Source of the DNA: Nitrospirota bacterium
Lineage (GTDB): Bacteria; Nitrospirota; UBA9217
Assembly (NCBI GenBank): GCA_963754875.1
Contig: CAVWHO010000002.1
Location: forward strand, 1 to 64,000
Length of the DNA stretch: 64,000 bases
Direction of reading: 5' to 3'
Shown: positions 1-64,000 of the stretch, in pieces
Position numbering within the stretch: the first letter of the stretch is position 1
Layout: every line of letters starts with the position of its first letter
The notes under the pieces: generated by a model
Databases searched by the model: none
What the model saw: the letters and a program-made list of their open reading frames with translations, nothing else
What the model was told of the DNA's origin: nothing
Program-made: the position numbers and the translations under genes

Positions 1-1526
1 CGCCACCAATTGCCGACTGCCAATTTCCCCCACTGCTGTTCTTCCTGCATACTGCATACGCCCACCTGTTTGTTCACGCCGAGAGCGTTCCATATCTTTT
101 GCGATGTCGACGGCATGACCGGGTAGAGGTAGAGGCCGATCAGCCGGAGCGATTCCGAAAGATTGTAGAGCACGCTCCCCAGCCGGGCCAGGTCGTTCTT
201 CTTCGCGAGAGTCCAGGGCGCATTCTCCTCCACGTAGCGGTTCGCTCGCGTTACAATGGTCCAGACGTCCTGAAGGTATTTCGTAAAGGCCAGCGCGGCG
301 AGGTCATCATCGACCTTCACCGGTATCGACGCGGCCGTTTCGCGCAGCTCGATATCGACGGGTTGTTCAACGCCTGCCGGCGGGACCTTTCCGTCAAAAT
401 ACTTATTGATCATCGTGACGACCCGCGACAGAAGGTTCCCGAGATCGTTCGCGAGCTCCGTATTAAACCGCGTGGTGAACGTCTCGATCGAAAAATCACC
501 GTCCAGGCCGAACGGCACCTCGCGAAGCACAAAGTAGCGGAACGCGTCCGTACCGTGCGCCTCGGCAACCTCGTTCGGGTCAATCACGTTGCCGATCGAT
601 TTTGACATCTTTTTCCCGTCCCGCGTCCACCAGCCGTGGGCGAAGATATTCTTCGGAAGCGAAAGCCCGAGCGCCATGAGCATCGTGGACCAGTAGACGC
701 TGTGTGTGGTCAGGATGTCCTTGCCGACGAGGTGATGGTCTGCAGGCCACCAGAATTTTTCCCGCTCTTTGGGTGCACCGGAGCCTTGGACAGACGGGCT
801 CAGGTAGCGCGTAGCGGAAAAGTAGTTTACCAGCGCGTCGAACCAGACATAGGTAACAAAATCCCGGTCAAAGGGCAGTTCGATTCCCCAGGAAAGCCGT
901 GCTTTGGGCCGAGAGATACAGAGGTCCCCCAGTTGTTGCGTTTTAAGAAAACCGAGCACTTCGTTCCGCCGGCTCTCGGGCCTGATGTAGTTCGGGTTCT
1001 GTTCGATATGGGCAATGAGCTTCTCCTGATACTTGCTCATGAGGAAGAAATAGTTGTCCTCGGTGATGCGTTCGACCGGCCTGCCGCAGTCCGGGCATTT
1101 TCCCTCGACGATTTCCTTCGCCGTCCAAAACCGCTCGTCAGGCGTGCAGTACCAGCCCTCGTAGGTTCGCCGTTCGATCTCTCCCTTGTCAAAAAGGTTC
1201 TGCAACAGCTCCTGCACAACGGCAATGTGCTCCTTGTCCGTTGTGCGGATGAAAGCATCGTTCGAGATCTCCAGCCTCTTCCAGAGCTTCTGAAAGTTCA
1301 CGGTCATAAGGTCCGCATGCGCCTTGGGCGTGAGGCCGCGATCGATCGCGGCCTTCTCCACCTTTTGTCCGTGCTCATCTGTGCCGGTGAGAAAGAAGAC
1401 AGCATCGCCCATGAGACGATGGTAGCGAGCAAGCGTATCCGCGGCGATCGTAGTGTAAGCGTGGCCGATGTGCGGCACGTCGTTTACGTAATAGATCGGT
1501 GTGGTAATGTAAAATTTTTTCGTCAT
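1..1526 (-). CDS. metG: Methionyl-tRNA synthetase (3' end runs off the window; absent from the ORF track)
   Basis: Manual translation from ATG 1526: MTKKFYITTPIYYVNDVPHIGHAY (HIGH motif), Zn knuckle CPDCGR, YVWFDAL, KMSKS. Confidence 0.97.
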   Translation of the reverse strand, partial: MTKKFYITTPIYYVNDVPHIGHAYTTIAADTLARYHRLMGDAVFFLTGTDEHGQKVEKAAIDRGLTPKAHADLMTVNFQKLWKRLEISNDAFIRTTDKEHIAVVQELLQNLFDKGEIERRTYEGWYCTPDERFWTAKEIVEGKCPDCGRPVERITEDNYFFLMSKYQEKLIAHIEQNPNYIRPESRRNEVLGFLKTQQLGDLCISRPKARLSWGIELPFDRDFVTYVWFDALVNYFSATRYLSPSVQGSGAPKEREKFWWPADHHLVGKDILTTHSVYWSTMLMALGLSLPKNIFAHGWWTRDGKKMSKSIGNVIDPNEVAEAHGTDAFRYFVLREVPFGLDGDFSIETFTTRFNTELANDLGNLLSRVVTMINKYFDGKVPPAGVEQPVDIELRETAASIPVKVDDDLAALAFTKYLQDVWTIVTRANRYVEENAPWTLAKKNDLARLGSVLYNLSESLRLIGLYLYPVMPSTSQKIWNALGVNKQVGVCSMQEEQQWGKLAVGNWW

Positions 1527-1551
1527 AATCGTTTTGTTCTAGAAATAGTTT

Positions 1552-1640
1552 ACCACGAAGAACAGGCGGAGCGTGAATGTGAAAGAGGGACTCAAAAATT
1601 CCCCGCATTTTTTCTTCACGCACTCCACGTACTTCGTGGT
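1552..1640. repeat. Intergenic imperfect inverted repeat (REP-like)
   Basis: ACCACGAAG...GCGTGAA (1552-1577) is complementary to TTCACGC...CTTCGTGGT (1615-1640). Confidence 0.6.
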
Positions 1641-1695
1641 TTTTAATTTTTTTACTGCTCGATGTAAACCTGCAGAGCGCCATTTTCACTACCCG

Positions 1696-2901
1696 TCAGG
1701 GCGTAGCGGGTCCTTGCGGTTTGTTGTCTCCCTGCTGGCCGCCCGGTCCCTTCTTCTTTTTGCGCCAGAACCGCCGTTTTTTCTTCTTGCCGGACTTCTC
1801 GCCTTCCTGCTGCGGCTGCTCAGCTTTCTGTGCCTGCGGTTGGGGTTTCTCCTGCTTTGACTTCTGTTGTTGCTGCTGGCGCTCCCGGGGCAGGACCGCC
1901 CGACGGCTGTTGCGGTTTCCTCTCCTGTTGCTGATCTCTTCTCTTTTCAGGCCTGCCGTCGCCCTTCTGCCCGCCTTCTTTCTGCTTTTCCTTCCGGTGT
2001 TCCTGTTGTTTACGGTCTTCCTGGCGTCTCTTTTCTTCAGCAAGCCGACGCTCCTCAGCTCTTTCCGTTCCTCTGAAATGCGCCGTTCTTCCTCTTCTCT
2101 CTTTTCTCTGACTACGGCCTCTTTCATGCCTGCGACATCTTTTTTAATCTCGTCGTACATTTCATATTCATAGGACAGACAGCAGAGCAAGCGGCCGCAG
2201 ACGCCGGAGATCTTCGCCGGGTTGAGCACCATCTCCTGTTTTTTGGCCATCCGTATCGACACAGGCTCGAAGTTTTTCAGGAACGCCGCGCAGCAGAGCT
2301 CCCTGCCGCAGGGTCCGAACCCCCCGATCAGGCGCGCTACATCCCTGACGCCGATCTGGCGCATCTCGATTCTGCTGTGGAGCTTATAGGCAAGATCTTT
2401 CACCAGTTCGCGGAAGTCAATCCTCGACTCGGAGAAGAAATAAAAGGTGGCACGCGAAGCATCAAAGGAGTATTCCACGCGGATCAGTTTCATCGGCAGT
2501 TCCCGTTCGGCGATCATGTCCTGCGCAGTCTTAAAGGCCTCTGCTTCGAGCCCTTTGTTCTTCTCGTCCCGTGCGAGATCATCCCCTGTTGCCTTGCGCA
2601 GTACCTTTCTCAGCACCTTCGGCGCCTGTTTGTTTCCGTTGGCAGAAGCGTCCGGCGCCGTTTCACTGGGTGACTCTTCTTCAATCTGAAGCCCATGCTC
2701 CTGCTGAACAGGTTCCGGGGCCGGGGCCGGCGGGGCAATTTGTTTTTTAAGGCGCACAACCGTGGCAAGCCCCTGCCCCCGCTCGGAATCTACAATAATC
2801 TTGTCGCCGATGGCGACCTCCAGATCGGTTGCGTCAAAATCATAGACCTTCCAGTTGTCGCGAAAACGCACGCCTGCTATTTTTATCATCGTATCTGTCA
2901 T
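1696..2901 (-). CDS. ricT: PSP1/YaaT (RicT) family protein with a long low-complexity charged C-terminal tail
   Basis: RIDFRELVKDLA, RIEMRQIGVRD, GPCGRELCC, KISGVCGRLLCCL; conserved tmk-holB-yaaT-metG order. The tail may contain compensating indels. Confidence 0.9.
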   Translation of the reverse strand: MTDTMIKIAGVRFRDNWKVYDFDATDLEVAIGDKIIVDSERGQGLATVVRLKKQIAPPAPAPEPVQQEHGLQIEEESPSETAPDASANGNKQAPKVLRKVLRKATGDDLARDEKNKGLEAEAFKTAQDMIAERELPMKLIRVEYSFDASRATFYFFSESRIDFRELVKDLAYKLHSRIEMRQIGVRDVARLIGGFGPCGRELCCAAFLKNFEPVSIRMAKKQEMVLNPAKISGVCGRLLCCLSYEYEMYDEIKKDVAGMKEAVVREKREEEERRISEERKELRSVGLLKKRDARKTVNNRNTGRKSRKKAGRRATAGLKREEISNRRGNRNSRRAVLPRERQQQQQKSKQEKPQPQAQKAEQPQQEGEKSGKKKKRRFWRKKKKGPGGQQGDNKPQGPATP

Positions 2902-3004
2902 CGGTTTACCGGTTTTAGTCCTCTGTTTTGGTATTTACTCAGGCCTGCGCCTGAATGCAATGAAGCACGCCGCGATACACTGAATTCCGTCACTCGAATT
3001 TGTT

Positions 3005-3986
3005 TCATACTCTTCCCAGTTTGAAGAACAGGTTCTCCGCAACCAATTGCGCGCTCACACGGCGGTCGAGCAGGCTCTGGCTGGCTGCAAACAACTCCAA
3101 GTCCATAAACATCTGGGAAAGCGGTACCCGTTCTCCCCAGTTCCGGTACTGTTCTCCTGCCTCTGCAAACACGAGCAGCCGCTCGTCTTTCGTCTCCCGA
3201 TAGACCATGGCGTCACGCAGACACTCGATTCCGATCACGAGCAGGCGATCGAAGCGGTCGCGGTCCTTCGCAAATGTTTCAGCCAGGGCCAGCGTCTCGC
3301 CGGGACCCATCTGCGGCAGCCCGGACCAGAGGTCCATCAGTTGGCTCCGCTCCGTCTTTTCCTGTTCCACGTCCATGTCGAGGCCCCGCCCCATGCTTCC
3401 CTGCGCAAGCGCCGCGACAAACCAGGCGTCTGCTTCCGAAAGCCCTCGTTTTCGCATAAGCGCCTGAGCAAGCGTCTGTCGCGAAAGCGGTTGAAACCGT
3501 ATTTCCTGGCACCGTGAACGGATCGTCGGCAGCAGGCTCTGCGGCAGAGAGGTAATCAGACACGATCAGCGCTTCTCCCGGCGGCTCCTCCAGGGTCTTC
3601 AAAAAAGCATTGGACGATGCCGCGTTCATGCGATCGACGCCGTCGACGATCAGGGTCTTCTTCATACCCTCAAAGGGCTTAAGCGCAAGGTCCGACTGCA
3701 CCTGCCTGACTTGGTCGATCTTGATCTCTTCACCGTCAGGGACAAGAAGGTGAATGTCGGGATGCCCGCCGGTTGCTACCTTGCGGCATGAAGGGCAGAC
3801 ATCGCAGCCCCCCGCCTCGCTGGCATTTTGGCAGTTCACCGCGGCTGCGAGCGCGAGAGCTGTCATTTTTTTCCCGATCCCCGCTTCGCCGGAAAAAAGA
3901 TAGGCATGGGCGAGGGTCTTGTTCGACAGTGCCCGTTTTAAAATAGTGACCGGTTTTTCGTGTCCCTCTATGGCAGCAAACGACAT
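3005..3986 (-). CDS. holB: DNA polymerase III delta' subunit (one apparent frameshift near 3560)
   Basis: HAYLFSGEAGIGK, CDVCPSC, HPD, NAFLKTLEEPP; continues LITSLPQSLLPTIRSRC in the next frame. Confidence 0.93.
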
Positions 3987-4011
3987 GTCGCTCAGCTCCC
4001 GTGAACATTTT

Positions 4012-4659
4012 TCAATTCGACATCACGACGATATCGCCCACGATCTTCCGTATCTCCGCTTGAATATCTTCCATCGACCGCGATGCGTCAACGATCCTGA
4101 TACGATCCGGTTCCTGTTCTGCCAAAGCGAGGTACCCTTGCCTGACGCGTTCGTGAAAGGCAATCGCCTCATTCTCGAACCGGGCTTCCGTTTCGAGGCC
4201 GCGGCTGTTGTTTCTGCCCCGTGCGCGCGCGACACCGGTCGCGGCATCGATGTCGAGGAGAATCGTGACGTCTGGCCTGAGCCCCGCGCACACGATCCGG
4301 TCAAGCGTACGGATAAGGTCGATATCGAGCTTTCTCCCGTATCCCTGGTAGGCAAGCGTCGCATCTGCGAACCGGTCGCAAAGCACCACTCCCGGTGCCA
4401 CAAGATGGGGCAGGATGACCTCTTGTAGATGCTGTGCCCGGCTCGCGGCATAGAGGAGGAGTTCCGCCTTCGGATCGAGAGCTGTATTTTCGGGATCGAG
4501 CAGGATCTTTCTCACCTGGTCGCCGATGAGCGTGCCACCTGGCTCCCGCGTAAGGACCATACGTATACCGAGAGATTTCAGATAATTCGCAAGCAGGACG
4601 ATCTGCGTGGATTTGCCGGAACCCTCGATACCCTCGAGGGTGATGAACTTCCCCTTCAT
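4012..4659 (-). CDS. tmk: Thymidylate kinase
   Basis: FITLEGIEGSGKST, TREPGGT, LCDRF..ATLAYQG. Confidence 0.97.
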   Translation of the reverse strand: MKGKFITLEGIEGSGKSTQIVLLANYLKSLGIRMVLTREPGGTLIGDQVRKILLDPENTALDPKAELLLYAASRAQHLQEVILPHLVAPGVVLCDRFADATLAYQGYGRKLDIDLIRTLDRIVCAGLRPDVTILLDIDAATGVARARGRNNSRGLETEARFENEAIAFHERVRQGYLALAEQEPDRIRIVDASRSMEDIQAEIRKIVGDIVVMSN

Positions 4660-6558
4660 TTATTTAAGCTCCGCGACCGCATCGCCGGCCGCTTTGAGCG
4701 CGGGGTTAGACGTGAAGAGGATTATCTGGGTTTTCGTTCCGAGGGCCCGAAGGACCTGGCATGCCGATTGTTGCCGGACATAATCAAAACCTGCCAGTGC
4801 GTCGTCGATAATGAACGGCAGACGCCGTTTGCCTACGATCGCCTCAACCAGCCCGGTTCTGAGGCAAAAGGTGACAAGCGCCTTTGTCCCATGGCTCAGT
4901 TCCCGATAGGCCAAACGAGCATCGTCTTTCGTGTGGACAATAGGCTCGCCTTCATGTCCCGCTTCGATCCTGACATACTTGCCGCCGGTGACCGCAGCAA
5001 GGTTCCTCTGAGCGGCAGCCTCGACGGCAGGGATGAGTGTTTCCATCTCGATACCGCCCATCCTGCTGGCAACGGCCAATTTGACAAGAAACCCGTCCTG
5101 CTGCCCTGCAGGCACTCCAAAATCTCCCGGCAAATCCTGCCCCATGGTGCCAATATCCCAGGAAGCACCAGCAGACGAAGCCTCTCCTTCCAGCCGCTCG
5201 ATGTCTTGCCTGATACTGTACGTATCGATATTATGGGGTGCAAGAGCCCGTGCAGCCTTTTCCAGTTCCATGATCTCTTCCTGCTGCCGGTCGTACTGCT
5301 GATGCAGGATTTCCGGCGTCTGATCCCCGAGGATTCGCAGCCGCTGCTCTTCAATGTCAGTCCGCAGCCCGACGAAGTAGCGAAAATTTTCGGCCCGGTC
5401 TTTGAGGTCAGCTACATTAGCTGCTCCAGCTGCGCGCAGGCAGGCGGTGACAGCAGCGCTCTCCTGGGCGAATTTCTTTTCAAGTTCGGCGATATCTTTC
5501 TCCAATGCGTCTATATCCTCTTTGACGATTTTTCGCTGTGCGTTCTTCCGCGAGCCGTTGTACAACGCCGCGGCAATCAGGACCAACGCCGCGATGAGGC
5601 CGATATAGAAATATTGACCATATTCCGCCGTCAACACGAACATCCCTGCAAGAATCGAGAGAGCACCGATGACGACGCCGGCAATGAACAACTTGTCGGT
5701 AAAGAAATTGACCGTGGGGATCGCCTCATACTGCATCTTCAGCATGTCCAACTGCTTGTTCAACTCGTCGGTTTCAACAAGCTTCTGACTCTGGCGCCGT
5801 TCCTGCTCGTCGATCATTTCCGAAAGGTCCCCCGGCAGGCTTTCACACCCTTTGAGCTCAGCGAGGGACGCTTCAATCTCGGCTTTCTTTTGTTCAACCT
5901 CTTCGAGGGACGATAACTTTTTTTTGATTTCGTCAGTGGCAAGTTTTGCCGATTGGTGTCGGTAGTCGGCGTCAGCAGCCTCTTCTGCTTTGCGGAGCGT
6001 CTCACGAAGCTCGGCGAGTTTTGCCTGGGTGGCCGCAGATTTTCCACCGCCTGGCGCCGTGGTCCGCGCGGCTCCGGCAAAAGGTGCGGTCACGGCTGGC
6101 GCGGAAGCAGGAGATCCGGCATGGTCAACCACCTGTTCACGCCGAAGTATAAATAGTGTTGAAAAATCCTCTTCAGAAATCCCGGTCGTCAGACCTCTCA
6201 ATACCTGCACGGTGTTTTCCCAGTCTTTGTGCAAGAGACTGAATTCCTTTGATGCGGCGTTGTACTTGGATAGATTTACCGCACGTTTTGAAAAATCCTG
6301 GATCACCCGGTAATACGCCCCGTCATCGAAAAACGCGACGAGGGCGCCACGCGATGCATCCGGTGTTTGGCGCGAAACGAGCGCTTCCATCGCTGAAGGC
6401 CTGCTGTTCGGAAAAAGGAGGCGCTGCATCGTATCAACGGTAGTGGTCTTCCCCGCTTCGTTGCCGGCGGCAATAAAGTTGAACCCGCTTTGAAACCGTA
6501 AGCGGGCAAGTTCCCGAATTCCACGCACTCCCTGCATCACGAGTTCCACCAGGAACAT
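4660..6558 (-). CDS. SMC/SbcC-like (YhaN-type) coiled-coil ATPase with two central TM helices
   Basis: Walker A AGNEAGKTT, long coiled coils, hydrophobic hairpin, C-terminal LSHG...PFIIDDALAGFD. Confidence 0.8.
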   Translation of the reverse strand: MFLVELVMQGVRGIRELARLRFQSGFNFIAAGNEAGKTTTVDTMQRLLFPNSRPSAMEALVSRQTPDASRGALVAFFDDGAYYRVIQDFSKRAVNLSKYNAASKEFSLLHKDWENTVQVLRGLTTGISEEDFSTLFILRREQVVDHAGSPASAPAVTAPFAGAARTTAPGGGKSAATQAKLAELRETLRKAEEAADADYRHQSAKLATDEIKKKLSSLEEVEQKKAEIEASLAELKGCESLPGDLSEMIDEQERRQSQKLVETDELNKQLDMLKMQYEAIPTVNFFTDKLFIAGVVIGALSILAGMFVLTAEYGQYFYIGLIAALVLIAAALYNGSRKNAQRKIVKEDIDALEKDIAELEKKFAQESAAVTACLRAAGAANVADLKDRAENFRYFVGLRTDIEEQRLRILGDQTPEILHQQYDRQQEEIMELEKAARALAPHNIDTYSIRQDIERLEGEASSAGASWDIGTMGQDLPGDFGVPAGQQDGFLVKLAVASRMGGIEMETLIPAVEAAAQRNLAAVTGGKYVRIEAGHEGEPIVHTKDDARLAYRELSHGTKALVTFCLRTGLVEAIVGKRRLPFIIDDALAGFDYVRQQSACQVLRALGTKTQIILFTSNPALKAAGDAVAELK

Positions 6559-6590
6559 AGCATGGCTCCTTTCCCGTCGTTTAATTGACT

Positions 6591-6619
6591 ACTATAACGC
6601 AAGTGTCCTAAAGTTGCAA
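6591..6619 (-). promoter_or_regulatory. Sigma70 promoter for the ATPase-tmk-holB-ricT-metG run
   Basis: TTGCAA-17 bp-TATAGT on the minus strand. Confidence 0.6.
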
Positions 6620-6636
6620 CAGGGAAAATGCTGTTT

Positions 6637-8166
6637 TTACAGCATCTCAAGCGCTTTCTTGAGCGCTTCCGCCTTCTGGAGCGTCTCGAAATATTCCCGC
6701 GTGGGATCGGAGTCGGCCACGATGCCTGCCCCTACCTGAATATGCGCCTTCCCGTCTTTCACGACAAAAGTCCTTATGATGATGTTGAGATCCATGTCCC
6801 CGCTGTTCGAAATGTAACCGATTGACCCGGTATAAGGCCCCCTGGCAACCGGTTCCAGCTCATCGATGATCTCCATGCACCGAACCTTGGGTACACCCGT
6901 GATCGTCCCCCCCGGGAACACGGCGCGGACGAGATCAAAGGCGTCTCTTCCCGCCTTGAGCGTACCGCGCACATTGGAGACGATATGGATCACGTGGGAA
7001 TAGTCCTCAACAACCATCATTTCATCGACCGTTACGGTACCGTAGTCGCACACTTTGCCGAGATCGTTGCGCTCGAGGTCGAGGAGCATGATGTGCTCGG
7101 CGCGTTCTTTCTCATTGGTCAGAAGTTCTGCGGAGAGTTCCCGAGTTTCTGCGTGGTCGCTCCCCCGCCGCCGGGTGCCCGCAATCGGCCGCGTATCGAC
7201 GGCTCCCTCGTGAAGGCGGACGAGACGTTCGGGCGAAGAGCTCACCAGTTGCAGATCGCCGAAGTCCAGGTAGGCGGCAAAAGGAGAAGGGTTGATCTCG
7301 CGCAGGATCTTGTACAGGCGGAGCGTGTCGGCATCGCCGATTGGCAGGGAAAGCCGCTGGGACAGGTTCGTCTGGTAAATGTCTCCCGCGGCGATGTACT
7401 CTTTGCTTCGCCTGACCATGGCCTCGAACTCGGCCTGTGTCAGGTTGGACGTTACCGGAACCGGCTGTATCACCTTTTTTTTGTCGATTGCCGCCGCATC
7501 TCCCGACGTCGCCGCTCTCCGCAAAGCATCGGCGACGGCAGTCAGCCTATCTACGGCTGTATCGTAAAGGCCGTCCCATTGCTCCGGCCCGGGTCGGCGA
7601 AATCCCAGCTCTTGTTCACGCGCGCCGGGGTTCACGATCACCCAGGTTTTTTTCAGAACGTGATCGAAAGCAACAACAAGGTCGACGAACACGAAATACG
7701 CTTCCGGGATGTCAAGGTCAACCGCCGCTTTGCGCGGGAGCTTTTCGAACTGATGAACAAAATCGTAGGAAAAAAAACCGACTGCTCCGCCGGTAAACGG
7801 CGGCAGACCGGGAACGCGCCCGGTCCGGTAATTCTCCATAAGCTCCCGCAGTTTTTTGATCGGTTTCCGCTTCATCGTTGCCCGCTTGCCGTATTTCCCG
7901 GCAGGAGTCTCCGGCAGAATGAGTTCGACTGTCTCGCCCCGCGATTTGAAGATCAAATAAGGGTCCGCTGCGACGAAAGAATACCTGCCGATCTTGTCGT
8001 TCATTCTCGCACTTTCAAGAAGCACGGGAAAGCCCAGGTGCCGCAAGGCCTCAAGCGCGGCGAGCGGGGTCAGCGCCGGCGCATCGATTTCAACGGCAAC
8101 GGGGTCAATCGTACCGGACAGAAGATGACGTAAAAATTCTTCCTTTGAGGGGTTGATTATTTCCAT
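6637..8166 (-). CDS. pabB: Chorismate-binding enzyme, aminodeoxychorismate synthase component I / anthranilate synthase I family
   Basis: LLES, SSSPERL, TRPIAGT, KERAEH, FPGGTITGVPK, GAGIVADS; PIAGT is TrpE-like, so pabB versus trpE is not settled. Confidence 0.75.
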   Translation of the reverse strand: MEIINPSKEEFLRHLLSGTIDPVAVEIDAPALTPLAALEALRHLGFPVLLESARMNDKIGRYSFVAADPYLIFKSRGETVELILPETPAGKYGKRATMKRKPIKKLRELMENYRTGRVPGLPPFTGGAVGFFSYDFVHQFEKLPRKAAVDLDIPEAYFVFVDLVVAFDHVLKKTWVIVNPGAREQELGFRRPGPEQWDGLYDTAVDRLTAVADALRRAATSGDAAAIDKKKVIQPVPVTSNLTQAEFEAMVRRSKEYIAAGDIYQTNLSQRLSLPIGDADTLRLYKILREINPSPFAAYLDFGDLQLVSSSPERLVRLHEGAVDTRPIAGTRRRGSDHAETRELSAELLTNEKERAEHIMLLDLERNDLGKVCDYGTVTVDEMMVVEDYSHVIHIVSNVRGTLKAGRDAFDLVRAVFPGGTITGVPKVRCMEIIDELEPVARGPYTGSIGYISNSGDMDLNIIIRTFVVKDGKAHIQVGAGIVADSDPTREYFETLQKAEALKKALEML

Positions 8167-8249
8167 GGGTAAGGTGATGAAATTGTAGAGACAATTCCCC
8201 GGATGGTCAAGATAATTCTGAGAAAATATTCACGCTTATCGCCTGAAAA

Positions 8250-8309
8250 TGTGGTATTATATTTATAGAGAAACATTGGAAGAGAACGAAACAAGTTGGT
8301 CTTTGAAAA
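8250..8309 (+). promoter_or_regulatory. Extended -10 promoter followed by a boxA-like antitermination element
   Basis: TGTGgTATTAT at 8250-8260; TGGTCTTTGAAAA at 8297-8309 resembles rrn boxA. Confidence 0.55.
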
Positions 8310-8647
8310 GAGTGAATGGATAAGAGGGCGTTGCCGAACCAGCACCGATAGGTGTACAGATGATAACCCGTTATAAAGGGGATCAGGCAACGCGCGAATG
8401 AAAACCGAGGCCGGAGCGAAAGCTGCAAGTTGAGCAGTCAGTTCCCCGGTTTGTTTCACAGGCGACCATTCGAGCGCAAGAGCCAAAACCCCTAAGCCAC
8501 GGGGATACGCGGGACGAGGCCAAAGGCCACATATACACGACGCTTCACAGGGTCTGCAAAGCAGAGCCGCAGAAGCAGGATGTACCTCCCGCAGTACACG
8601 TGGCCCAGCGGAATATCAATACCGGTTCGCAGGCAGCGCCTTTTTTT
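8267..8647 (+). ncRNA. Candidate large structured non-coding RNA, family not recognised
   Basis: Promoter and boxA upstream, long closing helix 8322-8350/8614-8645, many internal hairpins, U7 tract at the end, no credible ORF. Confidence 0.6.
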
Positions 8648-8812
8648 GTTTCCCCACCATTTTCTCCCTCTTTTCTTGCCAGAAAGACACTCCCGCTCTG
8701 AAGCCAATTGACCGATCGACCTCGTTGATTTGCATGAACAAACCTTCGCAAGCCGCCTTGTACCATCTTCCTCTCGACAAAACTCGTGAAATATTCTAAA
8801 CTGCTTTTCGAA

Positions 8813-8858
8813 AGCCGGTTGTTCCCGCTGTTTTTAAACAGGAATCCGGCTCCTTTTT
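8813..8858 (+). terminator. Terminator-like hairpin upstream of the thioesterase gene
   Basis: AGCCGG..TTCC..CTGTTT-TT-AAACAG GAA.CCGGCT followed by CCTTTTT. Confidence 0.45.
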
Positions 8859-8924
8859 GTATCGAAGACGCTGACCCGCGACAGAACCATTCGCGGATGA
8901 CAAAATCCTGAAAGGAGAACCGGA

Positions 8925-9317
8925 TTGAACCATTCGATGGATGTGCACATCTATTACGAGGACACTGACTGCGGCGGGGTAGTTTACTACGCCAACTACC
9001 TGCGCTACATGGAACGGGCGAGGACAGAATACCTCGCTTCAAAGGGCTATTCGGTCAAGAAACTGATGGATGAGGGCACGATCTTCATGGTGCTGCGCGC
9101 TGAAGTAGATTATCGCTCCCCTGCCCGCTACGGCGACACGATCGAGATTGAAACTTGGGTCAAGGACGTAACGCGTGTTACCATGATTTTTGAGCATATC
9201 ATGCGGGACAAAACGTCCCGGCGAGTTTTTGTGGAATGCAGGACAAAAGTCGTCTATGTCGACGCTCAGGGAAAGCCCAAGCGTCTGTCTGACGAGTATG
9301 TGGAAAAGGTAAAATGA
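8925..9317 (+). CDS. ybgC: YbgC/FadM-family acyl-CoA thioesterase
   Basis: IYYEDTDCGGVVYYANYLRYMERARTE; AGGAG RBS before a TTG start. Confidence 0.88.
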   Translation: MNHSMDVHIYYEDTDCGGVVYYANYLRYMERARTEYLASKGYSVKKLMDEGTIFMVLRAEVDYRSPARYGDTIEIETWVKDVTRVTMIFEHIMRDKTSRRVFVECRTKVVYVDAQGKPKRLSDEYVEKVK

Positions 9318-10045
9318 CGGCCGTCACTCAGGACAGCATCTCTCTCAGGGGGACTGGCATCGTAAGTATCACCCAACCGAAAAAAGGCGCGCGCTTCACG
9401 ATGGATAGTCTCCTTCTTGCGGACTTCTGTTGCATCAAGCCCCGCGACAGGGTGCTTGAACTCGGAGCGGGAACGGGCGTAATCTCTCTTTTACTTGCGA
9501 AAAAATTCGCCAGCGCCAGGTTCGTCGCTGATGAATTCGAGCAGTCAGCGTACGATCTGCTCAACCGCAATATCAGAGAGAACGGCCTTCTTGAGCGAGT
9601 TGTGTCTGTTGACCGTGATGTGAGATACATAAGTCGGTCGATCGCACCAAATGCCTTTGACGTCATTATAGCCAATCCGCCCTATTTCAGGTGCGGGGCC
9701 GGTAGAAAGAGCCCCTCCATTGAGCGTCACACTGCGCGGCATGATCAGTCTGCACCCCTTCATACCTGGCTCGATCGCCGGGACTTACTGAAGAACAAGG
9801 GCAGGTTCTTCCTCGTATTTTCCGCCAACCGGACTGTCGAGTTGATATCTTCACTCCGTGAAAAGAGATTGGAACCCAAACGTCTCCGTTACGTGCACCC
9901 CTTTCATCATCGGCCCGCTACCTTAATCTTAGTCGAAGCGGTAAAGTCGGCCGGCAGCGGCCTTGAAGTCCTACCACCCCTTGTTGTTCATCATACTCCA
10001 GGCGTATATTCCGAGGAGATGCGCCGGATCTACGACATACCCTAA
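9314..10045 (+). CDS. tRNA1(Val) A37 N6-methyltransferase-like SAM methyltransferase
   Basis: QPKKGARFTMDSLLLA, LELGAGTG, ANPPYF, ARH. Confidence 0.85.
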   Translation: MTAVTQDSISLRGTGIVSITQPKKGARFTMDSLLLADFCCIKPRDRVLELGAGTGVISLLLAKKFASARFVADEFEQSAYDLLNRNIRENGLLERVVSVDRDVRYISRSIAPNAFDVIIANPPYFRCGAGRKSPSIERHTARHDQSAPLHTWLDRRDLLKNKGRFFLVFSANRTVELISSLREKRLEPKRLRYVHPFHHRPATLILVEAVKSAGSGLEVLPPLVVHHTPGVYSEEMRRIYDIP

Positions 10046-10189
10046 TCCCGCATTGCATTTTCTTTCCTGTAAGGACTCAGCATTGATCCATACAACTGTG
10101 ATATATTTAATACGGTAGTGTAAAACAGATGTTTCTCCTGCTTTAAATTCTGGTTCACAAGGGAAACCGTCATCGCAAGGAGGCGCATC

Positions 10190-11395
10190 ATGGTTGACCA
10201 GAAGTACACGTATGTGATCATCGGCGGAGGACTTGCCGGAGCATCGGCCGTAGAAGGCATCAGGGAAAGAGACAAGAACGGCAGCATTCTGCTCCTGAGC
10301 GCGGAAAAGCACCTGCCCTATGACCGGCCGCCGCTTTCGAAAAAGCTTTGGTTCGGGAAAAAGAAGATCGAAGATATTTTTCTCCACGATCACATATTTT
10401 ACGACCAAAACGGGGTGACGCTTGCCTTAGACACGGAGGTCACTGCGCTTGACGCACACCAAAAAACCGTTACGACAAACAGAAAAATTCAATACCATTT
10501 TCAAAAAATCCTCCTTGCAACCGGCGGGGCCCCGAGGACGCTGCCGGTTCCCGGCGGCGATCTCGAAGGCATCTGTTATTACCGCACCCTGGACGACTAT
10601 CTGCGACTGCGTGCGGAAGCAAAAGAAGGAAAATCCGCAGTCGTGATCGGCGGCGGTTTTATCGGCTCGGAAATCGCCGCAGCGCTCCGGATCAATAAAA
10701 TCGACGTTACCATGATCTTTCCTGATTCCTACCTGGTGAACCGGATCTTTCCCGAATCCCTCGGAAGGGCGCTCATGGATCAGTACCGTTCGCGCGGGAT
10801 AACGATCCTTGCCGGGGAGAAGCCGGCTTCATTCCAGAGAAGGGGCGCCAAGTTCGTTACCCGCACCGGGAGCGGCAGGGAGCTCGAATCGGACATGGTC
10901 ATCGTGGGCATCGGCATCGCGCCATCCCTCGAACTCCCGCGAAAAGCGGGACTGCAGACTGCCAACGGGGTCATTGTTGACGAATATCTCCAGGCGTCGC
11001 TGACCGACATCTACGCGGCCGGCGATATCGCATTTTTCCCGTACCAGGCTCTCGGGAAGCAGACGCGAGTCGAGCACTGGGACAATGCCCTGAACCAGGG
11101 TAAATGGGCAGGCCGGAACATGGCAGGCGCACGCGAACCCTACACGTACATGCCCTACTTTTTTTCCGACCTTTTCGAGTTCGGGTACGAGGCGGTCGGC
11201 GACGTGAACGCGGATCTCGAAACCTTTGCCGACTGGAAGAAGGAAAATGATACAGGGGTGATTTACTATATTCGTGACAACAAGGTCCGGGGCGCGATGA
11301 TGTGCAATGTGTGGGACAAAGTCGAGGCCGCGCGCAAGCTGATCAAGAAGGGTGAGAAGGTAGCGAAAGAAAGTCTGCGTGGATTGATACGATAA
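10190..11395 (+). CDS. NAD(P)/FAD-dependent oxidoreductase, ferredoxin-reductase-like
   Basis: IIGGGLAG, PYDRPPLSK, VIGGGFIGSE, IYAAGD, RVEHWDNA, PYFFSD. Confidence 0.88.
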   Translation: MVDQKYTYVIIGGGLAGASAVEGIRERDKNGSILLLSAEKHLPYDRPPLSKKLWFGKKKIEDIFLHDHIFYDQNGVTLALDTEVTALDAHQKTVTTNRKIQYHFQKILLATGGAPRTLPVPGGDLEGICYYRTLDDYLRLRAEAKEGKSAVVIGGGFIGSEIAAALRINKIDVTMIFPDSYLVNRIFPESLGRALMDQYRSRGITILAGEKPASFQRRGAKFVTRTGSGRELESDMVIVGIGIAPSLELPRKAGLQTANGVIVDEYLQASLTDIYAAGDIAFFPYQALGKQTRVEHWDNALNQGKWAGRNMAGAREPYTYMPYFFSDLFEFGYEAVGDVNADLETFADWKKENDTGVIYYIRDNKVRGAMMCNVWDKVEAARKLIKKGEKVAKESLRGLIR

Positions 11396-11480
11396 GAAAA
11401 TAATTGCTACGGAGACACTGAGACGCGAGAACAATAATGGGGTTGTTCGGTGGCTCGGTTACTGAATTTGGGAGGTTACT

Positions 11481-11828
11481 ATGAAACTCTTAGAGCAAAA
11501 TGCAAAACCCGTCACAGCGGGGACCGTCCCGTTGTCCGTGAAAGAATCGGAAGCCTTGCTGCTGCAAACGCCGGCCTGGTCGCTCGGCGCAAAGGAGATC
11601 GCCCGGGATTTCCGGTTCAAGGACTTTCGCGAGGCCATAAAGTTCGTCAATGAAGTGGCAGCCATAGCGAACGAGCAGGACCATCACCCCGATATTTTTA
11701 TCGCTTACAACAAGGTTCGCGTGACCTTGTCGACGCACAAGATCAGCGGGCTGTCGCTGAACGATTTTATCGTCGCGGCAAAAATCGACCAGATGGCGGA
11801 CCTGCAACGACATGAGAAAGCGGCATGA
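11481..11828 (+). CDS. phhB: Pterin-4a-carbinolamine dehydratase
   Basis: FRFKDFREA, EQDHHPDI, LSTHKISGLSLNDFIVAAKID. Confidence 0.92.
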   Translation: MKLLEQNAKPVTAGTVPLSVKESEALLLQTPAWSLGAKEIARDFRFKDFREAIKFVNEVAAIANEQDHHPDIFIAYNKVRVTLSTHKISGLSLNDFIVAAKIDQMADLQRHEKAA

Positions 11829-12616
11829 CGAGCCATACCAAAGCTCAAGGCGGCATGGCGCAAAGTTTGAAGGGCAAGGTCGCCCTGATTACGGGAGCAA
11901 GCAGGCGGATCGGTCGTGCGCTTTCCATGGCCCTTGCGGAAGAAGGAGTGAACATCGTTGCTCATGACCGCCGGGACCTTGAACAGGAGACGGCGAAGCT
12001 TTGCGACGAAGTAGTCGGCTGCGGAGCAAAGTCCTGGAACGTGTCCGCCGATCTTGAGAAACCGGAAGAGTACGAAACGCTTATTGCTCGGGCGCAACGG
12101 GCCGCCGGATCGCTCGACATCCTTATTAATAATGCATCGATCTTTCAGCCGGGCACGCTCATGGACATGGGATCCAGCGATCTGATGCGTCATCTCCACG
12201 TGAACGCGTGGACGCCCCTGGTTTTAAGCCGCGAGTTCGCGAGGCATGCAAGCCGCGGCAAGATCATCAATCTGCTTGATACGAAAATCACGGGCTACGA
12301 CCGGGAGCATGTTGCGTACATCCTGAGTAAACAGGTGCTCGCTTCGCTTACGACAATGTGCGCCGCGGAATTCGCCCCTGCGGTCACCGTGAACGCGATT
12401 GCGCCGGGACTCATCCTGCCCCCGTCGGGGAAAGACGAAGCCTATCTGGAGTCTTTGGCTCACACCGTCCCGCTCAAACGCCACGGCGCGCCCGGTGACA
12501 TCACCGATGCGGCGCTCTATTTATTGAAAAGTGACTTTGTGACAGGCCAGGTCATCTACGTTGACGGCGGCAGGCACCTGAGGGAGGAGAGCAATGGACC
12601 GAATCGTTATCAGTGA
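11825..12616 (+). CDS. SDR-family pteridine reductase (FolM/PTR1-like)
   Basis: TGASRRIG, NNASIF, YILSK, VNAIAPG, VDGGRHL; lies inside a pterin operon. Confidence 0.8.
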   Translation: MTSHTKAQGGMAQSLKGKVALITGASRRIGRALSMALAEEGVNIVAHDRRDLEQETAKLCDEVVGCGAKSWNVSADLEKPEEYETLIARAQRAAGSLDILINNASIFQPGTLMDMGSSDLMRHLHVNAWTPLVLSREFARHASRGKIINLLDTKITGYDREHVAYILSKQVLASLTTMCAAEFAPAVTVNAIAPGLILPPSGKDEAYLESLAHTVPLKRHGAPGDITDAALYLLKSDFVTGQVIYVDGGRHLREESNGPNRYQ

Positions 12617-12950
12617 TCTGCTCGTGCGGTGCATCATCGGCGTTCGCGACGACGAGCGCAAAGAGAAACAGGATGTCCTCATTAATCTGACACTCGACGT
12701 AGACCTGCGCAAAGCCGGCAAGAGCGACCGGATCGATGATTCAGTAGACTACCGCGCCTTAAACAAGCAGATCATGAGAATGGCAGAGAGTTCTCAATTC
12801 TTTCTCGTGGAAGCCCTTGCCCAGTCCGTGGCAGACATCTGTCTTGCCCACCCGGAGGTGGAAGAAGCACGCGTGCGGGTCGAGAAACCGGCAGCACTCC
12901 GGTTCGCAAGAAGCGTGGGCGTGGAAATCACGAGGAAACAATCGGGCTGA
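12594..12950 (+). CDS. folB: Dihydroneopterin aldolase (or FolX-like epimerase)
   Basis: MDRIVISDL..IIGVRDDER, SVDY, LVEALA, VEKPAALRFARSVGVEI. Confidence 0.88.
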   Translation: MDRIVISDLLVRCIIGVRDDERKEKQDVLINLTLDVDLRKAGKSDRIDDSVDYRALNKQIMRMAESSQFFLVEALAQSVADICLAHPEVEEARVRVEKPAALRFARSVGVEITRKQSG

Positions 12951-12952
12951 TC

Positions 12953-13480
12953 ATGACGCGGGCGTTCATAGGCATCGGATCGAATATCGAACCGGAAAAG
13001 AACGTGAAGGAAGCCTTGCGGCCTGCTCAAAAAGCAGGTGTCTCTCCGGGCCATTTCCACGGTGTATCTCACGGAGCCCATCGGTCCGACAGTCCAGCCT
13101 CCCTTTTACAATTGCGTCATTGAGCTTACAACGGAGCTGCCGCCTGCAAGAGCTGAAACACGCGGTTCTGCGAACGGATCGAGGAGGTTCTGGGTCGGAA
13201 GCGAACGAGCGACAAATTTGCGCCGCGCACAATCGACCTCGACCTTCTTCTGTACGACGATCTCGCGATGACGGTGGATGACTGGACGATTCCGGACCCG
13301 GACATCGTCCGACGGCCGTTTCTCGCAGTCGCGCTCCACGAACTCGCTCAGGGGCTGGTTTTGCCGGGTTCGAACGCGAGCGTTGACGACGCTGCGGCAA
13401 CACTGCCGCGCGACGGCATGCAGCCGCTCACGACCTACACGGACTTTCTACGAAAGGAAATACTCCATGGCCGAAAATAA
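12953..13480 (+). CDS. folK: 6-hydroxymethyl-7,8-dihydropterin pyrophosphokinase (about three apparent frameshifts)
   Basis: [25 protein letters not shown] and [15 protein letters not shown] are spread over successive frames. Confidence 0.88.
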
Positions 13481-14045
13481 TGAGAAGATCCAGAGACTGG
13501 TCAAAGAACTGCTTGTCGAGCTCGGCGAGGATCCGGAGCGCGAGGGCCTCGTCAATACGCCGAAACGCGTTGCCGCCGCTCTCGTCTATCTGACGTCGGG
13601 ATATAAGGCAGATGTCGAGAAATTGCTTAACCAGGCCTGTTTCGAGCAGGAAACGACCAGCATGGTCGTGGTGAAGGACATCGAGGTCTACAGCCTCTGC
13701 GAACACCACATGCTGCCGTTCTACGGCCGCTGCCACATCGGATACATCCCCCGGGGCCGGGTGTTCGGCATCAGCAAGCTCGCGCGCCTCGTGGATATGT
13801 ATGCGCGAAGGCTCCAGATCCAGGAGCGGCTCACGGAACAGATCGCGTACGCGATCAAGGACTCGATCAATGCCGACGGCGTCGGCGTGATGATCGAGGC
13901 GCGCCATCTCTGCATGATGATGCGCGGCGTGGAAAAACAGAATTCCAGCTTCGTGACTTCATCGGTGCTCGGCGTGTTCCGTACGAACCCCGCGACCAGG
14001 GAAGAATTTATGTCGATCATCAACAGACGCAGGCCGGATATTTAG
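13467..14045 (+). CDS. folE: GTP cyclohydrolase I
   Basis: [44 protein letters not shown]. Confidence 0.97.
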
Positions 14046-14083
14046 GCCTTATCGGCTCACCTCTGCATCGATGGAATTCGTTT

Positions 14084-14605
14084 ATGTCGTTTACGATCCA
14101 TACCATCGGCCATTCCACGCATTCCGCGGAAGAGTTCCTCGAGATACTGAAGGCGCACGGCATAGAGCTTCTCGTCGACGTCCGGACCATTCCTAAATCC
14201 CGCCATAACCCGCAATTCAACAGTGACCCTCTTGAGAAGGGCTTGAAAGCGAACGGACTTGATTACATGCTTATGCCGGGATTAGGGGGACTCCGCCATG
14301 CGAAGAAAGACTCGGTGAATCAGGCCTGGCGAAACGCATCGTTCCGGGGGTTCGCCGATTACATGCAGACTGAAGAATTCGAGGAGAGCCTGCTGAAGCT
14401 GATCAATATTGCAGGAGTGCAAAAGACGGTGATCATGTGCGCCGAGGCAGTGCCCTGGAGGTGCCACCGGTCGCTGATCGGCGACGCGTTGCTCGTGCGC
14501 GGGATTTCGGTCATGGACATCATGAGCAAGAGTTCAGTGAAAGAGCATAAGATGACGCCCTGGGCCGAGATCCATGGTACGGGAGTTATATATCCGAAGA
14601 AATGA
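14084..14605 (+). CDS. DUF488 family protein
   Basis: IHTIGHSTH, LVDVRTIPKSRHNPQFN, LGGLR, MCAEAVPWRCHRSLI. Confidence 0.9.
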   Translation: MSFTIHTIGHSTHSAEEFLEILKAHGIELLVDVRTIPKSRHNPQFNSDPLEKGLKANGLDYMLMPGLGGLRHAKKDSVNQAWRNASFRGFADYMQTEEFEESLLKLINIAGVQKTVIMCAEAVPWRCHRSLIGDALLVRGISVMDIMSKSSVKEHKMTPWAEIHGTGVIYPKK

Positions 14606-14693
14606 GAGAGGGAGTCGCTTCCATGGCGGGGCTTTTTCTTTTCGACAAGGAAGCCCGAGGCTGCACAAAACCGGGCCAGCGCAAATTGAGGCT

Positions 14694-15161
14694 TTATTTT
14701 TTTGTTTTTTTTCTGCTCAAAAAATCCTTCTCAATGACCCTTCGGATCGCGTCCCGCGTGGCAACATCGGCGACCTTAGCGACATATTGCTCGATGGTCG
14801 CCCGCTCTTCAGGATCGAGCGGAGTCGCCGGGGGCTCCTCGGGCGTGAGCTCATGGTCGACGCGGATCTCGCCCAGCTTCAGCGTGATGTCTTTGATCAC
14901 CGTTCTGCCCAGGCTCTTGTTCAGTTTTTCGATGATCTCCGGCTTGAGCAGGGTAAGCTGCTGCATCCATGCGGGGCTGTCCACGACGAGCGAAAGCCTG
15001 CTCCCGCGGACCGACTGGGGCTGCGCATGACGGGCGATCATCGCGCCCACGGACTGTTCCCATTGCCCGAAGATGCGGTATTCGTGGAGACGGCCTTGAA
15101 AACCGCTGGCCTTAAGGAGTTTACCGAGGGTCATGGAAAGTCTGTCGAGCTTGCGCGCCAT
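14694..15161 (-). CDS. DUF721/DciA family protein
   Basis: WEQSVGAMIARHAQP..LSLVVDSPAWMQQL..EIIEKLN. Confidence 0.8.
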   Translation of the reverse strand: MARKLDRLSMTLGKLLKASGFQGRLHEYRIFGQWEQSVGAMIARHAQPQSVRGSRLSLVVDSPAWMQQLTLLKPEIIEKLNKSLGRTVIKDITLKLGEIRVDHELTPEEPPATPLDPEERATIEQYVAKVADVATRDAIRRVIEKDFLSRKKTKK

Positions 15162-15192
15162 GGGGTTTCATCATAGCATACCAAGAGTTCTT

Positions 15193-15221
15193 TTGACAAC
15201 AGGGAAGGACGCGGATATAAT
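15193..15221 (+). promoter_or_regulatory. Consensus sigma70 promoter of galT-glgA
   Basis: TTGACA-17 bp-TATAAT. Confidence 0.8.
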
Positions 15222-15267
15222 AATAAAATCCGCTGAAAAAAAGCGATTGTAGCCTTAAGGAGTAAAT

Positions 15268-16263
15268 ATGCCAGAACTGCGAAAAGACCCCATCACCGGC
15301 CGGTGGGTCATCATCTCGTCGGAGCGGGGCAAACGCCCCAACGAATTTCATGACCAGCGCGACAAGAAGCGCGCCGGTTTCTGCCCCTTCTGCGCAGGGA
15401 ATGAGCGCACCACGCCGAACGAGATCCTTGCCTACCGGGACAACGGACAGCCCAACGGACCGGGATGGCGGCTCAGGACCGTGCCGAACAAATTTCCGGC
15501 TCTCCAGATCGAAGGCAACCTGAACAAACAGGGTGAGGGCATATTCGACAAGATGAACGGAATCGGCGCCCATGAAGTCATCATCGAGAGCCCGGAGCAT
15601 ACGGCGACGCTCGCGACCCTTCCCCAGAAAGCAATGGAAGAAGTGCTCTGGGCATACCGCGACCGCATGGAAGACCTGAAAAAGGACACTCGGTTCCAGT
15701 ATACACTCATCTTCAAAAACGAGGGGCTCACGGCCGGCGCGACACTGGAGCACACGCACTCACAGCTCATTGCCCTGCCGATCGTTCCGATCCAGGTGCA
15801 GGAAGAGATCGACGGAAGCAAGAGACACTACGGGCTCAAGGAACGCTGTATCTTCTGCGACATCATCCGGCAGGAAATACAAGCAAAAACGCGTGTCGTT
15901 CTCGAAACACCGCTCTTCATCGCCCTGGCCCCCTATGCTCCCCGTTTCCCCTTCGAAACCTGGATCATGCCCAAACAGCACCTCTCGTGCTATGCCTGTT
16001 CGACAAACGACGATTTCCATGACCTCGCCGGGCTTCTTCAGAACGTCTTGCGGCGACTCGACCGGGCGCTGTCGAACCCGCCCTACAACTACGTCATCCA
16101 TACGTCGCCCTTCCGTGACGAGCGGAACGATTACTACCATTGGCACATCGAACTCATGCCCAAGCTCACGAACGTGGCAGGCTTCGAGTGGGGTTCCGGA
16201 TTTTACATCAATCCCACGCCGCCTGAGGACGCTGCGAAATTTTTGCGGGAAATAAAATTGTAA
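15268..16263 (+). CDS. galT: GalT-family hexose-1-phosphate nucleotidyltransferase
   Basis: MPELRKDP, CPFCAGNE, VPNKFPAL, GATLEHTHSQ, YHWHIE, AGFEWGSG. Confidence 0.9.
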   Translation: MPELRKDPITGRWVIISSERGKRPNEFHDQRDKKRAGFCPFCAGNERTTPNEILAYRDNGQPNGPGWRLRTVPNKFPALQIEGNLNKQGEGIFDKMNGIGAHEVIIESPEHTATLATLPQKAMEEVLWAYRDRMEDLKKDTRFQYTLIFKNEGLTAGATLEHTHSQLIALPIVPIQVQEEIDGSKRHYGLKERCIFCDIIRQEIQAKTRVVLETPLFIALAPYAPRFPFETWIMPKQHLSCYACSTNDDFHDLAGLLQNVLRRLDRALSNPPYNYVIHTSPFRDERNDYYHWHIELMPKLTNVAGFEWGSGFYINPTPPEDAAKFLREIKL

Positions 16264-16274
16264 ACTGCACATTT

Positions 16275-16412
16275 ACCGCAGAGGACGCAGAGAAGAATGA
16301 TGCAAAACAATGTGAATTTGAGCCGCTGAGAAGATTTAAGAAATTATTATTTTCTTTTTACTCTCTTTTCTGCTCAGTTTCAATCTTGGCCTACCTCCGC
16401 GTCCTCTGCGGT
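16275..16412. repeat. Intergenic inverted repeat (REP-like)
   Basis: ACCGCAGAGGACGCAGAG (16275-16292) and CTCCGCGTCCTCTGCGGT (16395-16412), 17/18 complementary. Confidence 0.75.
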
Positions 16413-16440
16413 GAAAACTATTATTGGGGATTATCGCACT

Positions 16441-17886
16441 ATGAATATTTTATTCGCGACGTCTGAGGCGGCCCCTTTTGCCAAGACTGGCGGCCTCGCA
16501 GACGTCGCGGGGAGCCTGCCGCCTGCCATTGCCTCGCTCGGCCATGAGGTGAGCGTCGTCATGCCCCGTTACCGGCAGGTAGACGTTCAAGCACTCAAGC
16601 TCAAACGGGTCGCAACGTTTACGGTCCCCCTCGGGACGTGGAAGGAGCGATGCGACGTGCTCAAGGGCACGATGGGCAAAAACGTCACGGTCTATTTCAT
16701 CAACAAGGACGTTTTTTACGACCGGCCGGAGCTCTACGGCACGACCCACGGCGATTACAGCGATAATGCCGAGCGCTTCATTTTTTTCTCACGGGCGATC
16801 CCGGAACTGTGCAATGCGCTGCAGATGAAGCCCGATATTATTCACTGTAACGACTGGCAGACCGGCCTCGTGCCGCTCTACCTGAAAAAACTCTACAACA
16901 GCGCGGAGAAGCTGCGCCAAACAAAAACCGTCTTCACGGTGCACAATCTCGGATATCAGGGCCTGTTCTGGCACTGGGACATGCCTCTTACGGGCCTCGA
17001 TTGGAATGTATTCACGCCAGACGGGATCGAGTTCTGGGGCAAGATGAACCTGCTCAAGGCCGGCCTCGTCTCGGCAGATATTATTACCACGGTCAGCAAG
17101 ACCTACAGCCGGGAAATCCAGACGCCGGAGTATGGTTGCGGGCTTGAGGGCGTGCTCGAAAAACGCTCGGCTGATCTTTACGGGATCGTAAACGGTATCG
17201 ATTATAAGACCTATGACCCGCTGCACGATCGCGCCATACCCCAGCGGTACGGAGCCTCCCGCTTGTCGGGTAAGGCAGGGTGTAAAAAAAGGCTTCTCGG
17301 ACTCGTCAAGCTGCCGGACAGGGGAGACCCGCTCATAGGCATGGTCACGCGTCTTGTTGATCAAAAAGGGATGGACATCCTGACTGATGCCTTGCCGGAT
17401 ATAATGGCACTCGGTGTACAGCTGGTTATTCTCGGCACCGGCGACTCAGCGTATCACCGCCTCCTGACTGAAGCCGCAACCCGTTACGGGAACGCGATGC
17501 GGGTGCTGCTCCAATACGATGAGGGCCTTGCAAAAAAAATTTATGCGGGATGCGACATGTTTCTCATGCCGTCCCGGTATGAGCCCTGCGGTCTCGGCCA
17601 GATGATCGCTCTGCGTTATGGGACCGTACCGATCGTCCGTAAAACGGGCGGGCTCTCGGACACCGTGGCTGGTTGCAATGCCGGGGCGGGTCGCTGCACC
17701 GGTTTTCTGTTTGAAGAATATTCTGCGCCGGCACTGATCGACGGTCTGCGTCGGGCTCTCAAGGTTTTCAGCAATAAAGCGAAATGGCAGCGCCTGATGC
17801 GGGCAGGCATGAAGCAGGACTTCTCCTGGGAGCATTCGGCAAAAGAGTATGCAGCGCTCTACCGGACGGCGACGAAGAAAAGGTAG
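16441..17886 (+). CDS. glgA: Glycogen synthase
   Basis: PFAKTGGLADV, HCNDWQTG, TVHNLGYQG, NGID, MPSRYEPCGL. Confidence 0.97.
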   Translation: MNILFATSEAAPFAKTGGLADVAGSLPPAIASLGHEVSVVMPRYRQVDVQALKLKRVATFTVPLGTWKERCDVLKGTMGKNVTVYFINKDVFYDRPELYGTTHGDYSDNAERFIFFSRAIPELCNALQMKPDIIHCNDWQTGLVPLYLKKLYNSAEKLRQTKTVFTVHNLGYQGLFWHWDMPLTGLDWNVFTPDGIEFWGKMNLLKAGLVSADIITTVSKTYSREIQTPEYGCGLEGVLEKRSADLYGIVNGIDYKTYDPLHDRAIPQRYGASRLSGKAGCKKRLLGLVKLPDRGDPLIGMVTRLVDQKGMDILTDALPDIMALGVQLVILGTGDSAYHRLLTEAATRYGNAMRVLLQYDEGLAKKIYAGCDMFLMPSRYEPCGLGQMIALRYGTVPIVRKTGGLSDTVAGCNAGAGRCTGFLFEEYSAPALIDGLRRALKVFSNKAKWQRLMRAGMKQDFSWEHSAKEYAALYRTATKKR

Positions 17887-17980
17887 GGCAGAGGGCAAAG
17901 GGTCCCGTTCCGGGCAAGAGCCTTGTCCATCTTTTTTTTAACTGGCCCTGCCCCGGCTGCCAATCCCCTGCATTTCAACT

Positions 17981-20356
17981 ATGGAAACTTCTGAAAAAAC
18001 TGAACTGGGCATACTGAGCGAGATCGGACGAATTTCGAACTCTGCCGTGGGGCTTGGGGAAAAGCTCCGGCGTGTCGTCGAGGCCGTAGCGCGAGGCACG
18101 GGCAAGGACGGGGCCTCGGTGTTCCTCATCGACCGCTCGGGAAATACGGTCACGCTTGCCGCGGCCGTCGGGCTGAACCAGGAAAGCATCGGCAAGCTCA
18201 GTTTTCCGCTCGGCATGGGGGTCGCGGGCTGGGTGGCGCAGCAGAAGGTTCCGCTTGCGCTCGAAGACCCCTACTCGGACCCGAGGTTCGCCTACGTCCC
18301 CGAGTCGGGCATCGAAAATTTCAAGTCCCTTGTAGCCGCGCCCATCATGGACGAAGAGAACTGTCTCGGCGTGATCTTCGTGCTCTCCTCCGCCGGCTGG
18401 CAGGCCACGTCGTCGGACATCACGCTCTTAACGACCACGGCAAACCAGCTCAGCGGTGTCATTAAAAGCGCTCGGCTGTTCGAGGGCCTCCAGGACCGTC
18501 TCGCCGATCTTGCCTCCATCTATGAAATCGGCATGGCACTCACGTCCACGCTGGATCTGGAACAGCTCCTGACGCTCATAGCCAAGAGCACGACCCAGTC
18601 TCTTCGCACCCAAGGCTGCGCCATAAGACTCATGAACCTGCCGGAGATCGTTTCCCATAAAACGTTCGCGTTCCACAGCGATATCGGAAACGCGATCAGG
18701 GAAATGGACGCGCGGATCGGCAACGCGTTAGCAGATCGAGTCGCAGCGGGAAAAAAACCACTTCTCATTCAGGACGTCGGACGTGACGGGTCTCTCGGAG
18801 CTGCCAACCTGTCCGGTTCTGTTATCAGCGTGCCGCTCATATTCCGCGAAAAGGTGATCGGGGTCATAACGCTTTATAACAAACAGCAGGAGGGGCAGAC
18901 ATTCAGCGATGACGATCTCCAGTTCCTGACCACCGTAGCCAGCGGTGCGACCATAGCCGTTGAGAACGCGGCCATGTACGAACGTATGGAGGATCTCGCG
19001 CTCGAGGCCAGGACCCGGGCGCAGGAGCTGTCCATACTGAATGACATCGGCACGGCCATGAGCACGACGCTCAACCTCGACCGATTGCTCAGGATCATCC
19101 TGACCGCCGCCACAATGGGAGGCAGCGGCCTCGGCTTTAACCGCGCGATCCTTCTTTTAACGAATGAACGCACCAACACGCTCCAGGGCATGATGGGCGT
19201 CGGCCCTGCAAACTGGGAAGAAGCCGGTCGGGCCTGGGGCGAAGTTGCCGACAGGCACAAGAGCCTTATGGAATGGATCCAGACCGGAGAACTCTTCGAA
19301 CACCGCGACTCAGCGTTGAATGCACTTGCCCGGGGCATCAGAGTCATGCTCAACCCGGCAGAAGGCGTCCTCGCCTTGACGGCGCTGAATAAACGTCCCT
19401 ATAACGTGACTAACGCAGCCGCGGACCCAACCGTGCCGAAGGACCTCCGGGAACTGCTCAAGGTAAACAGCTTCGCAACGGTGCCGCTCGTGGCAAAAGA
19501 CCGCGTTATCGGCGTTATCCTCGTCGATAATATGTTCAATCAGCGTCCGATCACCGACGGCGACATCCGGTTCCTCAGCATGTTTGCGCACCAGTCGGCG
19601 CTCGCCATCGAAAACGCAATCATTCACACGAATCTGGAAACCATGAACAAGGACATGCGGGCCCTGCACGAACAGCTGGTCCAATCGGAGAAAATGGCGG
19701 CCCTGGGCGCCATGATGGCGGAGATCACCCATGAGATCAGGAACCCCCTCGTCTCCATCGGCGGGTTCACGCGAAGGCTGGCAAAAAAACTGCAGCACAG
19801 CGAAGATAAAAAATACATCGATATCATCTTAAGTGAAGTCTCCCGCCTTGAGGGGATCATTCACGACAATTTGTCGTATATCAAGGAGGTTTCCCTGCGC
19901 TTGGGCGAAGCGGACATCAACGCCCTGATCCAGGATATCCTCACGCTCTATGAAGACGAACTTGCTCAGCGGCTCATCACCGTGGAAAAGAATTTGTCTC
20001 CTTTCGTTCCGACGCTCAAGATCGACCCCCAGCAAATAAAGCAGGCAGTGATCAACATCCTGAAAAACGCTATGGAGGCCATGGAGAGCGGCGGCACGCT
20101 TTCCATCAGGACCGTCTTTCTGGAAGAAACGCGTGAAGTTGCAATCGAGTTCGGCGACTCGGGTCCCGGCATCTCTGCCAAGGCCATGCATAACATCTTC
20201 AATCCCTACTACACGACGAAACCGCGGGGGACAGGGCTGGGGCTGCCGATCACCAACAGGATCATCAAGGCCCATAAAGGAAAAATCGAACTGAAAAACA
20301 GGGAAACCGGGGGGGCGCTGTTCACGATCAAACTGCCCTGTACCGCATCGGGATAA
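17981..20356 (+). CDS. Cytoplasmic multi-GAF sensor histidine kinase
   Basis: Three GAF-like repeats, H-box EITHEIRNPL, NILKNAMEAM, DSGPGI, GTGLGL. Confidence 0.92.
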   Translation: METSEKTELGILSEIGRISNSAVGLGEKLRRVVEAVARGTGKDGASVFLIDRSGNTVTLAAAVGLNQESIGKLSFPLGMGVAGWVAQQKVPLALEDPYSDPRFAYVPESGIENFKSLVAAPIMDEENCLGVIFVLSSAGWQATSSDITLLTTTANQLSGVIKSARLFEGLQDRLADLASIYEIGMALTSTLDLEQLLTLIAKSTTQSLRTQGCAIRLMNLPEIVSHKTFAFHSDIGNAIREMDARIGNALADRVAAGKKPLLIQDVGRDGSLGAANLSGSVISVPLIFREKVIGVITLYNKQQEGQTFSDDDLQFLTTVASGATIAVENAAMYERMEDLALEARTRAQELSILNDIGTAMSTTLNLDRLLRIILTAATMGGSGLGFNRAILLLTNERTNTLQGMMGVGPANWEEAGRAWGEVADRHKSLMEWIQTGELFEHRDSALNALARGIRVMLNPAEGVLALTALNKRPYNVTNAAADPTVPKDLRELLKVNSFATVPLVAKDRVIGVILVDNMFNQRPITDGDIRFLSMFAHQSALAIENAIIHTNLETMNKDMRALHEQLVQSEKMAALGAMMAEITHEIRNPLVSIGGFTRRLAKKLQHSEDKKYIDIILSEVSRLEGIIHDNLSYIKEVSLRLGEADINALIQDILTLYEDELAQRLITVEKNLSPFVPTLKIDPQQIKQAVINILKNAMEAMESGGTLSIRTVFLEETREVAIEFGDSGPGISAKAMHNIFNPYYTTKPRGTGLGLPITNRIIKAHKGKIELKNRETGGALFTIKLPCTASG

Positions 20357-20375
20357 TAAAGGAGCATGCGGAGGT

Positions 20376-20457
20376 CTCAAGCGCCAGCAGCGTGCTGGGG
20401 AAAAGTCTCATGATTCACGGACCTGTAGCCGCAGTGACAGAGCAAAGCACCGGCGCA
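20376..20457. repeat. Degenerate REP-like palindromic element
   Basis: GCGCCAGCAGCGTGCT...GCAGTGACAGAGCAAAGCACCGGCGC; the GCGCC and GGCGC ends pair. Confidence 0.4.
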
Positions 20458-20511
20458 TTAAACTGTTGTAAATTGTTTTTAAGACGAGCGATAATAGCCA
20501 AGGAGGCACCG

Positions 20512-20862
20512 ATGAAGAAAGTACTGGTTGTCGACGACGAAGAGAATATCCGGGAGCTCTATAGGGAAGAGTTGGAAGAGATGGGCTATGCCGTGACGAC
20601 CGTTTCCGACGGCGTACAGGCGCTCACCGTCATGGACACGGGGAAATTTGATCTCGTCACCCTCGATATGCGCATGCCCGACCAGGACGGCATTGAGACC
20701 CTGCGAAAGATGAAGGAAAAGGACAGCACGCTGCCGGTAATCATCTGCACGGCCTACGAAGAGTACAAGCAGGACTTCGGGAGCTGGTGCTCGGACGCCT
20801 ACGTCGTAAAGTCAGCGGATACCACGCTTCTGCGCGAAACAGTAAAGAAGATCCTGGGATGA
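20512..20862 (+). CDS. Single-domain response regulator
   Basis: KVLVVDDE, LVTLDMRMP, ICTAY, VVKS; AGGAGG RBS. Confidence 0.92.
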   Translation: MKKVLVVDDEENIRELYREELEEMGYAVTTVSDGVQALTVMDTGKFDLVTLDMRMPDQDGIETLRKMKEKDSTLPVIICTAYEEYKQDFGSWCSDAYVVKSADTTLLRETVKKILG

Positions 20863-22148
20863 ACGAGCGGGCGGAAGTGATCGTGGAGAAACTTGTCCAC
20901 GGCGGCAGCGGTCTTGCGCGGCTCGGCACGGGCCAGGCGGTCTTCGTTAACGGCGTGCTGCCCGGCGAGCGAGCCCTCGTAGCTGTCAATCGAAAACGGA
21001 AAGGCTTCTTGGAAGCCAGTGTGGTCGAGATCATCACTCCGTCGAAACACCGCATCACTCCCCCCTGCACCGGGGAAAAGCAGTGTACCGGTGCGACGTG
21101 GCCGCATATCGCCTATCCTGCCCAGCTCATGTACAAACAGGAGATCCTTCAGGACACCCTCTCAAGAATCGGCGGCATCACTCCGAGGCGCCCTCTTTCC
21201 ATTCTCCCGTCCCCCCGGATTGACCACTACCGGCTGCGCACGCAATTCAACGTCCGAACAGCGGAAGGAGAACAGCGGATCGGTTTTTTCCGCCAAGGGT
21301 CGTACAGCCTCGTAGAAGTCGATGACGCATTTCTTATCCATCCGCTCATCAACAAAACGCTGAAGGCCGTCAGGTCGCTCGTTCACCAGCTTCCTCCGGT
21401 CACGGAAATCCACATTAACGCGACCCCCGGCGGAGAAGTCCATCTATTGTTTTTCAGCGGGCTGGACGCGCTGCCTTCAATGGAACCGTTTTACATGAAT
21501 CTAAAAAAAGCAGTGCCTGAGGTGATCGGGATAACCGGATTTGCACACAAGAATAAGGCTTTCGTCCTCGGAAACAACCGGCTGTCTCTTGAAGTGGGTG
21601 GATTGAAATACCGCGTCACGGAAGGCAATTTCTACCAGGTCAACTGGGAGCAGAACAAAAACATGGTGGGGACGGTCCTGGATTTTGCCGAGCTCGCGGG
21701 ACAGGAGACGGTCCTCGACCTCTATTGCGGCATCGGCAACTTTTCCTTGCCGCTCGCCCGGAAGGCGGGGAACGTCATCGGCATCGAGTCCGGCTATGCC
21801 GCCATCGAAGATGCAAAAGCAAATGCAGAACTGAACGGAATTACGAACGTGGAGTTCATTGCCGATGATCTGCAAAAAGGCCTCAAGACGCTCTTACAGC
21901 GGAAGATGCGGGCGGATGTCATTGTCCTGGATCCGCCGAGGGCAGGCGCTACGCTGAAAACCCTCGAACGCGTGCTTGCCTTTGTCCCGCAGAAGATCGT
22001 TTATGTGTCGTGCAATCCCTCGACGCTCGCGCGGGACCTGAAATTCTTCCACCTCTTCGGTTTCCGCCTCGACCGCCTCCAGCCCGTGGACATGTTCCCT
22101 TACACTTATCATATCGAATGCATCGCAGAGATGAAGCGGGAAAAATAG
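20859..22148 (+). CDS. rlmD: 23S rRNA m5U methyltransferase (RlmD/TrmA family, TRAM domain)
   Basis: LVHGGSGLAR..VLPGE, FYQVN, LDLYCGIGNF, LDPPRAG, YVSCNPSTLARD, VDMFPYT. Confidence 0.9.
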   Translation: MNERAEVIVEKLVHGGSGLARLGTGQAVFVNGVLPGERALVAVNRKRKGFLEASVVEIITPSKHRITPPCTGEKQCTGATWPHIAYPAQLMYKQEILQDTLSRIGGITPRRPLSILPSPRIDHYRLRTQFNVRTAEGEQRIGFFRQGSYSLVEVDDAFLIHPLINKTLKAVRSLVHQLPPVTEIHINATPGGEVHLLFFSGLDALPSMEPFYMNLKKAVPEVIGITGFAHKNKAFVLGNNRLSLEVGGLKYRVTEGNFYQVNWEQNKNMVGTVLDFAELAGQETVLDLYCGIGNFSLPLARKAGNVIGIESGYAAIEDAKANAELNGITNVEFIADDLQKGLKTLLQRKMRADVIVLDPPRAGATLKTLERVLAFVPQKIVYVSCNPSTLARDLKFFHLFGFRLDRLQPVDMFPYTYHIECIAEMKREK

Positions 22149-22169
22149 ACGAGTCGCATGAATCGCGTG

Positions 22170-23492
22170 TCAGTGGTTACGCGCCTTTTTTTTCTTCTTT
22201 TTCCCGGAACCGATGTCCTTCCGTGCAGGTGATGCTCGCTCTTTATCCTTCACAGCCGATCCTGGCGTGGGTGTTGATGCTGAAACGGCGCTACTCGGCG
22301 TTGAAACCGTCATCGGCGAAGGAAGGGGAGCGCCTGTCCCCGTCGCTGTCCCCGCAGCATCCTGCAGTATCGCGCCGGGACTCGTGGGCGTGCTTGTTGT
22401 AGTCACCTGCGGCCGTATCACGGGCGGAACCGTGAAGGACGGCAGTGCCGGCTGGACCGCAGAAGGCTGCCCGGACGGCCGGTTTGCCCGCATCTCGTAG
22501 AACAGGACGCCGCCTGCCGCGAGCACGAGTATTGCCGAGGCAATGAGGGCAGTGCCGAGCCGTCCGATTGCCGGCGCCTTTACTACGGCAATCACGGTTT
22601 CCTGGTCCGGGGCCGCATCGAACACGTTCATGGACACCAGATAGCCCGCGATTCGCCGGAGGGAATCGGCTTTCGTTGACCTGCGGCCAAGCCGCTTTTC
22701 CAGTTTCCTCTGTACCTCGAGCACTGACCCAAGTCGTCTTTTGGTCTTCTTCCGCAGGCACTTTTTGATGAGCCGCTGAAGGCCCCACGGGATATCGCTG
22801 TTCACGCGGCGCGGGGCAGGGAATTTGTCTTTCAGGATCTTGGCCGTGACCGATCGCGTATTATCATCCCGGAAGGGCTTGATGCCGGTGAACATCTCAT
22901 AGAGCACGATGCCGAAGGAAAAAATGTCCGACCGGGCGTCGAGCGACTGGCCGAGAATCTGCTCGGGAGACATGTAGGCCGGCGTACCGATGAGCGTGCC
23001 CGGCATGGTCAGTGCCTCCAGGTTCCTGCTCTGGGCGATGCCGAAGTCCATAAGTTTTACTTCGCCGTTCCGTTTGATCATGATGTTGCTCGGTTTGATG
23101 TCGCGGTGGATCAGCCCTCGCATGTGCGCGTAATCGAGGGCGTTGCACACCTGGATGGCGATCATGACGCCGACATCTACAGGCACCGGCCCGGTCTTCT
23201 CGATGACGTCGGCAAGGTTGGCGCCGTCCACGTACTCCATCACGATGCTGTAATGGGGCCTTTTCCAAAAATCATAGATGTGGACGATATTTTCATGCTG
23301 GAGCGAAGCGGCCACTCTGCTTTCGCGTTCAAAACGCCGGACGATCTGGGCGTCCGCCTGGTAGGCCTTCTTCAGTTCCTTGATGGCGACCGGCCGGTCC
23401 AGGGACTTCTGGACGGCTTTGTATACGGTGGCCATGCCGCCGGAGCCGATCTCGCCGACTATTTCGTATTCATCTTTTATCTGTCTCGTCAT
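22170..23492 (-). CDS. Hanks-type Ser/Thr kinase with a TM helix and Pro/Thr-rich tail
   Basis: GSGGMATVY, VAIK, HRDIKPSN, DFG, YMSPEQ, SDIFSFG. Confidence 0.95.
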   Translation of the reverse strand: MTRQIKDEYEIVGEIGSGGMATVYKAVQKSLDRPVAIKELKKAYQADAQIVRRFERESRVAASLQHENIVHIYDFWKRPHYSIVMEYVDGANLADVIEKTGPVPVDVGVMIAIQVCNALDYAHMRGLIHRDIKPSNIMIKRNGEVKLMDFGIAQSRNLEALTMPGTLIGTPAYMSPEQILGQSLDARSDIFSFGIVLYEMFTGIKPFRDDNTRSVTAKILKDKFPAPRRVNSDIPWGLQRLIKKCLRKKTKRRLGSVLEVQRKLEKRLGRRSTKADSLRRIAGYLVSMNVFDAAPDQETVIAVVKAPAIGRLGTALIASAILVLAAGGVLFYEMRANRPSGQPSAVQPALPSFTVPPVIRPQVTTTSTPTSPGAILQDAAGTATGTGAPLPSPMTVSTPSSAVSASTPTPGSAVKDKERASPARKDIGSGKKKKKKARNH

Positions 23493-23688
23493 TGGCTTTT
23501 CCTGGATGCAATGCTGCGCGATGACATGAGTAAACTGGAAACCATGCGGTTCTTTCTTTCTCCCAACCCGAACGCGCAGCTGCCAGACAAAACTATGTGC
23601 CGCTTATGGCACAAAGTTCCCGAAGCGCGACGGTGTAAAATTTTCCTGCCGCTTTGACAAGAATATAATTCGTAACTGACTCAAGGGC

Positions 23689-24450
23689 CTATACATCCGT
23701 TATCCATACCACAACCGCGGTAATATTGTCCACCCCTCCCCGGTCGTTTGCCGCAGCCAAAAGCTGCTGCACGGCTTCCCGGGGTGCTGCCTCAGCGAGA
23801 ATCCGGCCGATGTCTTCATCATCCACCATCTCCGTCAGGCCGTCGGTACACAGGAGAAACCTGTCGTTCTTCTGCACACTCTGCCGCATAACGTCCGGCT
23901 GGACCCCGTCGGCTGTGCCCAGAGCCCGGGTGATCATGTGGCGGTAGGGGCTCGATCTCGCCTGCTCAGGCGTCATGACGCCTGCGCGGACCTGGTCCGC
24001 TACGAAGGAGTGGTCGTCCGTCAATTGTTTGAACTCGCCTGACCTGAGAAGATAAGCGCGGCTGTCCCCGACGTGGGCGATGCAGACAGACTCTTTTCTG
24101 AAGAGGAGCGTTGCCAGCGTCGTCCCCATGCCTGCCAATTCTGGACGCAGCTCTTGAGCATGCCGGATTTCGTCGTTCACAAAGGTGACAGCCTGCCCCA
24201 ATATGGAGTTTTCCGACCCGGTCTTGCGGACGGGCCCCGGGGGTGCGGTCTGTTCTTTTTCCCGAATCAGATTTACTACGGCCTCGGCAAGCGCCTCCAC
24301 GGCGATGCGGCTTGCGACCTCGCCTCCTTCGCTCCCTCCTACCCCGTCTGCAACGGCATAGAGCCCCGTCTCGTCATCAAGCAGATAGGCATCTTCGTTA
24401 TTGCTTCTTCTTTTTCCTTGGTCGGTTCCGCCAAACGAAATTATTTTCAT
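23689..24450 (-). CDS. PP2C/Stp1-family Ser/Thr phosphatase
   Basis: RSNNEDA, VADGVGG, GMGTT, HVGDSRAY, LCTDGL, GGVDNIT. Confidence 0.95.
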   Translation of the reverse strand: MKIISFGGTDQGKRRSNNEDAYLLDDETGLYAVADGVGGSEGGEVASRIAVEALAEAVVNLIREKEQTAPPGPVRKTGSENSILGQAVTFVNDEIRHAQELRPELAGMGTTLATLLFRKESVCIAHVGDSRAYLLRSGEFKQLTDDHSFVADQVRAGVMTPEQARSSPYRHMITRALGTADGVQPDVMRQSVQKNDRFLLCTDGLTEMVDDEDIGRILAEAAPREAVQQLLAAANDRGGVDNITAVVVWITDV

Positions 24451-24645
24451 ATCTTTGGTCTCACCTGCCTGCTCCGACGGCAGCGTTCACGGAACAGACG
24501 CCATACAATTCCTCAGGGTATTCGTACTTTTCTGTTTCCCCTGGCTGCGTAATTCCCTGAGCTTATGATTATGATAGGGCAAAGCCCTACCTACGTCAAG
24601 GTGAAATCCGTATTCTTTATCGGTCCAGTATGCTACAATATCGAT

Positions 24646-25993
24646 ATGAAAAAAGCTGCGAAAACATCCTCTCCTCCGGCCAGAAAGCCGGACCAGACTG
24701 AAGTATTGGCCGGCGTAGGGCAGAAGCCGCTTGTTCTCAAAAAAGCCCGTTTCGTCGTTACGAAAGGCAAGGATGACGGCAAAGAAATGGTACTTCAGAA
24801 TCCCCTCGTCACGATCGGCACCCTGCCGGAAAACAGCCTCGTGCTGACGGACCCCACGGTCTCTCGCAGGCACGCCAGTGTCGAGGAGACTTCCGGCGGC
24901 TATGTTCTGCGCGATCTCAACAGTACGAACGGGACGTTTCTCGAAGGCGTACGCGTCGGCGAGGGGTATCTTCAGGCGGGCTCCCATATCCGTCTGGGAC
25001 AAACCGAGATGGTCTTCTCGCCTCTGGAGGAACGTATCGAGAACCTCCGCAGTTCCTCTGACCGTTTCGGCGACCTCATCGGTACATCTCGGACCATGCG
25101 GGAAGTCTTCGGCATACTGGAGCGCGTTGCGCCCACCGATATCACCGTGCTCATCCAGGGCGAGACCGGCACAGGGAAAGAACTCGCAGCACGGGCCGTC
25201 CACAGCCGCAGCCGCAGGGCAGCGGGGCCCTTTGTCGTGTTCGACTGCGGCGCCGTTGCCCCGAACCTGATCGAAAGCGAACTCTTCGGCCATGAGAAGG
25301 GTGCATTCACCGACGCGGTCAAGTCCCGCCAGGGGGCCTTTGAGCTTGCAGAGAGTGGTACGCTCTTCCTGGACGAAATCGGGGAACTTGCCACTTCACT
25401 CCAGCCCAAGCTCCTCCGCGCCCTGGACCAGCGCGAGGTGAGGCGCGTCGGCGCCGAACAGACCGTCAAGGTGAACGTCCGCGTTGTCGCCGCCACAAAC
25501 CGTGACCTTGAAAAAGAAGTAAAAGCCGGTCGTTTTCGTGAGGACCTGTTCTATCGCCTTTCAGCCGTAAGCGTACAACTCCCTTCGCTCCGCATGCACA
25601 AGGACGACATCGAACCGATCGCCGGACACCTGCTCGCCGGAATATCCAAAGAGGCGGGCAAACAGCTTACTGGCTTCTCGCTCGAAGGCACTGGCGGCAC
25701 TTACGGCGTATGCCTGGCCGGGCAATGTCCGGGAGCTCAAGAACGTGCTTGAACGCGCAGCAGCGCTGTGTGAGGGGAATCGGATCGAAGCAAAAGACCT
25801 GTTCCTCTCCCAGGGGAAGAAGACCGCGACGCTTGAGGGACTGAGTGGCAAGACCCTCGAAGAGATCGAAAAGGCAGCCATCTACGCCACGCTCAGGTCC
25901 GCTGCCGGCAATAAGACCGAATCCGCAAAGGTGCTCGGCATTGCCTATTCGACACTGTATGAGAAAATGAAAAAGTATGGAATCAAGGAATAG
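24646..25993 (+). CDS. FHA-domain sigma54-dependent enhancer-binding protein (frameshift near 25686)
   Basis: FHA VSRRHA..STNGT; GETGTGKE, ESELFGHEKGAFTDA, LFLDEIGE, WPGNVREL; C-terminal HTH. Confidence 0.93.
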
Positions 25994-26172
25994 AGAGCTG
26001 TGCAAAAGTTGATAAATTCGATCTCCCTCTTTTTTCGTTCTTCCGCCCTTCACTGATGTAATCGTACAAAAGCATCCTCACTCAAAGGCACGAAGACACA
26101 AAGAAGAATTGACTTTTGTTTTTCAAAGCGTCTTTCTCCGGCCTCAGTGCCGATCTGCGAAATTATTACTTT

Positions 26173-27369
26173 TTACGAGTTTGTCATCATTGCCGCTGTC
26201 GCAATCACCGCAGTAATCGCCAGTGCCGTAAAAAGTACCCACGGCCACGATCTCCTGAATAGAAGTCTCGGACGAAGAACGCCTGAATCCGTCTTTACGG
26301 TGATGTGGGGCCTGTATTCCCTACCCGGTTTGAGCATCCTGCTCTGAACGCGGAACAACAGCCACGCCGCTTCGGGACCGAACGACGTAGGCTTCGGTCT
26401 GATCCAGCGGTCGTCCGCGGACAGGGTCCCCGTCGTGCCGCTGCAGCCCAAGGCCATCACGGGCACGCTCACCCAGGCTGCTTTTCTCCACCACGAAAGC
26501 TTGATCACCTTTCCCGGTTTGGCATAAATGATTTTCGCTCTTTCTCTTCACCGGCGCCGATAAGATCGAGAAGGACCTTCTGGATGGCGATCTTCATTTC
26601 GTATGCGCTCTGGTAGCGTTTGGTCATGTCCGGTGCGAGCGCTTTTTTGATAATGGCCGCCGTCTCACGGCTCATCTTCCGGTTCATCTGCCTCGGGTCC
26701 TTGAAATCCAGCAAGTTTTGCGGCGGGTGTTCTCCGGTAAGGCAGTGATACAACGTAGCGCCGAGCGAAAACAGGTCCGAACGCACGTCGGTCTGGCCCG
26801 TGCCGTACTGTTCCGGCGCGGCGTATCCCGGTGTGCCGTACACGTAGGTGTCCTCGGTCCGCTCCTCCTTGAAGAAACGGGCAATGCCGAAGTCGATCAG
26901 CTTCACTCTGCCGTCATGGGCGATCATGATGTTCGAGGGCTTCATGTCACGGAACACGATGGGCCGCGGCTTTTGCACGCTCAGAAAGTGCATGGCCCTG
27001 CAGATCTGGAGCGCCCAGGAAAGCGCCAGCCGCTCGTCCACCGGTTTCCCGTGCCGGCTGTCCAGCATCTGTTCCAGCGTCTTGCCGCGGATGTACTCCA
27101 TGACGATGTAGTAGCGCCCTGCAGCGAGAAGTAATCGTAGACTTTCGGCAGGTTCGGGTGCGTCAGGCGCGTAAGTATCCGCGCCTCGGTCTGGAACTGG
27201 GCGAGCGCTTCGCGGACCTTTGGCCACGTGCAGCCTGTCTGTCCGGAGTTCCTTGACAGCCAGGACTTTTCCTCCTCCGCGAGCGGTCCGCAACCTTGTA
27301 CACGCAGCCCATCCCGCCTTTGCCGAGGATGCCGACGATCTCGTATCGTTTTTTGAGAAGACGATTCAT
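26173..27369 (-). CDS. Ser/Thr kinase, probably fused to a BACON-like domain and C-terminal TM (several apparent frameshifts)
   Basis: MNRLLKKRYEIVGILGKGGMG, LAVKEL, HPNLPKVYD, FRDMKPSN, DFG, YAAPEQ. ORF 26173-26508 is open upstream (RAKIIYAKPGKVIKL) and overlaps the kinase end. Confidence 0.8.
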
Positions 27370-27405
27370 AAGTTCTCTCAGAAGTCTTGGGCGCGCTGTT
27401 AATTT

Positions 27406-27498
27406 CCTCCCCTTCAAGGGGAGGAGTAAGCTGGGGATGGGTCTCGCTGGATCGACAAGAACCCATCCTCACGCCAGCCCTCTCCTTGAAGGAGAGGG
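27406..27498. repeat. Compound palindromic REP-like element
   Basis: CCTCCCCTTCAAGGGGAGG and CCCTCTCCTTGAAGGAGAGGG hairpins flank GGATGGGT...ACCCATCC. Confidence 0.8.
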
Positions 27499-27576
27499 CT
27501 TTTTGTTGCGGCAGAAGTTGAAGTTGTGGAGACACCGTAAACCTGCTCCCCTGCCCCTCTGCTCCTTGCTCAACTC

Positions 27577-29830
27577 CTACGCCGCCTTCGCTCCGCAGTG
27601 CACGCAGAACTTGGCAGCTGTCTTGACCGGACTTCCGCAGTCCGCAGCACGTGCGCTTGTTTTCTTCGCTGAACACGATCGTGGTTTTTCCCACGTCGAT
27701 CACGTCTCCGTCTTTGAGCACTTGCCTGCCGGTGACTTTCTTTTTGTTCACAAAGGTGCCGGCACGGGTTCCCTTGTCTTCGATGATGTACTCGCCGCCT
27801 TCCTTGAGGACCGCGGCGTGGTGCTCCTCAATGCTGCTGTCCTTGAACAGGCCGAGCGTGTTCAGCTTCTCCCTGCCGATGGTCACCGGTGCAGCTGATG
27901 TCGATGTCCTTCTTCGTGCCTTGACCGCGAACAAGGCTGAGATGTCCTGTCTGGTACTGCTGTTCGACCTTCCTGAGCGAAATTCCGACAAGCCCCAGAA
28001 TGCTTGCCAGGGTCACGCCGAAAGCCCAGCCCGGAGCCGCGGCGCTCGCGCCGAACAGCGATGACTCGGGCTGGAAGTACGCGCGCGTAGCCTGCTGGCC
28101 TGTCTTGAGACTGAGCGTTACGTTCCTGAGGTAGTCGGCCCTCTTGTCCGTCAGGTAGGTAATGACGTACTCGTTCCGGATCCTCTTGCTGATGGTCTCG
28201 TAGATCTCCGACAGATCCATCGGCAGCTGGGCGTGAAGAAGTAAAAGCCTCCGGTTTCCTCGGCGATGAGCTCAAGGCGGGAGGCCCGCACGTCTTTTCC
28301 GAGGCCGATGACGTAAACGGAAACGTCTTCTTTTACCGCCGCAGCGATCGACTGGTTCATATCGAGGGCGCCGCGGTTGGCGATGCCGTCAGTCAGGACG
28401 ATTACGGCCCTCCTGCCGGGAATGTTCTGCACGAGTTCCACGCCGCTTGCGATGGCGTCAAAGAGCGCCGTATGGCCGCCGGCCTTGATGGTGTCCGTTG
28501 ACTGTTTCAGCCGCGCCATGTCATCAGTGAGCGGTTCTACCCGTTCAACACGGTCGCTGAAGGTAATGAGGCCCGCCCGGTCGCCGGGCTCCATGAGCGA
28601 CAGGAACCTCTGCACCGATTCTTTGGCACGCATGATCTTCTCGCCGATCATGGAGCCGCTCCGGTCGACGACAATGGCAAGGCTGAAAGGCTCCGGCTTG
28701 CCGCTTGTACCGTACATCAGCATCGTATCGATCGAAACGGGCTGGTTATTCTCCGTGAGCGTTACATCTTCTTTTCCCAGGCCGCGTATTGGTTTACCCG
28801 AGGAGTCGAGCACTGAAACGTAGGCCTTGACCACGGGGAAGTTGCTCAAATCAAACTGACTGATCTGGACCGAAGCCGGGTCGCCGGCCAGTGCCGGATG
28901 CGCTCCCAGGGCGATCGTGCCGAGAACGACGATCGCGGCCGCAACAGCAGCCTTCTTCACGGCTGAAAACATGAGCAGGATGCTCCCCACCCGGATGACA
29001 TCGCCGTCGGAGAGTCTGCTTTCGTGGGTCAGTTTCTGGTTCACGTACACGACCTTTCCGTCTTCATCCGCTTCTATCGAGAAGTGGCCGTTCTTTCTCT
29101 TTATGAAGGCATGCTGTAACCCGACGCCTTCCGCACCCGAGAGACAGACATCGGAGCGGTCGTCCCTGCCCACGACGTTTGTCTCTTTGAGAAGCGGGAA
29201 CTCCCTGTTGATGTGCCTTCCCTTGATGACCTTCAATTTCGCCGATACGAATGCCTCCTCAACGAGGCTGATGAAAGCGCCGATGGACAGGCCGAGCAGA
29301 ATGAGCCCGGCAAGTGTTGACCAGATCGACGTTGCTGAAAGCTCGTTGAGCATGAGCCCGCCGAGCAAGCCCGCCGATAGCGCCCGCCGAAGAAGGCCGT
29401 ATAAGGCGCGCTCTCGTGACCGGATCATCACGCCGCCGCTTACTCCCACGGCAGCGCCGAGGATTGCCCATCCCAGTGCAACGGCGAGGGCAACGCCCAG
29501 AGATGCTTTAAATCTTCCTGCATTCGCAACGGCCGCGCCGAGCGCCGTAAAGGCCGTGCTGCCCAAAACTGCGCCCACAGCGCCGCCGACCAGGCCTGCT
29601 GCTGCGCCGTATGCTGCACGCTTCAGTGCGGCCTTATACTGCCTTCCGGTGATCGGCTCGTGACTCCAGAGGAATGCGCCGATAAACATGCCTGCAAGGC
29701 TGCCGAGCATCATTTCAGTGACCAGCCCGCTTGCGGATGTTGTTGACAGAGATATAACGAACGCCCAGGCAGCAGAGCCTCCGAGAGCGCCCGCAATGGC
29801 ATACAATACTATGTTTGCTATGGTTGTCAT
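27577..29830 (-). CDS. Multi-TM FHA-vWA-FHA-zinc-ribbon membrane protein (frameshifts near 28225, 27895, 27650)
   Basis: About 6 Gly-rich TMs, FHA (VVGRDD), MIDAS DRSGSM..LTDG, TM, second FHA (TIGRE..GTFVN), C-terminal C-x2-C..FCVHCG. Confidence 0.85.
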
Positions 29831-29915
29831 ATGATCCTCCTGTAGCAATAAGGAGACGAGAGCCAGGCATCAGGAGTCTTTTTTTGACTCCTGACCCCTT
29901 GCCCCATTGCTTTCC

Positions 29916-30354
29916 TTACGCCGCCTTTACCGACAGCGACAATTTCCCGAACTTGACTTCATCGCCGGGCTTGATCGTCTTGCGGCGCATGGGGCTGAAT
30001 CCGTTTCCTGTTGATGTACGTACCGTTCGTGGACCCCATGTCCTCGACGGTATAGTCAGCGCCTGAACGGTGAATGACCGCGTGTTTTCGGGATACGCCC
30101 TTTTCCATGCCGCCCAGACTGGTCAGGTCCACATCGGGAAACACCTCGCTGATGGGGTCTTCCCTGCCGATGACTACTTCGTCTTTTGCCGGGATCTCTA
30201 GTTTGCTTCCGTCAGGAGATGCGAGCACGATGTGCGTGTTGCCTGTTTCTGTTGCTGTTTCGACAAGCTCCGGCATCTCATCCAGCTTTGCTCCGCACTC
30301 TTCACAGAAGAGCGCTCCTTCGATATTTTCCATCTGACATTCTTTGCATTTCAT
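29916..30354 (-). CDS. Zinc-ribbon + FHA protein (frameshift near 29977)
   Basis: CKEC..FCEECG; IGRED..GVSRKHA..GSTNGT; ends IKPGDEVKFGKLSLSVKAA. Confidence 0.88.
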
Positions 30355-30434
30355 GGTAGTGTCCTCCTCTTTTTTTTGGACCGCGGCAACCGCGTTGCCC
30401 TTATTAAACGTCGACATGGTCGGCTCGCTCTATG

Positions 30435-31689
30435 TCACTTCATTGCCTGCGTCAGCTTTCTCGTGCCGTACTCGAGCTTCTTGGTCCCCACGGAGCTCAG
30501 GCTGCCGGTCTTCTTGAGCGTCAGGATTTCCCTTTCCGCTGTTTCAGCGAGTTCGTCTTCACCCAGGTTCAGAAACACCGTGGCGGCAGCCTGAAGCTTC
30601 TGCGTCGCGGCTGCGATATTGCCTGCCTCCGCTTCCGTCAACGCCCTGGTCTGGAGCTTGAATGCGCTCACTTTCTCCACAAGGTTCATCACCTCGGCAT
30701 TCACCTTCGCTGCTGCTGCAGCATCTGCAGTGAACGTGACGAAGAGGTCCGTCTTGCTCTTCTGCGCCCTGATGCCCTCCGTCGGGAATGTCATAGGAGA
30801 CTTCCACCTGGCCGAGTCGGAACTTCCCGGCCTTTTCTGCAGGAACGCGCGCCTCGATCAGCATTGCCTGACCCCTCGCCCCGTCGAGGGTGCCGAGATC
30901 TGCGGACACGATGCTGTTGTTCACGGCTTTATGCGTCACATCGGACGATCATCGGGACCGTCGTGTATACTTTGATGGGCCGAACGCCGGGGCTCATGCG
31001 CATCAGTGACGTTTCAGGTTCGTTGCAGCCACGGCCTGCATGCCGTCCACTTCCTGCTGGAACGCATCGAGGATCGAGATGGGGTTCTGTATCCAATGGG
31101 AGTTCCCGCGGGACCGCTCTGCGATCTGAAGCAGCAGTTTTTCGTTCCAATCGTCGCCGATGCCGATGCTCGTGATCGCGATGCCCTGCTTTCCCGCCTC
31201 GTCGGCCACTTTGAGGCTCGCATCCTCGTCGTCCCAGGTCCGGCCATCGGTGAGCAGCAGAATCCGGTTTACGCGATCCCTTGCATATCCCTTCATTACT
31301 TCTTTTAATCCGGCCCTGAGCCCGTCCGATATCTGGGTCCCGCCGCGTGCGATTATTGACTCGATCTTTGTCTTGATCTCGTCGCGGTTCTGTGCAGCCT
31401 GGTTCGAAACCAGCGTTTCGACCTGGTCGTCAAAGATCGTGACCGAAACAAGGTCGCGGTCGCTCAAATGATCAACCACGTAGCCCACTGCTTCCTTCAT
31501 GTTCTCCATCTTCTCTCCGTCCATGGAGCCGCTCCGGTCAAGTACAAGGGCGAAGTTTGCGGCCATGGCGCCGAGCATTGTTCCGCTTTTCGGCTTGATG
31601 TCTATGAGCGCATAGACCGCCTGCTCCGAGGCGATGGCCGGCAAGGTGTCTTTGCTCATAATGCATCGTACGTTTAATTCGTTCTTCAT
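30435..31689 (-). CDS. vWA domain protein, YfbK/Ca-activated chloride channel homolog-like (several frameshifts 30790-31015)
   Basis: LVLDRSGSM, RGGTQI, LLLTDG; helical C-terminus KKLEYGTRKLTQ. Confidence 0.85.
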
Positions 31690-31781
31690 TGTTTGTTCCT
31701 CCTTTTCGTATTCGGTACAAGGCAGAGAATTGAGTGCTGAACATACAGGTGCCTATCTCTACCCTTTGTTTCCAGCTATGC

Positions 31782-32663
31782 TCACGATACTCTCGCGACT
31801 ATCGCGGTAATATTGTCTTTCCCTCCGTTCTCATTCGCCAGCCGTACCAGTCTTGTTCCAGCGGACACGGCGTCGCTTGCCTCCGTACATATCCTGTGGA
31901 TGTCTTCATCCGCAATCTCTCCCCAGAGGCCGTCCGTACAAAGCAGTAACGTCCCGCCTTTCTTGAGCTCTACACAAACGGTATCTACTTTGACAGTCTC
32001 GTCAGTCCCGATCGTGCGAAAGAGCAGGTTGGATTTGGGGTGGTTCCTGGCCTCTTCTTTGGTCAACCTTCCCGCCGCAACGAGTTTCGCTACCAGGGAA
32101 TGGTCGGTGGTGATCTGGGAGATGGACCCGTTCTCGATCCAGTAAACCCTGCTGTCGCCGACATTCGCAACATAGGCAATGTCATTTGCCACGAGTGCCG
32201 CACTGAGCGTTGTGCCCATATCGGACCCCTTGCGCACTGCCTCCTTCAGCACTTCGCTATTGGCCTCCTGCACAGCACGCTCAACAAGACCACGGTGATC
32301 AGTACTCAGCGAATGATTCTCCTGCACGACTTTGCAGACCGTCTCAACAGCGATCCTGCTTGCCACTTCTCCAGCATCGTGACCGCCCATGCCATCGGCA
32401 ACAATAAAAAGGACCTTGCCTGCAAATTCAAGGACTGCAAAATTATCCTCGTTGTGATCTCGTACCCCGCCCGTGTCCGTGATCCCGTACCAAATCGGTG
32501 TGCGATCTGACACATCAGAAGGAACCGGACCATCAGGTTCGGGTCCCAGTCTCAGTGTGTGGACAGGCTGGAGCACTCGTGTCGCGTTAAGGGACTTCTT
32601 CACCGTTGGTAAAGTTTGACTGCTTTGATCACTCTTTCCAAAAATCAGAAGATGCTGCATCAT
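31782..32663 (-). CDS. PP2C/Stp1-family Ser/Thr phosphatase
   Basis: RDHNEDN, VADGMGGHDAGEVAS, MGTT, NVGDSR, LCTDGL, GGKDNIT; GGAGG RBS before ATG 32663. Confidence 0.92.
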   Translation of the reverse strand: MMQHLLIFGKSDQSSQTLPTVKKSLNATRVLQPVHTLRLGPEPDGPVPSDVSDRTPIWYGITDTGGVRDHNEDNFAVLEFAGKVLFIVADGMGGHDAGEVASRIAVETVCKVVQENHSLSTDHRGLVERAVQEANSEVLKEAVRKGSDMGTTLSAALVANDIAYVANVGDSRVYWIENGSISQITTDHSLVAKLVAAGRLTKEEARNHPKSNLLFRTIGTDETVKVDTVCVELKKGGTLLLCTDGLWGEIADEDIHRICTEASDAVSAGTRLVRLANENGGKDNITAIVARVS

Positions 32664-32779
32664 AACGACCTCCTGTACGCCTCTCCCCGTGATCTTTTTC
32701 AGACATCCCATAAATCCATGCTCCATATCCGTCTCCCGTCTTTTATGCTGTTCTGTTCCGTACTTATGCAATGGTGTTT

Positions 32780-32796
32780 TGCATAGCATGTGCCAA
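32780..32796 (-). promoter_or_regulatory. Sigma54 -24/-12 promoter
   Basis: TTGGCACATGCTATGCA (GG-N10-GC) about 115 bp upstream of the PP2C-vWA-FHA-kinase operon. Confidence 0.7.
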
Positions 32797-33035
32797 AACT
32801 CGGAAAGGCCATCACCACTGTATTTGCCCGGAAGAATTGTCATACGATTCCGAGGGTTGCCGTTTTTCAAGGGTGCTGGAGAGGCATTCGGGTTGTGCAG
32901 TCCAGGGAGAGAAGTTATTTGATTATCGAAGAGCAGTATTCGATTTTCGAATGCTCTGGAAAGGAAAGTTTTTAATCAAAGCAGGTATCAACAGTGTGCC
33001 GCTTTTTTGAATGGGGAGTAAGAAGGGATTGCAGC

Positions 33036-34065
33036 TCAGGAGATCCTCAGCACTTTCGCGCCGCGGATCTTTCGTTCTTTTAGTTCGAGAAGGGCGGTAT
33101 TTGCTTCCTCAAGAGAATACTCCTGGATTTCCGGCCTGAGAGGCATATCTGCGGCCAGTTTTAAAAAGCCCTCCACATCGGACCTTGTGATGTTCGCAAC
33201 GCTCTTGATCTCTTTCTCCATCCAAAGGTCTCTGCGAGTAATCAAGATTGAGGAGCACATCCTTGTCCGTGTCCTCTTTCCTGATTGCATTGATCACAAG
33301 CCGCCCCCCCTTTTCGAGGTTTTTCATGGCATCAACGATTGGCTTCCATGCGGGCGTCGTATCGATAACAGCATGCAATTTTTCAGGTGATGTCTCTTCT
33401 GAGTCTCCGGACCAGACAGCGCCGAGCTCCGTTGCGAACGCCCGTTCTCCCTCCGTTCGGGAGAAGACATAGATGGACGTTTTAGGATACAGGTGTCGCA
33501 CCATCTTGAGTACGAGATGTGCTGATGCGCCGAAACCCGTTAGCCCGATCGGATCCCCGTCTTTCATATTTGCCAGACGAAGTGCGCGATAACCGATAGC
33601 ACCTGCGCATAAAAGCGGAGCGGCTTCAGCATCGGAAAATAATTCCGGTATCTTGTACGCGAATGCCTCAGGGACCGTTGTATATTCCGCGTAGCCTCCG
33701 TCAGCGTCCCTGCCCGTTGCCATAAAATCGTCACAGAGGTTTTCCCTTCCGCGTGTACAGAACTTGCAAGTACCGCAGGCAGAATGGATCCAGGCAATGC
33801 CGACTCTGTCATTGATCTTGAATGTGCCTGCTTTGTTGCCGAGTTCCGCTACGCGCCCGACGATTTGATGACCGGGTATGATCGGATATTTCGTGGGAGG
33901 TGTCCTGCCTTCGATTTCGTCGAGCTCCGTGTGGCACACGCCGCAGACTGAGACCTTGACAAGGATTTCACGGTCTTGAGGAGCCGGAACAGGCAGGTTG
34001 ACAAGTTCGAGGGGTGAACGGTTTTCAGCGAGGTTCGTGCTTTTCTTCAAAGCCATGGCTTTCAT
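33036..34065 (-). CDS. Zinc-dependent alcohol dehydrogenase family protein (frameshift near 33235)
   Basis: CGVCHTELDE, IPGHQIVG, CGTCKFC..NLC, APLLCAG, GFGASAH. Confidence 0.92.
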
Positions 34066-34158
34066 AGTCTTCGCCTCGAACACAACGATGCGGTGCTTCA
34101 TTTTTATTATATCAGATTGTTTATTGCGTACGACTGGGAGGAGACGAGGGTATGAGCG

Positions 34159-34662
34159 TTACAGTTCTTTGAGCAATACTTCGGACAGGTCTTTACGTTT
34201 CGAAGCGTGTTTCTGTGACGCTGGGTGCCCCAGGGCAACGACAGCCATGAGTTCCAGCTCTTGCGGCAATCCGAGAAGATCCCGCACTCCCTCGGCATTC
34301 TTGAGAATTTCACCGAGCCAGACGGCGCCGAGACCGAGGGCATGGGCGGCGAGGAGCATGTTCTGGATGCAGGCGCCCATGGCCTGGTGGTCCTTAACGT
34401 CGTGGTACATCGCGCTTCTGTCCACAAACACGGCAATGCATGCGGCTGCACGCTCGATGATGAAATTATACTTTGTGTGCTTCGCCAGCTCGTTGCGGAC
34501 TTCGGTGCTCCGCACGATAACGAACCGCCAGGGCTGGTTGTTCGTTCCTGAAGGCGCCCAGGTTCCGGCTTTGATGATCTCGATAAGCTGTTCACGTGCG
34601 ATTGGCTGGTCAGTGAACTGACGAATGCTGCGGCGGGTATAGATACCTTCTAACAAATCCAT
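34159..34662 (-). CDS. Nitroreductase family protein
   Basis: RRSIRQF, WAPSGTNNQPWRF, QNMLLAAHALGLGAVW. Confidence 0.93.
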   Translation of the reverse strand: MDLLEGIYTRRSIRQFTDQPIAREQLIEIIKAGTWAPSGTNNQPWRFVIVRSTEVRNELAKHTKYNFIIERAAACIAVFVDRSAMYHDVKDHQAMGACIQNMLLAAHALGLGAVWLGEILKNAEGVRDLLGLPQELELMAVVALGHPASQKHASKRKDLSEVLLKEL

Positions 34663-34941
34663 GGCAGTCATTATAGTGCTTTTAGCCATTCATTTCCACG
34701 ATTATGGCGCATCGAGTTGATTCACAATAAATGTTATCCAATCACATTTTGAAAAGTATCCTTGACCCGTACCAGAGATCGTCTTTATTCATGTTTTCAC
34801 TCTGCAGTCAACCGAATAAATTTATTATTATCTATCATGGAGATGACAAGTTAGTTTCTTCTATTTGCCTCCCACAAAGCTATTGCATGCTGGGCGAGAA
34901 GAAAAGTCAAGCCGTAAATGGGCGACACTAAGAGCCATGGA

Positions 34942-35622
34942 CTACAACACTTTGAACGATCCCAATACTTTCTCTATTTCCGCCTGTTCCCGTTCAAAGT
35001 TATCTTTAGGGATTGAAATCGCCACTCGATACATTGACTTTTCCTGCTGTACCAGCAATAAGTCGGTTCTCATCAAAACACCGTTTTTAGAAGTTTCTAG
35101 ATAACCTCTTCTCTGATCCGTATTTTTGCCCTTTCCTTCAAAGACGTATGTCTTGGGAGGGTCGGCCTTCGCCCCAATCTGGATCAGATCTTTAACGAGG
35201 CTATCAACATCTTTCACCAATGCTTGCTTCATAACGACTATGGTAAAAGAAGTTTTTTGATCACTGTTTCTGTTCGTTGCGATAAGAGAAACGACACTGC
35301 TCGAACTTGCATAGGTAAGTCCCTTGGGGATTAATATTTGATAGCCATCCGGAGATTTAAATAGCAGTTCGTCTGAAGCGATGGAACCGTTGCTTAATGC
35401 ATTTGCCAGTTCATTGTTCGACGGAATTCTTTGCGCCGAAATTTGATGAAACCCTTTATATGTCTCGCTGCCTGCAAGCGCAAGGAAGATCAAGACAACG
35501 AGCAGGACCCACCATTTTCTGTGAAGTCTCAGCTGCCGTTTGTTGAAGTAATAAAAGAGGAATCCACCTGCAATGACTAAATAGACCGCGGCGTACACAA
35601 ATATGGGCAGATAGGCTTTCAC
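34942..35622 (-). CDS. Hypothetical membrane protein (two TMs plus a soluble domain)
   Basis: Long ORF, AGGAGG RBS before GTG 35622, lower GC. Confidence 0.65.
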   Translation of the reverse strand: MKAYLPIFVYAAVYLVIAGGFLFYYFNKRQLRLHRKWWVLLVVLIFLALAGSETYKGFHQISAQRIPSNNELANALSNGSIASDELLFKSPDGYQILIPKGLTYASSSSVVSLIATNRNSDQKTSFTIVVMKQALVKDVDSLVKDLIQIGAKADPPKTYVFEGKGKNTDQRRGYLETSKNGVLMRTDLLLVQQEKSMYRVAISIPKDNFEREQAEIEKVLGSFKVL

Positions 35623-35687
35623 GAAATGTTTCCTCCTTGTGGCCTGCAATTCTTTCTCTAATATGATTCAGTGGAATTCCTAACTGA

Positions 35688-36629
35688 CTAATACGGCGCC
35701 GTGAGCGACACTATCAAAGTTGCGCTCGCCGCCGTATTGCCCAGCTTCGCCGTGATCGTTGCCGTCCCGGCGATGTGTTGCGTGATCACGGTCATCCCCT
35801 GTCCATTTACATTATAGGATCCGATCTTCGCAACCGTTGTGTCCGATGAGCTCCAGATCACCGACTGGGTAAGGTCCTCCACAGAGCCGTCATTGAATGT
35901 TCCGGTGGCGGTAAAGAAGACACCTACCATTCTCGGGACGACGTCATCCTTCGGATTGACATCGAGTGACACGAGCGCCCTGCCTGATACGTTAATGATC
36001 GCCTCGTTCGAGGTAATGTTCCCCCATGACGCCGTAATGGCGGCGGTCCCGCCGCCTACGCCCGTAACCGTGCCTGAGTCAACGGTAGCACAAACGTCAT
36101 TGGAAGTGCTCCACGTCGCCATTGAGGTTATGTCCTGCGTAAAAGTCTCGCCGCCGTTGGTGAACGTCCCCATAGCGGTGAGAGCGGTCGTGATTCCGCC
36201 GTCGACATCAGCGATGGCGGGAGAGACAGCGATGGCGGTCAACTGCGCGTTCTTTACGGTCAGAGCCGCGCTGCCTGACAAGCCTCCCGGCTCCGTTGCC
36301 GTGATGGTGCACGTATCGGGGCCGGCGACCTGGGCCGCCGTTGCCACACCCGATGCGGAGACGGCCACCATCGTGTCCGAGGAGGTCCAGTTTACGAACG
36401 TGGTCATGTCCTGCGTGGAACCATCCGAATACACTCCGGTGGCCCGTAACTGCAGTTGAGTTCCTCCCGCCATCACGGGGGCAGGCGGCGTGATCTGGAT
36501 GGACACAAGATTGTCGAATCCGAATTGAGACACCCGGCAAGCGTTGACCGATGCCAGGCCTGCAAATACGGCCGTCGCTGCAAGTGTGAGCACGATTGTG
36601 CGGACTTTTCTTTTTTGTGGCGCTTTCAT
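35688..36629 (-). CDS. Lipoprotein with three Ig-like (Big_2) repeats
   Basis: Lipobox-like VNAC; repeated ATGxF/YxDG..D.T..V.W.SSD..VA. Confidence 0.85.
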   Translation of the reverse strand: MKAPQKRKVRTIVLTLAATAVFAGLASVNACRVSQFGFDNLVSIQITPPAPVMAGGTQLQLRATGVYSDGSTQDMTTFVNWTSSDTMVAVSASGVATAAQVAGPDTCTITATEPGGLSGSAALTVKNAQLTAIAVSPAIADVDGGITTALTAMGTFTNGGETFTQDITSMATWSTSNDVCATVDSGTVTGVGGGTAAITASWGNITSNEAIINVSGRALVSLDVNPKDDVVPRMVGVFFTATGTFNDGSVEDLTQSVIWSSSDTTVAKIGSYNVNGQGMTVITQHIAGTATITAKLGNTAASATLIVSLTAPY

Positions 36630-36690
36630 AATGTATATACCAGGTTAATCAAGTGAAATAATGCCGTGGGACGGCTGTCTCCGCGAGGGA

Positions 36691-37413
36691 TCATCCTGCC
36701 GTTTCCGCATCGTTAGCCGGGGCCTGCACGATCTGTCCGTCCCGCATTTCAAGTATGCGATCTGCCTGCTTGGCCAGTTCCACGTTATGCGTGACCATGA
36801 GTATGGTCACGCCGACTTCCGCGTTTATTCCCTCCAAGATCCGGACGATCTCCGTTGACCGCTTTGAATCGAGATTTCCCGTGGGTTCGTCGGCCAGCAA
36901 TATTTCCGGGTTGTTTACCAGCGCCCGCGCGATCGCCACCCGCTGCATTTCACCTCCGGAAATCTGGCCGGGGAGATGGTCCTTGCGGTGATCGATCCCG
37001 AGCATCTTCAGATAACCGGAGACGTCCGTCCCGGCCCCTTCTTTGCGATAGAAGGTCAGAGGCAGCATGATATTTTCCAGCACAGTCAGGGTGGGGATAA
37101 GGTAGAAATTCTGAAAAATATAACCGAACGCCTCACGCCGGATTTCCGTAAGTTTTTTTTCGGACAGCCGGCGGCCTTCACTGCTGAAGATCGTGCGCCC
37201 ACTAAGCTGCAATTCGCCCAACGAAGGGTTGTCGAGACAGCCGAGAAGGTTTACGAGGGTGGTCTTGCCGGAACCCGAGGGTCCGATGATGGAAACGAAT
37301 TCCCCCTTCATAATCCGCAGCGATACATCGTGCACTGCGGGGATCGCCTCATTTCCTCGGTGATACACCTTGGTCAGGCTTATCGCTTCCAGAGAAACGT
37401 CTTGCCGTGTCAT
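36691..37413 (-). CDS. ABC transporter ATPase, LolD/MacB-like
   Basis: GPSGSGKTT, ISGGEMQRVAIARAL, LADEPTGNLD. Confidence 0.95.
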   Translation of the reverse strand: MTRQDVSLEAISLTKVYHRGNEAIPAVHDVSLRIMKGEFVSIIGPSGSGKTTLVNLLGCLDNPSLGELQLSGRTIFSSEGRRLSEKKLTEIRREAFGYIFQNFYLIPTLTVLENIMLPLTFYRKEGAGTDVSGYLKMLGIDHRKDHLPGQISGGEMQRVAIARALVNNPEILLADEPTGNLDSKRSTEIVRILEGINAEVGVTILMVTHNVELAKQADRILEMRDGQIVQAPANDAETAG

Positions 37414-38603
37414 CCTCCAACCTCGCTCCGTATCGCCTCAAGCGGCCTGATTCTACCCGCCTTCCAGGCAGGGTAAAGTCCGCTGAGGATCCCTATACCA
37501 AGGACTGTTCCCAGCGTCAGCAGCACCAGGCGCGCGTTGATCAGCACCAGCCCTCCATTCGGCGCGAACGTCAGCAGGTGGCGAAACAACAGCTCCGTGA
37601 TCCCAGAAAGGAGCATCGCCAGGACCACACCGAGGATGCCTCCCGACGTGCAGATGAGCAGTGTCTCGATCCAAATGATCTGGAAGATGTCGCCCGGCAT
37701 GGCGCCGATTGTCTTCAGAATGCCGATCTCCTGGAACCGTTCGTGGACCGACATCAAAATGGTGTTGACAACTCCGACCATTGCGATCAGGATTGCGATG
37801 ATTGCAATCGAAATAACCAGCACCTTGGCCGTGGAAACGAGCGACAGGATCGTTTGCTTTACTTCCGCCAGGCTTACCACCTGGACGCCAGGGAGCGAGT
37901 ACAGCGCATTTTCGATCTTGTCGACGTCGGCGTCCTTCTGGATTTTTACCCCGATAGTCGTCAATTTATTCTGCTTATCGAATATTTTCTGGAGGGCGCC
38001 CAGCGGCACGAATGTCGTCCCGTCGTCCTGGGTGCCGGTCCTCTTCAGGATCCCAACCACCTTGAGCGCCACGTTTTTCTCGGGGATGAGGATCATGTCC
38101 CCGACCTCCCGTTGCTCCAGCTCCGCAGCCTCGTATCCCATGACGGCTTCATAGGCTTGCGGATCCGTGAACCACCCTCCCTGGCGAAAGGTGAAATAGG
38201 TCTTCATCGCGCTATAGCTTTTCGGCTCGACGCCCCAGTACGCGGCGAGGCCCCCGTTTTGTCCCTTGTTCGGATCGAATACGGCTGCCATCATCATCGG
38301 GGTGATCTGCGCCACGCCCGGTTCTTTTCTGACCGTCTCGCTGACAGACTGGTCGATATACTTCAGACCCGCGCCGCCCTTCAACATCATAGTGGCGGCC
38401 TCGTAAGGGCAGCCCTTGGCCATGACCAGCATTTGAAAGCCCATATTATTGATATCGTTGTTCAGCGCGGTCTCGAAACCGTTATTGAACCCTAGCAGAC
38501 TCACCAGCACCCATGCCGAAATCGCAATGCCGACGACAGTCAGAAGACTGCGGACTTTCTTACGCAGCAGGTTCTTATAGGCCACCTGAAATTTCGTGAT
38601 CAT
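37410..38603 (-). CDS. ABC permease, MacB/FtsX/LolE type
   Basis: KNLLRKKVRSLLT, periplasmic loop, NTILMSVHERFQEIGILKTIGA, YPAWKA..PLEAIR. Confidence 0.93.
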   Translation of the reverse strand: MITKFQVAYKNLLRKKVRSLLTVVGIAISAWVLVSLLGFNNGFETALNNDINNMGFQMLVMAKGCPYEAATMMLKGGAGLKYIDQSVSETVRKEPGVAQITPMMMAAVFDPNKGQNGGLAAYWGVEPKSYSAMKTYFTFRQGGWFTDPQAYEAVMGYEAAELEQREVGDMILIPEKNVALKVVGILKRTGTQDDGTTFVPLGALQKIFDKQNKLTTIGVKIQKDADVDKIENALYSLPGVQVVSLAEVKQTILSLVSTAKVLVISIAIIAILIAMVGVVNTILMSVHERFQEIGILKTIGAMPGDIFQIIWIETLLICTSGGILGVVLAMLLSGITELLFRHLLTFAPNGGLVLINARLVLLTLGTVLGIGILSGLYPAWKAGRIRPLEAIRSEVGG

Positions 38604-39292
38604 CGTTGCACTGCTCCGTTCGACGGCGACTGCGCCGCATACACTAGTTCCTTCATCAGGACGAGGTTCTTCTTCGTTGCCCGCATGACTGCCCGGAAAT
38701 CCGCTTCAGCCTTGGGCGCCGGATTCTTGATTTCCGCGATCCTGCCCGCCGCCTTTCCCGAGACGACGTCATACTCGTCGAAATCCTTGAGCGTGAGTCC
38801 TATGAACTGCTTTCCGAACGCGGCAGCGCGCAGTTTGCCCGCATATTGACTGGTCATTTTCTGGATGTAAAACGCTTTGATGCGCTCGTCGCGGTCGAGG
38901 GCGAGAAAAACCTGAATGCCGCCGTACTGACCTTTTTGGTTGACGCCGTGGATGTAGCCGATCTTCTTTTTGCCCCCGTAGATCTCGTACACCGTATAGG
39001 GGTTTTCGATTGTTTCGTACAGCCCATGAAAGGTGTCGCCCAGCTCCGCTTCGATTTTTTTGAGGAGCTTTTCTCCCCCCTGATCCACGATGTTCACGTA
39101 AAACGCCTTATACCCCGTCGACTCCGGGAAGATCCACGCCACATCGCGGTCGGGGTCGTTGAGCGAGCAACCGACCGCCCCCCAGGCCGAAAGAGCGCCC
39201 GCCAGCAAGGCGATGAGGCCCGTGGCAACGGCGATCAACGCGCGCAGCCGCAGTGCCGGGTATATTTGCGATCGCCGTCTAGCGGTCTGCAT
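38600..39292 (-). CDS. Exported protein with an FMN-binding-domain-like fold
   Basis: Signal peptide; KGQYGGIQVFLALD..IKAFYIQ..FGKQFIG resembles the RnfG/FMN_bind core. Confidence 0.6.
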   Translation of the reverse strand: MQTARRRSQIYPALRLRALIAVATGLIALLAGALSAWGAVGCSLNDPDRDVAWIFPESTGYKAFYVNIVDQGGEKLLKKIEAELGDTFHGLYETIENPYTVYEIYGGKKKIGYIHGVNQKGQYGGIQVFLALDRDERIKAFYIQKMTSQYAGKLRAAAFGKQFIGLTLKDFDEYDVVSGKAAGRIAEIKNPAPKAEADFRAVMRATKKNLVLMKELVYAAQSPSNGAVQR

Positions 39293-39331
39293 TGGTTTCG
39301 TTCTCCTTTCCTGCCGGCGAATCCGCGCAGG

Positions 39332-40387
39332 TTACAGGTGCAGCGGGCTGTAGTAATAGAGCTGCACCAAGAACCTGTTGTCGTTCAGAAGGCGATCGTA
39401 GGCATAGGACGTCCGCACCGTGAATTCCGGCGTAGCCTGGAAGCTGAAGCAGAGGGCCGGCCGCTGATCCAAATCTCCTGCGAATTTCCAATACATGTCC
39501 TGTATTTCGAGCTTGTACCGCGCCTCCGGGTCCAGGTTTATGCCAAACCGGTAGAATAACGCGAAGAGGTCTTCCCCGAACCACTTGCCTGTGTACAGTT
39601 CGAAGCGATGTTCAAGGTTGTCTTGGAGAACCGTCAGATCGGTGCCCGCCAGCTGCATCTGGAGCGGCTCGTGTTCCATGAGTGTGTAGCCGGTCGTCTC
39701 CAGGGTCTTGCCATACCCCAGGGAAAATCCGGCGTTATAATTGTCCCGCTCCAGCACCCCGTAGGACACACGGGCCGCGGTCATATAATGGCTGTCGAAC
39801 GGCAGTCCAGGAAGGCTTTGATAGAGCGGCATCCCCGTCCCGGAGGTCACGCTGGCCGCAATATTGCCCCAGGAATAATCTCGGTAGCCCCCGATGCCCC
39901 AGTCACGATCATAAAAACCAAAGCGCATGCCGACCGTCTCAAGCAACAGACCGTGGCTATCGAAATAGGATGCAAGACCGAACGCGGGACGATCATGGCC
40001 TACCCACACATAAGCCCACGGCGTTTTTACTTTCAGCCAGGCGTTGAATATCTGCGGCTGCAGGGTATAGCCATCCTGCTCCTTCGTGAACAGCTGCGGT
40101 TCTGTTCTGTAGCCCGCGCCCTGTTCAACCGGCATGACCGACATCCGGCCCTGGAGAGCAAAAACAGCGACGTCGCCGGTCTCGCCGGAAATTCGCTGCA
40201 GGTAATCGAACCCCAGACTCGGCTGCTGCATCTCTGATTGAGGATTGATCGAGTACGACACCGTTTTCCCGAGCGCGGACGAGTAGCCGAATATGTCCTG
40301 CGCTTCGAAATAAAGGAGGTGGTCCGAGGCCCGCGCGCCTTGCGCCAAAAACAGAAGACATGCACAGCAGATGAGCGTCTTATACAT
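39332..40387 (-). CDS. Putative outer-membrane beta-barrel protein
   Basis: Signal peptide, aromatic alternating strands, C-terminal FLVQLYYY. Confidence 0.65.
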   Translation of the reverse strand: MYKTLICCACLLFLAQGARASDHLLYFEAQDIFGYSSALGKTVSYSINPQSEMQQPSLGFDYLQRISGETGDVAVFALQGRMSVMPVEQGAGYRTEPQLFTKEQDGYTLQPQIFNAWLKVKTPWAYVWVGHDRPAFGLASYFDSHGLLLETVGMRFGFYDRDWGIGGYRDYSWGNIAASVTSGTGMPLYQSLPGLPFDSHYMTAARVSYGVLERDNYNAGFSLGYGKTLETTGYTLMEHEPLQMQLAGTDLTVLQDNLEHRFELYTGKWFGEDLFALFYRFGINLDPEARYKLEIQDMYWKFAGDLDQRPALCFSFQATPEFTVRTSYAYDRLLNDNRFLVQLYYYSPLHL

Positions 40388-40835
40388 CGAAGCGATAGCC
40401 GCCGCGGTAAATGACCTTGCTGTCCTTCACCATGGTAATCTTTATTTCCCAATCGCCGGGCATGGTAATACTGACCGGCGCGAGATAGTCTCCCTTCCTG
40501 GAGAGCTGGAAGGAATAATGGTCCGTCCCCATGGAAGGCATGGAGGGCATGCTGGAATCAGCCGTAATAGCGAGCGATCTGTCTTTTTCTCCTTTATTGT
40601 TGAACACCTGGATCTTCATAATGACCGATCCCATTTTTGGTTTCTCAACAAATCCGTAGATCATGTACCTGTCGTTTCCGATTAGGACTTTTTCCCCGGG
40701 ACCGGGCATTGAAGCGAAAGTGGCCGCTTGCCGTGTTCCCGGCGTTTCAGGGCTGCCTGCGTAAAGAGACGGACCGGGAAGTAGTGCCAAGAAAAAAAAA
40801 GCAACGATGAAAAGGCGCCTTCTATGAAGCAACAT
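40380..40835 (-). CDS. YtkA/FixH-like periplasmic protein with a Met-rich motif
   Basis: Signal peptide, SMPSMPSMG, GDY..TMPGDWEIKI. Confidence 0.75.
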   Translation of the reverse strand: MLLHRRRLFIVAFFFLALLPGPSLYAGSPETPGTRQAATFASMPGPGEKVLIGNDRYMIYGFVEKPKMGSVIMKIQVFNNKGEKDRSLAITADSSMPSMPSMGTDHYSFQLSRKGDYLAPVSITMPGDWEIKITMVKDSKVIYRGGYRFDV

Positions 40836-40894
40836 GATTTCCTCCTTCTTATTTATAAAAAATGCAGCTTCACTGCGCAAATTTTTCGTAGTGA

Positions 40895-40923
40895 ATGTTA
40901 CTTCCGCTTATGAAAGTTGTCAA
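40895..40923 (-). promoter_or_regulatory. Sigma70 promoter of the YtkA-ABC module
   Basis: TTGACA-17 bp-TAACAT. Confidence 0.65.
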
Positions 40924-41068
40924 GGTTAATTGCATCTTCCTGCACGTTTGGATAATGCTTCTGTTACCAGGGCATTTCATTCGATCTGAGGCGCGAACGT
41001 GCAAGCTCGTGCAGCAATGGCACGAGTTATGCTAACTTTCCGGCGAAGTTTCTTATTCAAAAATAAGT

Positions 41069-41101
41069 AAAAAAAAGGGGAGCGGTTATACCGCCCCCCT
41101 T
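41069..41101 (-). terminator. Rho-independent terminator
   Basis: AAGGGG.GCGG hairpin followed by a U8 tract on the minus strand. Confidence 0.8.
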
Positions 41102-41124
41102 GAAAGATGAAAATCTTACAGAAA

Positions 41125-42885
41125 CTAGTTTTTCTTGAAAAGAACACCGCAGGTAGCGCGGGTTGTAACATCGCCAGCAGCGACATGGCACTGCCCAGCG
41201 TTCGATCCGCAGGTCGGTGTTACGTTGCCAATGAACGCCTTGTTATTGATATCATAGAGCTGAACGCCGCTCGTCTTATACCCCGGCACGCCGGCTCCTC
41301 CGGCTTGCGCCTGGGTTTGGTCGGTATAGTACCGAAGGGACAGGATAGCGTATTTGCTGTCCGGGGTCGAAATAACGTCATGTACTTCAATGCCGCCGTA
41401 CGTGCCCGCTCCCAGGCCGGTGGTGATGGCTCCGGGTTTCGAGACGGAGTTAGCATTGCTGGTGGTACCAGTGTTGGAATAGACGCTCAGGTCGCTGGCA
41501 TTGAGGATGATCAAGCGGTCGGACCCGGATTGCAGAATATAATTGCCGTTAGGTGTAAAGGTGGCGCGATACGCAATCGTCCCCTGGAGCGAACCGTCGC
41601 CGCTCGTGGTTGAATCGGACGGTGCGACAGTGACCGTTCCCGTCGATAGGACTTTCTCAGGTGTCATGGTGCTGATGCCGGGCGTCGAGGTGCTGGCTGA
41701 TTCAAGATCGCTAGCATTGACCAGATACGTTCTGAGGAAACCGGCCAGGTTGTTCGTAGTGGAGAGGCCGCTAACGACGTTCATGACCATGTAAACCTTG
41801 CTTCCGTCGGGACTGGAACCGCCGTGAATGAACGCCAGCGGCGGCTGACCGTAGTTGCTGGGGGGATTAAGATTATCCATGGCGTGGTCGATCTGCCAGA
41901 TGTACGTTCTGGTAAAGTCCGAGCCTCCGCTCGCAAGTACGTTGCTGACGCTGCCCTGTGCGCCGGCATTCAGTTTCGCCAGCGGAACAGCATCGAGGTA
42001 GGCCGGGAAGCTCATCGACATGGGGAGATAATAGCCATTCGTCTTGTCCATTCCCGATGCGCAGTATTCAACGGCCGACGTGGTGCCGAACTCCTCAGGC
42101 GCCATGGCAGATAAGGCCCCGGCGATGTTTTGGCTGGCGCCATAGTCGATATCGATCACCGAGTTTATTCCATTGTTCGTCGCCGCAGTATTGGCCTGCG
42201 TCAAATCAACGTAGCCGATATCGGCAACTCCGCTAGAGTTGGGGTGGGAGGGGGAGGTGGGTACGGGCCTGGACATGATCGCGGAATAGTAAATCTTCGT
42301 GGGGTTAGTCGCGTCGTCAAACCTTATGTCGTGGAAGACGGTTTTAGTACTAGACTGGCTGGGCGCGCCGTTAAGCTGAATCTTGGACGCACTTGCTGTG
42401 TTCACCGTGATAGGTGAAGTGGTATTCGTCGGGTCGATCGTTACTGAATATACGGCGATATGACCGCCATTCTGGGATGCCTGGTAGAGCGTGCCGGAAA
42501 GAACTGGAGCAGCCACTACCGTCATCGTGCGCGTCCCGGAGACGGACCCCGACGTTGCGGTGACCGTGACCGGCCCGGCAGCAACGGCTGTTGCGAGACC
42601 AGTGCTGGCGCCGATCGTCGCGATGGCCGTGCTCGACGTGGACCAGGTTATTACAGGCGACGTGGCGGTGCCGTCTGACATTAATGCCGTTGCGGTGAAC
42701 TGCTGGGTATTGCCGACCGTAACGGTAGGGGCAGTAGCCGGGGCCACCGTTATCGAGGCCAGCGTTGCAGGGCCCGCCGGGGTACTGTCGCTGCTGCTGC
42801 TGCCGCACCCGAATAGCATCATCATACCAAGGACAAGGACGACCGATAAAGCAGTGAGAAAGGTCACTTTTGCTGACTTTTTCAT
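41125..42885 (-). CDS. Lipoprotein with a Big_2 domain and a beta-rich (propeller-like) domain ending in CX6CH
   Basis: Lipobox LFGC, Ser linker, one Ig repeat, SPDG/TPNG/TPDS repeats, TCGSNAGQCH. Confidence 0.8.
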   Translation of the reverse strand: MKKSAKVTFLTALSVVLVLGMMMLFGCGSSSSDSTPAGPATLASITVAPATAPTVTVGNTQQFTATALMSDGTATSPVITWSTSSTAIATIGASTGLATAVAAGPVTVTATSGSVSGTRTMTVVAAPVLSGTLYQASQNGGHIAVYSVTIDPTNTTSPITVNTASASKIQLNGAPSQSSTKTVFHDIRFDDATNPTKIYYSAIMSRPVPTSPSHPNSSGVADIGYVDLTQANTAATNNGINSVIDIDYGASQNIAGALSAMAPEEFGTTSAVEYCASGMDKTNGYYLPMSMSFPAYLDAVPLAKLNAGAQGSVSNVLASGGSDFTRTYIWQIDHAMDNLNPPSNYGQPPLAFIHGGSSPDGSKVYMVMNVVSGLSTTNNLAGFLRTYLVNASDLESASTSTPGISTMTPEKVLSTGTVTVAPSDSTTSGDGSLQGTIAYRATFTPNGNYILQSGSDRLIILNASDLSVYSNTGTTSNANSVSKPGAITTGLGAGTYGGIEVHDVISTPDSKYAILSLRYYTDQTQAQAGGAGVPGYKTSGVQLYDINNKAFIGNVTPTCGSNAGQCHVAAGDVTTRATCGVLFKKN

Positions 42886-43061
42886 AACTTGCATTCCTCC
42901 ATAGTTAAAGTTATTAGGTCGTTTAGGAGACTTGACACGTTACCGGGCATTGCTTGTCTGCCATTTTGAATCTCTGGGTTCACCTCCTTTGAATTTATCG
43001 ATCATACTTCTACTTTTGTTTCGGAGAAAACCGGGCTGGTCATGATAAGTCTGACAATCAA

Positions 43062-44018
43062 TTAGTGGCCCCCCGCTCCATTGACAGGCAAGTAAATACT
43101 GCCCGTAATCCCTCCAATTGTTGCGGTGATTGTTGCATGACCCAGATAGACCGCTGTCACCACGCCTGAACTGTCTACGGTAGCAATATCAGGGTTCTCC
43201 GAATTCCACACAACCTGCGAGGTAATATCCAGAGTGGTAGTATTCTGGGTGGCGCTGTCATAGAACGTGCCGGTCGCGGTCAACTGGACAGGAGGTTGTC
43301 CTACCTTAACCGTAGACGCTGCCGTAACTGCGATCGACTGCAATACTCCCGAATTCAAAACAGTCAACGCAGCCGTGTTGGAAGTTACACCGTTCCATTG
43401 CGCGGTAATATCGGTTGCTCCCGGGGAAACGGCTGTTGCCAGGCCCGAGTGAGCGTCAATGGTAGCGACCAAGGTTGTTGAGGAACTCCAGGAAACCAGG
43501 CCTGTGATATCCTGGCTCGGAATTGTCTCGGTCCCGTCGCTGAAAAGTCCGGTTGCGGTGAACTGCTTAGTCAATCCGTTGTTTACGGATGCAGCGCCCG
43601 GAGATACCGTAATTGTCTGGAGGGTCAGGTTTTTGATGGTCAATTGCGTTGACCCGGTCATCCCCTGGCTGGTAGCGGTGATATTGCACGTTCCTGATGA
43701 CGTGACGGCCGTGACAAGCCCGCTGGCAGATACGGTGGCGATCGATGAATCGGTTGTGCCCCAGGTAATCGATGCAGACAGATCGGTTGTCGTCAAATCG
43801 GTGTATTGACCGGTTGCTTTTAACTGCTGCACGGTCTGTGCCGCCATCGTGACGCTCCCTCCCACTGCCGTGCTATTGACTGGTGCTATCGAAATAGAGG
43901 AAAGCTTCTTTCCTTCATAGGATGTAAGACCGCAGCCGTGAACCACAATTATGGTTATCATCAATGTTGAAAGCGCAAGAAGAACTGCAAGTAATTTCTT
44001 GTCTTTGAATATCTTCAT
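43062..44018 (-). CDS. Lipoprotein with three Ig-like (Big_2) repeats
   Basis: Lipobox-like VHGC; three ATG.F/Y...W.S....ATV...G.V.AV repeats. Confidence 0.85.
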   Translation of the reverse strand: MKIFKDKKLLAVLLALSTLMITIIVVHGCGLTSYEGKKLSSISIAPVNSTAVGGSVTMAAQTVQQLKATGQYTDLTTTDLSASITWGTTDSSIATVSASGLVTAVTSSGTCNITATSQGMTGSTQLTIKNLTLQTITVSPGAASVNNGLTKQFTATGLFSDGTETIPSQDITGLVSWSSSTTLVATIDAHSGLATAVSPGATDITAQWNGVTSNTAALTVLNSGVLQSIAVTAASTVKVGQPPVQLTATGTFYDSATQNTTTLDITSQVVWNSENPDIATVDSSGVVTAVYLGHATITATIGGITGSIYLPVNGAGGH

Positions 44019-44044
44019 TTTGGAATCCTCTCAATCGTAATGAT

Positions 44045-45238
44045 TTAAAATCTTGCCTGGAGCTGGAGCAACGTCGTATTGAAATCCTTGGAAGGCGGTT
44101 TGTTAAAGGCGATTTGTTCCAATTCAAGCGTAAGTCTCAGGTCCTGTCCTTTTATATAGTAGTTGAGCCCTTCCGCGTTCCAGTCTATGTGCTGATCAGC
44201 TACACCGTTTAGGCTCGCGAATGCCCATTTTTCCATACGCCCATAGACCTGCAATTTCCAGAGCATGTAGGCGCCCTTCCAGTAGTAGCCGTTTTTTTCT
44301 CCGTAGATATCCACGGCTCCGGGGGCTCCGCGCGTTCCTGCTCCGCCAAAGTCCTGCTTCAGATACGCGCCGGAGAGCGTAAACGTGCCGACCTCCGTCG
44401 GATACTCGAAGAACCCGTCGTAGGTATAAGCTTTATAGTCATCCTTGCCGCTGCCCACGCCGGTGGAGGTGTCGAAGGCCGAATAGACTGCGTTGGCCTC
44501 CGTTTCATACCCGGCGCCGAAGGTGAGCACTTTTTTCTTGCCGAGGTAGGACCCTTTGTAGCCCAGGTTGGATTCAGGATCGAGCAGGGTGACATGCACC
44601 CTGCCGGTATAGCGGTAGCCCGCGTTATCCGGTTTTTGATCGCCGTAGTTGTTGCCGTTCATCACGGCTGCCCGATATTGGAAAACATTATTGAAGAGAT
44701 TGCCCCAGAACACAACACCGCTGTCGCGAGTCGTTTTGTCCCCATTGCCGAAGGGGCCGAGAATAAACGGAGAGCGGTCCATCGAAAGCGGATCGAAGCA
44801 GCCGTCGTTCACTTCACGGGTCAGCTGTGTTTTTGTTTTTCCCGCGCGGATTTTGAATGCATCGGCATAGTCGGCGGTCAAGTAATAATCAAGCGCCGAG
44901 AGCGCATACTTGCTCGCTTCATCGGTTACAAACGTATCGCCGATTTTTCGTCCGCCGACGTACTCCAACTGCAGCGCGTATCCATAGGTTTCATTTGCCA
45001 TCCCCAGAAAGCTGAGACGATCTCTCATGAGGTAAAAATTATTTGTCGTTTTGTTGTCCCCATTCACATCGATGCTGCTCTGCGCCTCGCGGGCCTGCAC
45101 CTGGTAATCAATGTCCAGAAAGCCCCCGTTGCCGAACTCGACCACGGTGTACGCTTTGGCATTTTGGCCACCCGGTCCAATCAAGAGAAATCCACCAACC
45201 AGCACACCCAACATCAATCCTTTTAAGAAACGCCCCAT
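44045..45238 (-). CDS. Outer-membrane porin, OprO/OprP superfamily, ExtI-like
   Basis: Signal peptide, PLSMDRS, TRDSGVVFWGNLF, RVHVTLLDPE..GYKGSYLGKKKVLT, terminal Phe; recalled resemblance to Geobacter ExtI. Confidence 0.78.
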   Translation of the reverse strand: MGRFLKGLMLGVLVGGFLLIGPGGQNAKAYTVVEFGNGGFLDIDYQVQAREAQSSIDVNGDNKTTNNFYLMRDRLSFLGMANETYGYALQLEYVGGRKIGDTFVTDEASKYALSALDYYLTADYADAFKIRAGKTKTQLTREVNDGCFDPLSMDRSPFILGPFGNGDKTTRDSGVVFWGNLFNNVFQYRAAVMNGNNYGDQKPDNAGYRYTGRVHVTLLDPESNLGYKGSYLGKKKVLTFGAGYETEANAVYSAFDTSTGVGSGKDDYKAYTYDGFFEYPTEVGTFTLSGAYLKQDFGGAGTRGAPGAVDIYGEKNGYYWKGAYMLWKLQVYGRMEKWAFASLNGVADQHIDWNAEGLNYYIKGQDLRLTLELEQIAFNKPPSKDFNTTLLQLQARF

Positions 45239-45385
45239 GTCTTCTCTCTCCTCCTTAAAGCCCTCCGCTAGGGATGTTAGATTTAAATTATTATTCATAT
45301 TTCTGAAAGCGTTTCAGAACTTTTAGATCCGATGTCGTTTGATGCACGTAATTTCAATTTATTTAGCGGAGAATGAGTATGTTGC

Positions 45386-45413
45386 ATTATATAAAAGGAT
45401 TAACTAATGTCAA
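45386..45413 (-). promoter_or_regulatory. Consensus sigma70 promoter of the porin-lipoprotein operon
   Basis: TTGACA-16 bp-TATAAT. Confidence 0.7.
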
Positions 45414-45801
45414 CGTGAAATTTTGTGCAGCTAGGATTCTAAAATTGAAGTTTTAGCTGTTCTGTGCAACTTTTCTTCACACTAGGGAACAAAATATATA
45501 AAACCGCATTTTTTTTAGTTTGTTGCATAGTTTCACAACTTAATCATGATTACGAAGTCATCTCTTCACTTTGAAACGTAAAGGCTCACGCGGGAGCGTC
45601 TTTTTAACCTACTGATCCGCAAATTTCAATTGTGTCTTTGCCCATTGCTGGCGCTCATATCGTTTAAACGAGGATTTTGCCCGGCAATAATGAAACACGG
45701 ACACTCCTCTTCATGCAACAGAAGCAATATTTTTTCTCTAAGACCGGTTTCTAATTTCTTTCTCTTGCATTTTTTCACTGGCTGTATTACCGTACGGAAC
45801 C

Positions 45802-47496
45802 ATGCATCTACAACACAGATTTGGATGGCATCGCTTCGTCATTCCCGGAATAATTTGCCTGATCGGCATTATCATTCCTCTCGCACAATACTATTTCCGC
45901 AGGTTCGATGATAACACCTTTACCAGCTGGCACATGATTTTCAGTGCCACCTCTTCGTTCAATTATTTTTTTGTCTTTCTCGGCGGCGTCTTGTCGGCAT
46001 TAATCCTGTTCAAGATTCGGTTGCCCTTACCGCGTGCTCTCTTCCTCTTTCTCGCATGCTTTGTCGCGGCCGCCTTTTTTTGGAGTATGCCTGAAGTAAA
46101 CACCGTGAGCGCCCGCTACGTTACCCAGGCAAAATATCTCGAACTTTACGGAGTGCGTTATTTTTTCAAAGAATGGGGACACAGCATCCAGGCATGGATG
46201 GACTTGCCCGCCATTCCCTTTCTAAACGGAATCATATTCGGGATCGTTGGAGAATCGAGAATCTATATTCAGATACTCACGGCTTTCCTCTTCGGGATGA
46301 CCTCGGTCGTGACGTACCTGATCGGGAAATCGCTTTGGGATGAAGAAACCGGCTTTTATGCAGGCATTTTGCTGCTCGGAATTCCCTATCTCATCATTCA
46401 GACGCCGCTTATGCTCCTTGACGTACATACGATGTTTTTCCTTACCCTGTCGATCTATCTTTATATCCGGGCACTGGAAGGAGGCCTTGCCCGGGCGATA
46501 GTTGCTGGGTGCTCCATCTTTGTGGCTTTTTTTTGCAAATACTCGGTTTGGCCGATGCTGTCCGTATTGCCGGTCATATCGTTTGTTTATTATTTTCGTA
46601 AGGAAGGTCCCGCTCGCCCCGAGATCCTCCGGAGAAGCCTCCGGGTATTCCTGCTTACCCTCCTTCTTATCGGCGTACCCGTCCTACTCAAATTCGATGT
46701 CATCGTCTATCAGATCAAACTCATGATGGAATTTCTGAGGCCAAGTCTCGGTCGGTGGACAGAGAAGTTCTCCTCAATCTATCTTTTCCAGATCAGCCCC
46801 GCGATCACCATTGCTGCAGCTGCGTCAATCGTTCTGGCGGCAGCAAAACGGGACCTCAAATACCTGGTCGTGGTTTGGTTGCCGTTTCTCGCCGTCTTTT
46901 TTGAGATAAAGCGGGTCCGTTACATACTCCCCGTTTTCCCGATGCTGACGCTGATGGGGTCCTACGGACTCGCGGCGCTTCGAAGCCCTGAGCAGCGAAA
47001 GGCCGTCGTCACTGCTGCGGTTACTGCCTCGCTGGTGACCTGTTACTTTCTCTTTCTGCCTTTCCTTAATCAATGGAGCTTCGTCAACTTGAAACATGCG
47101 GGGGAATTTCTGGATACTCTGGACGTCAATACGGTTGAGGCGATCGCGATTCCACAACAGCATTACCCCGTCAACCCGGCCGTTGCCGTGCCCCTCCTCG
47201 ATCTCTATACGCACAAGAGGATCTCCTATGAGTATGTCCCCGGCGCTTCCACCCCCGATGAAGATTACCATACCTCGCGTTTCCGCGACAGTTGGGAGTA
47301 CGTGAACCCTCCGTTCTATGCAGGCGATACTCGGACCGCGTCAGGAAAAACAGCCTTTGTAATAATAGCCGCGGACCCGCATGACAAGATTCCACCCGAA
47401 TTAAACCCTGCCATCAGCGCGATGCACCATGAGAAAGCATTTTCCACGAACATCCCTTTTTTTTACAATCAGACCCTCGTCACGATTTACTGGTAA
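45802..47496 (+). CDS. GT-C fold (PMT/ArnT-like) membrane glycosyltransferase, copy 1
   Basis: More than 10 TMs, PEV..RY..QAKYLE, DLP..PFL.G, LMLLDV, CKYS, RYILP. Confidence 0.8.
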   Translation: MHLQHRFGWHRFVIPGIICLIGIIIPLAQYYFRRFDDNTFTSWHMIFSATSSFNYFFVFLGGVLSALILFKIRLPLPRALFLFLACFVAAAFFWSMPEVNTVSARYVTQAKYLELYGVRYFFKEWGHSIQAWMDLPAIPFLNGIIFGIVGESRIYIQILTAFLFGMTSVVTYLIGKSLWDEETGFYAGILLLGIPYLIIQTPLMLLDVHTMFFLTLSIYLYIRALEGGLARAIVAGCSIFVAFFCKYSVWPMLSVLPVISFVYYFRKEGPARPEILRRSLRVFLLTLLLIGVPVLLKFDVIVYQIKLMMEFLRPSLGRWTEKFSSIYLFQISPAITIAAAASIVLAAAKRDLKYLVVVWLPFLAVFFEIKRVRYILPVFPMLTLMGSYGLAALRSPEQRKAVVTAAVTASLVTCYFLFLPFLNQWSFVNLKHAGEFLDTLDVNTVEAIAIPQQHYPVNPAVAVPLLDLYTHKRISYEYVPGASTPDEDYHTSRFRDSWEYVNPPFYAGDTRTASGKTAFVIIAADPHDKIPPELNPAISAMHHEKAFSTNIPFFYNQTLVTIYW

Positions 47497-47544
47497 TAAT
47501 GGACTTAATTTCTTATAATATTAGAGCACAATGGAGAAGCGTGG

Positions 47545-48987
47545 ATGAGCCAGGGGAGTGATTGCAACGGAGCCGAAGACCGGATCGTCGTTCTGGGCGC
47601 GGGGCTTACCGGACTTTCCGCAGGATATGTCCTGTCCGCCGCCGGCCGCACGGTCGCTGTTTTCGAACATGATTCCGTTGTCGGCGGGATCTCGAAGACG
47701 ATCGAACGGGGCGGGTTCCGGTTCGACCTGGGGCCCCACCGGTTCTTTACCAAGGATGCGCGCATAGAGGCCTTTGTGAAAGACCTGATGGGTGACGAAC
47801 TGATGAAGGTCCCGCGCAAGACGGAGATCTTTATTCGCGGAAAGTATTTCAATTATCCGTTAGAACCCGTGAATGCCGTGTTCGGCATGGGCATTTTTAC
47901 GACGCTGCGGATCCTCGCAAACTACGGATGGGAGCGGTTCAAACGGCTCGTGCGGAAACCCGCGCCCGTGTCCCTCGAAGACTGGGTGGTCGCAAATTTC
48001 GGACGCACCCTGTTCAATATCTATTTCAAGGAATACAGCGAGAAGGTGTGGGGCGTCGATTGCAGCAGGATCAGCGCCGAGTGGGTCGCACGGCGCATCA
48101 GGGGGCTTTCGCTCTCCAAAGCGGTGATGAACGCGTTCTTCAAGTTCAAAGGCAGGGACATCCCGTCGCTCGTCAATCAGTTCCTGTACCCCCGGCGGGG
48201 GATCGGCCGTATCTCCGAAAAACTGAGCAGGAAAATCGAGCAAACAGGCTCGGTGTCCCTCAATACCTCCGTGGAACGCGTCAACCGCTCCGGTTTCACG
48301 ATAGACAGCATCGCGGTCAAAGACCAAGAGGGCACCCGCATCATCGGCGGAAATGAATTCATCTCGAGCATCCCGGTCACGAAGCTGATCAGCCTGCTGG
48401 ACCCGCCCGCGCCTCCGGACGTTCTCAAAGCGGCCGCAAGCCTCAAGTTCAGGGACATCGTTGTCGTTACCGTCATGGTCGACCGGCCGCACGTCACGAA
48501 CCAGACATGGATCTATATTCCGGAAAAGAACATCCCCATCGGCAGAATCCACGAGCCGACAAACTGGAGCAGCGACATGGCGCCGGAGGGACAAACGCTC
48601 CTCGTGACGGAATTCTTCAGTTTTGAAGGAGACGCGATATGGAATACGAGCGACGCCGGTCTGATATCGATTGCAGTAGACAGCCTGGCCCGGCTCGGCT
48701 TCATCCAGCCCCGTGAAGTGATCGAAAGCGTGGTCACCAGGGTGCCGAAAGCCTACCCTTTGTTTGAGGTAGGATATCAGAAGCAGGTCGAGGTAATCGA
48801 AGACTATTTTTCCCGTTTCGCGAACCTCCACCTCGCGGGCAGGGTGGGAATGTTCAAATACTATAATATGGACCATGCAATCTGCTCGGGGATGGGGGCC
48901 GCGGAAAAAATCCTCGCGGAAAGATCTAAAAACGGCCGCGGACAAGACTGCTCGGACGCAAAGGAAATCCTTAAATCCTGTTTGTAA
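47545..48987 (+). CDS. FAD-dependent oxidoreductase (HemY/UGM-like superfamily), copy 1
   Basis: LGAGLTGL, VGGISKT, FDLGPHRFF, YSEKVWG, RVPKAYP, GR.GMFKYYNMDHA. Confidence 0.85.
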   Translation: MSQGSDCNGAEDRIVVLGAGLTGLSAGYVLSAAGRTVAVFEHDSVVGGISKTIERGGFRFDLGPHRFFTKDARIEAFVKDLMGDELMKVPRKTEIFIRGKYFNYPLEPVNAVFGMGIFTTLRILANYGWERFKRLVRKPAPVSLEDWVVANFGRTLFNIYFKEYSEKVWGVDCSRISAEWVARRIRGLSLSKAVMNAFFKFKGRDIPSLVNQFLYPRRGIGRISEKLSRKIEQTGSVSLNTSVERVNRSGFTIDSIAVKDQEGTRIIGGNEFISSIPVTKLISLLDPPAPPDVLKAAASLKFRDIVVVTVMVDRPHVTNQTWIYIPEKNIPIGRIHEPTNWSSDMAPEGQTLLVTEFFSFEGDAIWNTSDAGLISIAVDSLARLGFIQPREVIESVVTRVPKAYPLFEVGYQKQVEVIEDYFSRFANLHLAGRVGMFKYYNMDHAICSGMGAAEKILAERSKNGRGQDCSDAKEILKSCL

Positions 48988-49077
48988 ACCAAGAGACAAG
49001 CCTTTCTTTCCGGGCGTTGCGTCTACGCAAAAATTGCACGGGATTTTGAATTTTTCTCCCGGAGATTGGTGCTTGTT

Positions 49078-50517
49078 ATGAAGTGTGCTCTTCTCATACC
49101 TTCCTGGGTCCCGGAAGATATTTTCGCTTCCAAGACGGCTGCGTCCCAGATCAATTACTGGCAGCCCCTCGGGACCCTTTCCGTGGCCGCAGTGCTTCAG
49201 AAAGCGGGCCATGACGTGATGTTCCTGAACGGCGCATTTCTAAGGCAGGAAGAATTGCTGCAGGAGGTCGAGAAGTTTTCTCCGGCATTCGTCGGGATTT
49301 ATTCAACGACCTTCGGATGGGGAAAAGCAAAGCGGACGGCGCTCGAGCTCAGGACGATCTTCGGAAAGAACGTATTCATCTGTTCAGGGGGGCCCTATCC
49401 GATCGCGGTTCAGGAACGGAGTCTTGAAGATGCGGGAGAGAGCATAGACGCCATCGTGACCGGCGAAGGCGAATTTACGGTCCTCGAAACAGTCGAACGG
49501 CTTGCGGCAAGGAAGAGTCTGGACGGGGTACAGGGACTCGTCTGGCGCGATCACGGAAAAATCATAAAGAACCAGCCCAGGCCGCTCATCGAGGACCTCG
49601 ATTCGCTTCCGTTCCCCGCGCGGGAACTCCTCGGCGACCCGAACCTCTACATTCCCACACCCGCCACGTACCGCCGTAAGCCCGTAACCGTCATGATGAC
49701 CTCGCGCGGGTGCAACAGACACTGCATCTACTGTTTTCAGCTCGATAAAGAAAGAAAGACCGGGATCCGCTACCGCAGCATCGAAAACGTTATGAAGGAG
49801 ATCGAGCACTGCCTCGCGCAGGGCTACCGGGAGATAAAATTCCTCGACGACACGCTCGCAGCCGATTACAACCGGGCCATGCAGTTCGCCCAAGAAATCA
49901 AGGCGCGCAAGCTCGATTTTACCTGGTTCGTATCAGCCTGCGTGAACCAGGTCGACAAGCCCCTGCTCCAGGCGTTCAAGGACGCTGGCTGCTGGGCAAT
50001 CCTCTTCGGCGCCGAAAGCGGGGTCCAGAAGAACCTGAACACGATACGGAAAGGAACGACGACTGACCAGATCCGAAAAGCGGTGAAAGCAGCGAAGGAG
50101 GTCGGCCTTGTCGTCCAGACGCCTTTCATGTTCGGCATCCCGGGTGAGACCTATGAAGAGGGCCTACAGACGATCGAGTTTGCTATAGACATCGATCCCG
50201 ACATAGCAAGTTTCCACGCCATTACGCCTTTTCCAGGCACTTACCTTTACGATCATTTGGCTGAATACGGCGAGATCTCCGAGGAGCTGACCGACTATAC
50301 GTACCAGGGCGCAGCGTTCATTCCGCGGACAATGACGAGGGAGCAGATCCTCGACCTCAGGCAGACCGCGTTCAGAAAATTCTACTCCCGTCCCTCTTTC
50401 ATTATAAAAAGAATGTTCTCCGTCAGGAGCTGGGACGACCTCGCAACTCTGTTCAAGGCAGGCCGGAGTCTCTTCTGGCTTTGGTTCGCAAAAGACCTTT
50501 TCAAAAAAAGAATGTAA
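49078..50517 (+). CDS. Cobalamin-binding radical SAM protein (class B methyltransferase-like)
   Basis: QPLG..SVAA, GGPYP, GEGE, TSRGCNRHCIYC, FLDD, GAESG, GIPGET. Confidence 0.92.
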   Translation: MKCALLIPSWVPEDIFASKTAASQINYWQPLGTLSVAAVLQKAGHDVMFLNGAFLRQEELLQEVEKFSPAFVGIYSTTFGWGKAKRTALELRTIFGKNVFICSGGPYPIAVQERSLEDAGESIDAIVTGEGEFTVLETVERLAARKSLDGVQGLVWRDHGKIIKNQPRPLIEDLDSLPFPARELLGDPNLYIPTPATYRRKPVTVMMTSRGCNRHCIYCFQLDKERKTGIRYRSIENVMKEIEHCLAQGYREIKFLDDTLAADYNRAMQFAQEIKARKLDFTWFVSACVNQVDKPLLQAFKDAGCWAILFGAESGVQKNLNTIRKGTTTDQIRKAVKAAKEVGLVVQTPFMFGIPGETYEEGLQTIEFAIDIDPDIASFHAITPFPGTYLYDHLAEYGEISEELTDYTYQGAAFIPRTMTREQILDLRQTAFRKFYSRPSFIIKRMFSVRSWDDLATLFKAGRSLFWLWFAKDLFKKRM

Positions 50518-50648
50518 CTACAACAAACCTGTCTCACTCAAAGCCACGGTGGCCGTAGTTCCCCGAGATAAAAGATGCCTGATATCCTAACGAAGGAACA
50601 TTTTCCCTTTCTTGCATTTTCATTTGAACTGAATTACTGTACAAGATC

Positions 50649-52355
50649 ATGACTCCCTCCGCCGAATACGAATCAGCAAAAAGATTAACAGCCTGGCTTC
50701 CGGCTCTTCTCACCTTGACCACGACCGCAGTGCTGTTTTTTTTCCGGCGGTATGATGACAACAGTCTTGCCAGTTGGAACGTCATTTTTCTGACCGTGGG
50801 CAAACCCGGCCGTTTTTTTATTTTCTTATCAGCGGCGTTGTTCTTCGCGTCCCTGATTTCCTTCTGCCGCCTTTCCCTGCCCGGCCGCACACGCCCGCTC
50901 CTTCTTTTTGCCGCATCGGCAGCAATGGCAGCGCTCTGCTGGTCGATTCCGGAAGTGAATATCGACGTGTCACGGTATTTCGAACAGGCGAAATACCTCG
51001 AACTGCACGGCGTCAACTTTTTTTTGAAGGAGTGGGGGAGAGAGATCGCGGCATGGACAGACCTCCCCACGGTCCCCTTTCTTTATGGTTTGATCTTCAG
51101 GCTCTTCGGTGAAGAGCGGATTTTTATACAGATATTTACTACACTGCTCTTCGGGATGACGACGGTTCTCACCTCGTTCATCGGCGCAACGCTTTGGGAC
51201 GACGACACGGGGTTTAACGGCGGCGTCTTACTTCTTGGAATGCCCTATCTCATAATGATGGCGCCTCTTATGCTTGTAGACGTTCCGACCATGTTCTTTC
51301 TGACACTCTCCGTCTTTCTTTTTTTGAAAACAATCACATCAGGGCGGACAGGATGGGCATGCGGTGCTTTAGTCTCGGTCTTTTTTACTGTTTTATGCAA
51401 GTATTCAGCACTCTTTCTGCTCTCGGTTTTGCCGCTTATATCCATCATATATTGCCTGAAGCATCCGAGCCAACGCCGCCTGATACTCAGAAACACTTTT
51501 GCGGTAGTTCTATTTTCCGTTCTTCTGCTCGGCATCGCAGCGATCCTGACCCATGACGTCGTTGCGGAGCAGCTGCGGCTTCTTTTCGCTTATCAAAAGC
51601 CGGGGCTGGGCCGGTGGTCTGAGAGTTTTGTTTCCACCTTTTTATTTCAAATCAGCCCCCTAATCACGCTCGCGGCGCTCGCCTCTCTCTTGGCGGCCGC
51701 GGTCAGGCGGGACCTGAAATACCTGATAATAGCATGGCTGCCCCTCCTGATCTTCATTTTTCAGATAAAACGCATCCGCTATGCGCTTCCCGCTTTTCCA
51801 ATGGTTGCGCTTATGGCTGCCTACGGCCTCACCGTTCTCAAGGACCGGCGTGTTGTAAAAGCAGCCGTTTCGTGCGCAGTTGCCGCGACCCTTGCCCTAT
51901 GCCTCTTCGCGTATATCCCCTACCTGAAACAATTGAGTTCGGTAAACCTTCAGGAAGCGGGCGCATTTCTTGACACCCTGGAGATCGATGCCGCGGAGGT
52001 CTTCCCCGTTCCGGAGCGGGAATACCCCATCAATCCCGCGATTGCCGTCCCCCTCTTGGATCTGTTCACGAAGAAAAAAATTATCTTTGCCTATGACCCC
52101 GGGGCATCTTCTGCCGACATGGATGTCAGTCTGTCCCCCTATCGTTTCAGCTGGGAATATAAGAACCCCGCTTATTATCTCCCTGGCGCCACGGGCGCCA
52201 CGGAGAAAAAAGCGATCGTGGTGATTTCCGGCAGAACGAGGGACAGCATGCCGCCGTCAATTGAAGAAAGAATCAAGGGGTACACCCGGTCTAAAAAATT
52301 TTTTACCGCTTGCCCGTTCTATGAATATAAAACGCTCGTCACGGTCTTCTGGTAA
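50649..52355 (+). CDS. GT-C fold membrane glycosyltransferase, copy 2
   Basis: Paralog of 45802-47496 with the same motifs (FRR.DDN, QAKYLE, YP.NPA.AVPLLDL, TLVT..W). Confidence 0.8.
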   Translation: MTPSAEYESAKRLTAWLPALLTLTTTAVLFFFRRYDDNSLASWNVIFLTVGKPGRFFIFLSAALFFASLISFCRLSLPGRTRPLLLFAASAAMAALCWSIPEVNIDVSRYFEQAKYLELHGVNFFLKEWGREIAAWTDLPTVPFLYGLIFRLFGEERIFIQIFTTLLFGMTTVLTSFIGATLWDDDTGFNGGVLLLGMPYLIMMAPLMLVDVPTMFFLTLSVFLFLKTITSGRTGWACGALVSVFFTVLCKYSALFLLSVLPLISIIYCLKHPSQRRLILRNTFAVVLFSVLLLGIAAILTHDVVAEQLRLLFAYQKPGLGRWSESFVSTFLFQISPLITLAALASLLAAAVRRDLKYLIIAWLPLLIFIFQIKRIRYALPAFPMVALMAAYGLTVLKDRRVVKAAVSCAVAATLALCLFAYIPYLKQLSSVNLQEAGAFLDTLEIDAAEVFPVPEREYPINPAIAVPLLDLFTKKKIIFAYDPGASSADMDVSLSPYRFSWEYKNPAYYLPGATGATEKKAIVVISGRTRDSMPPSIEERIKGYTRSKKFFTACPFYEYKTLVTVFW

Positions 52356-52405
52356 AGATCAGGGATACATCTGTTTAGGGGCGCTGCATTAGTTTGGAGG
52401 ATGTC

Positions 52406-53770
52406 TTGACTCAGGCGAAAAAAGAGGTCCTTATCCTCGGAGGAGGCCTTACCGGACTCTCAGCAGGCTTCATCCTGGCCGGACACGGCCTTCCGGTGAC
52501 CCTGTTCGAAGCGGACTCCGCGGTGGGCGGCATATCGAAAACGATCGAGCACCAGGGATTCCGTTTTGATCTCGGCGGCCACCGTTTTTTCACGAAAGAC
52601 CCGCGAATCGATGCCTTCGTAAAAAAACTGATGAACGGTGAGCTTATCACCGTGCCGCGCAAAAGCAAAATTTTCTTGCGCGGAAAATATTTTGACTATC
52701 CGCTCAAACCGTTCAATGCGGCGTTCCGCCTGGGGCTCCCGTCCACGGCCCGCATACTCGGCGGATACGGGATAGAGCGCCTGAAGCATCTCTTCAAGGA
52801 ACCTGAAGCAGTCTCCCTCGAAGATTGGGTAGTTGCCCATTTCGGGCGGCCCATGTTCGATATCTACTTCAAAGAGTACAGCGAAAAGGTCTGGGGGATC
52901 GACTGCAATCGAATCAGCGCGGAATGGGTCGACCAGAGAATCCAGGGCCTTTCTCTTTCCAAGGCGATTGCAAATGCCGCATTCAAGAAAAGAACAGGCG
53001 AGATTCCAACACTCGTCGATAGTTTCATGTATCCCCGGCTTGGAATCGGCCGCATATCAGATGTCTTGAAGGCTGGAATAGAAAAGTCGGGCAGGGTCTT
53101 TACCCGGACCCGGGTCGAGCAAATCAACCATGCCGGCGGGAGAATGGAAAGCGTCGTAGTAAATAGCAGCGGAGCTTTGCGCAGAGAAGATGGGAGCCAA
53201 TTTGTTTCAAGCATGCCGGTTTCCGCTCTCGTGAAAATGCTGGACCCGGCCCCGCCGGAACGGGTGAAGGCCGCTGCGTCAAAACTCAGGTTCAGGGACC
53301 TTGTGATAGCAGCCGTAATGATCGACAGACCCCGGGTGACGGACCAGACGTGGATCTACATCCCCGAACGGAAGATCCCCTTCGGCAGGATCCACGAGCC
53401 GACCAACTGGAGCGCGGACATGGCCCCACGGGGGAAGACCCTCCTGGTGCTTGAATTTTTCAGTTTCGAAGGCGACGTTATGTGGGATGCAGACGACCGC
53501 ACGATCGCCGATATCGGAATCGACCATCTTGAGCAACTCGGCCTCATCAAGCGCAGCGACGTGATTGACAGCGTCGTCGTGCGGGTCCCGAAAGCATATC
53601 CCCTGTTCGAGGTGGGCTACGAAAAATATTTCAATGAAATCGCCGCGTATCTCGCAGGCTTCGAAAACCTCCATAGCGCCGGCAGGTCCGGGATGTTCCG
53701 GTATTACAATATGGACCATGCGATGGAGTCGGGGCTTGACGCAGCGGAAAAGATTATTCTCAGATCGTAA
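52406..53770 (+). CDS. FAD-dependent oxidoreductase, copy 2
   Basis: Paralog of 47545-48987; GGAGG RBS before TTG 52406. Confidence 0.85.
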   Translation: MTQAKKEVLILGGGLTGLSAGFILAGHGLPVTLFEADSAVGGISKTIEHQGFRFDLGGHRFFTKDPRIDAFVKKLMNGELITVPRKSKIFLRGKYFDYPLKPFNAAFRLGLPSTARILGGYGIERLKHLFKEPEAVSLEDWVVAHFGRPMFDIYFKEYSEKVWGIDCNRISAEWVDQRIQGLSLSKAIANAAFKKRTGEIPTLVDSFMYPRLGIGRISDVLKAGIEKSGRVFTRTRVEQINHAGGRMESVVVNSSGALRREDGSQFVSSMPVSALVKMLDPAPPERVKAAASKLRFRDLVIAAVMIDRPRVTDQTWIYIPERKIPFGRIHEPTNWSADMAPRGKTLLVLEFFSFEGDVMWDADDRTIADIGIDHLEQLGLIKRSDVIDSVVVRVPKAYPLFEVGYEKYFNEIAAYLAGFENLHSAGRSGMFRYYNMDHAMESGLDAAEKIILRS

Positions 53771-53775
53771 TACAC

Positions 53776-54855
53776 TTATATCTTCACATATTCCCGAAGG
53801 AGGAGGGGATAGAGCCCAGGATTGAACAGGATATTCGTCATGAAGTAGCACTCATGGGTGCAGAAACATTCGCCTTGTTTGATCGATTCGACCGTTTTTT
53901 TCGCCCTTGCTGAACTGAGGACCTTCCCGATGTCATACCCGGCCTCCCGTACGTTTCCCACAGAGCCGGACAGCATCTCGCACGGCTTTACCTCTCCGGT
54001 TTCAGTCAACACCACGTTCAGTCTCCCGGCAAAGCACGGAATGATCCTTTTTTGTTCAAGCACGGTTCGATGAATCAGCTTCCGTTGAAGGATGTCCTGG
54101 GCGGCCTTGATTCGCGCACCCGCGAATCGATACGTCTTCGCGGACCCGGCGGTCAAGTTCTTCCCGAGCCTCTCGATCGCGGCCCGGTATTTCTCCGAAT
54201 CGACCTCCTTATACCGAGCGTCGGACAGGTTTCCCCTGACAAGCGAGATCGTGTGCGTCCCGATGTACTTCATCCCATTCACAAAATCAATTATCCCATC
54301 CATCTTGTCCTGGTTCTCGGAGCAGAAAACCGTGTTGATGCCAAGTTCAAAATGGGGATATTCCGACAGAAGCGGTTCGAGCAGGTTATACGTCTCGATC
54401 GTTTTTTCAAAGCTCCCCGGTGTCGCGCGGACCACATCGTGGTCCCTGCCGATTCCATCGAGGGAAACCTTGACCACGATCACGCTGTTTCGGCATTCTT
54501 TGAGGATCCTCTCGGTCTTCGAACGGATAACGGCAGGAAGCATGCCATTGGTCGAAAAGAGGATAACAGCCGGCCTGTTCGCATCGTGGAAGGTCTTGCT
54601 GATTTCGACGAGATCATCCCGCAGATAGATCTCCCCGCCGGAAAAGGCAACCCAGAGGAGTGATCCGAACGAGCGCGAAATTTTCCGGATCTCGTCGAGG
54701 GACAGCTCCTGCTGTCCGGTTGCAACGGAATCCGAACTGCGCAGGTAGAAGCAAAAGGGGCATTTCGAGTTGCAACGACGGGTCAGGAAGAACGTGAGCT
54801 GAAGCGGTTTCCGCTTCCACAGGATCGAGGGTGCATGTCTGAGAGGCGAGTGCAT
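53776..54855 (-). CDS. Radical SAM protein with a SPASM/twitch domain
   Basis: CNSKCPFC, FSGGE, STNG, CFAG..GEVKPCE..CFCTHEC. Confidence 0.9.
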   Translation of the reverse strand: MHSPLRHAPSILWKRKPLQLTFFLTRRCNSKCPFCFYLRSSDSVATGQQELSLDEIRKISRSFGSLLWVAFSGGEIYLRDDLVEISKTFHDANRPAVILFSTNGMLPAVIRSKTERILKECRNSVIVVKVSLDGIGRDHDVVRATPGSFEKTIETYNLLEPLLSEYPHFELGINTVFCSENQDKMDGIIDFVNGMKYIGTHTISLVRGNLSDARYKEVDSEKYRAAIERLGKNLTAGSAKTYRFAGARIKAAQDILQRKLIHRTVLEQKRIIPCFAGRLNVVLTETGEVKPCEMLSGSVGNVREAGYDIGKVLSSARAKKTVESIKQGECFCTHECYFMTNILFNPGLYPLLLREYVKI

Positions 54856-54893
54856 AACTCAAATCCAGATTATATCAGGAGTTTTTGCCGCAA

Positions 54894-55934
54894 CTAATCC
54901 ATTCTTTCTTCGTGATCTTTTTTTTCCTTTGGCTGAGATATGGTAACCTTTTTACTGCCCCGAATCAAGCCATGTTTGACGAGCCCCGCCAAACCTCCCG
55001 CGATCACGGGAAAAGGGTAGATCATCGTGTAGTAAAATCCCCCGATTACCGTAAACCAAAGTCCCTTGGACCTGTTGAACAGTGTGAGCAAACCGCTGCT
55101 CAAAAAGAGGTTGACAGCGAGCAAGAACGGGAGTGGCAACAGCCAGCCGGGTTGATGCCGGATGAAAAAAAGAAGCACAAAAAAAACGCTCAGGGAAAAA
55201 GAGGCCCCATTGATCTTGAGCTCCAGGGAAGCCGTCCCGGAGTCTGCCAGCAGGTCCTTGTTTAGGAAAGAATAGGCCGTCCAGTACAGCGACTTACGAA
55301 ATGCATTGCGGAGCGACTTGATCGGGGTAAAATTGAAAATATGCATTACCTGGATCCCGGGCTTCATAACGAGCCTGAACCCGGAATCCCGGAACCGGTG
55401 GCAAAATTCCACGTCTTCCAGGATAGGGAAAAAATTTTCCCTGAAGCCCCCACTCGTGCTGAATATATCCTTGTCGATCACCAACGCGTGGGTCGCGATA
55501 TAGTCCGGCTCTTTCTTCTTTGTTTCCGAATAGTGAATAAACAGGGACTGGAATAGACTGAAGAAATCGGTATCGTAGGGAAGTGGCGTATAGGTCCCGC
55601 CGATGACCGCACCTGGATTCTCGGCCACCGCCTCATTTGCGAGTGAGAGCGCATCGTCCCGGATGAGGCAGTCCGCATCGGTGAAAAAAAGAATTTCACC
55701 CCGACTTTTTTCCGCCCCCCGGTTTCTGGCCGAGGACGCGCCTGTGTGCTTTTCGAGGGCAATAAGCCGCACGGGAAACTGCCTGATGACCTCGACGGAG
55801 TCATCTTCAGAACAGTCGTCGACAACGATTACCTCGAAGCTCCCATACCACGACGCACATGCTGCTTCGAGACATTTCCCGATCGTTGAACTCCCGTTAT
55901 AATTGGGGATGATGAGGGAGATTGATTTTTCCAT
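54894..55934 (-). CDS. Glycosyltransferase family 2 with C-terminal TMs
   Basis: SLIIPNYN, VVDDCSED, ARNRG, FTDADC, LEDVE. Confidence 0.9.
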   Translation of the reverse strand: MEKSISLIIPNYNGSSTIGKCLEAACASWYGSFEVIVVDDCSEDDSVEVIRQFPVRLIALEKHTGASSARNRGAEKSRGEILFFTDADCLIRDDALSLANEAVAENPGAVIGGTYTPLPYDTDFFSLFQSLFIHYSETKKKEPDYIATHALVIDKDIFSTSGGFRENFFPILEDVEFCHRFRDSGFRLVMKPGIQVMHIFNFTPIKSLRNAFRKSLYWTAYSFLNKDLLADSGTASLELKINGASFSLSVFFVLLFFIRHQPGWLLPLPFLLAVNLFLSSGLLTLFNRSKGLWFTVIGGFYYTMIYPFPVIAGGLAGLVKHGLIRGSKKVTISQPKEKKDHEERMD

Positions 55935-56333
55935 TATTCCGTTCGAAAGGCCGGTGTCGACCCTTGGAGAGCACCATACACCCTTTTGCATCTGCATGCC
56001 ACTTTTTTCCGGACGTGACGTTTTTCCATTGGATGTGCACATCCGGATAGTAATAAGAATCGTGCGTAGCCTGATTTCTCCTTACCTGACTTGCTGGGGC
56101 CCACGCAGTTCGCTTCGCATATCCTCGATAGGGATGCCCGGTTTGTTTACACTTCGCAGCGCTCACATGATTACCCGGCGAGCTGCCATATCGTAGGGCG
56201 GATCCGCTATGCGACATGGTGTAGCCTGTAGCCTTCACCTTCCGGATAACGTTCAGAGCAACTGCTCCCGAACCCGCAGGTGTCGGCATAATTGTGCTGC
56301 GCTATTTACAATAAAGGCGAGCAGAAAGAAATG

Positions 56334-56374
56334 AAAAAGTGCACCCCACCTCCCGGGTCAGAGAGGTGGGGTGC
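56334..56374 (-). terminator. Rho-independent terminator
   Basis: Perfect 12-bp GCACCCCACCTC/GAGGTGGGGTGC stem followed by ACTTTTTCATTT on the minus strand. Confidence 0.75.
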
Positions 56375-56527
56375 GGGGAGGAAATATGACGAATCATATT
56401 CCCGGACTGCCTAGGTGAGAAACAGGGTTTTCAGGGCCATCCTAGTCCGGTAGCGCCAGTGTCCCCGCTTTCCCTGTCATGGAAGCAGAAAGGCTGTTTT
56501 TCAACTTTGCCAAAATGCAACTTTATG
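56334..56527 (-). ncRNA. Candidate sRNA of about 190 nt
   Basis: TTGACA at 56556-56561 with AATACT 17 bp downstream, three hairpins, then a terminator. Confidence 0.55.
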
Positions 56528-56920
56528 AACCAAGTATTAAAGAAAAATCTCATCTTGTCAACTTGAAATTATGAGCAGTATTGCTTCTAAAATGCTAGAT
56601 GTAGTCGTAACATTGCTGATGCAGAAATCCTCAGGGAAATCGTGACAGAGAGACATCCTCGGCTCAGAAAAGGAGTAAGCAACGCGTCGAATAGGCCGGG
56701 CATATCAGCCTCTGTTCAGGTCAGCGCACGTTTCAGACAGATGCATTTTCTTGCCGTGAAAAGAGCGAGAATTGGGGGTATCATTTACCAAAACGCGAGG
56801 GAAGAGAGAACTGCATCAGACACGGCTCCGCGCCGTCCTAGTATATCATTTCAGAATGCATCGGCTTGCGGCAGTTGACGTCTCTCAAACAAATGCCGGT
56901 GAAAGGCAGGAAAGCGTACT

Positions 56921-57412
56921 TCAATGAGGAGGATCACGGAGAAAACAGACGCAGTCTAAAACGACCCTGCTCCTCTGACATTCGTGCGAGTCCTTTTTTA
57001 TCCAATCTTCAACCAGCGGCGCTATGGGTTTTAGCCGCTTCAGCGCATAATAGACTTTCACTTTCGACGTGTTGCTTTCGAGCCTTGCAATGTCTATAGC
57101 AAAGAGCATGTCTACGTCAAGGACGCCCGCATAGGCTATGCTGATCCGCGCCATGCCGTTTTCCGCGTCAGCGTCCCCCCTAATCCGTATGTTGTCCCCG
57201 TACACCGCCCCTTCGTAACAGTTTTTTGCATGATCCAGTGTCTTTCGGTAAACAGCTTGGTAGTCCTCATCCACGGTGAACGAATACACTCCGGCCGGAT
57301 TTTTGCGGAGCATGTCTGCGGTCGTCTGGCCGCAGCCGCACATGAGCAAAATGAGCACTCCGGAAAAAATATTTTTCACAAAAAACCTTTGCATCATTTC
57401 GTATCGTATCAT
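56921..57412 (-). CDS. Hypothetical lipoprotein
   Basis: Hydrophobic leader ending LMCGC; start uncertain. Confidence 0.6.
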   Translation of the reverse strand: MIRYEMMQRFFVKNIFSGVLILLMCGCGQTTADMLRKNPAGVYSFTVDEDYQAVYRKTLDHAKNCYEGAVYGDNIRIRGDADAENGMARISIAYAGVLDVDMLFAIDIARLESNTSKVKVYYALKRLKPIAPLVEDWIKKDSHECQRSRVVLDCVCFLRDPPH

Positions 57413-57541
57413 GAGTCAACCTTCGGGCGCCATGCATTACAGAAGAGGGCATTTATTGTGCGCCTTGTCGAATTCTCCACAGCAGCGCGGATATTCTACT
57501 CCGCGTTATCAAACGCCTCATTCAATGCGGCGTCGTCACAT

Positions 57542-58348
57542 TCATTTCAGTAGTTCCCCATATTCTCCTGGCCTGCGGTTTTTGAGGAAGCCCCAGGTCT
57601 CGGAAGCAGCGGCGCGTTCCGCAAGGTTGACGTCCGCGATCACGATCGCCTCTTTGCCGCCTGCCAGTTCCGACGCCATCTCGCCCCAGGGGTCGGCACA
57701 GAAGCTCCGCCCGTAAAACGAAATGCCTTCTTCCTGACCGACGCGGTTGACGCGAAAGATGAAGAGATTGTTCGCAAAGGCGTTGGCCGTAATGGCACGC
57801 TCCCAAAGTGTGTGAGAGTTAAGGGAGGAAGCGGTCGGTGAAAAAATGATCTCCGCACCCTTGAGCGCCAGGATGCGGCTCCCTTCGGGGAAGAGGTTGT
57901 CCCAGCATATCTGGACGCCGATCTTTCCCTGGGATGTTGCGAATACGGGGAAGCCGGCATCGCCGGGAGCAAAGTAATATTGCTCACGGTAGAGCGGCAG
58001 GTTCGGTACATGTATTTTGCGGTAAGTGCCAACGATCTTACCTGAATCGAATACCGCCGTACTGTTATAGTAATTGTCCTTCGCGCATTCGAAGAAAGGT
58101 ATGAGGAGAACCGTTTTCGTGTTTTCGGAGAGTGTTCGGAAAAGTTCGAGATGCTCGCTCGCGGCATCCAATGCCCAGGAGAGAAGTGAACCCTCTTCGC
58201 GCCTTGGGAACCAGGGAGTGAGGAAGAGCTCAGGATAACAGATGATCCTAGCGTCCTTGTCAGCCGCCACCTTGGCCATATCCACTGCGCGCTGCACGTT
58301 CCGTTCGAGGTCATTGCCAGCGCTTATCTGTATACCGGCGATTCGCAT
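57542..58348 (-). CDS. Carbon-nitrogen hydrolase (N-carbamoylputrescine amidase-like)
   Basis: E-K-C triad: YPEL, YRKIH, ICWDNLFPE. Confidence 0.9.
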   Translation of the reverse strand: MRIAGIQISAGNDLERNVQRAVDMAKVAADKDARIICYPELFLTPWFPRREEGSLLSWALDAASEHLELFRTLSENTKTVLLIPFFECAKDNYYNSTAVFDSGKIVGTYRKIHVPNLPLYREQYYFAPGDAGFPVFATSQGKIGVQICWDNLFPEGSRILALKGAEIIFSPTASSLNSHTLWERAITANAFANNLFIFRVNRVGQEEGISFYGRSFCADPWGEMASELAGGKEAIVIADVNLAERAAASETWGFLKNRRPGEYGELLK

Positions 58349-58600
58349 AAGGGATCTTTCCCACCGACGAACACGGAGAAGTCAAAAAAAAACCGAATCG
58401 TCTGGGAAACCGATGAACTCAGAAAGACCGGATGAAATTACCCGGTCCTGCCTTGTCGCTGCGCACCTCCACAAACATCAGCGCCCCAAACATTTTAACT
58501 TTTTTTACTTTGAACTGAGAACCCTGAGCCGCGAACTACATGCCATTCCTTTCATTCATTGGCATTGAAAAATATTACCACGGGAGGAAATGTTTGGCTA

Positions 58601-59383
58601 CTACATCTTGTAGTTAGCCATACTTATTCCGGAAGGACCTCTCCGTTTTCGTGTATTATTGAGGATCACTGTTAATAAGCAGGCAGGTATAAAATAGAGT
58701 AATTCGTTAAAAAATATTTCTCCAAAATTCATTTTCTGTTTTTCCGATTTTACGAACTTTTCCAAGTCATTAAATGTATCTTGTTTTTCAATAGTTATGT
58801 TTTCTTTAAAATTGAAATTGTCTTCCCAAAAGAAACTTACAACAGGCGAAGATACATATAGGTTGAGATAATATTTGGGGTATTTTAATAGTGCAGGCGT
58901 TTTATGGGTAAAAACCAAGGTCCCATTATTGTCCCTCTCAATTAGCCATCGGTGGTGATAATAGCCAGTATATTGCCATTTTTCTATTCCCCTTGTAGTT
59001 TCGAGCGCCCTTGATGGAATCTCAATATATCCTCTTTTGCCGATTCTAACGATTTCACTACATACCCAGATTGGGTCTCTAATATCTTCTAATGTATGGG
59101 AGCAAAATACAAAATCTACTTCCTTGTCTTTGAAAGGGAACGGTGTCCTGTCACACAAATCCCTCACTATCCAATCGGTCTTTGAAAAACATTCTTTCTC
59201 ATCAGCATCGCCAATAGCATTATTTATTGATCTTGTTTCATAGGGAAGAATGTCAATTATCTTATTTGCCCTTTTAAGGGGTTGTACCCACCCACCAATA
59301 TCAACTACCAAGTCGTGCGGATTAATTTTTGACAAAATCTCCTTGCTGTCTATTTGCATTAGATTACACTCCTCCACTTTCAT
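58601..59383 (-). CDS. Class I SAM-methyltransferase-domain protein, low GC
   Basis: VVDIGG, DLCDRTPFPFKDKEVDFVFCSHTLEDIRDP, GYIEIPS, HHRW. Confidence 0.8.
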   Translation of the reverse strand: MKVEECNLMQIDSKEILSKINPHDLVVDIGGWVQPLKRANKIIDILPYETRSINNAIGDADEKECFSKTDWIVRDLCDRTPFPFKDKEVDFVFCSHTLEDIRDPIWVCSEIVRIGKRGYIEIPSRALETTRGIEKWQYTGYYHHRWLIERDNNGTLVFTHKTPALLKYPKYYLNLYVSSPVVSFFWEDNFNFKENITIEKQDTFNDLEKFVKSEKQKMNFGEIFFNELLYFIPACLLTVILNNTRKRRGPSGISMANYKM

Positions 59384-59657
59384 CCATTTAATTGTGAGTT
59401 CCCCTTATCCTCAGGACTACAAAGGCGCCTCGCGTTCATAAGAATGCTCAGGGACCTCTTCCGGCCATGTCATCTATCGACCCGTCTTGACCAAAGCACG
59501 AGAAAATACTTAGACAGTACAATGTCTAGGCTTTTTTCATTTTTTCAGCTTATATGGACGGCATATCACTTTTAATTCACAGCGACAGCCCGAAATAACC
59601 GATTTCATTCAATGCAATAATAAATTTCATCCGATGCGAGAACTTACATAAACTCAA

Positions 59658-62299
59658 TTACTTCCCATGACACTTCTTGTACTTGAGCCCGCTCCCGCAG
59701 GGGCACGGATCGTTCCTGCCGACCTTCTGTGCTGCATGGACAGGGGCGGGCTTGGCTGCAGCCGCAGCATTGCCAGCGCCCATGAAGCTCAGGTTCGCGA
59801 TCTGCTGGCGCTGCCTGCGCTCGATCTCCTGCCCTTGCTCCTTGGCAGCCGCCTTGATGCGGAACAGGTTCTCGACGGTTGTCTCGACGATGCGCAGCTT
59901 CATCTCCTCGAACATTTCGAAGCCTTCCCGTTTATACTCAACGAGCGGATCCACCTGTGCATACCCTCGCAGGCCGATGCCCTCCTTCAGGTGATCCATG
60001 GCGAGGAGATGGTCTTTCCATTGATGGTCCACGGCCTGAAGCATGAACACCTTTTCCAGGTGCCGCATCAGCTCCGGACCGATCTCCTGGTCTTTGTCGT
60101 CATAGCTCTGCTTGACTGCTGCCCACAGCTTCTCGCGGAATTCCTCACGGGGGAGAGACTGGGGATCAATGCCGGTCATACGAAAGGAGAACTTTGATGC
60201 AAGGGCGTCGGTAAGACCCGTAACGTTCCACTGCTCGGGATAAGCGCCCTCGGGACAGTAAAACCCGACCATGCCGTCGAGCATGTCCTCGGCCAGCCCG
60301 AGCACCTCTTCTTTCAGGTCCTCGCCGGCCAGGATCTGGCGGCGTTGTTCGTAGATCACTTTTCTTTGCTGGTTCATCACGTCATCGTATTCAAGGATGT
60401 GTTTACGGATATCAAAGTTGTGGTCTTCGACTTTCTTCTGTGCGTTCTCGATGGCGCGCGATACCATGCGGTGCTCGATGGGAACGTCCTCTTCCATGCC
60501 GAGCCTGCCCATAAGACCGGCGATGCGGTCCGACCCGAAGATCCGGAGCAGGTCGTCCTCGAGGGAAAGATAGAACCTCGACGAGCCGGGGTCTCCCTGG
60601 CGGCCGGAACGTCCGCGGAGCTGGTTGTCGATCCGGCGAGACTCATGCCGCTCGGTGCCGAGGATATGAAGTCCGCCCGCAGCGATGACTTTCTCCTTTT
60701 CATCGGCGCAGAGGGCCTTGAACTTCTCAAGTGTCTTGTCCCACTCTTCCTGCGCATGTTCTTTTCCCTTAAGGGCCTGGCGCGTAAGTCCCTCGGGGTT
60801 GCCGCCCAGGACGATGTCGGTGCCGCGGCCCGCCATATTCGTTGCAATCGTGACCGCTTCATGCCGGCCGGCCTGCGCAATGATCTCTGCCTCCATCTCG
60901 TGGTACTTGGCGTTCAAAACCGAGTGTCTGATGCCTTTTTTCTTCAGAATTGCGGCCAGGGCCTCGGACTTGACGATTGAGATGGTGCCGACCAGCACGG
61001 GCTGGCCCTTCTTGTGACACTGCTTCGATTTCTTTGACGGCAGCGTTAAATTTTGCTTTCTCGTTTTTGTAGATAAAGTCCGGGCTGTCGGTACGGATCA
61101 TGGGACGGTGTGTGGGAATGACAACCACGTCGAGGTTGTAGATCTTCGCGAATTCCCCCGCCTCGGTCTCGGCCGTACCGGTCATGCCTGCGAGCTTGTT
61201 GTAGAGCCGGAAATAGTTCTGGAACGTGATGGACGCCAGCGTCTGGTTCTCGTTCTCGATCTTGACGTTTTCCTTGGCCTCGATGGCCTGGTGGAGACCG
61301 TCGCTCCAGCGCCTGCCCGGCATGAGCCTGCCCGTGAATTCGTCCACGATCAGGACCTCGCCGTCCTTGACCACATAGTCCACGTCGCGGTGGAACAGGG
61401 CATGGGCCTTCAAGCCCTGATGCACGTGGTGCACCAGATCGACGTTCGAGGGGTCGTAGAGGTTGCCGGCGTTCAAACAGGCGCTCGACCTTGATGTTCC
61501 CCTCCTCCGTCAGCGCCACGGTCTTGGTTTTCTCTTCGATCGTATAATCCGCGTCTTTCTTAAGGCTCGGTATGATCCGGTTGATCTTGTAGTACTTGTC
61601 GGTGGACTCTTCCGCGGGGCCGGAGATGATGAGCGGCGTCCGGGCCTCGTCGATCAGGATCGAGTCCACTTCGTCCACGATGGCGTAGTTGAGCTCGCGC
61701 TGGACGTACTCCTTGAGGTCGAATTTCATGTTGTCGCGCAGATAATCGAAACCGAACTCGTTGTTCGTGCCGTAGGTCACATCCGAGCCGTACGCCGCCT
61801 GCCGTTCCTCGTCGGTGAGCCCATGGACGATGACGCCGACAGAGAGGCCGAGGAAGCTGTAAACCTTGCCCATCCATTCCGAGTCGCGCCGCGCCAGGTA
61901 GTCGTTGACGGTCACGACGTGCACGCCTTTGCCTTCGAGGGCATTCAGGTACACCGGCAGCGTGGCGACCAGTGTTTTACCCTCGCCTGTTTTCATTTCC
62001 GCGATCTTGCCGGAGTGAAGAACGATGCCGCCGACAAGCTGGACGTCGAAATGCCTCATTATGAGGACCCGTTTGGCCGCCTCTCGTACCACGGCAAAGG
62101 CTTCGGGCAGAATGTCGTCAAGTGACTCGCCTTCCTGCAAACGCTTCTTGAATTCGTCGGTTTTCTCTTGCAACTCTGTATCAGAAAGACCGGAGATCCC
62201 CTCTTCAAAGGAGTTTATTTGGTCCACCTGAGCCTGGATGCGTTTTAGCTCCCTGTCGTTCGCCGTGCCGAATACTTTTTTCAGGATCGTACCAATCAT
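59658..62299 (-). CDS. secA: Preprotein translocase SecA (frameshifts near 61475 and 61020)
   Basis: [66 protein letters not shown]. Confidence 0.97.
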
Positions 62300-62607
62300 C
62301 TATTTCTCTCCACCTTTGCTCAGCCTCTTTAGAGAATTTGGCCGCCGGCCACGGGTCTGCCTCCCACGCCCTGTGAGAGGCCTTCTATTCACCCCACTGA
62401 GGATGCGGCCGCCTTCTCGAACAAAGAAAAATCATTTTTCTTTACAGTTGATTATAATATCATTTTTCCCCGGGAATTCAAGAGAATAATCTGGCGGTGA
62501 CGGGGAGTGAGATTATGGTTTAGCTGTTTGAAGGTGGGTGAGATGTATAGAGGTGCTTATTTAACCTCTCTGTGCAGAGGTATGCCGGCTAATGCAACAT
62601 TTATTAC

Positions 62608-62636
62608 TTGACAAAAAAAAGCGACAAGTGTATAAA
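62608..62636 (+). promoter_or_regulatory. Sigma70 promoter of the ArsR gene
   Basis: TTGACA-17 bp-TATAAA with a TG extension, 8 bp before the ATG. Confidence 0.7.
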
Positions 62637-62644
62637 ATTGTAAC

Positions 62645-62983
62645 ATGAAAAGCATTTTAACCGATAAATCCATATTTGAAATGCAGGCTGAGATCTGCAA
62701 GACCCTCACCAATCCAAAACGCATCGAAATCCTTAACACGCTCAAAAATGAGGAAAAAACAGTGACGGAGCTGGTGGGCGCCCTCGGCGCTTCCAAAGCG
62801 AATGTTTCCCAGCACCTTGCCGTCATGCGCCACAAAGGAATCCTTGCAACGAGGCGGGACGGCGTGAACATTTACTACCGCGTAGCAAACCCCAAAGTCA
62901 TCGAAGCTTGTTCCCTGATGAAAGAAGTGCTCTTTGAACAACATGCGTCCAGAAAAAAAACAGTGATGGGTGTAGCGAGTTGA
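62645..62983 (+). CDS. ArsR/SmtB family transcriptional regulator
   Basis: NPKRIEIL, TVTEL, NVSQHLAVMR..G, RRDG..IYY. Confidence 0.92.
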   Translation: MKSILTDKSIFEMQAEICKTLTNPKRIEILNTLKNEEKTVTELVGALGASKANVSQHLAVMRHKGILATRRDGVNIYYRVANPKVIEACSLMKEVLFEQHASRKKTVMGVAS

Positions 62984-63051
62984 ACCGGAATATTGATTTC
63001 AACCTTCCCTTCTTTCCTGTCTCATAAAATATCTCCGATTAATAATTAACT

Positions 63052-63086
63052 AAAAAAACCCCGAAGATGGGGGCTCTTCGGGGTTT
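63052..63086 (-). terminator. Rho-independent terminator after the csp gene
   Basis: AAACCCCGAAGA/TCTTCGGGGTTT stem with a U tract on the minus strand. Confidence 0.85.
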
Positions 63087-63146
63087 CGAACACTCGATAC
63101 AAAATTTACAACAAAACAATAGACCTGTTGACTGCGGAACTTGTCG

Positions 63147-63353
63147 CTAAGACGTTTTAGCTACGTTCGACGCCTGTGGACCTTTATCGCCTTGTATAAT
63201 GTCGAACTGAACCACCTGTCCTTCTGATAGCGTTTTGTATCCCTCGCCCTGAATAGCGGAATAATGCACAAATACATCGCGACCTCCGCCGTCAGGCTCG
63301 ATAAAGCCATATCCCTTTGATTCGTTGAACCACTTTACTTTCCCCGTAGACAT
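63147..63353 (-). CDS. cspA: Cold-shock protein
   Basis: [32 protein letters not shown]. Confidence 0.95.
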
Positions 63354-63563
63354 AAAACTTACTCCCTCCTTGTTTGTCTCCGCTGCGCTGGCAATTGCCC
63401 CCCGGCCAAAACCATGGCGGAAACGGTTTTGTTTCAAAAGGGAAAGAGTTTTCAGTCCCGCGTGGTCTCTTTTCCCTGGCCAACCATAGGTCGCTGCTAT
63501 TAATTAATGGAGAGGAAGAATAGATTTAGATGTGAGGATGTGGCTGCCCGATATGACCTCTTT

Positions 63564-64000
63564 TTAGTTCAAGTATTTTACCGGATTCACGGGAAGACCG
63601 TTCAAACGAACTTCATAGTGAAGATGCGGTCCCGTGCTGGAACCGGTATCGCCCACATAGGAGATGATATCACCGCGCTTTACCTGCTGTCCGGCCTTCA
63701 CGTTGAGCCGTGAGTTATGCCCATATATGGTTTTGATGCCGTAGCCATGGCTGATTTCTACCATATTGCCGTAACCGGTGCTGAAACCGGCTCTGACCAC
63801 GACACCGTCTGCAGGCGCCACCACCGGTGTTCCCGTCTGAGCGGCAATATCGAGTCCCTCATGAAAGGTAAGAATCCCGCTGAACGGCGAAGTCCGATTT
63901 CCAAAGGGAGACGTGATCCAACCTCGAACAGGCCAGGTCGACGGCGTTGACGCATAGAGCGAACGCTTGTCCTCGAAATACTCAATCAGCATCTGTAGAC
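63564..64000 (-). CDS. M23 family peptidase (5' end outside the window)
   Basis: WPVRGWITSPFG, HEGLD, YGH, STGPHLHYEV. Confidence 0.92.
   Translation of the reverse strand, partial: LQMLIEYFEDKRSLYASTPSTWPVRGWITSPFGNRTSPFSGILTFHEGLDIAAQTGTPVVAPADGVVVRAGFSTGYGNMVEISHGYGIKTIYGHNSRLNVKAGQQVKRGDIISYVGDTGSSTGPHLHYEVRLNGLPVNPVKYLN

Follow-up and report, generated by a model that had tools for sequence, protein, structure and literature searches.

A boxA-led, structured non-coding RNA present throughout one uncultured family of Nitrospirota

A 64,000-nt stretch of genomic DNA from an uncultured member of the Nitrospirota (hereafter, the window) encompasses a gene for a structured RNA that represents a new RNA family and was detected in all genomes sampled from a single uncultured family of the Nitrospirota. 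The gene occupies positions 8252–8647 of the forward strand and consists of four parts, namely, an extended −10 element, a leader (~58 nt), a core (~320 nt) and a U7 tract, with the core and leader together amounting to ~380 nt (Table 1). This is probably a stand-alone gene for an abundant, folded non-coding RNA whose transcription likely resembles that of rRNA and which, as a stable molecule, likely works in trans. A preliminary description of the locus had proposed that it yields an abundant RNA that is not translated and is transcribed or processed like rRNA, a proposal that the analyses below support as far as computation allows; the extended −10, the boxA-type element, the closing helix and the T7 run on which it was based were all found again when the sequence was re-checked.

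Table 1 Features of the RNA gene and its neighbours in the window
Feature	Positions	Strand	Basis or remark
Chorismate-binding enzyme, anthranilate/aminodeoxychorismate synthase component I type	6637..8166	-	Pfam Chorismate_bind 1.5e-91, Anth_synt_I_N 1.3e-33
Extended −10 promoter TGgTATTAT	8252..8260	+	TG 8252-8253, TATTAT 8255-8260, read from sequence
5' leader, ~58 nt	8267..8324	+	Extent inferred from promoter
boxA-type element TGGTCTTTGAAAA, likely NusB/NusE site (putative)	8297..8309	+	Sequence match to rRNA leaders
P1 5' strand AGGGCGTTGCCGAACC	8325..8340	+	Pairs with 8624-8642
P2 hairpin CACC-GATA-GGTG	8343..8354	+	4 pairs, 96.6% of cells paired
P3b and P3 5' strands TGATA .. CCGTT	8361..8372	+	Consensus, clade co-change
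Domain A, six stacked helices, conserved end hairpin GCUGC-AAGUUGA-GCAGU	8377..8492	+	
Domain B, helices AGCCACGGG/CACGTGGCC and GCGG/CCCG, with a highly conserved hairpin	8495..8605	+	
Domain B conserved hairpin GCTTC-ACA-GGGTCTGC-AAA-GCAGAGCC-GCA-GAAGC	within 8495..8605	+	
P3 and P3b 3' strands AGCGG AA TATCA	8607..8618	+	Consensus, clade co-change
P1 3' strand GGTTC-gca-GGCAGCGCCTT	8624..8642	+	Consensus of 51 homologs
U7 tract directly after P1	8641..8647	+	Likely transcript end (inferred)
4HBT-type thioesterase (ybgC-like)	8925..9317	+	Pfam 4HBT_2 1.3e-20

A BLAST search detected the RNA in 21 of 24 genomes of the window's family and in none of 16 genomes from other families. The family-wide search, which used a covariance model of the 5' half built on the consensus structure, identified it in 27 of 27 and then in 5 of 5 genomes, that is, in all 32 sampled members of the family. 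Among 123 genomes from 21 other Nitrospirota families, the same model produced only four marginal matches (18–21 bits), which we rejected as chance similarity given their protein-like sequence and the lack of both a 3' partner strand and a U-run. A pattern search of 185,579 species genomes returned 47 loci, all in entries titled Nitrospirota, Nitrospirae, Nitrospiria or Nitrospiraceae. The RNA is encoded once in the 4.3-Mb genome that contains the window (one match), and relatives carry one to three copies, which either share this locus or are separate paralogs; one contig contains two full copies ~170 nt apart, each with a promoter and boxA, followed by a weak third match, and another contig contains two copies 3 kb apart. 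Extra gene copies in some genomes are a character typical of stable RNAs.

The consensus structure was derived from 51 homologs and includes 77 pairs, which are paired in 89.7% of the cells compared with 32–45% when the pairs are slid. Compensatory changes occur in 40 pairs (208 cells), and none of 500 shuffles reached any of the measures. Covarying homologs, which the preliminary description had proposed as a check, are present, and the architecture that they share is conserved and covarying, with two domains set on a stalk. The stalk is closed by P1, a 16-pair helix whose 3' strand bulges by 3 nt (GCA) and that is paired in 96–97% of the cells across the 51 homologs. Its nine inner pairs are nearly invariant and compensatory changes are found in three pairs of the GAACC/GGTTC part; because P1 hardly varies in sequence, covariation cannot prove most of this helix, and P2 shows no covariation because its stem is invariant. 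P3 (8368–8372 with 8607–8611) is 92% paired, and P3b (8361–8365 with 8614–8618) co-changes by clade, with the variants UGAUA/UAUCA, UGGUA/UACCA and UUUUAAC/GUUAAAA, the P3b duplex outperforming the shuffled mean in 45 of the 51 homologs. Domain A (helices 5–10) has compensatory changes in 19 of its 27 pairs, including 9 of 13 in the apical helix, and Domain B (helices 11–15) in 17 of 25. The insert GGCC-AAA-GGCC (8514–8525) within Domain B is restricted, among the genera sampled, to the window's genus, where 9 of 14 genomes have it.

Several of the stems originally drawn from the single sequence belong to this covariation-supported consensus (CACC/GGTG, CTGC/GCAG, TCTGC/GCAGA, GCTTC/GAAGC and GCGG/CCCG), but AGC-gaaa-GCT, AAACCG/CGGTTT, the local CCCC/GGGG hairpin and GGCCAC/GTGGCC do not, their bases pairing otherwise. 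The pseudoknot once suspected between GCGGGA and TCCCGC gives way to a nested GCGG/CCCG helix. A mutual-information screen for pseudoknots, in which the clade signal was dominant, yielded the lead to P3b and otherwise no tertiary pair of the Watson-Crick type.

The predicted fold of the plus strand over 8265–8650 has a free energy of −135.7 kcal/mol (z = −5.1), with none of 100 shuffled sequences folding as well; the minus strand of the same region also folds (z = −4.1). The RNA was assigned to the plus strand by the orientation of the promoter and the U-tract and by an excess of G-U cells over A-C cells in the paired positions (274 vs 150). The motif TGnTAnnnT is located 52–103 nt upstream of P1 in 50 of the 51 homologs; a simple two-hexamer promoter scan omits this extended −10 because there is no good −35. 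From the sequence of this element, transcription is predicted to start at about 8266–8268.

No part of the 64-kb window matches an Rfam 15 family at the gathering score, and in the region 8100–8950, even at E <= 10, there are only five chance matches of 11.7–15.4 bits, to models of eukaryotic snoRNAs and lncRNAs or a Streptococcus sRNA, so that the search for a known Rfam family, named at the outset as a way to refute novelty, came out negative. A literature search found no paper on this RNA, although the supplements of large motif surveys could hold it. The size of the RNA is similar to those of RNase P RNA and tmRNA, and its paired ends resemble those of Y RNAs and 6S RNA, so a divergent housekeeping RNA (RNase P, tmRNA, 6S, SRP or a piece of rRNA) or a Y-RNA-like partner of the Ro protein has to be considered. 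We regard this identification as very improbable. The Rfam matches are unrelated chance hits, the RNase P, 6S, tmRNA and SRP RNAs are all encoded on other contigs of the same genome with scores above their cut-offs, as expected from the earlier judgement that the RNA is none of the four, and ARAGORN finds neither a tmRNA nor a tRNA in the RNA locus. The 16S rRNA is full length in relatives, and the TROVE domain (Ro protein) is found in 1 of 27 genomes of the family and is absent from the window's genome.

A mobile repeat of the MITE kind, or else a small gene for a protein, is the least probable identity of all and in our view close to negligible. Every homolog does contain stop-free stretches of 56–108 codons in some frame, but the longest open frame differs in strand and extent from homolog to homolog (minus strand in 28 and plus strand in 23 of the 51), and four local open reading frames compared with Pfam match no family at E <= 0.1, in agreement with the initial view that the locus has no credible ORF. 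The substitutions preserve base pairs, and the synteny is fixed; many scattered copies, which had been named as the mark of a MITE, were not found in a genome with one copy per 4.3 Mb.

Contigs from four RNA-seq metatranscriptomes (four studies) cover 8325–8637 only. The summed word depth over the RNA reaches 863, 57, 18,988 and 40 in the four libraries, values computed from assembled contigs of relatives with 80–99% identity, from which transcript ends, strand and true level are not readable. No contigs cover 7900–8309 or 8638–9100, save for 1–3x at 8925–9006 in one run. None of the listed contigs exceeds 327 nt, and those placed on the window stop by 8637; some extend 25–45 nt upstream of P1 into the diverged leader, and two of these overhangs start with boxA-like letters. 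RNA-library contigs thus exist where the lack of a transcript would have spoken against the gene, and the claim of abundance in the preliminary description agrees with contigs from four studies that lie on the RNA only, at high depth.

One of the contigs (depth 19) joins the 3' end, including the U-tract, straight to the 5' end of P1. Such a head-to-tail molecule could reflect a circular or ligated form and, in that case, would be in line with a ribozyme that processes itself or acts on another substrate, as opposed to a protein-bound scaffold or regulator. The length of ~320 nt, the multi-helix junctions and the many invariant unpaired nucleotides are likewise typical of large catalytic RNAs. 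The joint is, however, a single contig that could equally come from two abutting gene copies, and no Rfam ribozyme model matches the RNA, so we consider a ribozyme rather unlikely.

A homolog of the chorismate-binding enzyme is encoded divergently upstream of the RNA in all 22 related RNA-bearing genomes searched with tblastn. This arrangement, together with the position of the RNA 278 nt upstream of the thioesterase gene and on the same strand, would fit a riboswitch or attenuator that acts in cis as the leader of the thioesterase-methyltransferase genes, or a regulator associated with the gene for the chorismate-binding enzyme. We nevertheless give little credence to such a role. The core ends in P1 and U7; tblastn places the thioesterase downstream in 12 of the 22 genomes, all of them in the window's genus; the ORFs downstream of the RNA at 16 loci, from different genera, sort into several groups that are unrelated, and the search for a conserved partner gene downstream of the RNA found none, the genes varying by genus; the extra copies, in tandem or 3 kb away, are not accompanied by such genes; and the metatranscriptome contigs lie on the RNA and not on the downstream gene, with the RNA not overlapping the upstream gene. 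Linkage to tRNA was considered and rejected: a tRNA-like 3' end stands just before P1 in one RNA contig, but ARAGORN detects no tRNA within ~1.5 kb at any of 19 genomic loci.

The leader contains the 12-mer GGTCTTTGAAAA (8298–8309), which is identical to the boxA in six of six rRNA leaders from five related genomes. There, it is located 121–127 nt before the 16S gene and ~30 nt after a TTGACA-17-TAnnAT promoter; the rRNA boxA was taken from relatives because no 16S is assembled in the genome that contains the window. Given that the same boxA signal precedes the RNA and the rRNA operons of the family, the RNA is likely made in the same way as ribosomal RNA. Among the 51 copies, TCTTT[GC]A is found at −23 to −33 from P1 in 39 and at −48 in one more; the original reading of this element as a boxA thus gains from its identity to the rRNA leaders and from a fixed leader position in 40 of 51 copies. 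Of the remaining 11 leaders, which lack TCTTT[GC]A, 10 depart from it as TCTTTCT, TCTTTAT, TCTTTTT, TCTTTGT or TCTTTAA, so that the TCTTT core is kept in 50 of the 51 copies while the surrounding leader sequence diverges freely. The single copy without boxA still has P1 and the U-run, which indicates that boxA is not needed for this ending. Genes for a NusB domain (143 bits) and a Rho RNA-binding domain (124 bits) are present in the window's genome, these being the two factors that the search covered.

The boxA-like word KNTCTTTGAAA occurs 46 times in the window's genome compared with 19 times in a reversed control, and a loose promoter-plus-motif pattern gives 25 matches compared with 36 in the reversed genome. 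Because the word is common in the genome, the weight of the boxA assignment comes from conservation and from the identity to rRNA leaders, not from the window alone. It is possible, although we doubt it, that the RNA is real and the leader motif is not a Nus-factor site but a processing site, the site of another protein or a promoter-proximal element resembling boxA. The shortness and frequency of the motif, its departures in 11 leaders and the copy that does without it are compatible with this possibility, whereas the rRNA leaders have the identical 12-mer in the usual place after the promoter and the TCTTT core keeps its distance from P1 amid a diverged leader. The element also fits the U-rich core of the published boxA consensus GYTCTTTAANA (PMC5725501).

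Five ORF-poor candidates for further boxA-led non-coding RNAs in the window's genome were read, and none has the layout of a promoter, a boxA and a structured RNA. Two more boxA-like words are found in the window, at 59125 and 59177, in an A+T-rich stretch that was judged, by reading only, to be coding on the minus strand.

At the 3' end, P1's GGCAGCGCC is followed at once by U7, with the partner of the stem ~285 nt upstream. Of 24 homologs retrieved by searches that set no condition on the 3' end, 23 have the T-run right after GCC and the remaining one reads GCCTCTTTTT; in one extra copy, found by the 5'-half model only, the T-run is offset by 5 nt. A scan for local-hairpin terminators, built for loops of 3–8, gave no sites in 8000–9000. 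A terminator stem that encloses ~285 nt is unusual.

Six diverged paralogs, from five genomes, provide a comparison. They keep the P1 sequence, with the promoter abutting P1, and none of the six has a boxA in the leader or a U-run after P1; each instead has a separate, ordinary hairpin terminator 25–45 nt downstream. This one contrast weakly suggests that boxA and the use of P1 as a terminator are linked.

Under the favoured reading, of a stand-alone gene transcribed in the manner of rRNA, RNA polymerase would start ~7 nt after the extended −10, and boxA, emerging once ~30 nt have been transcribed, would bring in NusB/NusE along with NusA, NusG and SuhB. The Nus complex would render elongation on the untranslated RNA resistant to Rho and would keep the 5' leader near the polymerase. 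The 3' strand, on emerging, would join the 5' strand in the sequence-invariant 16-bp P1, in parallel with the leader-trailer helix of pre-rRNA. P1 and the directly adjoining U7 would serve as an intrinsic terminator, and P1, being invariant, would, like the conserved loops and junctions, offer protein-contact or processing sites of a ribonucleoprotein. In a stronger version, which we put forward tentatively and regard as one chance among several, the RNA would be a lineage-specific extra 'housekeeping' RNA that uses rRNA antitermination, the boxA-Nus tether letting a helix that spans 285 nt close as a terminator, and would form the core of a new ribonucleoprotein or ribozyme needed by every member of the family.

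The gene resembles the leader of an rRNA operon in the succession of a strong promoter, a boxA ~30 nt later (the identical 12-mer) and a long-range closing helix with strands ~285 nt apart, and resembles rRNA operons more generally in that its product is abundant, structured and untranslated and that some genomes have extra gene copies. Unlike an rRNA operon, it yields a 320-nt product unrelated to rRNA, no boxB or boxC was identified in it, and its dependence on Nus factors is a prediction; unlike the rRNA leader-trailer helix, which is a processing stem in a long operon, P1 has a U-tract right behind it and would terminate transcription. Nus tethering as an aid to long-range RNA helices has so far been studied mainly on pre-rRNA. 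Leaders of some CRISPR arrays also carry boxA, the array transcript being long, untranslated and otherwise open to Rho, and resemble this gene in placing a boxA in the 5' part of a transcript other than rRNA. For 16S rRNA, one study reports that the leader-trailer helix is indispensable and that the contribution of boxA is 2–3 fold (PMC10250234). The 5' UTR of suhB is a further case of a boxA active outside rRNA, in the 5' part of the transcript, and the survey that describes it states that non-coding RNAs were not considered (PMC5725501). Unlike suhB, where boxA represses a protein-coding gene (PMC5725501), the locus analysed here has no ORF and encodes a discrete structured RNA.

In its length, intricate fold, good conservation and apparent abundance, the RNA is similar to the raiA motif RNA, OLE, ROOL, GOLLD and HEARO, which are often abundant as well. 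Rfam models are reported for these five, whereas the RNA described here resembles no Rfam 15 family in sequence or structure and has a host range of one Nitrospirota family; we know of no boxA leader in any of the five. With the RNase P, tmRNA, 6S and SRP RNAs, it shares a promoter of its own, paired ends, high abundance and a gene that every member of the clade has, mostly in one copy per genome, but, unlike these universal RNAs, all four of which are encoded separately in the genome, its range is a single family. Few bacterial non-coding RNAs above 300 nt have a structure conserved to such a degree, and those that are understood are ribozymes or the cores of large ribonucleoproteins.

The RNA is universal in a widespread, uncultured lineage of soil, peat and groundwater and is among the deeply covered sequences of environmental RNA libraries. 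It offers a clear case of the rRNA boxA signal ahead of a discrete structural RNA other than rRNA. The existence of a boxA-led form that ends in P1 and a U-tract alongside leaderless paralogs with a separate terminator provides a handle on Nus-factor tethering and on the formation of long-range helices during transcription. The neighbour genes of these paralogs are unrelated; one of them is a broken gene that, by the N-terminal motif of that family, resembles a gene for a TnpB-type transposase.

The gene at 8252-8647 (+) encodes a stand-alone, conserved, structured and abundant RNA that lies behind the rRNA-type boxA of its lineage. The preliminary description had proposed a boxA-led, highly structured RNA here, and both the sequence features and the fold bear this out at the positions listed in the table. 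On the left lies a gene for a chorismate-binding enzyme (anthranilate / aminodeoxychorismate synthase type), and on the right are genes for a 4HBT thioesterase and a small-domain methyltransferase; no conserved partner gene was found near the RNA, and the neighbouring genes differ among genomes of the family, that is, the uncultured Nitrospirota family that contains the window's genome. The divergent gene of the chorismate-binding enzyme has a promoter-like site, TTGACC-17-TACAAT, at 8182-8210 (-), which on the + strand corresponds to the conserved GGTCAAGACAATTCT block found upstream of the RNA promoter in many homologs; the two genes have a common compact, divergent control region of ~85 nt.

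Features of the RNA locus, in window coordinates
Feature	Position	Strand	Basis
Leftward neighbour gene, end	8166		sequence reading
Extended -10 promoter	TG 8252-8253, TATTAT 8255-8260	+	sequence reading
boxA-like element TGGTCTTTGAAAA	8297-8309	+	sequence reading
Stretch with mutually pairing ends	8325-8642	+	sequence reading
Stalk, closing helix P1 (16 bp with a 3-nt bulge)	8325-8340 with 8624-8642		
Stalk, side hairpin P2			
Stalk, completed by P3b and P3			
Domain A	8377-8492		
Domain B	8495-8605		
T7 run	8641-8647	+	sequence reading
Rightward neighbour gene, start	8925		sequence reading

Folding of 8265-8650 on the + strand gives -135.7 kcal/mol (z = -5.1, 100 dinucleotide shuffles), and the - strand of the RNA stretch gives z = -4.1. 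For comparative analysis, 51 homologs were aligned: 24 came from genome searches, with a weak third copy on one contig and duplicate loci excluded, and 27 from 48 pattern matches, the other 21 of which repeat sequences already included. The consensus structure (RNAalifold minus one lone pair) comprises 77 pairs in 15 helices and is organized as a stalk bearing two domains, A and B. Across the 51 homologs, the consensus pairs are 89.7% paired, and sliding the 3' partners by 1-3 columns lowers this to 32-45%; changes on both sides occur in 40 pairs (208 cells), and none of the 500 column shuffles reached any of five measures. Thus, the conserved structure of the RNA is real. G-U cells outnumber A-C cells in the alignment (274 vs 150), which fits the + strand. 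Helix P3b is recognised by clade-wise coupled changes (UGAUA/UAUCA, UGGUA/UACCA, UUUUAAC/GUUAAAA), and for 45 of the 51 sequences its duplex is better than the average of the shuffles. In P1, the nine inner pairs show no variation, and distant paralogs retain them as well, suggesting recognition of the P1 sequence itself.

Among the internal stems originally read from the sequence, CACC/GGTG, CTGC/GCAG, TCTGC/GCAGA, GCTTC/GAAGC and GCGG/CCCG recur in the consensus, whereas another four give way to different pairings or are part of an insert that is present only in some genomes of the window's genus; GCGG/CCCG, envisaged as a possible pseudoknot, is a nested stem instead. No reading frame is conserved across the homologs, and none of the 4 local ORFs tested has a Pfam match.

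A cmscan of the whole window against Rfam 15 (4227 families) gave no match at the gathering score, and a permissive scan of 8100-8950 (E <= 10) yielded five matches of 11.7-15.4 bits, to eukaryotic snoRNA/lncRNA models and a Streptococcus sRNA model, so that the RNA is assigned to no known family. That it is not tmRNA, RNase P RNA, SRP RNA or 6S RNA, as initially surmised, is borne out by the lack of an Rfam match and by the location of these four on other contigs of the window's genome (RNase P 273, 6S 104, tmRNA 199 and SRP 75 bits); ARAGORN found nothing at the locus. A search of paper listings returned no description of the RNA.

The RNA stretch is single-copy in the window's 4.3-Mb genome (90% complete). 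Of 24 other family genomes, BLAST detected the RNA in 21; of 16 genomes from ten other families of the phylum, it detected the RNA in none. A profile search recovered full-length homologs in more distant genera. A strict two-end pattern, applied to one genome per species (185,579 species), identified 47 loci, all in records titled Nitrospirota, Nitrospirae, Nitrospiria or Nitrospiraceae MAGs. The covariance model, which covers the 5' half of the RNA (172 positions, 31 pairs), matched all 27 sampled family genomes with 104-168 bits, as well as five of five further ones, including a genome of the window's genus missed by BLAST; two of these five carry divergent copies only (38-50 bits). Applied to 123 genomes from 21 other families, this model produced four matches of 18-21 bits, to protein-like sequence without the 3' strand or the U-run, which were taken as chance. 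Judging by these searches, the RNA is conserved in and confined to one Nitrospirota family. In one genome, two full copies, both with a promoter and a boxA of their own, are separated by ~170 nt, and a weak third match lies further downstream; a second genome carries a pair of copies at a distance of 3 kb.

An extended -10 (TGnTAnnnT) is located 52-103 nt before P1 in 50 of the 51 copies. The motif TCTTT[GC]A occurs 23-33 nt before P1 in 39 copies and at 48 nt in one more, ten further copies contain TCTTT with an altered tail, and one second copy has no TCTTT-type motif but keeps the U-run; the remaining leader sequence diverges freely. The window's genome contains no assembled 16S gene. Six 16S leaders from five relatives were examined, and each contains CATGGTCTTTGAAAAC, 121-127 nt ahead of the 16S gene and ~30 nt past a TTGACA-17-TAnnAT promoter; this rRNA-leader 12-mer is identical to window 8298-8309. 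The window's genome has genes for both NusB and Rho. The boxA-like word has 46 matches in this genome vs 19 for the reversed word, and a loose promoter-plus-motif pattern has 25 vs 36 in the reversed genome; because the motif alone is common, the case for boxA rests on its conservation and on the identical word in the rRNA leaders. The published boxA consensus, GYTCTTTAANA, is gamma-proteobacterial; the same paper describes a working boxA ahead of suhB and a boxA survey that left non-coding RNAs aside (PMC5725501).

All six rRNA leaders (L092-L097) have in common a conserved block of ~45 nt (TTGCGCCCTC.TTCG.CGGTAAACCTCGGGCAAAACCTCGAAG). It lies 200-300 nt ahead of the 16S gene, after an upstream promoter (AAAAAGTCTTGACA...) and before the boxA-proximal one. 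Two further boxA-like 11-mer matches, 52 nt apart at 59125-59135 and 59177-59187 (+), are probably due to chance, in an A+T-rich stretch read by eye as - strand coding. boxA leaders may be in use for several stable RNAs of the lineage, given that a boxA-like GTTCTTT(C/G)A lies 12-16 nt ahead of the RNase P RNA 5' end in 11 of the 24 family genomes inspected (two truncated matches excluded), the window's genome among them (contig C5, locus L027; others, L101-L123). No boxA-like motif is present in the 160 nt upstream of 6S, tmRNA and SRP RNA in the window's genome.

In a sequence index, 20 runs contain parts of the RNA stretch, and six of these are recorded as RNA-seq. Contigs from four metatranscriptomes, each of a different study (wetland, microbial mat, peat, soil), were placed on 7900-9100 at 80% likeness. 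They cover 8325-8637 only, with summed word depths reaching 863, 57, 18,988 and 40; contigs do not resolve the ends, the strand or the true level of a transcript. No cover was seen over the preceding 410 nt or the following 460 nt, apart from 1-3x in a single run at 8925-9006. The contigs derive from relatives (80-99% identity), and those listed span 92-327 nt, a size expected of a discrete small RNA. Some extend 25-45 nt into the diverged leader, two overhangs starting with boxA-like letters; therefore, at least part of the RNA retains its leader. In one contig (234 nt, depth 19, run X16; window 8325-8619), the U-tract-bearing 3' end plus 2 nt is fused to the 5' end of P1, reflecting either abutting gene copies in a relative or circular or ligated RNA. 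In another (run X10), a tRNA-like 3' end (GGTTCGAATCC-type T-arm and acceptor strand) lies 5 nt before P1 (~8327); because none of 19 genomic loci has a tRNA within ~1.5 kb of the RNA, this contig comes either from a relative whose arrangement differs or from a chimeric assembly.

In the mechanism we propose, boxA would recruit NusB/NusE and partners, a predicted binding, such that the polymerase would cross the untranslated RNA without Rho termination, with the 5' leader held. The 5' strand of P1 would then be at hand on emergence of the 3' strand ~285 nt later, by analogy with what is proposed for the leader-trailer helix of pre-16S rRNA, and P1 followed directly by U7 would end the transcript. 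For pre-16S rRNA, this helix is described as essential and boxA as adding 2-3 fold (PMC10250234). The locus would work like such an rRNA leader, whose sequence-testable defining features it shares, but its product differs, belonging to no known family, and we rate the RNA as a new class with an unusual, testable mode of synthesis. The finished RNA would act in trans, most likely protein-bound; a Ro protein was considered as partner and rejected, being found in only 1 of 27 family genomes.

Six diverged paralogs of ~300 nt (31-50 bits with the 5'-half model) were identified in five genomes (L146-L148, L159-L161), and none was found in the window's genome. The P1 sequence is retained in them, as are a few inner motifs; the extended -10 abuts P1 without a leader, boxA and the U-run after P1 are each present in 0 of 6, and an ordinary hairpin terminator lies 25-45 nt downstream in 6 of 6. 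The paralogs hint that a boxA leader may go with P1-plus-U-tract and leaderless genes with a separate terminator, only a hint because this is a single evolutionary contrast to which the boxA-less copy with a U-run is a counter-example. About 350 nt downstream of one paralog (L148, 2195-3059, +) is a frameshifted gene with the N-terminus ...YKYRLYP, which is typical of TnpB / IS605 OrfB; the gene is probably a coincidental neighbour.
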